A stretch of 46,165 nucleotides of DNA. Origin: a virus (Duplodnaviria > Caudoviricetes). Each line of letters opens with the position of its first letter. Positions within the stretch are counted from its first letter, which is position 1. Of this stretch, positions 1 through 46,165 are shown piece by piece. The stretch is from positions 1 through 46,165 of IMG/VR virus record IMGVR_UViG_3300020045_003071; one strand, written 5' to 3'. Under the pieces are notes generated by a model that was not told the origin of the DNA, made no database searches, and was given only the letters and a program-made list of their open reading frames with translations. The translations under genes and the position numbers were made by a program.

Positions 1-428
1 TTAGCTTCTTCAAACTCTTCAACTGGTACCTTCAGAATTTCTTTTCCTTTAATAGTACATAAACGATTAGCTTCCATAACTAATGCGATACCAAGTGGAA
101 TCTGCATAGGAGCATAGAACTGTACTAGCTCACCTTGCTTGATATCCTTACTAGCATTAAATGAGATAGGCACAGCAGCTTCAGCTGTAGGAATAAATGT
201 TGTATCAGCTGTTGTCAGTGATGCTGCGAGGTTCTTCTCTCTAAACTGTTCACGAATAAGGTCTAGCATTTCTCCTGCTGAGAAGACTATAGACTTATCA
301 GTCTTTTGTGTGAACTTAATAAGTTCCATCTCACGAGCTTCTTCTGAGTACTTGACATCTATACGAAGTGTATCTGTTTCAAAGTACTCTCCTTTTTCTT
401 TTGGTAATTTCTTTAATAGTTTAGACAT
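1..428 (-). CDS. Hypothetical head-module protein, 3'-truncated by the window edge (MSKLLKKLPKEKGEYFETDTLRID...)
   Basis: Translated by hand: ATG at 428, 1 nt after the stop of 430..657, and open to position 1. The + strand ORF 139..441 is its shadow. Confidence 0.8.
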   Translation of the reverse strand, partial: MSKLLKKLPKEKGEYFETDTLRIDVKYSEEAREMELIKFTQKTDKSIVFSAGEMLDLIREQFREKNLAASLTTADTTFIPTAEAAVPISFNASKDIKQGELVQFYAPMQIPLGIALVMEANRLCTIKGKEILKVPVEEFEEA

Positions 429-429
429 G

Positions 430-657
430 TTACTTAGGTAGGTTATTATTATTAATTACAAATGCGGTTAGTTTCTTTTGTAGTTCATCTATTGCATCTA
501 CTTTAGATGCATAGACTACTGTCGAGAATTCATCAGACTTAACAAAACCACCATAAGGTGGTCTAAAACTATTAAGCACAGCTAAAATAGCTGGTAAGCG
601 TTCATAGGTAAATATTTCTTTTATAGCAACCTCATATTGTTCGAGGGGATTCTGCAT
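430..657 (-). CDS. Small hypothetical protein downstream of portal
   Basis: ORF track; co-oriented with portal and tightly packed. Confidence 0.75.
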   Translation of the reverse strand: MQNPLEQYEVAIKEIFTYERLPAILAVLNSFRPPYGGFVKSDEFSTVVYASKVDAIDELQKKLTAFVINNNNLPK

Positions 658-729
658 AATCGTATCGTGATTAGGGTCGGGTAAATTTTCTCAAACAGTA
701 TTCTTTGCCGCTGTTGCTCGGCACGTAAA

Positions 730-2856
730 CTATTGTGAAGCTCTGGTAAGTGACGCACTAACTGCAGCATTCATAGGTGATTGGTTTCTACCCATCTCCT
801 GTGGTGCTTGTGGTTGTCCAGGTTGTGTGCCGTCTGGCATAGCTGGTCCTCCCATTGGTCCTCCTTGCATTGGCATACCGTCTGGTCCCATGATGAATGG
901 CTTAACCATAGCTCCTTGCATTACAGAGTCATACTGTTGTTTAGGGATGTATTCAAAGATGTTAAGCTTCTGTACATTCATGAAAGCTTCAAGAGTCTTA
1001 AGTTGTACAACAGCTTGAATAGGATCTTGCTTTGCTAATCCGAATATCATAGAGATAGAGTTCTGGATTAATGGGAAGAGCTGCATAGCTGATTGCTTCT
1101 GAATTTCTGCAGACGGAAGTAACATTGAGTTTGGATCAATCTTAAGTAGTACTGGTGAATAACCCATCTTGTCTGGAGTCTCCATGCCATACAATGAACT
1201 AAGCATTGATGACTTGGAAATATTAGTCTGTGGTGAACCATACTCTTGCATTTGCTGGTCTTGGAAGTTTGATTCAGATAACCCTTCCTGTGAGTAATCA
1301 AATGATACTGGAACCTTCTGTGAAGAGAACACAGTAATACCTACAGTCTCTTTAACTGGAATACCGTATTCATCGAGATCATCTGTGTCTACTTCTTCTC
1401 TTTCTCCTTCTTCATGATGATATCCAGGGTTAGCTTCTACGAACATTTGTACTTCTTCTTCGTTAGCAAAGATAAACTCTCTAGGGTTAACTTGGTCTTG
1501 TTCAAGCCATGAGAAGTAAATACAAGCATCGTTCTCAAGCATTTGCTTAAGTGAGTTACGAGGGATAATAAGACGATTAAGAGCTGCTTCCTTAAGGATT
1601 ACAGTAGCCCCAAGAGTAGTCTCGCTAGAGCTTCCAGATACAATATTGTTAACGCCAGTATTTTCTTCAATGTCTTGTTTTTGAGCGTTGGCATAGTTAA
1701 TACCGAGTGTTACATTACCAGTAGTAAGAACCTTATCAATCTTAGCTCCAGCTGGAAGTGGATTGATTTTATTAGCACCTCTCTTGTATGTAAGGTCTCC
1801 TTGCCCTGTAATACCTGAAGCAAAAAGCAAAGGTTCAATTTCTGCTACTACTTGTTCAGCATTAATAGAGTTGATGTAGTTATAGATAGCAGCATTACCT
1901 CTAATCATTTCATAGAGTCCAACACCGTATGGATTCTTAGAGTTAGCAGTAAAACACTGTCCTACTACAACAGAACCGTAGACTTCATCATTAGGCATTT
2001 CACCATCAAAGAAACAGATAGCATCTGATGCGATGATATAACGATTGTCTGCAGGGTTCTCATAGAAAGTAAGAGTTACTTTAGTAGATGAGTTCTCAGA
2101 GTCTTCATTCTGTGATTCTAGTGATACACCAGCAGAACCTTTACCTCTCTTACCCATTCGTTTCTTTAGTTTCTCATATTCCTCTTTAGTAACATCAATC
2201 TCATAGAGTACTTCAGGACGATTAACATTATGAGTAGGTTTATAACTCAATCCTAACCAAGTACGTCTTGGATCTAGTGGTTCACGAAATACATCATCGT
2301 ACACAATCTTCTTAGTCTTCTTACCGTTGATAGTCTTGTCTACAATCTCTTGTTTAGGATAGATACGAGAAGCAGCCCATCCATAAGTAAAGATATTCTG
2401 AGCATTAGTCTGGAATGTCATCTGAGCATTCATTTCAGGTACTTCCATAGAACGCTTCCATAGTTCTTTATAAGCTCTAGCCTTGATCTTATTAGTAGAG
2501 TACGTATCACCGTTAGGGATATTAGCTGCAATAGCAGAAGCTGCTACGAGAATCTTAGAGAAAGCAATAGGTTCAGCAGAACGAGGTACATTAGATACAT
2601 CTTGTTCCATTCCATTGATTCTAGGTAACACAGCCCAGTCAGTAGAACCATCAGCACGTAGTGTAGGCCAGTAGACCATTGTACGTGTACTCTCATCCAC
2701 CTTTCTTTTAACGACACCAGTATTAATTAAGTTTGCATCTATTTCTAAACACAATGAATCAAATTCTCTTCGGTATTTATTCTGTTTTAGTTCTAATTTC
2801 TTACTAACTAGGAAGTCGATAGACTTATTCTTCGACTTAGGTGTTTTGTCTTGCAT
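730..2856 (-). CDS. Portal protein (podovirus/P22-like)
   Basis: About 708 aa directly after terL, with PYGVGLYEMIR and IEENTGVNN..SG...TLG motifs and an M/P/G/Q-rich C-tail. Start moved to the ATG at 2856 because a promoter overlaps the longer start. Confidence 0.85.
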   Translation of the reverse strand: MQDKTPKSKNKSIDFLVSKKLELKQNKYRREFDSLCLEIDANLINTGVVKRKVDESTRTMVYWPTLRADGSTDWAVLPRINGMEQDVSNVPRSAEPIAFSKILVAASAIAANIPNGDTYSTNKIKARAYKELWKRSMEVPEMNAQMTFQTNAQNIFTYGWAASRIYPKQEIVDKTINGKKTKKIVYDDVFREPLDPRRTWLGLSYKPTHNVNRPEVLYEIDVTKEEYEKLKKRMGKRGKGSAGVSLESQNEDSENSSTKVTLTFYENPADNRYIIASDAICFFDGEMPNDEVYGSVVVGQCFTANSKNPYGVGLYEMIRGNAAIYNYINSINAEQVVAEIEPLLFASGITGQGDLTYKRGANKINPLPAGAKIDKVLTTGNVTLGINYANAQKQDIEENTGVNNIVSGSSSETTLGATVILKEAALNRLIIPRNSLKQMLENDACIYFSWLEQDQVNPREFIFANEEEVQMFVEANPGYHHEEGEREEVDTDDLDEYGIPVKETVGITVFSSQKVPVSFDYSQEGLSESNFQDQQMQEYGSPQTNISKSSMLSSLYGMETPDKMGYSPVLLKIDPNSMLLPSAEIQKQSAMQLFPLIQNSISMIFGLAKQDPIQAVVQLKTLEAFMNVQKLNIFEYIPKQQYDSVMQGAMVKPFIMGPDGMPMQGGPMGGPAMPDGTQPGQPQAPQEMGRNQSPMNAAVSASLTRASQ

Positions 2857-2864
2857 ATAGCAAA

Positions 2865-2893
2865 ATAATAACACAAATTTGACAGTTAGTCAA
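2865..2893 (-). promoter_or_regulatory. sigma70-type promoter of portal (near-leaderless)
   Basis: TTGACT-N17-TATTAT, ATG 8 nt downstream. Confidence 0.65.
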
Positions 2894-2895
2894 TG

Positions 2896-4617
2896 TTATT
2901 GTGCAAATATTGCATTCATAATGCTAAATTGTTTCACTTCTTGTGGTTTATCTTCTCTTCCTTGCAAAACAGCGAGTGCTATACTCCAAGAAATAACAAT
3001 ATCGTCATGATTTCCGATACTAGCCTGTGGTTTTCCACGTTTATCACGTACAAATGTTAGTATTTCCTCTAGGAGAGGTCTGCAGTTAATCATTACAGTG
3101 GCATTAAAATGTTTCTTAGCTTCTCCAAGCATGAAATCACGTGTTTTCTTAGATGTTAGCCAACCATAAGAACGAGTTACTTCTTTAGTAACGTCATCTA
3201 CTACAGTACGCATATACATAGAAGGATAGTTACGATGTCTTAACTCTGTGTTAACCCAGTTACCGTCTTTATTGAACTCAATAGCAAGTATAGCTGTGTT
3301 ATAACGCATACCAAGTTTATGTACTAACTTAGCGTATTCGTCTGGTTCTAAGTGTCCTCTGAACAATGCTTTCACTTGTTTATCATAGCCAAGTACTATA
3401 GCTACAGAGTAATCTCCGCTCTCAAGTCCTTCAGCCACATCTCCTCCGACCACGTAGTTACGCCCTGGTCTTACTTCATCATAGATATACAAATCACCTC
3501 TATCGTCTTTGATAAACTCATCGTTAATGAAAGAGTATCTTTGGTAGTTGGTATCACACTGGTCGAGGAATGTAGCAGCCTTACGAGAGTTAAAGTAAGG
3601 TGAACCAGAAGACAGGAACGCTTCCATTGGATGAGTAGGATACTCTTGATGTAACTTATCTATATCCTTATTAGCGTTGATGTACTTCAAGTAGTAGAAG
3701 TTCATTTCTTCATCAGACAACTGGTTCTCTTCTTGATACTCTTTCCAGTTAATCTCACACTCTTCCATATCGTCTACAGTAATCAAACCGTCTACAGCAG
3801 CTGCTTGTATTTCAGCAGTGTCCCAACTCCAGTTGTAGAAAACAGATTTAAAGTGAGCCTTTGAGAGAGCAGGTGTAACAGTGTCTCGTATCTTCCAGCC
3901 GTCCATGAATAGCTCATAGAACAGTCCACTAGCTCCTTCAGCAGTAGATTCAATAATAGCCTGACCACCTACAGGAATAGCAGGTAGAGTTCCTGTTACT
4001 ATTTCTTCAGCTCTACCTTGATAAAGCTTGGCTAATTTACCCAGCTCACTTATGTGCACGCCAACTGAAAACGTCCCAGAGCGTGCACTATTACTCACAC
4101 CGATAGCAGAAACACTACCATCAGGATAAGAAAACTGTTGTCTGGAAGCCTTGGCTTGGGACATATCAAGAATGCTTCTAAGTGCTGGGGTAAAGTTTTT
4201 AATTGCATAGATTATTTTACGGTTAAATATCTCATTAGCATCCTTGAGAGTATGAGCAATCTGTAGAGCTTCTGAGTTAGGTCTAAATATTACTTGATCT
4301 AGGAAGTATAATGATATTAACGTAGTAAATCCAAGCTGTCTAGCTTTAAGTATAGCTATCTTCTTATACCCCTTAGAGAGATAGTTCTCAAAGAAGTGTT
4401 GTTGGGCCTTATTCAATTTGAAGAGGTCCTTTCTTCCATCCTTAGTCATAATAGAGTAAAGATGTTGTAACCTCCATAGAGTAGAATCCTTATGAATAAA
4501 CACATCAAAGTGTTTTTCAATAAGATAGTCTACCTGTAGGTCAATGGGTAGTTTACTGACTATTACAGGTTTACCGTTAAGTTCGGTAGATACATTAAGT
4601 AATTGCTCGATATTCAT
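2896..4617 (-). CDS. terL: Terminase large subunit
   Basis: Walker A-like LKARQLGFTT, Walker B HISE, coupling motif ESTAEG, RNase H-like nuclease GGDVAEG...GDYS...HDD. Confidence 0.95.
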   Translation of the reverse strand: MNIEQLLNVSTELNGKPVIVSKLPIDLQVDYLIEKHFDVFIHKDSTLWRLQHLYSIMTKDGRKDLFKLNKAQQHFFENYLSKGYKKIAILKARQLGFTTLISLYFLDQVIFRPNSEALQIAHTLKDANEIFNRKIIYAIKNFTPALRSILDMSQAKASRQQFSYPDGSVSAIGVSNSARSGTFSVGVHISELGKLAKLYQGRAEEIVTGTLPAIPVGGQAIIESTAEGASGLFYELFMDGWKIRDTVTPALSKAHFKSVFYNWSWDTAEIQAAAVDGLITVDDMEECEINWKEYQEENQLSDEEMNFYYLKYINANKDIDKLHQEYPTHPMEAFLSSGSPYFNSRKAATFLDQCDTNYQRYSFINDEFIKDDRGDLYIYDEVRPGRNYVVGGDVAEGLESGDYSVAIVLGYDKQVKALFRGHLEPDEYAKLVHKLGMRYNTAILAIEFNKDGNWVNTELRHRNYPSMYMRTVVDDVTKEVTRSYGWLTSKKTRDFMLGEAKKHFNATVMINCRPLLEEILTFVRDKRGKPQASIGNHDDIVISWSIALAVLQGREDKPQEVKQFSIMNAIFAQ

Positions 4618-4624
4618 TTATTTA

Positions 4625-4652
4625 ATAATAACACATTTATGGAATTTGTACA
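4625..4652 (-). promoter_or_regulatory. Putative leaderless promoter of terL
   Basis: TGTACA-N16-TATTAT, ATG 7 nt downstream; shares TGTGTTATTAT with the portal promoter. Confidence 0.5.
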
Positions 4653-4659
4653 GTCTATC

Positions 4660-4689
4660 TTTACAATGAGGTACATGTTATGATATAAT
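4660..4689 (+). promoter_or_regulatory. Promoter divergent from terL, driving a non-coding structured region
   Basis: TTTACA-N18-TATAAT with extended TGn. Confidence 0.6.
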
Positions 4690-4695
4690 ATTTTG

Positions 4696-5075
4696 ACTGA
4701 ATAAGGCTCGTAACCTAACAATGTGTACTAATTCTGGTTTTGAGTGGGGCGGTAGTAAAGACCCCACTATAATAAAGAGTATATAAGCACTGTAGGTACG
4801 AGCACCCTCACCTAGAGTAAGAGAAAACCTTATATGCAACTGTCCGCAGGGTACATTAGAAACTATTACTAAGTTATCTCTTCTACAATACTTAGTTCAA
4901 AATTATACTTCGGCTCCGCTAAAGGTAATCAATAGGAACAAACATATCGTCTACGAAAGTAGGGTTATGCCAGAATAAACTACACTACATATAGATATTA
5001 ATATTAAAGGTACTTAAGTACTAGCCTTTATCTTACCTTCTCACCAGTAAAGGGGTATTAAAATAAGGATAAAAC
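4696..5075 (+). ncRNA. Candidate large structured ncRNA (family not recognised)
   Basis: No ORF. Helices 4706-4725/4788-4803, AGTGGGG/CCCCACT, ACCCT/AGGGT, ACTAAGT/ACTTAGT, CTAC-GAAA-GTAG, and long-range ATTCTGG/CCAGAAT. The 3' end is uncertain. Confidence 0.6.
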
Positions 5076-5215
5076 GACAGTTTTTAAGGAGAATACAAAT
5101 GTTAACTAAGTAATAGAAGGTTAATAATAGATTAAAGAGATATAAAGACATTAAAACACTAAAATTCGAGTGAAAAACATACTTATTGTTTAATAACTCC
5201 TACTGCGTAAGCCTA

Positions 5216-5244
5216 TTGACTACTTTACATAATCATTGTATAAT
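5216..5244 (+). promoter_or_regulatory. sigma70 promoter
   Basis: TTGACT-N17-TATAAT. Confidence 0.75.
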
Positions 5245-5250
5245 ATTGCT

Positions 5251-5315
5251 ATCAAACCACTTCAGTTTTGGATGGAGGAATGGGGAGATATAAATTACAG
5301 CGAAAGCTGTTTTTT
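5251..5315 (+). ncRNA. Candidate ~65-nt small RNA
   Basis: Bounded by the 5216 promoter and the terminator ACAGC-GAAA-GCTGT-TTTTT; no complete ORF inside. Confidence 0.45.
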
Positions 5316-5339
5316 ATTTATGATGCAGGGGTGTACACA

Positions 5340-5368
5340 TTGACAAGTTTGTACAGTGTATATATACT
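5340..5368 (+). promoter_or_regulatory. Leaderless promoter of HNH gene
   Basis: TTGACA-N17-TATACT, ATG 6 nt downstream. Confidence 0.75.
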
Positions 5369-5374
5369 ATACTT

Positions 5375-5857
5375 ATGCAGACAAAAATTATACCTGAGTT
5401 TTACGGAGGTAACTACTCAGCAAGAGAAGATGGAGAAATTATTTATAATAAAACAGGGCAGATAAAACTACAAAGAAAACTTAATAAGGATTACATGGGT
5501 ATTAGTATTGATTACAAAGGAAAGAAATCAAAAGCATATGTACACAGGTTAATTGCTAAAACATTTATACCTTGTGAAAACTATTCACTACAAGTGAACC
5601 ACATAGACGGAGACAAAACTAATAATCATGTTTCTAACTTAGAATGGGTTACGCTTGAATCAAACCTAGAACATGCGTTTCAGAATAACCTAATTCATTT
5701 AGCAAAGCTTTCTCGGGAAGAGGTATTAGAACTACTGGCAGAAACAAATACTTTTACTGAGCAAATGAGTGAAAAATATAATGTCGGGACAGGAACAATT
5801 AGAAGTATCTTAGAAAAACCAGGTTTGACATATAGACATTTTAGTAGAAAAAATTAG
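5375..5857 (+). CDS. HNH homing endonuclease (NUMOD4-like / HNH / C-terminal HTH, I-HmuI-like)
   Basis: VHRLIAKTF...VNHIDGDKTNNHVSNLEWVT motif; AKLS..V...KYNV...TI HTH tail. Confidence 0.92.
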   Translation: MQTKIIPEFYGGNYSAREDGEIIYNKTGQIKLQRKLNKDYMGISIDYKGKKSKAYVHRLIAKTFIPCENYSLQVNHIDGDKTNNHVSNLEWVTLESNLEHAFQNNLIHLAKLSREEVLELLAETNTFTEQMSEKYNVGTGTIRSILEKPGLTYRHFSRKN

Positions 5858-5862
5858 TTACT

Positions 5863-5900
5863 GGAGTCCCTTTTTTGAGATAGAGAGGGACTCTTTTTTT
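5863..5900 (+). terminator. Intrinsic terminator
   Basis: GAGTCCCT...AGGGACTC followed by T7. Confidence 0.85.
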
Positions 5901-6060
5901 GTATAGTACCCCCAGGGTAAATAAAAAGGGTATAGTGCCCCTTCGAGTTTTGCTTGACAATTATAATAATACATTGTGTAATCATAACACTTGACATGTA
6001 CCCTAGTGTATTGTATATCCTCTGACAGTATCCCCTTACAATAATTGTTGTACGACGTTA

Positions 6061-6090
6061 AAAAAACAGCCTACTACAGCTGTTGTTTTT
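6061..6090. terminator. Possible bidirectional terminator after terS
   Basis: AACAGC/GCTGTT stem flanked by A and T runs. Confidence 0.5.
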
Positions 6091-6101
6091 ATTAGTTGAT
6101 A

Positions 6102-6512
6102 CTATTCCTCATTAGTCATTACTTCCTGCACCTGTGAAGCATTTTGTGCCCATGCTGTGCGTGTTACATTACCATTCTTATCAGTTGATTCTTTGAGTGT
6201 AATCTTAGGTGTAAGTACATCATGTATCTTTGTCTGCTTTTCTGCTATCTGAGTGACTAAGTAAGCCTTTTGTAAATCCACAGGCGTTGTATTAATGATT
6301 TCCCTGTATATTTCCATAATAGTTGACAGGTTATCAACATTATTGTGTAGTATAGTTTGTACTTTCTCCTGATAACGTTGTGTATTCTCTATTAAATGTG
6401 CATTACGTGCTACTGCTGGACTATATCCTGCTGTCGTAGCACTCTCTTGCTTGTTACTACCTGCTATACGTTCTTCTATATATTTTGTCACTTGTGGCAT
6501 TTTCTTATACAT
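6102..6512 (-). CDS. terS: Terminase small subunit
   Basis: N-terminal HTH with SATTAGYSPAVARNA (AxxAGYS motif), helical core, upstream of terL on the same strand. Confidence 0.75.
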   Translation of the reverse strand: MYKKMPQVTKYIEERIAGSNKQESATTAGYSPAVARNAHLIENTQRYQEKVQTILHNNVDNLSTIMEIYREIINTTPVDLQKAYLVTQIAEKQTKIHDVLTPKITLKESTDKNGNVTRTAWAQNASQVQEVMTNEE

Positions 6513-6580
6513 GTCATATATTGTACACTAAAACATATTATTTCACAATGTCAACATGCAAATGATTCGCATTTACTATA

Positions 6581-6610
6581 CAACAAAACACCACATCATA
6601 GATGTAGTGT
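6581..6610 (-). terminator. Intrinsic terminator of the early mini-operon
   Basis: Minus strand ACACTACATC-TAT-GATGTGGTGT-TTTTGTT. Confidence 0.75.
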
Positions 6611-6632
6611 CAAGTTATTATTGTATTGTTTA

Positions 6633-6725
6633 TTAAGCCCAACCATCAGCACTATGGCCTTGACAGTATCTAGTATTTCCACGTGTATTTTCTTTCTGTT
6701 GCTTGTTGCATTTAGTACATTTCAT
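6633..6725 (-). CDS. 30-aa zinc-finger micro-protein (MKCTKCNKQQKENTRGNTRYCQGHSADGWA)
   Basis: Hand translation; CxxC...CxxH; lies inside an operon just before the terminator. Confidence 0.55.
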   Translation of the reverse strand: MKCTKCNKQQKENTRGNTRYCQGHSADGWA

Positions 6726-6872
6726 AGTATTTGTATTATTTTAATTATAATCTCACATAACCTGCTTCACTTAATAATGTAACCATAAAGTATAACACTA
6801 GTAGTATCAAAAAATTTAACATAAATTTTTGATGATTATAACTTGTAAAGTTTTATGATAAAGTTAATCATG

Positions 6873-7343
6873 TTAGGCTTTAAAAGCTTGTATTAATGCA
6901 TATATTGTCTGTTCTACTTGGTGGTCATACCAATATGCACAAGCTCCGTCTATGTCTTCACTTGCCCCCTCGTGTATTGCTTGTGCGATGTCGTGTTGAT
7001 TGTTTATGTTTAGATAACTTAATCTATCAAATGTGTAGATACTTGCAAAGCCTTCAAATGGAAAGTTAATCTCAAAGTTATCATTCATTAAGTCGTCATA
7101 CTCTAGTGCTTCATTGTCAAAATATTGCAATGCACTTGCTAGTATTTCATAGTTTAAGTCAAATGTTCCCGAGTCGATATCTCTGCATACATCACTTAGT
7201 AACTCGTATACTTCACGTTCTAAGGTATCAGGTTTAGCGAATAGTACAGAGTCAGCAAAGAAATAACGCTTTGTCTCTTCGTGTTGGTTAATAATAGGAT
7301 TATTTTGTGTAAAGTTGTAAATGTCTTGTTTAGTGTATTTCAT
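6873..7343 (-). CDS. Acidic, Ocr(gp0.3)-like putative antirestriction DNA mimic
   Basis: Strongly D/E-rich helical protein; ASIYTFDRLSYL resembles the Ocr-like core; early position. Confidence 0.5.
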   Translation of the reverse strand: MKYTKQDIYNFTQNNPIINQHEETKRYFFADSVLFAKPDTLEREVYELLSDVCRDIDSGTFDLNYEILASALQYFDNEALEYDDLMNDNFEINFPFEGFASIYTFDRLSYLNINNQHDIAQAIHEGASEDIDGACAYWYDHQVEQTIYALIQAFKA

Positions 7344-7372
7344 GTTATTGTAATTTAGTTATTAATGTATCG

Positions 7373-7474
7373 TTACTTTGTAAGTAACATATCTATCTTA
7401 GAATCTTGTAATATTATTATTGTACTAAGTAGTACAGATAGTATAGCGAGTAATACTGTTGTTATGTTGTCCAT
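7373..7474 (-). CDS. 33-aa membrane micro-protein
   Basis: Hand translation MDNITTVLLAILSVLLSTIIILQDSKIDMLLTK; first ORF after a promoter. Confidence 0.5.
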   Translation of the reverse strand: MDNITTVLLAILSVLLSTIIILQDSKIDMLLTK

Positions 7475-7523
7475 ATTATTATTTTGTTAATTTTGTATCA
7501 GGCCTCTAAGCTCTGATAAACTT

Positions 7524-7570
7524 ATTCTATACCCTGTACAATATATTGCAAGTTTATTCCTGTGGATAAC
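7524..7570 (-). promoter_or_regulatory. DnaA-box-coupled promoter
   Basis: GTTATCCACA-N9-TTGCAA-N16-TAGAAT. Confidence 0.75.
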
Positions 7571-7580
7571 TTTAGGATAC

Positions 7581-7606
7581 AAAAAAGCCCTTATAGTAAG
7601 GACTTT
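7581..7606 (-). terminator. Putative intrinsic terminator
   Basis: CCTTA/TAAGG stem followed by a T run on the minus strand. Confidence 0.55.
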
Positions 7607-7651
7607 AATGCTCTTGACAAGTACAATATTCTATTGCTTTGTAACTTCTAG

Positions 7652-8083
7652 TTACTGCTTTTCAGTGAATACTCCAAGTAATAACATATTATTGTTTAAC
7701 ATAGCTTGCAAGGCCTGTGCTTTGTCTTTGCTGTTTCTCACTTCGTTTACTAGCTCTAAGCTCCCTGCTTCGAATGCTACTGGCAAGTTATAGCCTTGCT
7801 CTTGGCAATATTGCCATAATGTTGCACCGTTAGTCATACCACGAGACCACACATCTATTAAATCGTCAATAGTGAATAATTTTTCCTTATCATTAAACTC
7901 TTCTATGATATTATCATAATCAAGTTCTTTGTATGTTGGAATTACACTAATACGCGAATTCAGACCAGTACTCTGGGTAACTGAAATTGCCTTAATAGGG
8001 CAATTCAGAATTTGACTTTCTGGATTTTCTGGAATTTGGGTCTCTGGTTCTTCACCATTCATTGGAATAATTGGTTCCGACAT
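7652..8083 (-). CDS. Hypothetical protein
   Basis: ORF track; operon context. Confidence 0.75.
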   Translation of the reverse strand: MSEPIIPMNGEEPETQIPENPESQILNCPIKAISVTQSTGLNSRISVIPTYKELDYDNIIEEFNDKEKLFTIDDLIDVWSRGMTNGATLWQYCQEQGYNLPVAFEAGSLELVNEVRNSKDKAQALQAMLNNNMLLLGVFTEKQ

Positions 8084-8088
8084 AATGC

Positions 8089-8364
8089 CTATTTCTTACC
8101 CCTAGGTGTCGTCTTAACTGCGTTAGCTTTCTTAGTTTTTGGTGCCTTAGCTTTAGTATTCTCAACTACACTAGCTTTAAATCTAAAATCATCATCTATT
8201 GTATAGTGTACATGTACACCTAGTTTCTGTAGTAATGCTTCCATAGTCTCTTCTATCTCTTCTAGTCTGGAATCTAGTTGATCTATACTATCTGAGACAT
8301 TCTCAAACTTCTTCTCTACTCCATCATACATTACCCAGTTATAAAATTTTGTTAGTATTTTCAT
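8089..8364 (-). CDS. Hypothetical protein with short coiled coil and Lys-rich tail
   Basis: ORF track. Confidence 0.75.
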   Translation of the reverse strand: MKILTKFYNWVMYDGVEKKFENVSDSIDQLDSRLEEIEETMEALLQKLGVHVHYTIDDDFRFKASVVENTKAKAPKTKKANAVKTTPRGKK

Positions 8365-8487
8365 AGTTATTTCAATTAGTTGGTTGGTAGAAAGGACTCT
8401 TCATCCATTCTATTTGAGCACATTCGCCACAGTAATCCCAAGCCGTCTGCTTTATATAATCACAATTAGCAGTATCGTGTGATTCTA

Positions 8488-8916
8488 TTAAAAAGGGTTT
8501 TCATCTACTACAATCTGTCCATAATCATCTGGTCCTGAGACTGACTTAGCTGCTGTGTAATCAATCTTAGGTGTAGTAGATGTAACTGGCATAGCTGGCT
8601 TAGCGATAGCGTTACGTAAGTTCATAACTTCTACTTCTAGTGCTGATACTCTCATAGCAAGCTTATCCTCTGCCTTCGGTACATCAAAATTTAGGTATTC
8701 ACCATTCTGCTTTACTATAATATCTACCACATCACCTTCTTTCCAGTTCTCATTCTCCTTACCTTTGAAGCCTGAGAGCCACTTATCACCTTGTTCTACA
8801 CACTTAATACTCATCTTAGAGTAAGGTCTACCAGTCGCTTTAGCTACGAATGGTACACCGTTCTTGTCTTTATCTGAGACGTACACTCTGGTAATAGTTG
8901 CTTTTGTTATGTTCAT
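8488..8916 (-). CDS. Putative single-stranded DNA-binding protein (OB fold)
   Basis: Beta-rich N-domain (GRPYSKMSIK...WKEGDVVDI), flexible linker and acidic-aromatic C-tip VDENPF. Confidence 0.65.
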   Translation of the reverse strand: MNITKATITRVYVSDKDKNGVPFVAKATGRPYSKMSIKCVEQGDKWLSGFKGKENENWKEGDVVDIIVKQNGEYLNFDVPKAEDKLAMRVSALEVEVMNLRNAIAKPAMPVTSTTPKIDYTAAKSVSGPDDYGQIVVDENPF

Positions 8917-9001
8917 GTTGTTTTTATTTGTTGTTTTAATATCGACAGCTTTCGCTGTCTGAAAGTGGTTAGTAACCTAACCTGGCTTAGAGGCCACTTA
9001 C

Positions 9002-9048
9002 ATAGTAGCATACTTACTAATGAATGCAACTATATCTATGTGGATAAC
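9002..9048 (-). promoter_or_regulatory. DnaA-box-coupled promoter
   Basis: GTTATCCACA-N9-TTGCAT-N16-TACTAT, with extended TG. Confidence 0.75.
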
Positions 9049-9051
9049 TTA

Positions 9052-9300
9052 TCAACTTTTAGTTAAATTTAATTTGTACATATATTTACTTGTAGTCTTA
9101 ATATGTGGATAGTCCTCTAAATTGACCCCAGAATCTGTCATACAGCGTAGACAGTACATTTGTCCAGTTCTGGTTTTAACATACCTTAAAAGGCAATTTT
9201 GGCCTTTGTAGGTACATAAAACCCTTGTATTATCAGGTGCGTTTTTGCTCATATTTTCTAGGAGGGAATTAACAATAGGTTGTATAACCACGGCAGTCAT
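9052..9300 (-). CDS. Hypothetical Cys-containing protein
   Basis: ORF track. Confidence 0.6.
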   Translation of the reverse strand: MTAVVIQPIVNSLLENMSKNAPDNTRVLCTYKGQNCLLRYVKTRTGQMYCLRCMTDSGVNLEDYPHIKTTSKYMYKLNLTKS

Positions 9301-9481
9301 GAACTATAAATGCTGCACCTTTCTTACCACATAGTAAGCAATCAGTGCTTGTTGTACTTGTAAGACTGACGTATGGATAATCTTCTATCTCTACCACAGT
9401 ATCTGAAGGACAGATATGGTCATTTATATCCTTCCAAGCATCTATTGCTTCTTGTTTTGTTATTGTTATTTTCATTTTCAT
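9269..9481 (-). CDS. Hypothetical protein with CxxC...HxC
   Basis: ORF track; ATGA overlap with the upstream small ORF. Confidence 0.65.
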   Translation of the reverse strand: MKMKITITKQEAIDAWKDINDHICPSDTVVEIEDYPYVSLTSTTSTDCLLCGKKGAAFIVHDCRGYTTYC

Positions 9482-9618
9482 ATCTCTATTGTATTATCTT
9501 CATTAAGTATTAACCCTTTTGTTCTTAAATAATCTCTTAGTACTACATGTAGATGTTCTGGAGAGTCTGGACTATGTTTTACATTAAATATCACTACTAC
9601 TTTTTGTGGTTCGTTCAT
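9478..9618 (-). CDS. 46-aa hypothetical protein
   Basis: Hand translation MNEPQKVVVIFNVKH...; coupled start/stop on both sides. Confidence 0.6.
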   Translation of the reverse strand: MNEPQKVVVIFNVKHSPDSPEHLHVVLRDYLRTKGLILNEDNTIEI

Positions 9619-9619
9619 A

Positions 9620-9787
9620 TTAGTTTGCATTATTTCTTATATTCCAAGATATATAATTACTTATCCTTTGTTCTAAAAAAGTTTGTTTTTTTAGAGTTTT
9701 TCTTTTTCTAAAGTATTTAGGTAATAAATAGAATAATATAATAAGTATATTTATTATATTATCGTGTAATTTATATTTTTCTTTCAT
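9620..9787 (-). CDS. 55-aa basic hypothetical protein
   Basis: Hand translation MKEKYKLHDNIINILIILFY...; fills the gap. Confidence 0.45.
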   Translation of the reverse strand: MKEKYKLHDNIINILIILFYLLPKYFRKRKTLKKQTFLEQRISNYISWNIRNNAN

Positions 9788-9821
9788 AAATTTATTACAG
9801 ATGAGCCACCTGTGTTAGTTG

Positions 9822-9917
9822 TTAATTTCTTTTTACTACACCTAATAAACCTCCTAGTACTAATAATGCACCTGTTAGTATTCCTACCATAAAAGCTATC
9901 ATTACTTCTGTTGTCAT
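9822..9917 (-). CDS. 31-aa membrane micro-protein
   Basis: MTTEVMIAFMVGILTGALLVLGGLLGVVKRN; start abuts the upstream stop. Confidence 0.55.
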   Translation of the reverse strand: MTTEVMIAFMVGILTGALLVLGGLLGVVKRN

Positions 9918-10193
9918 TTATTTTATTATTAGTTTCTTAATTTCTTCTATCTTTTCTGCCAACTTGTCGTTAATGTGTACAAGTGCAGGTTCTTGTTGGT
10001 AAATACCAGTCTGGAACTCTTTACTAATCATTTCTCTAACTGCTTCAAGCAGTGAGATTTGAGAGGAGATGAGTAAATGTTTTACATCTCGTCTAACGAC
10101 TATTTCCTCACCATAAGCTATGTTAGGTGTTTGGTAGTACATAATGTCTTTATTTAGCTTCTCCACACTCTCCTGTACAATTTTTGATAGCAT
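9918..10193 (-). CDS. Hypothetical helical protein
   Basis: ORF track. Confidence 0.75.
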   Translation of the reverse strand: MLSKIVQESVEKLNKDIMYYQTPNIAYGEEIVVRRDVKHLLISSQISLLEAVREMISKEFQTGIYQQEPALVHINDKLAEKIEEIKKLIIK

Positions 10194-10194
10194 A

Positions 10195-10323
10195 TTATTC
10201 TTCTTTAGAGTATCTTAATAAATGTATTCCCAGAAAATAAAATCCGTAACTTACAGCCCAACCTCTATTCCAAAGAAACTTCAACGGTTCGTGTGTCAAT
10301 GTTGGTAAATATATTTCTTTCAT
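10195..10323 (-). CDS. 42-aa hypothetical protein
   Basis: Hand translation MKEIYLPTLTHEPLKFLWNRGW... Confidence 0.5.
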   Translation of the reverse strand: MKEIYLPTLTHEPLKFLWNRGWAVSYGFYFLGIHLLRYSKEE

Positions 10324-10373
10324 ATCTATTTAATTAGTTTGTATCTATCTTTTTAATAATGTTTACTAAGTCG

Positions 10374-10760
10374 TTAGTTTGTATCTATTAACTTGTGCAT
10401 ATTTTGTAATAAGTCTACGTCAAGATACGTATGACTGTCTTTATATTCTGCAATAATCTTTTTAATCTCTTCCTGATAGTGTTTGTATGTCTCCTCTTTT
10501 CCTAACTCATACATCTTTCTCCCGCTGTTTAATGTTTTCTTATGATCTTCTAAGATAGTGTTGACTAGTATTTCATTATCGTGTGCTTGTTTCTCCTCGA
10601 TTTTAGTGGTGATTTCTTTGATGATTTCTTGCATGCGTTCTTTATCTGCTAAACAAGTTAAGCAAGGTTTCCCATATTTCTCTTCTTGCCTACAGTTGTC
10701 TACTACTCTAAATGCTCCTGCGTATTCATTACAAAGTTCTTCTATTGATGTTTCTTTCAT
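10374..10760 (-). CDS. Hypothetical protein
   Basis: ORF track. Confidence 0.75.
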   Translation of the reverse strand: MKETSIEELCNEYAGAFRVVDNCRQEEKYGKPCLTCLADKERMQEIIKEITTKIEEKQAHDNEILVNTILEDHKKTLNSGRKMYELGKEETYKHYQEEIKKIIAEYKDSHTYLDVDLLQNMHKLIDTN

Positions 10761-10766
10761 GGTGTT

Positions 10767-11069
10767 TTAGTTAAGGACTTTTTTGACTTCTTTAATTGTA
10801 TATTCTTGCTTACGACCATTAAAGTGAGAATTATTTAAACTGTCTACCATATCTTGTATGTTTTCATCACTATGTAGAACTGTCATATCTGTATTCATTA
10901 ACATAAATGATGTCTTTTCTGCTTTAATCAACTTTTGATTGATTATTTTATTGTTTTCGATAATTCCATAAGTACATGCGTCTATTACAGCTCTCATAAA
11001 AGATGGGTCTTTTTGTACTTCTGAAACTATTTGCATTATTAATTGTTCTTTCATACTATTGTTCCTCAA
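10767..11069 (-). CDS. Hypothetical protein
   Basis: ORF track; the true start may be the second Met. Confidence 0.7.
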   Translation of the reverse strand: MRNNSMKEQLIMQIVSEVQKDPSFMRAVIDACTYGIIENNKIINQKLIKAEKTSFMLMNTDMTVLHSDENIQDMVDSLNNSHFNGRKQEYTIKEVKKVLN

Positions 11070-11352
11070 TTAGTTTTCTCTGGGCTTGTAATAGGGTGAT
11101 TAGTTTATCTCTATCAATATGTAACTTAATATCATATTCTCCTTCACATCCTTCTGCTACTTCATCCACTATCTCTATCATTAGGTCTATTTGGGAGAGG
11201 GTGGAGGTGGTGAGGAAGTTATTAACAGCAGGTGGTTCTCCAAATAAGTTCCAAGTTTGTAGTCTGTGTGCTGTTATCTTTGAAAACTTCTCATCAAACT
11301 CTTCCTTCTGCTCTGTGTGTAGTGTTGCTAGGGTTTTCATATTATTTTCCAT
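11056..11352 (-). CDS. Hypothetical helical protein
   Basis: ORF track. Confidence 0.7.
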   Translation of the reverse strand: MENNMKTLATLHTEQKEEFDEKFSKITAHRLQTWNLFGEPPAVNNFLTTSTLSQIDLMIEIVDEVAEGCEGEYDIKLHIDRDKLITLLQAQRKLIEEQ

Positions 11353-11521
11353 ATTTTTTTTCTTCTTCTCCTTCCTTAAGTTCTTTCCCTGACCATCGAC
11401 CTACTCTTATTCCACATTTAGGATCTAAACATCTATACTCTGAGATACCATCATAGTAGTTTGGTGAGTTCCAAGCATACTCAATCATTATTTGATCTGA
11501 TCCACATTTACATTTTTTCAT
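11342..11521 (-). CDS. 59-aa zinc-ribbon protein (MKKCKCGSDQIMIEY...YDGISEYRCLDPKCGIRVGRWSGKEL)
   Basis: Hand translation; two Cys pairs; ATGA overlap with the HNH stop. Confidence 0.75.
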   Translation of the reverse strand: MKKCKCGSDQIMIEYAWNSPNYYDGISEYRCLDPKCGIRVGRWSGKELKEGEEEKKYGK

Positions 11522-12033
11522 AATCCTATTTCATTATCTGTTAATTTATTTAATAATACATTCTTATGTCCGTAGTTATCAGTCTTTCTGTGACACTCTA
11601 TACATAGTGTTCTTCCATTATCTATATCAAATCGTAGTTCTGGATAGTGTGCAAATGATTTGATGTGGTCTGAATTTAATATACCTCCACGTGTTTTACA
11701 TTCTTGGCAAGTATAATCATCACGTTTAAATACAGTACTTCTCCAATCTCTATAAGATAATGAATGTCTTAGTTTTTCTAACTTAGAAGTCTTATCTCCA
11801 ATTCCTTTGTTCCAAGGTACAAATCCTTTCTTAAAAGAAGTTTCAGTGGTTTTTTTATTTGCACATTTTAAACATTTATTACCACGTATCTTATTCTTCT
11901 TATTACTATATCCTACTGGATAAATAAGTCTGTACATAGAGTAACCTACAACTCTAGTAGCTTTACATTCTGAGCACGTAACAGTATATTTTTGTTCTTT
12001 AGCTTTTAATGTCATCTTCTGGGTCATAGTCAA
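11518..12033 (-). CDS. HNH endonuclease (NUMOD3-like FKKGxxPWNKG plus HNHc)
   Basis: WRSTVFKRDDYTCQEC...HIKSF...RFDIDNGRTLCIECH. Confidence 0.9.
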   Translation of the reverse strand: MTMTQKMTLKAKEQKYTVTCSECKATRVVGYSMYRLIYPVGYSNKKNKIRGNKCLKCANKKTTETSFKKGFVPWNKGIGDKTSKLEKLRHSLSYRDWRSTVFKRDDYTCQECKTRGGILNSDHIKSFAHYPELRFDIDNGRTLCIECHRKTDNYGHKNVLLNKLTDNEIGL

Positions 12034-12859
12034 CGTCTCCTAATTTGTAGAGAGCTAAACATGCAAGAAATCCTTTATAGTCTTTTTCAAATGTATAGCT
12101 AGACTGTACTTCTAAATCGTTACCATTCTTTCCACTCCTAATAATTACTGTGCCGACTATATCGTTATCGTACCCCATCTCGTTCCATGCGGCACGATAC
12201 GCTGCACACTGGTAGAAATAACTACGGCCATATATTCCTGAAGAGGTTTTGAAATCAGCAATAAATTTTTGTCCATTAATCTCAATAATTAAGTCACAAG
12301 TTCCTGCAAAGAATCTCCTCTTACTTACAGTAGTCATCTCAGACTGTAAGAACTTAACATGGTCCATAGGAGCTATTGAGATACTATTCTTATCATAAGA
12401 GTTCTTCTTAGTAGCAGCTGGTACTCTTCCATTACACCAATCTACAAACGGTTGTAGTATCTTATGTAACTCTTGGTCATCAGGTATAGCAGGAATTGGC
12501 TGATTATTAATATGAGCCTTAGCATAGTCCTCTACCCAAGCATGAGCCTGTGTACCTATATCCATAGCAGCTCCTGAGTTACGCTTAGATGCCCAGTCCT
12601 TGGTGTCCAGTATCTGCTGTATCTTCTCATTGTTAATCTTTAAACATTCTTCGTAGGCAAGCTTCACAGCCCACTCTAGTATCTGTGGCTTAGATTCCTT
12701 GTTAAGGATTGTCGTGACTCCAGTCACGGATACACCATTCAGCTTGTAACGATTCTTGCCTCCTTCATTAGGAGAGAATATGAGTATGTCTACATCACTA
12801 TTGTCATGGGTCATGATAGTCTCTATTGTTTCTCCTTTGTCTATTTTAGTTATTTTCAT
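11999..12859 (-). CDS. PD-(D/E)XK nuclease (RecB/Cas4-like phage exonuclease)
   Basis: GVTTIL, GTQAH, AGTCDL...ADFKTS and YQCAAY motifs. Confidence 0.88.
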   Translation of the reverse strand: MKITKIDKGETIETIMTHDNSDVDILIFSPNEGGKNRYKLNGVSVTGVTTILNKESKPQILEWAVKLAYEECLKINNEKIQQILDTKDWASKRNSGAAMDIGTQAHAWVEDYAKAHINNQPIPAIPDDQELHKILQPFVDWCNGRVPAATKKNSYDKNSISIAPMDHVKFLQSEMTTVSKRRFFAGTCDLIIEINGQKFIADFKTSSGIYGRSYFYQCAAYRAAWNEMGYDNDIVGTVIIRSGKNGNDLEVQSSYTFEKDYKGFLACLALYKLGDVDYDPEDDIKS

Positions 12860-13206
12860 CTATTGTAATAGTAAGCGATTAGTGATTTGATGTCTTTCTT
12901 TTTAGTAGTAGGTTGTATAGCTACTATATTACTCCCAGAAATACATGTATTTGCTCCAGTACCAGCCAGTGCATAAGCATCTAATGAGCCTATGGAACCT
13001 TGTTGCATCTGTGCCATACCTATATATGGTTGCTTTAATTGTAAGTCTAAGTTCTTTTTCTCTAATTCAATTATCCTTGATTCATACTTTGATTTAACAA
13101 CTTTTTCCATTTCTTTCATTACTGAGTCGTATGAATTATAGTCTGTTGCAAATGCCATACTATTTAACGAGTTTGATTTCATTCTTAGCAATAAGTCCAT
13201 CAACAA
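12856..13206 (-). CDS. Hypothetical protein
   Basis: ORF track; likely start at 13158 (MAFATD). Confidence 0.7.
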   Translation of the reverse strand: MLMDLLLRMKSNSLNSMAFATDYNSYDSVMKEMEKVVKSKYESRIIELEKKNLDLQLKQPYIGMAQMQQGSIGSLDAYALAGTGANTCISGSNIVAIQPTTKKKDIKSLIAYYYNR

Positions 13207-13537
13207 GCTTATTAAGAATTTCTTTCATGTCCTTAACATCAAATCCTAGGTTCTCAAATGCCTTCATGTACATTTCAATTTCTTTAGCTTGAGTTTGTGT
13301 CTTGATATTAAGTTCAGTAAGTTTTCCTTCTAGTACTGCTGTATGATTTTGTAGTACAACATCGTGGTTAGATGCTATACGAGCTAATTCATCTTTATGT
13401 TGTTCCTTAAGTTTAGATACTCTATACTCACTCTCACTTATAACTTTTGTAAGTTCGTCAGCATGTCTTGAAGCATTCTTATGTAGTAATTCATTTAGAG
13501 AATCAATTTCTTTTTGTAGTTTTGTATTTGTAAACAT
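13160..13537 (-). CDS. Coiled-coil hypothetical protein
   Basis: ORF track; heptad pattern. Confidence 0.75.
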   Translation of the reverse strand: MFTNTKLQKEIDSLNELLHKNASRHADELTKVISESEYRVSKLKEQHKDELARIASNHDVVLQNHTAVLEGKLTELNIKTQTQAKEIEMYMKAFENLGFDVKDMKEILNKLVDGLIAKNEIKLVK

Positions 13538-13583
13538 ATTATTTGTATTAATTATTAATTATTAATCTTTCATTTCGGTACTC

Positions 13584-14105
13584 TTACAGTCTATCAGGTG
13601 TATTGGATTGGTCAATATCTGTGGTGTGGATAAGTTCTCTTTCTAATTTTATTCTAGCTAACTCAGCCTTTACTACAGCAGGGTTAGCATAGCTAGGTTT
13701 AAACTTCTGTGGTTTATTAGGATTAGGTGGTGTATAAGCTGGACCTTTAACCTTCTTAACTTGTGAAATTTGTGGTGTTTGTTTACGTAACACATCAGCA
13801 TACGTCTGTGGAACTTTCTTTTCCTTGTACACAAAAGTTGACTCGCTTGAAATAGTATACAACTTTTTTATTATACGCTTTCTCTCTCTGCCACATCTCT
13901 CTGGTAAGTTCATAGAGAAATGTCTCCACTCAACATCTATGTCATAGTGTAAATCCCATAAATTTTCTCCTTGATACTTTATATGGAATCTACCACTGTT
14001 GTCTTTTCTTATGTAATCTTTGTCATTAGGGTGTTTTTTATAACCACTTATCATCATAAGATTATAAAAAGTTGTACCGTATCTTTTATTTAGGTCAATT
14101 ATCAT
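13584..14105 (-). CDS. Hypothetical basic protein
   Basis: ORF track. Confidence 0.75.
   Translation of the reverse strand: MIIDLNKRYGTTFYNLMMISGYKKHPNDKDYIRKDNSGRFHIKYQGENLWDLHYDIDVEWRHFSMNLPERCGRERKRIIKKLYTISSESTFVYKEKKVPQTYADVLRKQTPQISQVKKVKGPAYTPPNPNKPQKFKPSYANPAVVKAELARIKLERELIHTTDIDQSNTPDRL
13588..13633 (-). promoter_or_regulatory. DnaA-box-coupled promoter embedded in the 3' end of a CDS
   Basis: TTATCCACA-N9-TTGACC-N16-TAGACT, with extended TG. Confidence 0.7.
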
Positions 14106-14107
14106 AG

Positions 14108-14842
14108 TTAGAATCCATACTGGTCTACTTTAACTACTGGCTCTGGCCGAGCAGCACGAACTACTGGTAATTTAATTGTTGAGTACTTAGGACAGAACAA
14201 CTCAAACCTCATCATAAACTTTTTCTCTGAGGAAACAGCCAGAGCATCTATACGTTCTTTTATATCTTTCACTGAGTGAAGTGAAAGCAGGTGTATAGCT
14301 GCTTCTTTAGTACCTTTGTAGAATCTTTGACTTGGTTTTGTCTCTGGAGAGATTTTAGAATAGAAGTAAAGCACGATTGCTTGCCAATCGTTACTATCTG
14401 AGTTTATATCTGTTTGTTTCTTATCTGTGTTTATATATGGTATAGGTCCGCAGTTTTCTGTAGATGCATCCGCAGATTCTGCGATTGCATTCGCAGATTT
14501 AGGTAAATCCATTTGCATTTTTTTGCGAATGGGAATTATAAGACTTTTTTCAGTTTCAGATGTATACCACTTAGTTCTATCATACTTAAACTTATTGTAG
14601 TTTCCAGACATAACGTAACCCGCTTTCTCTAATTTATCTAAGTAGTTGTATACTGTTCTCTCCTTCCAATAAGGAAATAACTTTGCAAAGCTACCTGCTG
14701 AGTTATAAGTCCACCATCTTCCATCATGGAAATGTTTTTCTTCACCATTGGCACGATTCTTCTTTACCCAGAACTGTATGTTACTGAGTAGTATTGCACA
14801 CTCTACACCTAGCTCTAAAGCTATTTGTTCATCAAAGTTCAT
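14108..14842 (-). CDS. Phage replication initiator (winged-helix, lambda O / replisome-organizer-like)
   Basis: GVECAILL..IQFW...DGRWWTYNS....LFPYW...L..LEKAGYV...RTKWY signature, followed by a repeat-encoded linker. Confidence 0.82.
   Translation of the reverse strand: MNFDEQIALELGVECAILLSNIQFWVKKNRANGEEKHFHDGRWWTYNSAGSFAKLFPYWKERTVYNYLDKLEKAGYVMSGNYNKFKYDRTKWYTSETEKSLIIPIRKKMQMDLPKSANAIAESADASTENCGPIPYINTDKKQTDINSDSNDWQAIVLYFYSKISPETKPSQRFYKGTKEAAIHLLSLHSVKDIKERIDALAVSSEKKFMMRFELFCPKYSTIKLPVVRAARPEPVVKVDQYGF
14447..14533. repeat. Four ~21-22 bp iteron-like repeats (probable origin)
   Basis: Units start at 14447, 14469, 14490 and 14512 (TCCGCAG.., TCCGCAG.., TTCGCAG.., TTTGCAT..); AT-rich tract at about 14400-14445. 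Confidence 0.65.
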
Positions 14843-14843
14843 A

Positions 14844-14969
14844 TTAGTCGATACTACTTACTAAATAAATCCACCCAATAATAGCAAACGCTATTGCAAA
14901 TAAACTTAATCCTATAGCAGGATAGAATAGTGTTATTAATAATAACGCAAAAAATGTTTCTTTATTCAT
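14844..14969 (-). CDS. 41-aa membrane micro-protein
   Basis: MNKETFFALLLITLFYPAIGLSLFAIAFAIIGWIYLVSSID; stop 1 nt before the initiator ATG. Confidence 0.65.
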   Translation of the reverse strand: MNKETFFALLLITLFYPAIGLSLFAIAFAIIGWIYLVSSID

Positions 14970-14981
14970 AGTAATTAGTAC

Positions 14982-15107
14982 TTAGTATAACTTCTTAAAG
15001 TAAACTCCAGATATAAAAACACAACATACACCAACTACTCCTATGAGATCTGGTCTTATAAGTAAAACACCAACTGCGTACACAGCGAAACATGTTAATT
15101 TATTCAT
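14982..15107 (-). CDS. 41-aa membrane micro-protein
   Basis: MNKLTCFAVYAVGVLLIRPDLIGVVGVCCVFISGVYFKKLY. Confidence 0.55.
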   Translation of the reverse strand: MNKLTCFAVYAVGVLLIRPDLIGVVGVCCVFISGVYFKKLY

Positions 15108-15128
15108 GTTGAAAATGACTAATTGTTA

Positions 15129-15231
15129 ATTAGCCCTAAGGAATCGTTATCTATCGTACACTTATTCTACTGAACCCGCCCTTGAAAGTACGGACTCAGT
15201 AGAACATTCAAGGTAACTCCGTAGAGCTAAT
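15129..15231 (-). promoter_or_regulatory. Structured, pseudoknotted 5' leader RNA
   Basis: Outer helix ATTAGCTCTACGGAG/TTCCTTAGGGCTAAT, inner helix 15165-15173/15196-15204, loop pairing 15180-15186/15207-15213. Confidence 0.65.
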
Positions 15232-15234
15232 ACC

Positions 15235-15262
15235 AGTATACTACACTATAAAAATAATGCAA
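15235..15262 (-). promoter_or_regulatory. Promoter of the replication operon
   Basis: TTGCAT-N16-TATACT. Confidence 0.65.
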
Positions 15263-15303
15263 GTACTTGACATAATACAAAATATATTGTATTACTTGAT
15301 ATA

Positions 15304-15732
15304 ATGAAACTGCAGAAGATTAAGACCATAGAGAATAGAGTATGGCAACTATGTAAGCAGATTATTCGTCAGCAGTACCCTAATACTTGCTTTGCTTGTG
15401 GTAAGGAAGGATTAGAAGGTAAACAACTACATACATCTCATTTGTTTAGAAAAAAATTTATACCAATACAGATGAAGTACGATTTACGTTTACTTAGAAA
15501 TTGTTGCAATGTATGCAATTTACGACTTTACGGAAACCTTGAATGGTATTTTACGAACCTATTACGTGTAGAAGATAAACAATATGTACTTGATATTGCT
15601 GATGATATATTACGTTATAAAAAACAACCAATGAATACTAAAGACACGAGAGCTTTCCTATTATCATTAGAGCAAGAGTATGCTACACTTATTTCTGTCC
15701 TACCAGAGGATGACATAGCTCGTCTTACTTGA
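15304..15732 (+). CDS. NinG/Rap-like recombination endonuclease
   Basis: IIR...CFACG...HTSHLF...KYD....CNVCN....GNLEWY pattern. Confidence 0.8.
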   Translation: MKLQKIKTIENRVWQLCKQIIRQQYPNTCFACGKEGLEGKQLHTSHLFRKKFIPIQMKYDLRLLRNCCNVCNLRLYGNLEWYFTNLLRVEDKQYVLDIADDILRYKKQPMNTKDTRAFLLSLEQEYATLISVLPEDDIARLT

Positions 15733-15763
15733 CGGGCTTTCGTCTGTATGGTATTGTAATAGT

Positions 15764-16471
15764 ATGATAAAAACAGAAGGAAAACTAACGCAAGGATTTG
15801 GTGCTAATGCAACTCCTACTTATGTTGCAGGTGGACTTAAAGGACATTCAGGAATCGACCTAGATAATGGTTATGGATCACCTATCCACTCGTACTGGGA
15901 TGAAGAGTACGTATATAAAGTTCTAACAGTAGAAAATCCAGCAAATGATGGTTCAGGATTCACTGGAGTGTTCACAATCGTAGAACAAGATGGAAAGGTA
16001 TTTGAGTTTCTTTATGGACATTGTAATCCTACAGTTAAGGTAGGTTCAATACTCACTAAAGGTTCTGTGTTAGGTACTCAGTCAAATAACGGTGAATGTT
16101 ACTCAGGTGGTGTACGTATCACTTTAGAGATGCAAAAGAATGGAGACCACAGAGGTACACATCGTCATGACCAAGCTCGTGAACTTATAAAAGAAACAGT
16201 TGCTCAGAATAGAAGACATATAATTGGATTAGACGGTACAGCCTTTCATAAGGATGGAATCTACTATGGAATACTAAACTATGACAATGGCTATAATGGT
16301 TGTTTTGACTGGCTGACATGGCAGAAAGGTATTACTGGAGTAGAAACACCTTTTACTAAGTTTGAAAAGGCTCTTAAAGAGTTTCAAATATCAGAAGGTA
16401 TAAAACCATATCCTCTTGTTGGTCCTTCAACTAAGAAAGCACTTAACAAATATTTAACAATCAAATACTAA
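15764..16471 (+). CDS. Endolysin: M23-family peptidase with C-terminal peptidoglycan-binding element
   Basis: HSGID (HxxxD), YGH, HRH (HxH); KALKEFQ..EG.....VGPSTKKALN. Confidence 0.85.
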   Translation: MIKTEGKLTQGFGANATPTYVAGGLKGHSGIDLDNGYGSPIHSYWDEEYVYKVLTVENPANDGSGFTGVFTIVEQDGKVFEFLYGHCNPTVKVGSILTKGSVLGTQSNNGECYSGGVRITLEMQKNGDHRGTHRHDQARELIKETVAQNRRHIIGLDGTAFHKDGIYYGILNYDNGYNGCFDWLTWQKGITGVETPFTKFEKALKEFQISEGIKPYPLVGPSTKKALNKYLTIKY

Positions 16472-16481
16472 TAATACTAAT

Positions 16482-16694
16482 ATGATCTCAACAACACAAA
16501 CAACAAACTACTTATCACTCGCAGGTGCTCTAGTTGTAATACTAGGTTACTTTAAAATACAAATTAATGTTAATGATTTAGCTATGCTTATCGGTGCAGT
16601 TGTAACAGTACTCGGTACTTTACTAAACTTCTATCACCGTTACCAGAAAGGAGGAGTAACGATACTAGGAATTAGAGAAGAGAATATTGGATAA
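16482..16694 (+). CDS. Putative holin
   Basis: Two hydrophobic segments and a charged tail, immediately after the endolysin. Confidence 0.75.
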   Translation: MISTTQTTNYLSLAGALVVILGYFKIQINVNDLAMLIGAVVTVLGTLLNFYHRYQKGGVTILGIREENIG

Positions 16695-16724
16695 AAAGAA
16701 CCACCCAAATCGGGTGGTTTTCTT
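16693..16724. terminator. Bidirectional terminator
   Basis: AACCACCC-N5-GGGTGGTT between convergent genes. Confidence 0.85.
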
Positions 16725-16896
16725 ATCTTTCAGAGACATTTTTTTCATTGTCTTTTTTTAGTAATTCCTTAATCTTATCCTCAACTTTTGTAGAACAGTG
16801 TATATGGTATATCTTATTGCCAATTCTCTTTTTAGGAGTATTACCAAGTAAGATACCACCACACCATGAGCAAGCAAAATCATTGTATTCGTACAT
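16723..16896 (-). CDS. 57-aa zinc-finger protein (CxxC...HxxC)
   Basis: Hand translation MYEYNDFACSWCGG...YHIHCSTK; AAGGA upstream. Confidence 0.65.
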   Translation of the reverse strand: MYEYNDFACSWCGGILLGNTPKKRIGNKIYHIHCSTKVEDKIKELLKKDNEKNVSER

Positions 16897-16905
16897 AATA
16901 TATCC

Positions 16906-17151
16906 TTAGATTGAGTTGCGAGACCAAATCAACGTAGTAGCTTCTTCTTCAATGAGATAAATTTGATATTCACCTTTTTCATCAAGCAAAACAACAAAGA
17001 GTAACTCTTTATGTTCCACTAGAAGACAGTACATTTCTTTCTTATTGTAGTTGCATTTAGATTGAGCAACAATATCACCACCACTTAGATCAATATATGA
17101 AGCTTGTGCATTAAATGCAAGTAAAGCTAACGATATTAATAGGTACTTCAT
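16906..17151 (-). CDS. Secreted hypothetical protein
   Basis: Signal peptide MKYLLISLALLAFNAQA; SD AAGGAG. Confidence 0.75.
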   Translation of the reverse strand: MKYLLISLALLAFNAQASYIDLSGGDIVAQSKCNYNKKEMYCLLVEHKELLFVVLLDEKGEYQIYLIEEEATTLIWSRNSI

Positions 17152-17315
17152 TTCTTACTCCTTGGTTGTATTCTTCCTTGTAAAGGAAATGATTTGTCAT
17201 AGCATATGATACAGTATTGAAAACCTGTATTTGTTTTGTAAGGATCACCTTTTAAAAGTGACTTCTTACAAGTATGGCAAGTAAGCTTGTGGCTTTGAAC
17301 GGTATGAGTAATCAT
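17148..17315 (-). CDS. 55-aa zinc-finger protein (CxxC...CxxC)
   Basis: C-terminal half of the 117-aa track ORF; ATG at 17315 preceded by AAGGA. Confidence 0.6.
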   Translation of the reverse strand: MITHTVQSHKLTCHTCKKSLLKGDPYKTNTGFQYCIICYDKSFPLQGRIQPRSKK

Positions 17316-17400
17316 TTTGACATCCTTGGTAGTAAAAAAATCGGTTGAACATATCACACATACGCAAATAGTTGAGATTAAACTCAATAATAAAGTACAT
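17266..17400 (-). CDS. 44-aa hypothetical protein
   Basis: Perfect SD AAGGAGG 4 nt before the ATG; MYFIIEFNLNYLRMCDMFNRFF... Confidence 0.5.
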   Translation of the reverse strand: MYFIIEFNLNYLRMCDMFNRFFYYQGCQNDYSYRSKPQAYLPYL

Positions 17401-17440
17401 AATTCCTCCTTTAAAAGAACTACTATAATAGTATCATATG

Positions 17441-17468
17441 TTGACAATATTGTTAAGTATTGTATACT
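17441..17468 (+). promoter_or_regulatory. sigma70 promoter of the ncRNA
   Basis: TTGACA-N16-TATACT. Confidence 0.75.
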
Positions 17469-17474
17469 AGATTT

Positions 17475-17831
17475 ACACAAGCTCATGATGGTGCTATACA
17501 TCGTCTAAGGCTAGGAATAGGGAACTCTATGATACTTGTTCTCGAATCGACTCCATGGTGCGAGCCCACTGGAATGCCATGTATCAAACCTACTAGCTAT
17601 GTATAGAGTATGCTAGATGGTGGAGAATAAAGACGTTTGCTAGTTATCGTAAAAACTAGAACTGCACAATAGTGTAAAGAAAGCACCTAGACCTTAGGGG
17701 ACTAGAGTTCAGGAATGAAACGTACTGATTGGATATGCAGTAAAACTACTGGGGCGTAAGCTCCCTGCTCGTACTAGATATCATAGAATCGACAAGTAGA
17801 CAATTAACTACACAGAAATGTGTAGTTTTTT
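17475..17831 (+). ncRNA. Candidate ~355-nt structured ncRNA (family not recognised)
   Basis: Own promoter and terminator, no ORF of 60 aa or more, a closing helix, nested hairpins with GNRA loops and a potential pseudoknot. Confidence 0.72.
17806..17831 (+). terminator. Intrinsic terminator
   Basis: AACTACACA-GAAA-TGTGTAGTT followed by a T run. Confidence 0.88.
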
Positions 17832-17834
17832 GCA

Positions 17835-17844
17835 TGTGGATAAC
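17835..17844. promoter_or_regulatory. DnaA box (reverse orientation) upstream of a probable + strand promoter
   Basis: TGTGGATAAC, then AAGACA-N16-TATACT. Confidence 0.6.
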
Positions 17845-17900
17845 TCACAAGACAAATTACATTTTTTATATATACTCAATATAGGCACTAAGCCTTAATT

Positions 17901-18362
17901 ATGAAACATAAAGAACTCTTACCATACACAACAAAACATTTTAATCAATTAAAAGAATTACACCAAGAAGCAATTCAAAGATACCAAAAAGATAATCAAA
18001 AAATATTTTATCAACAAATACACGAGTTAAGAGAAAAGATGTTTGAATATGAGAATGTAGTTCTTTACAATAAATACGCAATTAACCATTGTAAATTTGG
18101 TAATTCTATAGATACTGAAGAAATATGTGAGCATGTATTCACACAGACTTTAAAACATTATTCTATACATGGGAATTGTTGTAAGTCATGTAGCACACAT
18201 TTTTCATACGTAGTACAACCTAAAAAAGCAGATAGTGTTATAGACACATTAATAGATGAAGAGAATAAAATTAAAGCAGAACACTTAAAAGAGTTTGAAG
18301 CTATCTATGATTTATCTCCTTGGAAATTGTTATCCACATACAATAGGTTGACTAAAGAGTAA
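17901..18362 (+). CDS. Hypothetical protein with Cys/His cluster
   Basis: ORF track; CEH...CCKSC. Confidence 0.75.
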   Translation: MKHKELLPYTTKHFNQLKELHQEAIQRYQKDNQKIFYQQIHELREKMFEYENVVLYNKYAINHCKFGNSIDTEEICEHVFTQTLKHYSIHGNCCKSCSTHFSYVVQPKKADSVIDTLIDEENKIKAEHLKEFEAIYDLSPWKLLSTYNRLTKE

Positions 18363-18376
18363 CTTGACTACATACT
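18329..18376 (+). promoter_or_regulatory. DnaA-box-coupled promoter
   Basis: GTTATCCACA-N9-TTGACT-N17-CATACT. Confidence 0.7.
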
Positions 18377-18380
18377 AATT

Positions 18381-18587
18381 ATGTTACAAGAGACTAATAT
18401 GAAATATAAAATAAATATACAAATTATAAATCAGAGAGGTGATGAGTTATTAGACAAACACATAAAGATTACTGACTTAGATAATATCCTAGACCTAGAT
18501 CTATCAGCTATCTATGCAGAAGCACAACAAAATGAGCTTACAGATTCACCTATAGAGTACGATGAAACTATCGAACTTGACAATTAA
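18381..18587 (+). CDS. Small acidic hypothetical protein
   Basis: ORF track; may start at 18399. Confidence 0.7.
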   Translation: MLQETNMKYKINIQIINQRGDELLDKHIKITDLDNILDLDLSAIYAEAQQNELTDSPIEYDETIELDN

Positions 18588-18682
18588 TAAAACAATTTGA
18601 CAAATTATCACAGATGTTGTGGAATATGTTAGCATCTGTTACACTACACATGGAAGTACAATCAACCTTAAAGGAGTTCATA

Positions 18683-19849
18683 ATGGATTCAAAGCAAATA
18701 AATGAGTTCATTACATTGAACTCTGAAAAAGACTATAAATGGTTAGCAGAACAGACTGGAGTTACTATAGAAGGAATACGTAAGCGTTATCAAAAACTAG
18801 GTCTTGGTAATAAGAAAGTAAATGCTCAAGTTATTAAGACTGTTGATCCTGAGAAGCAGTTGCAACTTGATATGGCTAAGATGAAATTATCTTATGCTGA
18901 AAAACATACTGATACAAAATATAAACTTGCTTTAAAGCAGATTGAATCACTACAGAAAGAGAACGAAGCAATATTGAATGTTAAAGACTCAGTCAATACT
19001 TTCAAAATTACACCTACACTTTCTTCTGGTTCAGAAGCTACAGCAGTTTGGTTAGCATCAGATTGGCATTGTGCTGAAAAGGTTACTCGTGGACAGACAA
19101 ACGGTATCAATGAATATAATCTTACTATTGCAAAATCTCGTGGTGAACAGTATTTCAAGAATGGTCTGTCTCTTACTAAAATGATGCACAAGGATGTGGA
19201 AATAAATACCATTGTTCTAGCGTTACTTGGCGATTTTATTACAGGGCATCTTCATTCACAGGCAGTTGAGACTAACTATCTTGCTCCTGCTGAAGAGATG
19301 AGATTTGCTCAGTCAATTATTGCTTCAGGAATTGAATACATCTTAAAGAACAGTAAATACAATCTTAAAATTGTATGCCAATCTGGTAATCACGGTAGGA
19401 CCACTAGATTTGCTGAGTTTGGTTCTGAGAATGGTCACTCATGGGAGTTCATTATGTATTGTAATCTTAAGGATTACTTTCGTAATGAAAAACGTGTAGA
19501 GATTGTTATATCAGAAGGTGCTCACACCTATGTTGACATCTATGGTCGTAAGGTTCGTTTCCTTCATGGACACGACATCAAATTTGGTGGTGGTGTTGGT
19601 GGAATTACAATTCCTGTTAAGAAAGCAATAGCGATGTGGGACATAGCATTACCTGCTTATCTTACTTGCTTTGGTCACTTTCACCAAAGACTAGATGGTG
19701 GAAACTTTATGGCTAATGGTTCACTTATTGGTTACAACTCGTTTGCATTGTCTATCAAGGCATCCGCTGAAGCACCAGCTCAACAGATGTTCTTGATTGA
19801 TAAGAAACGTGGTAAGACAGTAGTTGCACCAATTCTATTCGATATTTAA
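18683..19849 (+). CDS. Calcineurin-like metallophosphoesterase with N-terminal HTH and coiled coil
   Basis: SDWH, GDF, GNHGR, HGH and GHFH motifs; start chosen from SD AAGGAG at 18671. Confidence 0.9.
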   Translation: MDSKQINEFITLNSEKDYKWLAEQTGVTIEGIRKRYQKLGLGNKKVNAQVIKTVDPEKQLQLDMAKMKLSYAEKHTDTKYKLALKQIESLQKENEAILNVKDSVNTFKITPTLSSGSEATAVWLASDWHCAEKVTRGQTNGINEYNLTIAKSRGEQYFKNGLSLTKMMHKDVEINTIVLALLGDFITGHLHSQAVETNYLAPAEEMRFAQSIIASGIEYILKNSKYNLKIVCQSGNHGRTTRFAEFGSENGHSWEFIMYCNLKDYFRNEKRVEIVISEGAHTYVDIYGRKVRFLHGHDIKFGGGVGGITIPVKKAIAMWDIALPAYLTCFGHFHQRLDGGNFMANGSLIGYNSFALSIKASAEAPAQQMFLIDKKRGKTVVAPILFDI

Positions 19850-19855
19850 ATAAAG

Positions 19856-19875
19856 GCACTCTTCAGAGTGCTTTT
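19856..19875 (+). terminator. Intrinsic terminator
   Basis: GCACTC-TTCA-GAGTGC-TTTT. Confidence 0.75.
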
Positions 19876-19883
19876 ATATTACT

Positions 19884-20090
19884 ATGTCAAAAACAATACA
19901 CATCAAACCAAAGAAATTACGTATACAAGGTAGAGCTAATACTTATGGACTGTGTAATTGTACCCAGTGTCGTTATGGTCGTACTCGTATGAGAACAAAG
20001 TATACAGTACGTAAGATTGCTCGTTCATTTAACTTATATCTAAGAGGTAAAAGTAACCGAGAACCACGTAAAGGAATTTACACAGATTAA
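19884..20090 (+). CDS. Small very basic CxCxxC protein
   Basis: ORF track; Arg/Lys-rich. Confidence 0.7.
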   Translation: MSKTIHIKPKKLRIQGRANTYGLCNCTQCRYGRTRMRTKYTVRKIARSFNLYLRGKSNREPRKGIYTD

Positions 20091-20123
20091 ACAACTACTA
20101 ACTTATACCCAATTTACACCTTC

Positions 20124-20534
20124 ATGAAAAAGAATAATAATGCTAAACTTGTGCTAGACCTTGTAGAAGAATACAAGGAAACTTTTACTAAATTAAAGGA
20201 GTATGATGACATGGATGCAAAGAAATCAGAGGCACAAGCTCGTAAAGAGACACCTATTTTTTCTGGAGTACTTCGTTACTTTCCACTAGCGATAGCGGAG
20301 GTAGCAAGAGTATCACGAGCTGGGAATGAACAACATCACCCAGGTGAACCACTACATTGGGATAGAAGTAAATCTACCGATGAGTTAGATGCTCTTACAA
20401 GGCATTTAATGGAAGCTGGTACCATTGATACTGATGGTATGAGACACAGTGCCAAAGTAGCTTGGAGAGCGTTAAGCAATTTGGAAAAAGAATTAGAAGC
20501 TGCCCTAGAAAAACAAAATGGAGGAAATATATAA
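20124..20534 (+). CDS. DUF5664-like (dATP/dGTP diphosphohydrolase-type) protein
   Basis: FPLAIAEVARVS..G..QH....LHW...S.D..DAL.RH......D.DG.RH.AKVAWRAL pattern. Confidence 0.75.
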   Translation: MKKNNNAKLVLDLVEEYKETFTKLKEYDDMDAKKSEAQARKETPIFSGVLRYFPLAIAEVARVSRAGNEQHHPGEPLHWDRSKSTDELDALTRHLMEAGTIDTDGMRHSAKVAWRALSNLEKELEAALEKQNGGNI

Positions 20535-21030
20535 AGACATTCCAAATTGGGTAGGATTTTATCAAGTATCAAACCTTGGTAATGTAATTTCTTTACCAAG
20601 AAAGTTTAGTCCTAGAAAAACTATCTTAAAACCAACCATTACTTATGATGGATACTTAAAAGTTCATTTAAGAAATGGTAGAAATGGTGTACAAGTAGAA
20701 ATAAATAGATTAGTAGCTTTATCATTTATTGATAAAGATTACGTATCAAAAAAACTATATTGTGACCACATAGATAGAGATAGGACTAATAATAACCTTG
20801 ATAACTTACGGTTAGTATCTGCAAGAGTTAATACTGCTAACAATGGTAGAAACTTTTTAACAGGTGCTTACAAACATGGCACTAAATGGCAATCTGCTAT
20901 TAATATTAATGGAAAGCAACATTTTCTTGGAACTTATGGTACAGAAAATGAGGCTCATAAAGCTTATACTTTAGCAACCACAAACCTTGAAAAGGAGTTA
21001 GAAAATGAGCTTAATTTATCTAAGCGGTAA
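20518..21030 (+). CDS. NUMOD4-HNH-AP2 homing endonuclease
   Basis: YKDIP...YQVSNLGNV (NUMOD4), DHIDRDRTNNNLDNLR (HNH), KWQSAI..NGK..FLG.Y....AH.AY (AP2). Confidence 0.92.
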   Translation: MEEIYKDIPNWVGFYQVSNLGNVISLPRKFSPRKTILKPTITYDGYLKVHLRNGRNGVQVEINRLVALSFIDKDYVSKKLYCDHIDRDRTNNNLDNLRLVSARVNTANNGRNFLTGAYKHGTKWQSAININGKQHFLGTYGTENEAHKAYTLATTNLEKELENELNLSKR

Positions 21031-21310
21031 GATTACTGACAGTACTCGTGAGCAAGAGTTACTTAACATGGCAAAGTTCTTCGAGGTTGAAGATGACTTA
21101 ACCAAACGAGGGTTCAATGTATTTAACCCTGCTAGACTTGAACTTGAAAATGCTACATGGGAATATTATCTAGCGAGAGATTTAAAATATATAATGGAAC
21201 ATAAACCAATGATTTATTTAATACATCGTAACTGGGTAACATCTCGTGGTGCACGACTAGAAGTAGAACTTGCTAGATTACTAAACCTTCAGATAGTTGG
21301 ACCACTATAA
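21005..21310 (+). CDS. DUF4406-like protein (nucleoside deoxyribosyltransferase/hydrolase fold)
   Basis: IYLSGKIT...F...L..RG..V.NPA...W..SRGARLE..LA pattern. Confidence 0.85.
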   Translation: MSLIYLSGKITDSTREQELLNMAKFFEVEDDLTKRGFNVFNPARLELENATWEYYLARDLKYIMEHKPMIYLIHRNWVTSRGARLEVELARLLNLQIVGPL

Positions 21311-21312
21311 AA

Positions 21313-21370
21313 GTTATCCACACCAAAATCTCCAATTCATCTTGGAGGTTTTTTATTTGTACTATACACT
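21313..21370 (+). promoter_or_regulatory. DnaA box plus hairpin and probable leaderless promoter of the dnaB operon
   Basis: GTTATCCACA-N19-TTGGAG-N17-TACACT, ATG 7 nt later; overlaps a terminator-like stem CTCCAA/TTGGAG-T run. Confidence 0.55.
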
Positions 21371-21377
21371 CTAATAC

Positions 21378-21824
21378 ATGAGTAAAATAATTACTAGAAG
21401 TTATGACGAGTTAATAGTTTCAGATGAAGAAGCAAAACGAGTTAAAGAAGATAAGTTAAAACCTGATGATCTACAACTACCATATACGATTACTCATTCA
21501 GACGGTGTATGGGTAGGAACACTTAGAGATATAGGAACAGTTAATGTAGTCGAAGAATACAAACCTAAGTTCTTTCTTACAGAAGACAACAAGATGAGAT
21601 TCCATAACACTCATGGTTACGGTAAGTACCAAGACAAGTATGAATCAGGTTATGGATTACTAGATGTACAAACACAGTATTTAATAGGAGCTGGTGTTGC
21701 TAAACTCACAGAATACCAAGGAAGAAAATCACTTATTACACTGAACTCTCCAGAGTATGACAAGTACTCAGATTACTGGAAAGATTATTTAACTAAATTA
21801 GACCCATTCAATGAACTCCGATAA
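21378..21824 (+). CDS. Hypothetical protein preceding the helicase
   Basis: ORF track; overlaps the dnaB start. Confidence 0.75.
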   Translation: MSKIITRSYDELIVSDEEAKRVKEDKLKPDDLQLPYTITHSDGVWVGTLRDIGTVNVVEEYKPKFFLTEDNKMRFHNTHGYGKYQDKYESGYGLLDVQTQYLIGAGVAKLTEYQGRKSLITLNSPEYDKYSDYWKDYLTKLDPFNELR

Positions 21825-23118
21825 TAAAACGATAGAGACCACAATCGAGCATGAGAAGCAACTCATTGGATGTATTTTAATGACCCCTGAGATTCTTGAA
21901 GACCTAGATGAGATAACTTCAGAAGACTTCTTAGATCATAACTGTAGTACAATATATTCAGCGATTGTCAAGTTAGTAGAAGAGGGTTCAGTAGTAGACT
22001 TGACATCTTTAAATAATGTGGTGTCATTACCTGAGTTTATCATTGAGTGTATGACATTAGTACATGCTCCATCTGGATACCATTACTACGCTAAAATAGT
22101 AAAGGAGAGAAGTACCCTCAGGAAGCTGTACTCTATCACATCCACTGTAGCTGTCAAATCTGGCAACTCTGAGTCCTCACCAGAGGAGTTGGTAGATTAC
22201 ATCAACTCTAACCTTTCAGACCTCTACACACGTAAAATTAAGGAGACTGTTACAGCAGAAGAAGCTGTTAAATCTGTCATGGATTTAGTACACACTAGAA
22301 TGGCTAATCCTACAGACGTTACAGGTGTAACGACAGGGTTTCCATCAGTAGATAGATTACTCAATGGATTACACAAGACAGACCTTATTATCCTAGCAGC
22401 AAGACCTGCTAGAGGTAAATCAGCATTTGCATTACAACTAGCTAAGAATGTAGCTCTCTATGGTAAGACTCCAACCATGTTCTTTAGCCTAGAAATGGGC
22501 ACAGAACAGCTTGTACAACGCTTAGTGGCATCTGAGTCCAGAGTGAGCATTTCAAGCCTGTCTACGGGCAGAATTAGCCAAAATGAAGAAATAGCTCTTG
22601 AAATAGCCAGTAAAACTATAGGTTTTTTACCACTGTTTTTTAATGATAAAGCGGGACTAAAATTAAAAGATATAAAACGACAGATTAAGGCATATAACCA
22701 TAAAAATAAAGTTCCATTAGGTTTAATAATAGTTGATTACCTGCAGCTCATGGCTATTGGTAACGATAAGGCAAATATGGTTCAGGTAGTTACTGAAATC
22801 TCAAGAGGGTTAAAGATGATAGCTAAGGAGTTTAACCTATGTGTAGTGGCATTATCTCAGCTCTCAAGAGATGTTGAGAAGCGAGGTGGTAAGCCTAAGC
22901 TATCAGACCTAAGAGACTCAGGGTCAATAGAACAGGACGCTGATATTGTATGCTTCCTTCATTCGCCTGAGAAAGAACTTGACAGTTATGGAAATCGTGG
23001 TATTGAGTTACTAGTAGAGAAGCATCGTAGTGGACCTACTGGGAAGTGTTGCTTTAACTTTAAGGGAGAGAATATGACGTTTACTGAGACCGTAGATGTC
23101 AGTAAGTGGGTTGACTAA
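21811..23118 (+). CDS. dnaB: Replicative DNA helicase DnaB
   Basis: AARPARGKS, FSLEM, IVDYLQL, LSQLSR, LSDLRDSGSIEQDAD, KHRSGPTG. Confidence 0.97.
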   Translation: MNSDNKTIETTIEHEKQLIGCILMTPEILEDLDEITSEDFLDHNCSTIYSAIVKLVEEGSVVDLTSLNNVVSLPEFIIECMTLVHAPSGYHYYAKIVKERSTLRKLYSITSTVAVKSGNSESSPEELVDYINSNLSDLYTRKIKETVTAEEAVKSVMDLVHTRMANPTDVTGVTTGFPSVDRLLNGLHKTDLIILAARPARGKSAFALQLAKNVALYGKTPTMFFSLEMGTEQLVQRLVASESRVSISSLSTGRISQNEEIALEIASKTIGFLPLFFNDKAGLKLKDIKRQIKAYNHKNKVPLGLIIVDYLQLMAIGNDKANMVQVVTEISRGLKMIAKEFNLCVVALSQLSRDVEKRGGKPKLSDLRDSGSIEQDADIVCFLHSPEKELDSYGNRGIELLVEKHRSGPTGKCCFNFKGENMTFTETVDVSKWVD

Positions 23119-23130
23119 CAAGATTATATC

Positions 23131-23158
23131 TTGACTAATTTACATAATATTGTATAAT
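23131..23158 (+). promoter_or_regulatory. Leaderless sigma70 promoter
   Basis: TTGACT-N16-TATAAT, ATG 7 nt downstream. Confidence 0.7.
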
Positions 23159-23165
23159 AAAACAA

Positions 23166-23258
23166 ATGAAATATAACATTAAAACTACATATTTAAACCG
23201 AGAAACTGATAAATGGGAGGATGAAAAGACTACCAAATATCTCAAGAAAATGGTATAG
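23166..23258 (+). CDS. 30-aa peptide (MKYNIKTTYLNRETDKWEDEKTTKYLKKMV)
   Basis: Hand translation; directly behind the promoter. Confidence 0.45.
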   Translation: MKYNIKTTYLNRETDKWEDEKTTKYLKKMV

Positions 23259-23268
23259 TGACTATACT

Positions 23269-23757
23269 ATGATAATAAAATTAACACAAGGACTTGAAAC
23301 TATAATTGATGATGAAGATTTTGACAGATTACGTCATTACAAGTATAGATTTGATGGTGGTTATGCTGTAAGAACACTACCAATAAAAGAAAAAGGATAC
23401 AAAACTAATTATAAACTACATCATGATATAGTTGGTAAACCTCCGAAAGGAATGCACGTAGACCATATTAATAGAAATAAATTAGATAATAGAAAAGAGA
23501 ATCTTAGGATTGTCACACCATCAGAGAATGTGATGAATAAAACTGTACGTAAAGATTGTGTAAGTGGTTATAAAGGGGTTGTATTATGTAAAAGTAGAAA
23601 TTCTTATAAACAATGGAGAGCTCATATACAAAATACAGTAACAAAAAAGTTGGAATGTGTTGGATATTTTGAAACATTAAAAGAAGCCGTAATTGCTTAC
23701 AATAAAAGAGCTGAGGAACTTAGGGGTAAATTTGCAGTTTTGAACGAAATTAGATAA
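23269..23757 (+). CDS. HNH-AP2 endonuclease
   Basis: MIIKLTQG..TIIDDED, VDHINRNKLDNRKENLR, SGYKGV...WRAHI...AYNKRA...GKFAVLN. Confidence 0.92.
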   Translation: MIIKLTQGLETIIDDEDFDRLRHYKYRFDGGYAVRTLPIKEKGYKTNYKLHHDIVGKPPKGMHVDHINRNKLDNRKENLRIVTPSENVMNKTVRKDCVSGYKGVVLCKSRNSYKQWRAHIQNTVTKKLECVGYFETLKEAVIAYNKRAEELRGKFAVLNEIR

Positions 23758-23843
23758 TTCAAACCTTACTTTTTTAGTCAAAATTTGATAAACTTAAGGT
23801 GTTCCCTTGGTGAGTAGGTCCCCACATACTTTAGTGGGAAAAT

Positions 23844-24209
23844 ATGTTAGTAAAATTAATCATGAGTTCATTGGCGTTACTCATGATATTCTCAAATCAA
23901 GTAGCTACAGCATCAGCACCTGTACCTATAGCCAAACCTCTTACTACCGAGGAAAAGATAGTATATTATGCTAACAAACATAAAGTTTCAGCTGATATTA
24001 TATATAAAGTTATTAGTTGTGAATCACAGTTTAATCCCAACGCAGTTGGTGATAACGGACATTCACGAGGTTTGGTTCAGATTTATGATGATTATCATCC
24101 TGAAGTCACACATGAACAAGCCTTTAATGAGGACTTTTCAATAGAGTTCCTCGCTAAAAAATTAGCACAAAACAAAGGAAAACTTTGGACCTGCTACAGA
24201 AATCTATAA
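23844..24209 (+). CDS. Secreted SLT/lysozyme-like transglycosylase
   Basis: Signal peptide; CESQFNPNAVGD.G.SRGLVQI. Confidence 0.85.
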   Translation: MLVKLIMSSLALLMIFSNQVATASAPVPIAKPLTTEEKIVYYANKHKVSADIIYKVISCESQFNPNAVGDNGHSRGLVQIYDDYHPEVTHEQAFNEDFSIEFLAKKLAQNKGKLWTCYRNL

Positions 24210-24213
24210 TAAA

Positions 24214-24237
24214 CAAGCCCCCTTAACGGGGGTTTTG
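24214..24237. terminator. Terminator between convergent operons
   Basis: CCCCC-TTAAC-GGGGG stem with T/A flanks. Confidence 0.8.
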
Positions 24238-26901
24238 TTATAACTGTTTTATTTTATTGATACTCTTTAGCATGTCATTCCAGTCTTTGAATGCTCTGAT
24301 AGAGTTGTCTGGCATGTGAGCATACATCAGGTAGTCATCAATATTATTATCTAGCTTACCATTACGTATATCATCTATTATTACATTGATAGCTTTTAGT
24401 TTAGAAGCATCAGTAGGTTTACCTTCTTTGTAGTCTCTGTATTGCTTACCATCTTTAGCTTGGAACGCAGGATACTTAGCGTTCTTCTTGTGTTCAAGTA
24501 CTATGTCAGCAACACTCTTACCTTTCCATTCATGGTTCTCCATTCTGTTAAGTACGATGTTAGCGATTGTCTTAGCTTCAAGGATTTGCTTATCAAGCGG
24601 TCTGTTAGATATTTCTCCATAGATGATAGCTGCAAGTTCTTCGAGATCCTTCTCTTTAGGTTTAGCAACTCTTCCTGGAATAGTGTATTCAGTAGTACTT
24701 GCTTTATCTACTACAGGCTTTAGTTTAGATACTTCTGCTTTACCAAGTTTAGCAAGTTTAGTAACTACAGTTTCTTTAGGTTGTTCAGTTACTTTAGCAA
24801 TTTCTTTTACTAATGCTTCTGGTGGTTTTTCAGCTGTGTATTTCTCCTTACCAATACTACCTAACCAGTTAGTGAGTTTCTTAGCCACTGGTACAAACTC
24901 TTGAGAAGTAGGATCATCTTCTGGTTTAAGAACCATAGCAATAGGAGTACCAGCCATTAAACCTGTCTTTAGTGGAGTACCATCAGTAAATCCTTTAGCT
25001 ATATCAGCTTCTTGCGTAGGAGATACTTTAATTGGAGTATTACTAATAGCTTGCTTCTCACCAGTACCTAGTAGTGGTCTTTTATTTCTCTCTAGTGTAT
25101 CAGTAAGTTTACTAACAGCACTTAATTTATCTGCTGTGTATTGTTTGTTAGCTTTAGTGTAATCCTTACTAATATTAGCAAGAGTCTTAGCTATACGTCT
25201 TTCACCTGCACGTTCTACTCCTTTATCTTTAATCATACTAACAACACGTTCTGTTTCTCCAAGTAGTTCATTGCGTGGTATAGACTTAACTTTACCTAAC
25301 ATCTTATCATACAAAGCATTAGTCTTCATCTTAAGCATTCTCTTCTGGATTCCTTCTGACAGCATTGAGAAAGCAATACCTTGTACTGGGTTACCTCCTG
25401 ATAATGCAAATCCTGATAGCATGTTGAGTAGCTTAGATGTGTTACCACCTGGTATGCTACCTAAAAACTTCATATACTCTTCTGCCATCTTTGTCTTAGC
25501 GTAAGTAGCATCAAGCTGTCTAAGGTGGTTAATTATACTCTTTGACGTAGCGTCTAGTCCTTCTTTCGTGATAGCCTTATCAAGATTTCTACGTAGAATA
25601 TTACCTACAGCAGTATCTAACTTACCACCAAAAGTTTCTTTACCCCAACCTTCGTTAGCATTAATCTTCATGTTATACATGTCTCCAACATCAAAACTCT
25701 TACCTCTCGGAAGTTGTGCGAGACGAGCATCAACATCGTCTGTGAGCTTCTTCATAGCTCTATTAAGTTCATCTCCACGAGTACCAGTCTGGTATAATTC
25801 TGTTTTGATTTCGTTAATTATTTTATTCCTATCAAAAGGAAGTATGTCTGTTTTTGTACTATCTAGTTCACTAAACAATTTCTTATATGAATTAGCTACT
25901 TCGTCTTGAACAGATTTTGTATTGGCATAACTGGCCCCAAATGGAACTGCAGGGTCTGTTGGTGGAACAGCAAGCTCTGTAAATGCGTCTCTTTGAGCGC
26001 TCTTTGTTTGTTCTTGCTTAATGTTCTTCTTAATCTGTGATGTACCTCTAGCTTTTTCAATACCAGTGTTCTCATAGTCAAGGAGAGATGCTCTTCTATT
26101 TTCAACTGCCTTATCAAGGTTTGCATCATCTAAACCATTCTCCTTAAGCATGGTCTTGTATTCTGGGGTATTTTTAACAGCATTAGCTTCAGCTGTTTTA
26201 CCTTCAGAAGACAATATGTTTACTTCGTCTACCATTTCTGAAAGTGTCTTTCTTCCTGTAGCAGCATTAAATCCTTTAGCAATAACAGGGCTAGCAGCTC
26301 CTAGTAAAGCATTACCTCCAGCATACATCAAAGCGTTCTTACCAGAACCCATAACTAAATCACCAGCAGATTCTGTTGGGTTCTCTCCTACGTAAGCACC
26401 AGCTCCTGCCAATGCTGCGGTTGGAGTACCAGCAATAGCACCTCTACCCATTTGTCCGAGTAGTGAACGAGCCCCAGTAGCACCTTCTTTAAGTCCAACT
26501 TTACCAAGACCACCAGCACCTCCTGTAGCTAACATACCGTAAATTTCAGCAGCAGTACCAGCTGTTTGTAACACTGTATCACCGTAAGATAGTCTATTAC
26601 CTTGAGCATCATAACCAAGTCCACTCACATTCTCACCAGTGAACATGTCTGTAGTGTTTGTCTTAGGTTCTACACCAACAAGTTTGTTAAGCTGATTACC
26701 AGCTGTTAAAGCTACACGTTCAAATGGTTTAGCTATACCACCAAGTATTTGCATACCAATACCACTTTCTGGTATTTGTGGGGCACTACCAGCTAATGGC
26801 ATTTCTCCATAGTTAAAAGCGGGTTTAGCTACACCATAAATTTCATCAAGACTTGGTCTTGCTTTCTTTCCATATATTTCGTCTAATGAAGGTCTAGCCA
26901 T
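24238..26901 (-). CDS. Large internal virion (ejection) protein with C-terminal SleB/Hydrolase_2-like muralytic domain
   Basis: Last gene of the structural operon; Gly/Ala-rich helices; LAAIIYGE...IANIVLNR...SVADIV...FQ; N-terminal ARPSLDEIYG twice. Confidence 0.72.
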   Translation of the reverse strand: MARPSLDEIYGKKARPSLDEIYGVAKPAFNYGEMPLAGSAPQIPESGIGMQILGGIAKPFERVALTAGNQLNKLVGVEPKTNTTDMFTGENVSGLGYDAQGNRLSYGDTVLQTAGTAAEIYGMLATGGAGGLGKVGLKEGATGARSLLGQMGRGAIAGTPTAALAGAGAYVGENPTESAGDLVMGSGKNALMYAGGNALLGAASPVIAKGFNAATGRKTLSEMVDEVNILSSEGKTAEANAVKNTPEYKTMLKENGLDDANLDKAVENRRASLLDYENTGIEKARGTSQIKKNIKQEQTKSAQRDAFTELAVPPTDPAVPFGASYANTKSVQDEVANSYKKLFSELDSTKTDILPFDRNKIINEIKTELYQTGTRGDELNRAMKKLTDDVDARLAQLPRGKSFDVGDMYNMKINANEGWGKETFGGKLDTAVGNILRRNLDKAITKEGLDATSKSIINHLRQLDATYAKTKMAEEYMKFLGSIPGGNTSKLLNMLSGFALSGGNPVQGIAFSMLSEGIQKRMLKMKTNALYDKMLGKVKSIPRNELLGETERVVSMIKDKGVERAGERRIAKTLANISKDYTKANKQYTADKLSAVSKLTDTLERNKRPLLGTGEKQAISNTPIKVSPTQEADIAKGFTDGTPLKTGLMAGTPIAMVLKPEDDPTSQEFVPVAKKLTNWLGSIGKEKYTAEKPPEALVKEIAKVTEQPKETVVTKLAKLGKAEVSKLKPVVDKASTTEYTIPGRVAKPKEKDLEELAAIIYGEISNRPLDKQILEAKTIANIVLNRMENHEWKGKSVADIVLEHKKNAKYPAFQAKDGKQYRDYKEGKPTDASKLKAINVIIDDIRNGKLDNNIDDYLMYAHMPDNSIRAFKDWNDMLKSINKIKQL

Positions 26902-26902
26902 A

Positions 26903-28558
26903 TTATAATATTTTAGTTGATGACTCTTTTAAAGCCATAAATTTAGTAAGTTTATCTTGTGGTATTTTTGATAGTGGTGTTTCAGGTGAAACTCCTAGGT
27001 TCTTAACAGCCTGAGCAATATACTGGTTAGTATCATTCTCTGTAGGAGGAGCAAACTTATTAATGAAAGATGCAAGGGTGTGTCCTCTTCCTGTGTCCAG
27101 TTTAATTTGATTAGTAAGAGCTTTAACTCCTGCATCAGGTGATGTGAATTTAGCAAACCCACCTTCACCTTCTACTGCTCCTGCTTGTCCAGCAAATCTA
27201 AGATTACCTGGGTTGTTATTAACAAAACTCAACCTAGATGTTTTAGGTATTTCAATGGAAGCTGAAGTATTTCCAACTGATTTAAAACCCTGTTTGGATT
27301 TATAAGCATCTATTTCTTCTTGTGAATAACCTGCATCTAAAGCAGCTTTATCTGGATTATCTGTAGGTGTATCATAAGCAGACTCATAACTCTTTAGATA
27401 GTCAGAACCTATCTTTTTACCTGTAACTGCATCAATCTGTCGAGCTGTCTCACTTTTAAGATTATCGTACTGTTGTTTATTAGTGCTATACAACGTCTTA
27501 ATGCCTTTAGCAATATTTTGTCTTGCAAGGTCAGTAAGTCTTCCATCTGGAGCTGGTTTATATATCTGTGATAGTTTAAACTGTACAGCTTGTGGTAGTG
27601 TAGAGAAGTAATCAGCTACGTTAGCGTATTCACTTTCACGAACTACTGAGTTAGGGTCTTGTGCCTTAGCAAATAAATACATAAGTGACATATCATCTCC
27701 TGCTGTTGCTTTTTTATCTGGTCGTGAATTAATATCTTTAAGGACATTCTCAGCTGCACCAGATGCTCTTTGAATAATATTAAAATCTCTTACAATAGGA
27801 GAAGCATCAAACTTATCACTAGCTGATTTAACTGCATTAGCTCCATTAACTGATAAACCTGATAAAATACTATCTAATCCATAAGTTGGAGTAGTACTCT
27901 TATTCTTCGAGATATATGAATCTGCTGCATTAGCATACTCACTAAGAGCTTGGTTATATAGCTTGTCGGCAGCCTTTCTTTGATTCATTATTTGGTCTGG
28001 TGAATATTGTACACCTGGTTGCATAGCATACAGTCCAGTGCCTTGAGATGAATGCATAGCTTGTTCCATAGCTAAATCACGATAAGCCTTAAGAGGGTCA
28101 AATCCATCGGTAGTAGTACCAGTAGTAGCTGAACCACTCTGAGACTCTGAAGTACCATATCCAGAGTAACTACTAGTGTTGTCTGTATTCTCATGAGTAA
28201 CGATAGGATTTGTATTAAAATCACCAGTAGCACTAAGGTTAGGATTAATTGGTTCCATTGATGGCACTGTACCTTGTGGTGCACCCATATATGTATCAGA
28301 ACCAAAAGGAGTAGGTGCCCCAGAATTACCAGTTAGCCCTGCATCAGCAGGAGTAGATGGTACAAGTTTTTGTGACATAGCAAGCATTGTTGGATCTATG
28401 TTCTTAGCACCAGCTAAGTAGTTATCAACAGCACCTAAGTCAAAGTTACTACTTGGAGTCGATAGTTTGTTAAGTTGTACAGTTCCTGGTAATTGCCCAG
28501 AAGGAAGAGTTACTTTCTTTCTTTGAATGTTTGCGAGTTCAGATAATGTTATTGCCAT
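26903..28558 (-). CDS. Internal virion (ejection) protein with C-terminal lysozyme-like domain
   Basis: NNNPGNLR...GFAKF...G..AL..Q...TL..FI.KFAP..ENDT.QY motif; DPNSVVRESE motif. Confidence 0.72.
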   Translation of the reverse strand: MAITLSELANIQRKKVTLPSGQLPGTVQLNKLSTPSSNFDLGAVDNYLAGAKNIDPTMLAMSQKLVPSTPADAGLTGNSGAPTPFGSDTYMGAPQGTVPSMEPINPNLSATGDFNTNPIVTHENTDNTSSYSGYGTSESQSGSATTGTTTDGFDPLKAYRDLAMEQAMHSSQGTGLYAMQPGVQYSPDQIMNQRKAADKLYNQALSEYANAADSYISKNKSTTPTYGLDSILSGLSVNGANAVKSASDKFDASPIVRDFNIIQRASGAAENVLKDINSRPDKKATAGDDMSLMYLFAKAQDPNSVVRESEYANVADYFSTLPQAVQFKLSQIYKPAPDGRLTDLARQNIAKGIKTLYSTNKQQYDNLKSETARQIDAVTGKKIGSDYLKSYESAYDTPTDNPDKAALDAGYSQEEIDAYKSKQGFKSVGNTSASIEIPKTSRLSFVNNNPGNLRFAGQAGAVEGEGGFAKFTSPDAGVKALTNQIKLDTGRGHTLASFINKFAPPTENDTNQYIAQAVKNLGVSPETPLSKIPQDKLTKFMALKESSTKIL

Positions 28559-28559
28559 A

Positions 28560-29225
28560 TTATTTTCTTACTTGATAATTAGGATTTTTAAGACGAGAAC
28601 TTAAGTAATCAGCTCCCATTACGTTAGCCGCTTCCTTAGCACCAACATTAAGAGTCCCTTGTCCTCCAAATGGGTTGTACTTTGCTTGTTGTCCTGCAGA
28701 TACTTGTCCTGTCTGATTAACACCATACTGTGTAATCCCTGGCTGCACTCCAGTGTTTCCATACGTATATTCATTCTTAAGTAAAGCATTCTGAGCATTA
28801 CCTGAAGCTGCATTATAAGCAGAACCAAACTTATTATTGTACTGATTAGCTAGTGACTTCTGATTCTCTTGGTAAGCTGTACTACCAAAAGCTCCCTGAG
28901 AAGCTGACTTGTTAGTAAGATTACGTTGTTCATCTGTAAGACCTTGATTAAGCTGGTCAATAGTATTCTGATAATCAGCCTGTGTTTGTCCAAGAGCATT
29001 TTCTATCCCAGCTTTACCATAGTTAGTCTCATTCTGGAACCAAGGATTTAATTGGTCTTTAGCTTGATTAACATAAATCTGACGAATACTGTCAGGTATC
29101 ATGTCTGGTGTTATTGGTTCATTTCCTGTTGTTTGTGCCCACTGACGGTATGCTGTTGGATCTCCAGTCATCATTTGAATATGTTCATTGATTCCTGGGT
29201 GTATTGAAGTACTTGACGTGTCCAT
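28560..29225 (-). CDS. Putative small ejection/pilot protein
   Basis: Q/N/G/A-rich; first of three genes in ejectosome position. Confidence 0.55.
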   Translation of the reverse strand: MDTSSTSIHPGINEHIQMMTGDPTAYRQWAQTTGNEPITPDMIPDSIRQIYVNQAKDQLNPWFQNETNYGKAGIENALGQTQADYQNTIDQLNQGLTDEQRNLTNKSASQGAFGSTAYQENQKSLANQYNNKFGSAYNAASGNAQNALLKNEYTYGNTGVQPGITQYGVNQTGQVSAGQQAKYNPFGGQGTLNVGAKEAANVMGADYLSSRLKNPNYQVRK

Positions 29226-29242
29226 ATATATGTGTTAGTATA

Positions 29243-29656
29243 CTACGAAATTAAATAAAACACAAACATGAATGCTGTGTCTGTTAAAGTTCCTGCTTGA
29301 TTAAAAGTTCTTACTGTTGTAACATTATCTGCAATATTAACAACTGCGTTCACATCTGTAGTTCCTTGTGGTGTAACCATGCAGAGATACTTATTAGATG
29401 GTAGGTTGTGAGTAATCACGTAAACTCCTGTAGAGTGTGTTCCTCCTAGTGTAAAAGAAGAAGGAAGAAAGAAACTACCTTTTGTTTCATTAGAAGCAAC
29501 ATATCCCATACCAATCACAGCTGGCTGTGGGAATGCTGACTGTTTATAATATTCAGGAGTATTAGGATTACTTAAATCTATCTGTGTTCTATTACCCATA
29601 GCTTGCTCTGGTGCTGTAGCTCCTTCTTGTACTTTGTATAAGTTTCTATCAAGCAT
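29243..29656 (-). CDS. Putative tail-associated protein
   Basis: TGVYVITHNL beta-rich C-domain; follows the nozzle gene. Confidence 0.55.
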   Translation of the reverse strand: MLDRNLYKVQEGATAPEQAMGNRTQIDLSNPNTPEYYKQSAFPQPAVIGMGYVASNETKGSFFLPSSFTLGGTHSTGVYVITHNLPSNKYLCMVTPQGTTDVNAVVNIADNVTTVRTFNQAGTLTDTAFMFVFYLIS

Positions 29657-29658
29657 AA

Positions 29659-31230
29659 CTAGTTAGTTCTATATCCAAGGTCATCTAAGACTCTAATCTT
29701 AGGCATAGATACCTTTACAGTCTTACCATTAGTCTGACCATATACTCTAAACTTAATTCTATTAAACTCTTCAGACTGCCATGAGTTAAACGCTGTAATG
29801 TATCTATCACCTATTACACCAATCTCTCTCCATACATTAGGTAAGTCGTTGTTAATCTGATAAGCAACCTTGAGTCCGTTAGCATTCTCTGAAGCAATAA
29901 ATAGTCCATTAGCTCTATGGTCATGAGACTCTGGGATCTCTGGCTCAAAGTTCATCCAGTTAGTTTGGAACTCTACTGGAATAGGGATAGTCCCCCAGTC
30001 AGGTGTAATAGCTGAGTTCTCTGTAGATGGAGTAAATACATTAAATGTACCTGCATATCGTGTTGTAGTGATAGCTCCTGTAGTATCTAAAGCATTACCA
30101 AAGATTACTGTAACTGGTTCTATTGTCTCTGTAAGGATATCAGTACCACCATACGTTGTATAAACAGCTCTACCTATAAACTTAGAGTAAGCACATGAAG
30201 GAAGGAAACCTAGCGTAGAATATATTGTCCACACTTGAGTAGATATTGTATAACGTACATAGTATGTCTTATCTGCTTGATACCCTTGTAGGTTATTACC
30301 TAAACAGAAAGTAACATGGTCAGCGTCTTGCCATCCAAACACTTTAGCATAGTTAGTAGAAGGAACTTTATTTAAAATATCTTTTACTTTAACAGAAATC
30401 TCTTGTGGTTGTCCTCCTGGTTGTAGGAAGAACACCCCAGTAGGATGATAGAAGTAGTAACCATTCTTAGCTCTTACAATACCTTCTTGGGAGTAAGCAC
30501 CAACATAGGCTGTAGGAGCATTATCTAGGTTAGCAGTATTGAATACTTGAAATATATTATTCTGAGTAAAGACATATAAACATCTTTGTGTCTTTATAAG
30601 AGCTGATATAGTATCATTATTCTCTGTTTGTACTTTAATAAACCCAGTACCTCCTGTAGCTGTTGAAGCAGCTCCAGCAATAGGATTAGTATAGTAAATA
30701 TAACAGTTAGAATCCATACCATCAGCCATCCATATTCTCTGGTCAAATCCAGCTGATATAAGATTCATTCCAGTAGGGAATGCTGTACCACCAATAGCTG
30801 TAGGAGTAGCCCCAGCAGAAGCATATAGTAGTTGACCTCCTGATGTAGGTGGGGTCATAAGTACTACGTTAGCAAAGGTATCGTATCTTGCTCTATAAGT
30901 AGCATCTAGTTTACTAGCATCTGATGTAGCTGCACCAAAGTCAGTTAGTTTAGCTGTTCTGTAAGTAGAACCTTCTTGCCATACTACATAAGGACGTAGT
31001 TGAGAGTCGGAGTGTTGATAACATGATAGTACATTAGCTGTAGGCGTTAGACGTGAAACAAGAGGTCTACGAGAAGTCATCATACCTACTGTATCATTAT
31101 GCATATTTTCAGCATAGGAAATAGCAGTCTTTGGTGAGACATAGTGGGATAGTACACCCTCCATTATTACTCCTTCTGAGACAGCCTCATTAGGAACATC
31201 ATAGAATTCTGTTTGCTTCTTTTGTTGCAT
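29659..31230 (-). CDS. Tail nozzle / packaged-DNA stabilization protein (P22 gp10 / T7 gp12-like)
   Basis: Size, beta-propeller-like repeats (LYVFTQNNIF, VGAYSQEGIV, YFYHPTGVF) and position after the adaptor. Confidence 0.7.
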   Translation of the reverse strand: MQQKKQTEFYDVPNEAVSEGVIMEGVLSHYVSPKTAISYAENMHNDTVGMMTSRRPLVSRLTPTANVLSCYQHSDSQLRPYVVWQEGSTYRTAKLTDFGAATSDASKLDATYRARYDTFANVVLMTPPTSGGQLLYASAGATPTAIGGTAFPTGMNLISAGFDQRIWMADGMDSNCYIYYTNPIAGAASTATGGTGFIKVQTENNDTISALIKTQRCLYVFTQNNIFQVFNTANLDNAPTAYVGAYSQEGIVRAKNGYYFYHPTGVFFLQPGGQPQEISVKVKDILNKVPSTNYAKVFGWQDADHVTFCLGNNLQGYQADKTYYVRYTISTQVWTIYSTLGFLPSCAYSKFIGRAVYTTYGGTDILTETIEPVTVIFGNALDTTGAITTTRYAGTFNVFTPSTENSAITPDWGTIPIPVEFQTNWMNFEPEIPESHDHRANGLFIASENANGLKVAYQINNDLPNVWREIGVIGDRYITAFNSWQSEEFNRIKFRVYGQTNGKTVKVSMPKIRVLDDLGYRTN

Positions 31231-31231
31231 G

Positions 31232-32596
31232 TTATTGTACGATTATTTGAGTCTGTCCTGTATAAGGATTACCTAAGATATTAGCAATACCTCTCATGAA
31301 TTTCTTGTAGTCTTGGTCATCTTCTCCGAGTGAGTCATCACGTCTACGTTTAATAGCAAACTTTAAGTAGTCTTTATAGATATCTCTGTAGTGTTCTGGA
31401 ATAGTGTCTGATAAGAAAACGATGTCTTCTATCTTCTTATAGTAGTCAATGTAAAGGTTCTTACCTTGTAATCCATTAGGAATAGGTCTATCAAACCATA
31501 GCTTAGGAACTCCGAGATTATCTTCAAAGACTGTAAAGAAGTAAGGAACTGAGAATGTTGAATATGCCCAGATTTGTGTATTAGCTGGTATTGCTCTAGC
31601 AACTCCTGTACATCCAGTTAAGGTATTAGTAAGAAGATTATTACCTGTATAAGTAACAGTCATAATTAACTGTGTAGGATCATCTGTAGCAACCATCACT
31701 ACACCTTCTGAAGGAAAGTCTCCTGAGTTAGTAACTACTAAAGATGTAGCTCCAATACTTACTCCTGTAGTTAATGTAGTATAACGGTTAAGATAAGCTC
31801 TCTGATTCCATTCTCTCTTGTCTACATACTTAATAGGAATATTAGCAGCTACTGATTGACGAGCAAATCTAGCAGCTAGAAGAGTACGGTTAGTCTCTGT
31901 AAAGTCAATGTTACTTGGTAGAGTAACAAAGTTAGTACCAGCTAACATCTGAATAGGATATTCAAATACTTGTCTCCATTCATTCTGTCTACCAAAACCA
32001 AAAGATGTATCTACAATTCTACGAGCATCATTCAAAGCAGCAATAAAGAAGTCATCATTAAGATCAGTATTACCTACTGATTTACGTACTGATAGGATTA
32101 AAGATGAAGCTGTTGTAGGTCCTAGGTCATTCTGTGACACACCAACACCACCATTAGAGTAGTCAGAGTATTTACCAGTTATAGTATTATAAAATCGTTG
32201 TCTATAGTATGTAGCAGATGTACCATTAACATCAACATATGATGTCTTATCTGAAGTCCACTGTAGAGGAATTGTTGCTATTACTGTAAAAGTACCAGTA
32301 GAAGATGTTGATGATTCAATAATAACTTGGTTATAAGTTACTTGATATACTGGTTCACCTCTCTGATGAGCTAACAAAGATCCAGTTGCAGGTACTGTAA
32401 TACTTGAAGCTGTCTTAGCAGATAGTGTAGCTAGTAACTCTGCATTAGCAGCACCAACAATACCAATAACCATAAGGCCATTAGCAGTTACAAATTGTTC
32501 AGTATTTTCTACTGGTATTACTGTAGTTCCGACAACTATATCTTTTGATAGATATGACGTTCCTACTATGAGTGATTGATTTACGATTATGTCCAT
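31232..32596 (-). CDS. Head-tail adaptor (tail tubular A-like) with extra beta domains
   Basis: LILSVR...ALNDA...V.LPS..D...LWF..P......IDYY.......IPEHYRD pattern; synteny. Confidence 0.65.
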   Translation of the reverse strand: MDIIVNQSLIVGTSYLSKDIVVGTTVIPVENTEQFVTANGLMVIGIVGAANAELLATLSAKTASSITVPATGSLLAHQRGEPVYQVTYNQVIIESSTSSTGTFTVIATIPLQWTSDKTSYVDVNGTSATYYRQRFYNTITGKYSDYSNGGVGVSQNDLGPTTASSLILSVRKSVGNTDLNDDFFIAALNDARRIVDTSFGFGRQNEWRQVFEYPIQMLAGTNFVTLPSNIDFTETNRTLLAARFARQSVAANIPIKYVDKREWNQRAYLNRYTTLTTGVSIGATSLVVTNSGDFPSEGVVMVATDDPTQLIMTVTYTGNNLLTNTLTGCTGVARAIPANTQIWAYSTFSVPYFFTVFEDNLGVPKLWFDRPIPNGLQGKNLYIDYYKKIEDIVFLSDTIPEHYRDIYKDYLKFAIKRRRDDSLGEDDQDYKKFMRGIANILGNPYTGQTQIIVQ

Positions 32597-32599
32597 GAT

Positions 32600-35125
32600 T
32601 TAAAAAGATAAGATGTTACCTACATTACGTTCAATATTGAACTTAGGCCCTCCGTTAGTAAAGTTAGTTGATGATAAAGATGGTATCACAGCATTTGAAG
32701 CAGAGCTGGATGCTGACGTTCCTACTGAGTTTGTTGCAGTAACAGTGAATGTATAAGATACTCCATTAGTAAGACCTTGTACATCTATAATACCTGCAGT
32801 AGCTTTAGTGCCAGTAATACTGCCAGGAGTAGATGTAGCTGTATACAAGGTAATAGCAGCTCCACCATCATTAGTAGGTGCAGTACATTCTACTCTTGCT
32901 GAACCAGTAGATGGTTGAGCAATACCAATACCAGGTGCAAGTGGTACTACTGCAGCTGCTGTATATGTTAAAGGAGAAGCATTACTAATACCATTAGAGT
33001 TAGTACATGTAAGAGTAATATCACCTGAAGCTAATGGTGTAATAGTGAATGTCTGAGCTTCTGAAGTAAGAGTCCATGTAAGTGTTACTGGTGATAATCC
33101 AGTACTACCTACACCTGTTGGTGTAATTGTAATACTACCTAAGTATGTAGAGTTAGGTGTAACAGTAAAGTTAGTACTTGCTGAACGTACACTACCACTA
33201 GTAGGGCCAGTAAATGTAAAGCTAGAAGCTGGTACATAAGGCACTACAGCATTACTAGCAGAACTATTATTTGATGAACCATTAGCATTAGTTGCTTTAG
33301 CTGTAAAAGTATAAGAAACACCATTAGTTAATCCTGTTACTGTTAATGGTGAACTAGCTCCTGATGAAGTGAGACTTCCTGGAGTAGAAGTAACAGTATA
33401 TCCAGTGATAGCACTACCACCATTAGAACCAGAAGCTGTAAACGCTACAGATGCTGTAGTATTTCCAGGTACTGCTGTTCCTATAGTAGGAATGCCAGGT
33501 TCTGTAGTAACGACTAAGTTACCTGCTGAGGTAAATGTATGAACTGTATTAGAACTTACTGTAGTCTTTGTACCACCAGTAGCTGTAATAGTAGATGCTG
33601 TAGGATATGAGATGATAACAGCACCATTCTTAGCATTTTGAGAAGAAGTACTGTTAGCACCAGAACTACCAGAACCATAACCAGCAGAGTTGTATGTAGA
33701 TATAGCAGTACCTCCTCCTGCAGCGTAATCTACTGAAGTTCCTGTAATAGATGAAGTATATCCAGTACCATGAGAGTTCTGAGCACCTGCTGATCCATAT
33801 CCCCCACCACCTCCCCCCCCACCATAACCATAAGCTGCTCCAGCACCTCCTGCATTACCTTGTCCAGATACACCTAATGCACCAGGAATACTAGGACCAC
33901 TAACATTACCTGCTGAACCTCCTCCTGATCCACCTACTTGTCCTGCACTACTACCGTATGCACCAGCACCACCTCCTATGGCTGTATTATTAAAAGCTGT
34001 AGTATTGGAACCAGATTGACCATAAGAGTTAATACCTACACCACTAGCACCTACTCCTATAGCAGGAATAACATAAGTACCTTCTGCTAATGACTCTGTA
34101 GAAACAATTAAACCTCCTGCCCCACCTCCACCTGCATTATTACCACCATTCTCTGAACCACCAGAACCACCTCCAGCTATAGTTAATACAGTAGCATTGT
34201 GTACTGTAGGAGTATTTACTGTATAGTAGAAAGGACCTTCATTCTGAAAACCTGCTGAGTTAGTTACTGTAAGAGTTACTAAACCTTGAGTAGTAGGAGC
34301 AATAGTATAAGTCTGTGGAGTAGCTGATGTGAAGTACAGTATTGTAGCAGACAATCCTGTAGCACCAGGTCCTGAAGGGGTAATGGTAACTGAACCACTC
34401 ATAGATTCACTAGGAGTAATCGTAAAATTAGCAGTAGCATTAATATTACCTGAATTAGAACCTGTAATAGAAATACCCTTATATCTGAGTAGATCAAATG
34501 CTATATAAGAAATAAAGCCACTACCACTACTAAATTTCCCAGCTAGGTATGTAGCACCTGAACCAGTAGTTCCAGTATCAAATATTGTAGTATTAAAAGT
34601 GTATGAAGGACTAGTAGCTCTAGTTACTATAGTGGGAGTTGCTGCTGTATCAGCTATTAATGAGTAAGTACTATTAGTACCTGCCATAAAACTAATCATC
34701 CAATCATTAGCGTCAACAGTAATACCTGATGTTAGTGTAGTGACTTGTCCTCCTACTGTAGCAGAAGCATTTATATTTAAAGGTTGAGATGAACTTACTC
34801 CTGTATAAGATACACCAGATAGGTATGATACTGCTGTAGCACCAGAGCTTATTATATCATGAGTTCCAATGTCAGGATTAGCTAATCCCCATACACGTAT
34901 ACGTTGACAGTTATTAGCAAAAGTCCCTCCTGAAGGGATATAATCATACAAATTACTTAAAGAAACTCCATTATACGTTACTGCTGTAGGAGTATTACCT
35001 TGTGTAGAATCTCCTGGGGTAAGTACAAACAAATATCTATTAGATTTATTACTAATAGTATGAGATAACGTATTTGTACCAGTAAGACCTCCACCTGTTG
35101 AAGTACCATCACAAGTTATTGACAT
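32600..35125 (-). CDS. Virion fibre/adhesin with glycine-rich domain and two fibronectin-III domains
   Basis: GGGG-rich block; NGGSAITGYTVT...VTGLTNGVSYTF twice; start set by the leaderless promoter. Confidence 0.75.
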   Translation of the reverse strand: MSITCDGTSTGGGLTGTNTLSHTISNKSNRYLFVLTPGDSTQGNTPTAVTYNGVSLSNLYDYIPSGGTFANNCQRIRVWGLANPDIGTHDIISSGATAVSYLSGVSYTGVSSSQPLNINASATVGGQVTTLTSGITVDANDWMISFMAGTNSTYSLIADTAATPTIVTRATSPSYTFNTTIFDTGTTGSGATYLAGKFSSGSGFISYIAFDLLRYKGISITGSNSGNINATANFTITPSESMSGSVTITPSGPGATGLSATILYFTSATPQTYTIAPTTQGLVTLTVTNSAGFQNEGPFYYTVNTPTVHNATVLTIAGGGSGGSENGGNNAGGGGAGGLIVSTESLAEGTYVIPAIGVGASGVGINSYGQSGSNTTAFNNTAIGGGAGAYGSSAGQVGGSGGGSAGNVSGPSIPGALGVSGQGNAGGAGAAYGYGGGGGGGGYGSAGAQNSHGTGYTSSITGTSVDYAAGGGTAISTYNSAGYGSGSSGANSTSSQNAKNGAVIISYPTASTITATGGTKTTVSSNTVHTFTSAGNLVVTTEPGIPTIGTAVPGNTTASVAFTASGSNGGSAITGYTVTSTPGSLTSSGASSPLTVTGLTNGVSYTFTAKATNANGSSNNSSASNAVVPYVPASSFTFTGPTSGSVRSASTNFTVTPNSTYLGSITITPTGVGSTGLSPVTLTWTLTSEAQTFTITPLASGDITLTCTNSNGISNASPLTYTAAAVVPLAPGIGIAQPSTGSARVECTAPTNDGGAAITLYTATSTPGSITGTKATAGIIDVQGLTNGVSYTFTVTATNSVGTSASSSASNAVIPSLSSTNFTNGGPKFNIERNVGNILSF

Positions 35126-35131
35126 TGTTAT

Positions 35132-35160
35132 ATTATACAATATAAAGTTAATATTGTCAA
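35132..35160 (-). promoter_or_regulatory. Consensus leaderless promoter
   Basis: TTGACA-N17-TATAAT, ATG 6 nt downstream. Confidence 0.85.
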
Positions 35161-35197
35161 TTAGAAGTAACTAATGCGTAGTAACAAGTTACTACTT

Positions 35198-35389
35198 TTA
35201 CATCTTACGTAAAAATAAGAAAGCACCTATGCCAGTAGCAATAAGTGCGAGTAGTTTTAGAAACCATGTAATAGTCTTATATGCTCCTATAGAGTTAGTA
35301 TAAATCTCAACTAATGGTTCAACCTTAGCTGACAGAGCATCAATTTTTTGTATAAGTTCATCAATTTTATGATCATCTGTATGTGTCAT
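35198..35389 (-). CDS. Small coiled-coil plus C-terminal TM protein (holin/hemolysin-like)
   Basis: MTHTDDHKIDEL...WFLKLLALIATGIGAFLFLRKM. Confidence 0.65.
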   Translation of the reverse strand: MTHTDDHKIDELIQKIDALSAKVEPLVEIYTNSIGAYKTITWFLKLLALIATGIGAFLFLRKM

Positions 35390-35395
35390 TTCTAT

Positions 35396-35424
35396 ATTAT
35401 ACAACACTTTATAGTATTTGTCAA
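35396..35424 (-). promoter_or_regulatory. Consensus leaderless promoter
   Basis: TTGACA-N17-TATAAT, ATG 6 nt downstream. Confidence 0.85.
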
Positions 35425-35433
35425 TAGTGTTAT

Positions 35434-36111
35434 TTAGAAGAAGTTAAAGAATGAAGAATTAACTGTAGTAAAACCATTATTAATTCCATCTATTTCAGTT
35501 GAAGTTAAAGCTTTATTGAAGATAGCAACATCGTCAGTTCTCCCGTCCATGTACCATACAGAACTTCTACCAAGATAACCAAGATAGAATTGAGATACTG
35601 TTGCGACGAAAGTAGTAGCAGCTGTATTAGTATGAACATTATTTATCCAAATATCAACACTTGTTGATGAGTTTTGTATAACAACCCATTGGTACATTGT
35701 TGCTGTTGTTGCTGTAATTCCAGTATCAACATCACCTGCATCTGTATTATTATTACTTCTAAATACTATATGACTATCAGAACTTCTAACTTTAAAAGTA
35801 TAATAATGAACAGAACCATCAGAAAGTGAAAAAATAGTTCTATCTCCTGTTACAGAATCAAAAATACTCCAACCACTAAAACTACGAGGATACGAGGTTG
35901 CACTAAGTACACTGTTATTATTAAGTGAATTAGCTCCTGTAAAATCTGCACCATTATTAAATTTTGTTGCAGCGAAAGTAACTGAACCATTATTTGTTAA
36001 GTTATAATCTGTTCCTTGATCTTGATTATCGTTTACATCTTCCAATCTATAATATGCTACTAGACTTGCATCGTTATATAGAGGAGTTGAGAATAATTCT
36101 GTTGCTGCCAT
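35434..36111 (-). CDS. LamG/concanavalin A-like lectin-domain virion protein
   Basis: LVAYYRLE...NNG.V.F...KFNNGADF...MDG..DDVAIFNKALTSTEI. Confidence 0.85.
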   Translation of the reverse strand: MAATELFSTPLYNDASLVAYYRLEDVNDNQDQGTDYNLTNNGSVTFAATKFNNGADFTGANSLNNNSVLSATSYPRSFSGWSIFDSVTGDRTIFSLSDGSVHYYTFKVRSSDSHIVFRSNNNTDAGDVDTGITATTATMYQWVVIQNSSTSVDIWINNVHTNTAATTFVATVSQFYLGYLGRSSVWYMDGRTDDVAIFNKALTSTEIDGINNGFTTVNSSFFNFF

Positions 36112-36123
36112 ATATTTAGTTTA

Positions 36124-37512
36124 TCAGCAAGAAGCCACGCATCGCCATTTTGACGTTGCTGAATTATAAATAAATCCTACATCTAGTCTTGCTGTAGTTA
36201 CAGTAGTTGTTGGTAGAGCTACTGTTGATGCTTCAAATGATGCTCCCCAAGTTATTGCTCTTGCTGCTGTACCTGTTATCTGAATCCATAGTTTTTGTCC
36301 ATCTGTTGGTGTTCCTGTTAGATTAGTAGTGAAAGATGTAATATCTACAGTTTGTGCAGTTAGAGAGTAAATATCATAGTTATCTGTATTGATTGTAGGT
36401 GTTGCTGATGATGTTGTTGTACCTACTCTTGATGTAATACGCTTATTAGTAAGTGTACTTGTACTTGATACTGTAGGTACTACTACTCCTTCTACGGCTA
36501 TTACTCCTGCAGCACTTCTTGTAATAGAAGTGTCTGTGTTTCCCATATCAATCTGTGTGATTGTTTGAGTTCCTGTGAAAGTATTAGCAGCGTCAGTCCT
36601 AGCAAGATCTGCATCTGTTACAGCAGTATTAAGTTGTGCAAAAGTAGATATTATTGTGTTTGTGCCAAGAGAGATAGATTTATTTGTAAGTGTATCTGTT
36701 GTAGTAAGTCCTACTAGAGTTGTATCTAGGTTAGGAAGTGTATATTGTCTTTTTGTTCCAGAAGTAATACCAGATACCACAAATGCTGCTTGTTTTGTTT
36801 TGTCTGTAGAATCAACAACCTTAAACTCATCAGATTCTATAGCTCGTATAACTTTTGGATTAACTAGGATAATACCTGTTGTAAGATGTGATGTTACACA
36901 AATACCAAGTTCTAATGTGTAGTTAATACCAGTAGGACTTGTATTTTGTATACCACCAGAAACTGAATTACTAAGATAAAGAACATCACCTGCTGTAAAT
37001 CCAGAAGTATTTAAGTCATGAACCATTCCAAAAGTAGTAATGATGCCACTAGACCCATTAGTTATATCCATTGTTGCAATACCAATAGTCTTATATGACT
37101 TTGTATAATCATTAGCTTGAGCAAGTGCAACTGTTGGCAAAGAACCTGTTGAACTTAGAATATAAACAACCTGTCCATTACTAATGGTGCTTCCTGTATT
37201 ATTGGTTGCATATACACCATTCTCACGGCCAACCTGAATAGTATTATCACTTATACCAGTTCTAACGTTTAATGTTTTATCTGTACTGTTCCAATATAGT
37301 TCTCCTTCAACTGGTGTTCCTGTATATGTTGTATCAAGTTTTATTGAATTAACATTATTGATGGTTCCATCATCTTCAAGAGTCACCGTAGAATTCTGAA
37401 TTACTTTACCTGTAGTAGAATCAAATCTTGCTATAGCATTATCTGTTGATGATGCTGGACCTACTACGTCACCTAATCCACTACCTGTACCATAATTAGA
37501 TATATATAACAT
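36124..37512 (-). CDS. Fibre-like structural protein
   Basis: GDVVGPASSTDNAIARFD.TTGK, N.TG.TI..G.VVY and TLTNK repeats; C-terminal GTPTDGQKL...RAITW domain. Confidence 0.75.
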   Translation of the reverse strand: MLYISNYGTGSGLGDVVGPASSTDNAIARFDSTTGKVIQNSTVTLEDDGTINNVNSIKLDTTYTGTPVEGELYWNSTDKTLNVRTGISDNTIQVGRENGVYATNNTGSTISNGQVVYILSSTGSLPTVALAQANDYTKSYKTIGIATMDITNGSSGIITTFGMVHDLNTSGFTAGDVLYLSNSVSGGIQNTSPTGINYTLELGICVTSHLTTGIILVNPKVIRAIESDEFKVVDSTDKTKQAAFVVSGITSGTKRQYTLPNLDTTLVGLTTTDTLTNKSISLGTNTIISTFAQLNTAVTDADLARTDAANTFTGTQTITQIDMGNTDTSITRSAAGVIAVEGVVVPTVSSTSTLTNKRITSRVGTTTSSATPTINTDNYDIYSLTAQTVDITSFTTNLTGTPTDGQKLWIQITGTAARAITWGASFEASTVALPTTTVTTARLDVGFIYNSATSKWRCVASC

Positions 37513-37513
37513 A

Positions 37514-38146
37514 TTATTTCTTAGTATTAAGTTGTTTAACTACCTCATTATATTTCATCTCAGCGAGTTTCTCGCGACCAATAACCGCTATCTCACGAGC
37601 ATCAATCTCACGAGTACGTTCATAGTTTGTCTTTCTCTCTATATCAATAACAGTAGATAACTCTGTAGTTATTGACTTTACTCTATTAGCTTCATCTGCA
37701 ATCGTTAATGATGCTGATTCAACTCTTCCTGTAAATACACCAAGTTGATTACCCATAGATTTAATTTGAGTAGTAGTATCTTCTGTAGCAACTTGTATAG
37801 ACTTAATTAATACTCCAAGAGTAACAAGAGTGTTGTTCTTTTCGTCTAAGTCTTTAGTCATCATGTCTCTCTTAGTCTTAAGAGTTTCAATCTCTTCTAC
37901 AAGAGTAGCGTGTTCTAGTTTAAGAGAGTTAACCTTCTCAGCTTGTTCAAAACCTAGCTGTGAAGCATTAGCGTTCATCTCATCAATTCCTTTCTGTAAT
38001 GAAGCATTAATCTCTGAGATGTCTTGATTAGATTTTAAAAGCTGTTCTTTCTCATGAGTAAGTAACCCAACCTCTAGTGTTAGTGAGTCTCTCTTGTGTG
38101 TAAAGTTCTCCACGAACAGTATTTGGTCAGGTGTATACTCAATCAT
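37514..38146 (-). CDS. Long coiled-coil protein
   Basis: Continuous heptads. Confidence 0.75.
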   Translation of the reverse strand: MIEYTPDQILFVENFTHKRDSLTLEVGLLTHEKEQLLKSNQDISEINASLQKGIDEMNANASQLGFEQAEKVNSLKLEHATLVEEIETLKTKRDMMTKDLDEKNNTLVTLGVLIKSIQVATEDTTTQIKSMGNQLGVFTGRVESASLTIADEANRVKSITTELSTVIDIERKTNYERTREIDAREIAVIGREKLAEMKYNEVVKQLNTKK

Positions 38147-38487
38147 TATAGTGTTGCGTTTATGTAAGAATAGTCAATCATTCCAGTACATGAGATAGCT
38201 GCAGAAAGTGTTACTGTGAATGCTTCACCAGTCTTACACTCCCATCTACCTTGACCATCCATACCAGGAGCATCATCCATAGAAAATGTCATGTACTGTT
38301 TTAAATCAAACTCACCAACTGTACGTGCTCCACATTTAATAGTAGCTGTTACATCAGCAGATGGTATAATTACTAAACCATGAATCATCATATTTGTACC
38401 AGAAGGAGCTGCTACAAGTGTGTTGACACCTGAAGTAGAAAAACGTAATCCTGCGTGCTTTAATTCACCGTGTGCTTGCCATAACAT
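38146..38487 (-). CDS. Small beta-sandwich virion protein
   Basis: ORF track; start reset to the ATG at 38487 behind the promoter. Confidence 0.7.
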   Translation of the reverse strand: MLWQAHGELKHAGLRFSTSGVNTLVAAPSGTNMMIHGLVIIPSADVTATIKCGARTVGEFDLKQYMTFSMDDAPGMDGQGRWECKTGEAFTVTLSAAISCTGMIDYSYINATL

Positions 38488-38496
38488 AATGTTATT

Positions 38497-38525
38497 ATTA
38501 TACAATAAAAACTAATAATTGTCAA
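38497..38525 (-). promoter_or_regulatory. Consensus promoter
   Basis: TTGACA-N17-TATAAT, ATG 9 nt downstream. Confidence 0.85.
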
Positions 38526-38565
38526 TCTACTCTTTAATTTTCTAACACCATTTTAAGTTAATGGA

Positions 38566-38742
38566 TTAATTAATTAAGGTATATTCCTCGTTACTTTCTT
38601 CTCCTTGTACAAATCTTTCTGTACAAGTTTCTACATCTTCGTTAACGTAACTCACAGCAAAGTAAGTTACCTCGTCTTCTACATAGTTAACTGAACCATT
38701 TAATGAGTATTCTTTTTGAGTTGTTTTATTTTTTATTTTCAT
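38566..38742 (-). CDS. Small acidic protein (possible fibre chaperone)
   Basis: MKIKNKTTQKEY...; starts 1 nt after the upstream stop. Confidence 0.6.
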   Translation of the reverse strand: MKIKNKTTQKEYSLNGSVNYVEDEVTYFAVSYVNEDVETCTERFVQGEESNEEYTLIN

Positions 38743-38743
38743 A

Positions 38744-41275
38744 CTATGACCATGATTTAATAGCAACATATCCAGCAGTAACCCCAACACCTGCGGTTGA
38801 TACTCTGGCTCGTAAGAATGTACTTGATAAGTTATTTACTGTGAGCTGAACTGTTGATGATGCAACTGCTGTAAGTGGTGTACCTACTGCGTACCAGTTT
38901 GAGTTGTCTTCACTTCCTTCAAGTTGTATATCTGGGGCTGTTGTTGTAATAGCTCCAACATTTACTATAAGTTGTACATTATTCCCTGCGCCCTGGAATA
39001 GTGTTGGTGTAACACTATTAAGAGTTGTAAGAACGATCGAACGATCTATAATTCTCTTCTGTGGCTCTGCATTTTGGAAAGGTAGAATATTTCTTGTAAT
39101 TGAGCGAGTAAATGATGGAGTTGTACCTGATATAGTTTGAACGTATCTTATGTTTCTTCCTACTGATTTTAGTACAGGTGAAAAGTAATGTCCTGTTGCT
39201 GTTATTCTTTGGAACTCATAAAGTGTTACCCAGTTTGTTCCACTATCAAATGACTCTTCAATTCTTATATCTAATGTAGGATTTGTACCAGATGCTACAG
39301 TAACAGGAATTACAACTTGAAAAGCGTTCCCTAAGTTGTTTGCGATAGATGCTGTTGTAGTAGTAGTAGTTATTGCAGCTGAAGCAATATCTGGAAGTCC
39401 AACGATTGCTTGGTGAATATACCAACCTCCAAGACCTGTTGTTGCTGAAATTGTAGCAGCAGTTGACTGAGTAACAGAAGCACCTAGTGTTGCACTTCCT
39501 GTAATAGATACTGGAACAGATGCATTTATGTCTGTTGTACTTCCCTGACCACCTGATATTTCAGTTGTTAAACGTGTATAATCTAGTAATCTAGCAAAGT
39601 GAATACGAAAATCTGTTCTCTTCATTATTGCTCCTCCTGTAGCAATTGACCCAAAATCTTCTCCTATACTTTGTAATTCTAATGTTGTTGTACTTACGCG
39701 AAGTACTTTATATGCTCCTTCATATCCAACTGCTGCAGCTGTTAGTCCGTATATATGTACTGTTTCTCCTGGGAGTGGTGTTGCCCATGTAGCTGAACCT
39801 ATTACTGTAAGAATATTAGATGTTCTTGAAATAGATTGTATAGCACCAGCATATACGTTACTTGATACAGATCCTTCGTTTTTAAACACAAAACCATCAA
39901 GTGATGATGTAGTTGTGGCTGTACCTATTATAATTGTAAATGTTGTAGATGTTGGTACTGTTCCTACTATTGTAGAAACTAAGTTAGGAAAGTTTGTTTG
40001 ATCACGAACACCTAATACCTGAACATAGTCTCCTGCAACTAAACCATGATCTGCATTTGTAGTTACTGTTGCTGTAGTTGTTCCTGTTTTAGCAATTGAT
40101 AGGATTGTTGCAACAGGTATAGAAAAGTTCTTTAAGTTCTTAGCTCTAATACGAATTTTATATTTTCCTGTTTCTTCTGGTACTGTTGATGAAAACTTTG
40201 TTAAACCTGACATTGTTGCAACTCCATCGGCTGCCCATGAACGATAAGTTATATCATCAAGAGAAAGTGTCATCTGCTGAATACCTGTAGGGTTAAATGA
40301 ATCAGAATACGGTGATGTGTTTGTTTGTGTTGCTGTTACTGATGCTGTAGTACCTGCTATATAACGAACAGCTGAACCATTACGTCTACTTGAAAGTGTA
40401 GATGTTGTTACAGTTGCTATTTCTCCCATAATACCAGCACCATTTAAAGCCCAATTAAGATGATCTGCACGTTTTATATATCCACCAACTGATGAATATG
40501 AGCCGTTAGCTAGTGTACAAGGTACTGTAAATGTATTTGCTGTTAAAACAGTAACTACTACTGGTCCAACGTTTAGACGTCTTTCAGGACAACCATAAAT
40601 TACAACTCTTTCACCTCCTTTATACCCATGATTTGTTAGGGTTACTGTAGCAACGTTAGTAGTTATTGAAATAGTAGCTCCTGTTATTGCTTTGTCTGCT
40701 ACTGGTGTAATAGTTTCTACTACATTATTTGAATCAATACCAACAAGTTCTATTGCTGTTTCTTGACCAATTATTCTTTGTGACTGTGATATACCAAAAG
40801 CTGCTCTTAAAGGAAATGTAAAATATTCTTTAGATGTAATAGATACTTCACTATCCTGTAGAAATGGTGAAAGTGACAATTTAAGATATGATGAACCTAA
40901 TGTATCTCCACCTTGTTCAACTAAATGTGAATCAGGATTAGATAAATCCCATACGGTTGGATTAGGTTGTGTTCCAGATATTGCAAAATTATCTCTAAAC
41001 TTTTTTTGTGCATTTCCTACAGTAGCTTTAAAATCAGAATATATTATAGTTAATTGATCTGTAGAACTCATCGCACTAGTATCATAGGCTAAAGTAATAG
41101 ACTCTGAATCAGATGTTACCATTCCTTTTCCAGTTATACTTTGACCATAAATAATAACATTAGTAGTCTGATTAATAATTGATAAAATTCTCCTAGCATC
41201 AAAGTCTAATATACCTGAAAATGTTATCTTTCCTGTTGATGGCACGAACACATAGTTTGTAAGTATTTGTTTCAT
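38744..41275 (-). CDS. Large Thr-rich fibre/spike protein with repeated small beta domains
   Basis: TVTLTNHGY..GE.V.I.G and TVTTNADHGL..GD.V.V.G repeats; two C-terminal jelly-roll-like units. Confidence 0.7.
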   Translation of the reverse strand: MKQILTNYVFVPSTGKITFSGILDFDARRILSIINQTTNVIIYGQSITGKGMVTSDSESITLAYDTSAMSSTDQLTIIYSDFKATVGNAQKKFRDNFAISGTQPNPTVWDLSNPDSHLVEQGGDTLGSSYLKLSLSPFLQDSEVSITSKEYFTFPLRAAFGISQSQRIIGQETAIELVGIDSNNVVETITPVADKAITGATISITTNVATVTLTNHGYKGGERVVIYGCPERRLNVGPVVVTVLTANTFTVPCTLANGSYSSVGGYIKRADHLNWALNGAGIMGEIATVTTSTLSSRRNGSAVRYIAGTTASVTATQTNTSPYSDSFNPTGIQQMTLSLDDITYRSWAADGVATMSGLTKFSSTVPEETGKYKIRIRAKNLKNFSIPVATILSIAKTGTTTATVTTNADHGLVAGDYVQVLGVRDQTNFPNLVSTIVGTVPTSTTFTIIIGTATTTSSLDGFVFKNEGSVSSNVYAGAIQSISRTSNILTVIGSATWATPLPGETVHIYGLTAAAVGYEGAYKVLRVSTTTLELQSIGEDFGSIATGGAIMKRTDFRIHFARLLDYTRLTTEISGGQGSTTDINASVPVSITGSATLGASVTQSTAATISATTGLGGWYIHQAIVGLPDIASAAITTTTTTASIANNLGNAFQVVIPVTVASGTNPTLDIRIEESFDSGTNWVTLYEFQRITATGHYFSPVLKSVGRNIRYVQTISGTTPSFTRSITRNILPFQNAEPQKRIIDRSIVLTTLNSVTPTLFQGAGNNVQLIVNVGAITTTAPDIQLEGSEDNSNWYAVGTPLTAVASSTVQLTVNNLSSTFLRARVSTAGVGVTAGYVAIKSWS

Positions 41276-41284
41276 ATAATAAGT

Positions 41285-41629
41285 TTACCCAAAAATAAGG
41301 GCATTAGCTACTGACATCCCAACAGCGTCAGATTGATTGTAAACATCTCCTGTAATCGTACCCCATGCACTTACTGGTCCAGTAGGACCTGTTGGCCCAG
41401 TAGGACCTATATCTCCTTTATTCGCTATAACTTGCCACTTAGTTGTATCGGTAGGCAGTGTTCCTGCTACTGCGTCAATAAACATTACATATGAAGAACC
41501 ATTATAATCTACAGAATCTCCTACAGAGTAGTCTGTACCTGCATTATAAGTACCTTTAGGTACAAGTCCCCCTGTGATTATGGTATTATTGATTGGGTCT
41601 ACTAGTTTTACTATTTTAAATGTTCCCAT
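41285..41629 (-). CDS. Protein with CBM5/12-like module and short collagen repeat
   Basis: GTYNAGTDYSVGDSVDYNGSSY...P....W; (GPT)n. Confidence 0.75.
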   Translation of the reverse strand: MGTFKIVKLVDPINNTIITGGLVPKGTYNAGTDYSVGDSVDYNGSSYVMFIDAVAGTLPTDTTKWQVIANKGDIGPTGPTGPTGPVSAWGTITGDVYNQSDAVGMSVANALIFG

Positions 41630-41630
41630 A

Positions 41631-41921
41631 TTATACGTAAGTTAATGATTCTCTATTATTGAATACCTGAGTAAATACTCCATAAGCTGCCCACTTGATA
41701 CTACCATTAGTAGTATCAATTTCCTGAATCTGCCACACAGAATCAGATGATGCAGAACCAATAGTTGCTACACCAACATAAATAATAGTTGCATCAGTAG
41801 ATTTTGTAGCATATCTTAAAGCATAGTCTCCTATTAAAGCATCCTGCTTTTCCTCTGTAGCAGGATTAATAGTCTGTCCTAATAGATTAGATACTTTAAC
41901 TATCGCTGATCTATCTGCCAT
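41631..41921 (-). CDS. Small virion protein
   Basis: YVG.A..G..SS..VWQI..I......KWA...R..LTY pattern. Confidence 0.7.
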   Translation of the reverse strand: MADRSAIVKVSNLLGQTINPATEEKQDALIGDYALRYATKSTDATIIYVGVATIGSASSDSVWQIQEIDTTNGSIKWAAYGVFTQVFNNRESLTYV

Positions 41922-41922
41922 A

Positions 41923-42762
41923 TTAGTTGTAAGGGACTCCTGCTAGATTATATTTTTCAATTATAAACTGCTCTCGTAGGAGGATTAGTTCTTTATTAGC
42001 TTGAAAAGCAAGCTTCTCACGATTGAATTCTTCTTTAGAAGCATTAAGAGCGTCTACTTCCGATGTAAGTGTAGATTTTATTTCTTCTATCTTAGTAATC
42101 TCTGTAGATAATGAATTAATAATATCATTAAGATTAGTTACATCAGCTTGTAGTGATACTACTTCACTGGAGAGTACTTCATTAGTTGCAGATACTTCTG
42201 AAAATTGAGTATCTAACTCCAAGTCTTCATTTCTCTTATCTACTAACTCTATTTCTAACTTAGCTATCTCTTCTTTAAGATTCTCTACAGTAACTGAGTT
42301 AGCGAGTGAATCAATAGATAATACTTGAATAAAGTCTTCTAGTTCTGACTTTCTAGCTTCTAATACAGAAACCTCAACATTAAGAGAACGAAGTTTCTTA
42401 CCTTCTACAAGTTCCAGCTTAGATATCTCTTTAGATTTAAGTTCTTTAGATAGTTCAATATCTTCTCCAAGTTCAAATAACTTAGTTTCTAATTCAAACT
42501 TGATACCTGCAAGAGATTTAATCTCTTCATCTAGTTTATTAAGTTGTTCGGTTTTTCCTAATAACTCAATTTCTGCTTGCTTAGTTTTATTAGTGAGGTC
42601 TTCAACAGCAAAATCTAACTGAGTGAGTACATCATTCAATTCTTTCTGCTTTGATTCTCTCTCAGTGTTAATTGACTCTAGTTCTAGCTTAGAACTATTG
42701 ATAGAACCTGCTAGTGAATCAACTTTAACTTGGTCTTTGTGTTGTACTCCAAGTTTAATCAT
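41923..42762 (-). CDS. Long acidic coiled-coil protein
   Basis: Continuous heptads over about 250 aa. Confidence 0.78.
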   Translation of the reverse strand: MIKLGVQHKDQVKVDSLAGSINSSKLELESINTERESKQKELNDVLTQLDFAVEDLTNKTKQAEIELLGKTEQLNKLDEEIKSLAGIKFELETKLFELGEDIELSKELKSKEISKLELVEGKKLRSLNVEVSVLEARKSELEDFIQVLSIDSLANSVTVENLKEEIAKLEIELVDKRNEDLELDTQFSEVSATNEVLSSEVVSLQADVTNLNDIINSLSTEITKIEEIKSTLTSEVDALNASKEEFNREKLAFQANKELILLREQFIIEKYNLAGVPYN

Positions 42763-42763
42763 A

Positions 42764-43165
42764 TTAAGCGATTGGTGTGAACACTGGATGTGCTCTCATT
42801 AAGATAGTATAGTTTCCTGCTGTATATGCTGTTACGTTAGCACTGATCCATCTCATACCGTCAGCATTAACTGTATACATGTTAGTACCATCTGTACCTG
42901 TAAATGCTACACCTAAGTTACCTGCAATAACTGAACCTGATTGTATATCTACTACAGCTGCATATACCCAAGGATTAGTTGGTGATGCTGCTGCTGAGAA
43001 ATCTGGTACAAGTTCTGAATCAGATACTGCAATTTTAATTGTTCCTGTAGGAGTTGATGCTCCTGAGACAGTAAGGTTAACTGTCTTGTAGTTTTCTACG
43101 TTGACTGCAGTACTGACTCCAGTAGCAGCCTGTGCACTCATGATTGTTTGTGTAATAGTACTCAT
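42764..43165 (-). CDS. Small beta-sandwich virion protein
   Basis: ORF track; Ala/Thr/Val-rich; follows MCP. Confidence 0.72.
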   Translation of the reverse strand: MSTITQTIMSAQAATGVSTAVNVENYKTVNLTVSGASTPTGTIKIAVSDSELVPDFSAAASPTNPWVYAAVVDIQSGSVIAGNLGVAFTGTDGTNMYTVNADGMRWISANVTAYTAGNYTILMRAHPVFTPIA

Positions 43166-43234
43166 ATTGATATTAATTAAGGCATTATTACCTTATCCCA
43201 ACCCACACATAATGTGGACTGAGTAAGGAAACGA

Positions 43235-44254
43235 TTACGCTCCAGTTGAGTAATACCATCCACGTAGATCATTAGCACCGAATTGACAGTAAAGTGTTGC
43301 TGTCATGATAAGGTCTAAGTTACCTACGAAGTCTTCACGAAGATCTGAGATTTCAAGTGGCATTGATTCAATGTACTGGAAACCAAAGTTTTCGTTAACC
43401 ATTGATGAGTCAAATCCGAACCATTGAACTGATGAAGTTCCTGAGCCACCATAGATAGCTAGAGGAATAATCTCAAATCCAGCTGTAGGATTACCATCAA
43501 CGAATGAACCTGTAGTACCTGGAGTAGCTCCTGGATACTTGCCTGATTCAAGAGTCTTCTTAATTGAACTAGCAAGGAAGAAAGCTGTTGAAGAGTCTTG
43601 GAACATGAATCTATCAAGTTTTGACATCAATGGAAGACCACGTCCGTCTTTCTTCTGTGCATGGAGACCACGCATAGCAAGAAGGTTTGCAAAACTGAAC
43701 ACACCAGTTGTAGTATTTGACCAGTTAGCACCTCCGTCTTCACGAGTGTGACTTGCTGACCAAAGAGCTACTGTATCTGCAGTTGTTGTATCAACAGTAA
43801 CTGACCCTTGGAATCCACCAATCGGTGTGAAAGAGAAAGAAGTTGAAGCACCATTAGCAAGAACAGACTGTGCATAGTAGTTCTTAAGATGAACGATTGA
43901 GTTCTTAAGGTTAAGAACTTGAGCTTTGATGTTTGCATCAATCTTAGCACCATTCTTAGATGTGAACAAGTAGTAGTAAGACTGCTTTGACAAACGTACA
44001 CGGTTAGTGAAGATTGCTTGTGTGAAAGTCTTAGTGTTTCCTTGAATAGGAGCATCTGAAGAAGGAATTTGACCATCAGCGATAACTTGACCCATAGCGA
44101 GTCCAGTAACACCTGTCATAACGTACTGGAGTTGATTCCAAGTAACTTTATTTGAATACTTTGAGTATTCCTCTACCACATCGGTTTCTACGATTGGATA
44201 GATTTTCTTAACGCGAGCGTCAAGGATTGTTGAATATGAAGCTGTAAGTGACAT
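43235..44254 (-). CDS. Major capsid protein (HK97 fold, Mu gpT-like)
   Basis: 339 aa after scaffold; D.VALWSASH, KKDGRG.P and FG..D.RG...S.G motifs. Confidence 0.85.
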   Translation of the reverse strand: MSLTASYSTILDARVKKIYPIVETDVVEEYSKYSNKVTWNQLQYVMTGVTGLAMGQVIADGQIPSSDAPIQGNTKTFTQAIFTNRVRLSKQSYYYLFTSKNGAKIDANIKAQVLNLKNSIVHLKNYYAQSVLANGASTSFSFTPIGGFQGSVTVDTTTADTVALWSASHTREDGGANWSNTTTGVFSFANLLAMRGLHAQKKDGRGLPLMSKLDRFMFQDSSTAFFLASSIKKTLESGKYPGATPGTTGSFVDGNPTAGFEIIPLAIYGGSGTSSVQWFGFDSSMVNENFGFQYIESMPLEISDLREDFVGNLDLIMTATLYCQFGANDLRGWYYSTGA

Positions 44255-44258
44255 ATAA

Positions 44259-44672
44259 TTATACTCTACGAGCGATTATTTTCTTGTCTGCTGCAGCTCC
44301 TACGACATCGAGCTGTACGAATACACCTGTAACACCTGCTACGTCAGTACCAGTATTGTTAAGTGAAAGACCATCAGTATAAAGAATCATTCTCTGTCCA
44401 TTATGAGCAGCGTTTGTGTTGTTTACTGTATCTACGATGAATTCGTCATCCTTAGAAACGATAGTAGCACTGAAAGGTGTTGTACTTGCAGTAGTAGTCT
44501 CGTTTGCCTTGTAAAGCACTTGGTTAGCAGTTGTAGCTGCTACCGCAAGCTGGATTGAACCAGTAGTGATTGAGTTGAAGTAAAGAGCATCTACTGTTGT
44601 AGCAATAGAACCTGCTCGTTTTACCGAACGCACATCACGTGTGTTTTTTGGGGTTATTAATTTAAAAGCCAT
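44259..44672 (-). CDS. Putative capsid decoration/cement protein
   Basis: MAFKL.. small beta protein between scaffold and MCP. Confidence 0.6.
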   Translation of the reverse strand: MAFKLITPKNTRDVRSVKRAGSIATTVDALYFNSITTGSIQLAVAATTANQVLYKANETTTASTTPFSATIVSKDDEFIVDTVNNTNAAHNGQRMILYTDGLSLNNTGTDVAGVTGVFVQLDVVGAAADKKIIARRV

Positions 44673-44748
44673 AAATATTTATTTATAATGCTTACTTTCG
44701 TAAGCTTTAATGTGGTTGATTGAAACCACCTTTGTAACAAGTTGTAAA

Positions 44749-45612
44749 CTAGTCCCAACCCATGTCTGAAGGAGACATACCTAGTTCTTTAAGTACAGCC
44801 GCTGTTTTCTCGTCTGACTTATTGACTATAGGAACGGATTGAGTGTTTGAGGTGACATTTAGAATATCACGTTTAGCAGATGATTCAGCAGCACGTTGTG
44901 CTCTGGTATCATTCTTAGGAAAGAGATAGTTTCTAGCTACATCCATAGCAATAAGCAAATCTTGTTTTGATGACTCTGGTGTTATATTCATTCGAGTTAC
45001 AACAAAGTTTTCGATTGCTTGCTTACTTTCTGGATTAGATGCAATCTCTTTATGAGATGAGTAGAACTCGTGAGTAGCTTGAATATGAGCATCTTGTGTA
45101 GCTTTAGTAGATACTAGGTTATTAACCATAGCTTCTACTTCTTCTTTCGACAAGTAGCCCATCTTTCGTAATGCTTCTTTCGCTAGTTCTTCTTCTGATT
45201 CAGGAGTAACTTGGGACTCGCTGGTTTCAATTCTCTGAGCTGGTTGTACAGGTTCAGGAGACTTATGATTTTTTGCTAGTTCAGTACGTAATCCCTTAAT
45301 GTGTTTCGCGAGTTCTGATTTCTCTTCAGGAGATTCAGCTTGAGCTTTAGCTTGTCCAGCATCAAAGATTTGTTTACGAAGATTAAACTGAATATCAGAT
45401 TCTCCTTCATATTTTGATGGTGGGTCAGAGATTTTAATCTCTGGTGTAGCTTCTGTCTTAACTGGTTCAGTAACAACTTCTTTAGTTTCTACTGGTACTA
45501 CTGGAGTTTCAGGCACACTAGGTGTTGCTGTAACTGGCTGGTCATTCCCTTCTGTTACGGTTGTAGCCTCTGGGAAGTTTAGAGACTCAACGTCAAATGT
45601 TTCTTGTTCCAT
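44749..45612 (-). CDS. Putative capsid scaffolding protein
   Basis: E/T/P-rich disordered N-terminus, helical core, C-terminal LKELGMS.SD; upstream of MCP. Confidence 0.72.
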   Translation of the reverse strand: MEQETFDVESLNFPEATTVTEGNDQPVTATPSVPETPVVPVETKEVVTEPVKTEATPEIKISDPPSKYEGESDIQFNLRKQIFDAGQAKAQAESPEEKSELAKHIKGLRTELAKNHKSPEPVQPAQRIETSESQVTPESEEELAKEALRKMGYLSKEEVEAMVNNLVSTKATQDAHIQATHEFYSSHKEIASNPESKQAIENFVVTRMNITPESSKQDLLIAMDVARNYLFPKNDTRAQRAAESSAKRDILNVTSNTQSVPIVNKSDEKTAAVLKELGMSPSDMGWD

Positions 45613-45649
45613 ATACACTCATATCGTGGAGGTTCACGTCTTAATTAGA

Positions 45650-45678
45650 ATTATAATACACAATTAATAATCTGTCAA
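45650..45678 (-). promoter_or_regulatory. Consensus promoter of the capsid operon
   Basis: TTGACA-N17-TATAAT. Confidence 0.85.
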
Positions 45679-45695
45679 GTAAGCTTACGCAGTAC

Positions 45696-46087
45696 CTAGT
45701 ATACTTTTCTCTCTTCTGCCTTAGCAACTAAATGCTTAAGTATCTTCGCTGATTCCTTCTTAAAGAAATCTACTTCAAATGAAGATGGTCTGTTAGCTCC
45801 TCCATTGAAAGGAATAGAACGAGTATCGTATTGTACGAGTCTACTTGCAAACTCACCATCTACTAATTCATGTTCTGCTAGTACTTTAGGAATAAGTAGT
45901 GTATAGATGTTTGTAAGGTCATGTTTGAACATCAGTACCTCTGGGAACTTTGAATAGATGTCTGCCTTAGCAACCATTTCCATTCTGTCTTCAGGAAGAA
46001 TACTACCCATACTCTTAGGAAGAAACTTAGGTACTTTACCTAAACGGAAGTACTTAGCTGGATCATTGTCTCCCATGAACTTCTTTA
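45696..46087 (-). CDS. Hypothetical protein, probably 5'-truncated
   Basis: Frame stays open upstream of the ATG at 46076 into the duplicated tip. Confidence 0.65.
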
Positions 46088-46165
46088 CTTCTGATTCAGG
46101 AGTAACTTGGGACTCGCTGGTTTCAATTCTCTGAGCTGGTTGTACAGGTTCAGGAGACTTATGAT
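46088..46165. repeat. Exact 78-bp copy of 45192..45269
   Basis: Direct comparison of the two segments. Confidence 0.95.

Follow-up and report, generated by a model that had tools for sequence, protein, structure and literature searches.

A small family of structured RNAs, apparently undescribed, in uncultured phages

The RNA gene and its genomic setting

The window analysed here is a whole virus record of 46,165 nt, which carries terminase, tail, helicase, exonuclease and lysis genes; no tRNA or tmRNA was called within these 46,165 nt. The RNA gene (17441-17831, plus strand) is flanked by a minus-strand group of small genes and by an orphan gene at 17901, and it stands out in composition, with a GC content of 0.42 compared with 0.25–0.30 in the flanks, and with nine CTAG tetramers where 1.07 are expected (a feature spotted post hoc). 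Capsid identity to the window is 93, 92 and 83% in the related phages G406, G409 and G413, respectively. In the window, the small-gene group that separates the holin from the RNA (16723-17400) is read in the opposite direction to the RNA, leading away from it, but in G406 and G409 this group shares the strand of the RNA. The lysis gene ahead of the holin (15764-16471) encodes an M23 peptidase in the window and in G406, and the corresponding gene of G409 (L506:5590-6140) looks like a different peptidase; the lysis region therefore swaps genes besides the RNAs.

A relative of the window exonuclease (43% identity) was found in a Candidatus Paceibacterota genome bin, and this was the sole confirmed GTDB match (1 of 103 pattern matches); used as the sole search feature, the exonuclease had no viral relative. 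Perfect DnaA-box-like 9-mers occur six times in the window (at 7561, 9039, 13625, 17835, 18330 and 21314) against 0.53 expected, several of them directly upstream of promoters, and the presence of such sites is a habit associated with Patescibacteria. Together, the Paceibacterota exonuclease relative and the DnaA-box-like sites hint at a host among the Patescibacteria, whose phages have, to our knowledge, barely been studied. CCGG is absent from the window although 7.4 copies would be expected, and both GCGC (2 copies, 11 expected) and GATC (46 copies, 137 expected) are depleted; these shortfalls across the whole window suggest that host restriction or methylation sites are avoided.

Transcription would begin at a sigma-70-type promoter (TTGACA-N16-TATACT, 17441-17468, plus strand), which agrees with the consensus at 11 of 12 positions; the 6 kb between 15 and 21 kb contain 27 such sites, with 26.4 expected by chance, and this one scores best. 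The predicted transcription start, near 17475-17477, falls where the conserved core described below begins, and G406 has a like promoter layout (TTGACA-N17-TATAAT). At the other end, an intrinsic terminator (17806-17831, plus strand) stands directly 3' of the stretch 17636-17805; its centre, CACAGAAATGTG, recurs in the terminator of G413, which stands directly 3' of the core. The next gene (17901-18362) is preceded by a DnaA-box-like site and a separate promoter of its own (17835-17876), in a layout similar to that in G406 and G409. Promoter and terminator are both present as claimed in a preliminary description of this DNA. The ORF-free body claimed there does not hold in the strict sense, as a 117-aa frame on the minus strand from 17501 and a 48-aa frame on the plus strand (17460-17606) overlap the RNA gene. 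The 117-aa frame had no match in PHROGs and a Pfam match below the cutoff only, and its start at 17501 is probably wrong because a 44-codon frame that opens near 17400 has a strong AAGGAGG ribosome site ahead of it. A small peptide gene was also considered and dropped (frames of 25 and 14 codons, judged by eye).

Members of the family

The 5' part of the gene (17477-17621, 145 nt, plus strand) is, as judged by sequence comparison, a member of a small uncatalogued RNA family with six members. The conserved unit measures about 145–160 nt across the family, and the members are 38–63% identical pairwise in a hand alignment of all six. We gathered 38 related viral loci through the putative capsid protein, and BLAST of the window RNA against 36 of their records returned no match on the RNA. 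The RNAs of G406 and G413 were spotted by eye in the same slot of these closest complete relatives, directly upstream of a homolog of the gene at 17901. Across 2.09 Mb of loci, a motif pattern derived from the window, G406 and G413 matched the three RNAs and nothing else; in IMG/VR the same pattern returned 21 loci, comprising G406, G413, a new member (L533) and 18 that we judged to be chance matches. L533 belongs to an unrelated phage, in which both the capsid and the protease module differ.

With L533 as the query, 17535-17623 was the sole match in the window (E = 0.0084), and the window–L533 pairwise score exceeded those of all 2000 shuffles. The portion 3' of the T-loop, which lies outside the search pattern, was equalled by 1 of 5000 shuffles, and the 5' portion by 165 of 5000. 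Against G406, 4 of 2000 shuffles scored as high as the window did; against G413, 129 of 2000 did, which is not significant. A model built from G406 and G413 placed L533 at the top after the training pair (16 bits, E 0.003–0.019), and neither this model nor a three-member sequence profile recovered the window. The evidence for membership is therefore a chain, since the window connects to L533 by sequence and L533 connects to G406 and G413 by the model, while the window is tied to G406 and G413 by position and motifs.

A four-member model run over 53 viral records at E ≤ 0.1 gave five matches: three training members, a further member, G432 (E = 5.5e-5), and one false match in a coding region (G440, E = 0.035). 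The sixth member, L219, was found with the same model at E 0.25 (96 sources, 823 kb). Because another false match, in a coding region of one of the host genomes treated below, scored 27.9 bits and so outscores L219 (23 bits), we base the membership of L219 on its features. The structure was drawn without G432 and L219; every element recurs in the two, with all motifs in place and new sequences in both knots. Further candidates were discarded as false, namely L474 (E = 0.067, motifs missing) and L245/L246 (E = 4). The 92% relative G409 is without the family RNA, and the RNA is therefore dispensable. The corresponding slot of G409 (L506:7464-7540) holds a tRNA-like RNA of about 75 nt, with an acceptor-type stem and odd arms, ahead of a terminator and the same gene; it was called by neither ARAGORN nor Rfam.

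BLAST of the window RNA gave only chance matches of 23–25 nt in cultured phages and nothing in plasmids, and the G406, L533, G432 and L219 members gave short chance matches or none in cultured phages. Four IMG/VR patterns built on features of the preliminary description matched 68, 110, 60 and at least 120 loci, respectively, none of them homologous by nhmmer; a 29-letter pattern had no match in GTDB, and 96 loci around exonuclease relatives gave no nhmmer match to the window RNA. In host genomes, BLAST returned chance matches of 21–31 nt in 5 of 401, and the motif pattern, which misses the G432/L219 type, was found in none of 401. Patescibacteria genomes searched with the family model gave 0 of 151 and 1 of 151, the lone match being AT-rich coding DNA that lacks the motifs. 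We met no description of this family in the literature that we searched. Four supplementary files of Fremin et al. 2023 (PMC10690425) contained none of the family motifs; the family may be among the 10,006 candidates of that study, the rest of whose supplement lay beyond our search. The accessible main-text passages of bioRxiv 10.64898/2026.10.21.760802 likewise contained no mention of the family.

Conserved core fold and the 3' half

All six members share a 5' hairpin, the invariant motifs AAGGCU, GAC and GGU, a T-loop hairpin and two predicted loop-to-loop pairings, and 21 alignment columns are invariant among them. Hairpin P1 (17480-17512, plus strand) consists of a basal stem AGCT/GGCT, an upper stem (17487-17493/17499-17505) and a loop, L1 (CTATA); AAGGCT is present in six of six members, and an AA bulge at 17507-17508 is invariant. 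The variable hairpin P3 (17515-17548, plus strand), whose stem was drawn by hand for each sequence, carries loop L3 (TGATAC, 17530-17535). Next come the invariant GAC and hairpin P4 (17549-17573, plus strand), for which the six-member parse gives a T-loop-type loop at 17559-17565 and a 3' bulge. The P4 cap reads TG-N-R-A plus one or two bases, varying as TGYRARY or TGWRAT, and its likeness to the UGNRA motif leads us to label it a T-loop. P5 (17576-17621, plus strand, same parse) comprises a GCC/GGT basal stem, the strand GTATCA, a CTAGC/GCTAG stem and loop L5 with ATGTATAG. The GCC/GGT stem (short P5a) is found in four of the six, which distinguishes two subtypes: these four members, and G406 with G413, which have a 9-nt insert after P3 instead.

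The secondary structure of the core is well supported, and two pseudoknots are likely. The predicted 5' strand of pseudoknot 1 (17494-17501, plus strand) has its partner at 17599-17606 in L5, and 7–9 bp are possible in all six members (8, 7, 7, 9, 7 and 7 bp, with shuffle p values of 0.003–0.038 each). L219 shows a full exchange of this pairing; three members share one sequence, whose strands cross-pair with those of G406 and G413 at 6–7 bp. Pseudoknot 2 is predicted between L3 and the strand before P5b, with 5–6 bp formed by five different sequence pairs; it is weak in each single sequence (p 0.05–0.75), and in the cross table a strand's own partner was the best or tied. The machine alignment of G406 and G413 has 49 of 50 cells paired and 7 of 25 pairs changed on both sides, a level of double-sided change reached by 4 of 500 shuffles; the slid controls gave 0. 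The six-member hand parse has 158 paired cells out of 166 and double-sided changes in 23 of its 31 pairs, counts that come from hand-fitted stems and are therefore optimistic, leaning towards the model.

Nested folding energy of the cores was unremarkable (z from +0.5 to −1.6), and that of the whole gene gave z = −1.63 with the terminator and −0.79 without it. A single sequence could not decide the fold, because the energy signal is weak and many long helices compete. Folding energy alone does not establish the term highly structured, as applied earlier to this gene. We are highly confident that this is a real structured RNA.

The conserved core does not account for the whole gene. Positions 17636-17805 (plus strand, about 170 nt) form a window-specific 3' extension or a second RNA with a predicted multibranch fold; the stretch had no match in 548 loci (2.2 Mb), and its predicted fold resembles the one drawn in the preliminary description (z = −0.79). 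In L533, L219, G406 and G413 the terminator comes directly after the core, and in G432 the core runs into a tRNA-Trp. The 3' half, outside the family fold, may have been added as a further domain, or it may represent a second, co-transcribed RNA. The preliminary description had instead drawn the whole 355 nt as one fold, closed by a helix TCTATGATA/TATCATAGA (17526/17779); in such a fold the 3' half could perhaps switch the core on and off. Both halves do sit within one promoter–terminator unit, and P3, L3 and the T-loop arm each have complements of 8–10 bp in the 3' half. However, there are 4 helices of at least 8 bp between the halves; shuffles give 2.4 ± 1.6, and 69 of 300 of them reach this number, so the closing helix is not above chance. 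Moreover, the inter-half helices compete with pairings kept in the homologs, and the extension is present in none of the five. We consider a single fold improbable: the conserved unit is about 145–160 nt rather than ~355 nt, and four of five homologs terminate directly after it.

Several elements of that earlier drawing were therefore reassigned. TCTATGATA corresponds to loop L3 and pairs inside the core with GTATCA (17581-17586), the closing helix not being conserved, and the TTGTTCTC/GAGAATAA pairing falls outside the conserved fold. The GAATCGAC repeats had been put forward as processing sites, and only GAC of GAATCGAC is kept in homologs; the GCGA segment, read as a GNRA loop, belongs to the 7-nt T-loop. 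The complementary segments listed are present in the sequence, though not all in the conserved fold, and homologs support both the TCCA-TGG/CCA-C-TGGA hairpin and the CTAGC/GCTAG stem.

Neighbourhood, possible roles and known RNAs

In the window and G406, and probably in L533, the core begins where its promoter is predicted to start transcription. In two of the six members, G432 and G413, the core begins within 1–2 nt of the 3' end of a tRNA-Met gene, and in G432 the core fills the gap between tRNA-Met and tRNA-Trp exactly; in L219, which is on a metagenome contig, it falls just after the stop codon of a gene. Downstream neighbours differ between members (an orphan gene family, an unrelated small ORF region, tRNA-Trp), and no protein gene accompanies the RNA in all of them. 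The longest match of the RNA elsewhere in its own genome is 13 nt, compared with 11–15 nt in shuffles. Since no gene is constant, the next gene in the window has a separate promoter and the RNA has no long self-match, we read it as a free-standing, exchangeable RNA and not as a leader or guide. The earlier proposal of a stand-alone, undescribed structured ncRNA gene agrees with the six members, their motifs and double-sided changes, the gene's own promoter and terminator and the lack of an Rfam family.

Near-exact copies of a ~30-nt terminator flank a small ORF and the RNA gene in L533 (~2910-2870 and ~2425-2395, minus strand), as if this cassette had recently been inserted or duplicated. In L219, a second ORF-free stretch with a promoter-like site (3880-3990) follows the terminator of the family RNA and has no Rfam match. 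ORF-free, GC-raised stretches in three related phage-like contigs (L201:~670-950, L207:~11390-11570 and L213:~3700-3950) look like unrelated ncRNA genes, with no gathering-score Rfam match.

Rfam 15, which includes ROOL, GOLLD, OLE, raiA and HEARO, gave no gathering-score match in the window, none on the gene at E ≤ 10 and none on the G406, G413, G432, L219 and L533 members, in line with the earlier statement that no known family could be recognised. Specific classes were also considered and set aside. RF00010 (RNase P RNA) gave nothing at E ≤ 10, with the control positive in 11 of 14 genomes, and neither RF00023 nor ARAGORN called a tmRNA. For group II introns, RF00029 had no match, AGC is TGC in three of six members and GTGCG occurs in the window only; for group I introns, the sole RF00028 hit (16.9 bits, 12138-12296) is in a coding gene at another locus. 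The family model had no match at E ≤ 10 on T4 species 1/2 RNA (rnaC/rnaD, in a 4.5-kb region). A theta/HDV-like ribozyme topology was rejected by eye, the two loop pairings being separate and not a nested double pseudoknot. Guide RNAs (omega, retron, bridge and CRISPR-type) were set aside with no reverse transcriptase, Cas, IscB/TnpB or recombinase among the matches shown for 55 and 30 window proteins. A likeness of AAGGCUAG to the Cas9 tracrRNA nexus was dropped, as GGCU here pairs with the 5' end.

The invariant bases at the junction, the T-loop and the two clamps suggest, in the modelled fold, a defined three-dimensional surface. A base-pairing guide is unlikely because the two internal knots take up every long variable single strand. 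It is possible, and we propose it tentatively, that this is a stable RNA that acts in trans by its shape. The best explanation at present, offered with equal reserve, is that it binds a host protein dealing with tRNA or other structured RNA, either as partner or as decoy, a role argued from the elimination of rivals and from the tRNA neighbourhood of two of the six members. The RNA would be made from its own promoter, or released from a tRNA precursor in G413 and G432; the L1–L5 and L3–J5 clamps would bring the invariant bases and the T-loop together, and the folded core would bind the host factor during infection.

The main rival to this binding role is a new self-cleaving or RNA-processing ribozyme that would cut near its own 5' end and so free the 3' end of an upstream tRNA. 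The core start at the tRNA-Met 3' end in G432 and G413, with the Met–Trp gap filled in G432, fits such a cut, and the few invariant junction bases with two pseudoknots form a ribozyme-like pattern. Theta ribozymes, according to the available portion of PMC10879173, have cleavage sites at phage tRNA 3' ends. However, in the window, in G406 and, by our reading, in L533, the core begins at or within about 10 nt of the predicted transcription start, which would leave little to cut; the nested HDV fold is absent and Rfam ribozymes gave no match, and we regard a trailer-cutting ribozyme as unlikely. Just as unlikely is the broader proposal of a new ribozyme or ligand-binding class, with the T-loop and two pseudoknots arranged around AAGGCU/GAC, swapped in a tRNA slot of Patescibacteria phages and joined here by a second domain.

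Protein-free oligomers, in which the loop–loop pairings would form from one molecule to another and give a smaller analogue of ROOL and GOLLD, are less likely again. Those two are phage RNAs found near tRNA islands that form RNA-only complexes (PMC12286853, in the part of the article available), and covariation cannot tell intramolecular from intermolecular kissing; yet the present RNA has 145–160 nt compared with 659 and over 800 nt for ROOL/GOLLD, only two long-range contacts and no Rfam match to either. A riboswitch or attenuator acting on the downstream gene through the terminator would fit the order of promoter, structured RNA, terminator and gene, which is usual for such elements, and the terminator directly after the core in four of five homologs. 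It is nonetheless very improbable, as downstream neighbours differ, a separate promoter precedes the downstream gene and, in the G409 slot, a short tRNA-like RNA stands ahead of a terminator and that same gene.

Ever since T4, phage tRNA regions have been known to harbour small structured RNAs, most of which still lack an assigned function. The structured RNAs described here, from uncultured phages, make up an apparently undescribed family whose unit is smaller than in the first drawing; it is compact (about 150 nt), has a defined and testable two-knot fold and comprises six diverged members. RNA cleavage by the core would make it a new class of ribozyme; binding of a host factor would be a sign of an RNA-based step in the infection of Patescibacteria, if these are the hosts.

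Compared with known systems, the family resembles ROOL and GOLLD, as the available part of PMC12286853 describes them, in being phage-borne, often near tRNA genes, pseudoknotted and without a known protein partner, whereas it is at most a quarter of their size and has no Rfam match. The raiA motif RNA, in the sections of PMC10861870 available to us, is likewise about 200 nt long with two covarying pseudoknots and is not a riboswitch by context; it is chromosomal, occurs in over 2,500 Bacillota and Actinomycetota species and has 51 highly conserved positions, whereas the present family is viral, with 21 invariant columns among six members and no Rfam match. Theta (minimal HDV-like) ribozymes, as far as the accessible text of PMC10879173 goes, abut phage tRNA 3' ends, as two of the six family members do; the family RNA is larger and of another topology, without the HDV-type nested knot or catalytic C position. 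The likeness to circularly permuted group II ribozymes (PMC8637638, seen in part) is superficial, consisting of an AGC hairpin near the 5' end and GTGCG in the window; those ribozymes are about 900 nt long against 145 nt here, and the family is without D5 geometry or a branch-point domain. Similar in size and setting are T4 rnaC (139 nt) and rnaD (119 nt; AF158101), small non-tRNA RNAs of a tRNA cluster, whereas members of the present family are also found at a distance from tRNAs, behind a promoter of their own.
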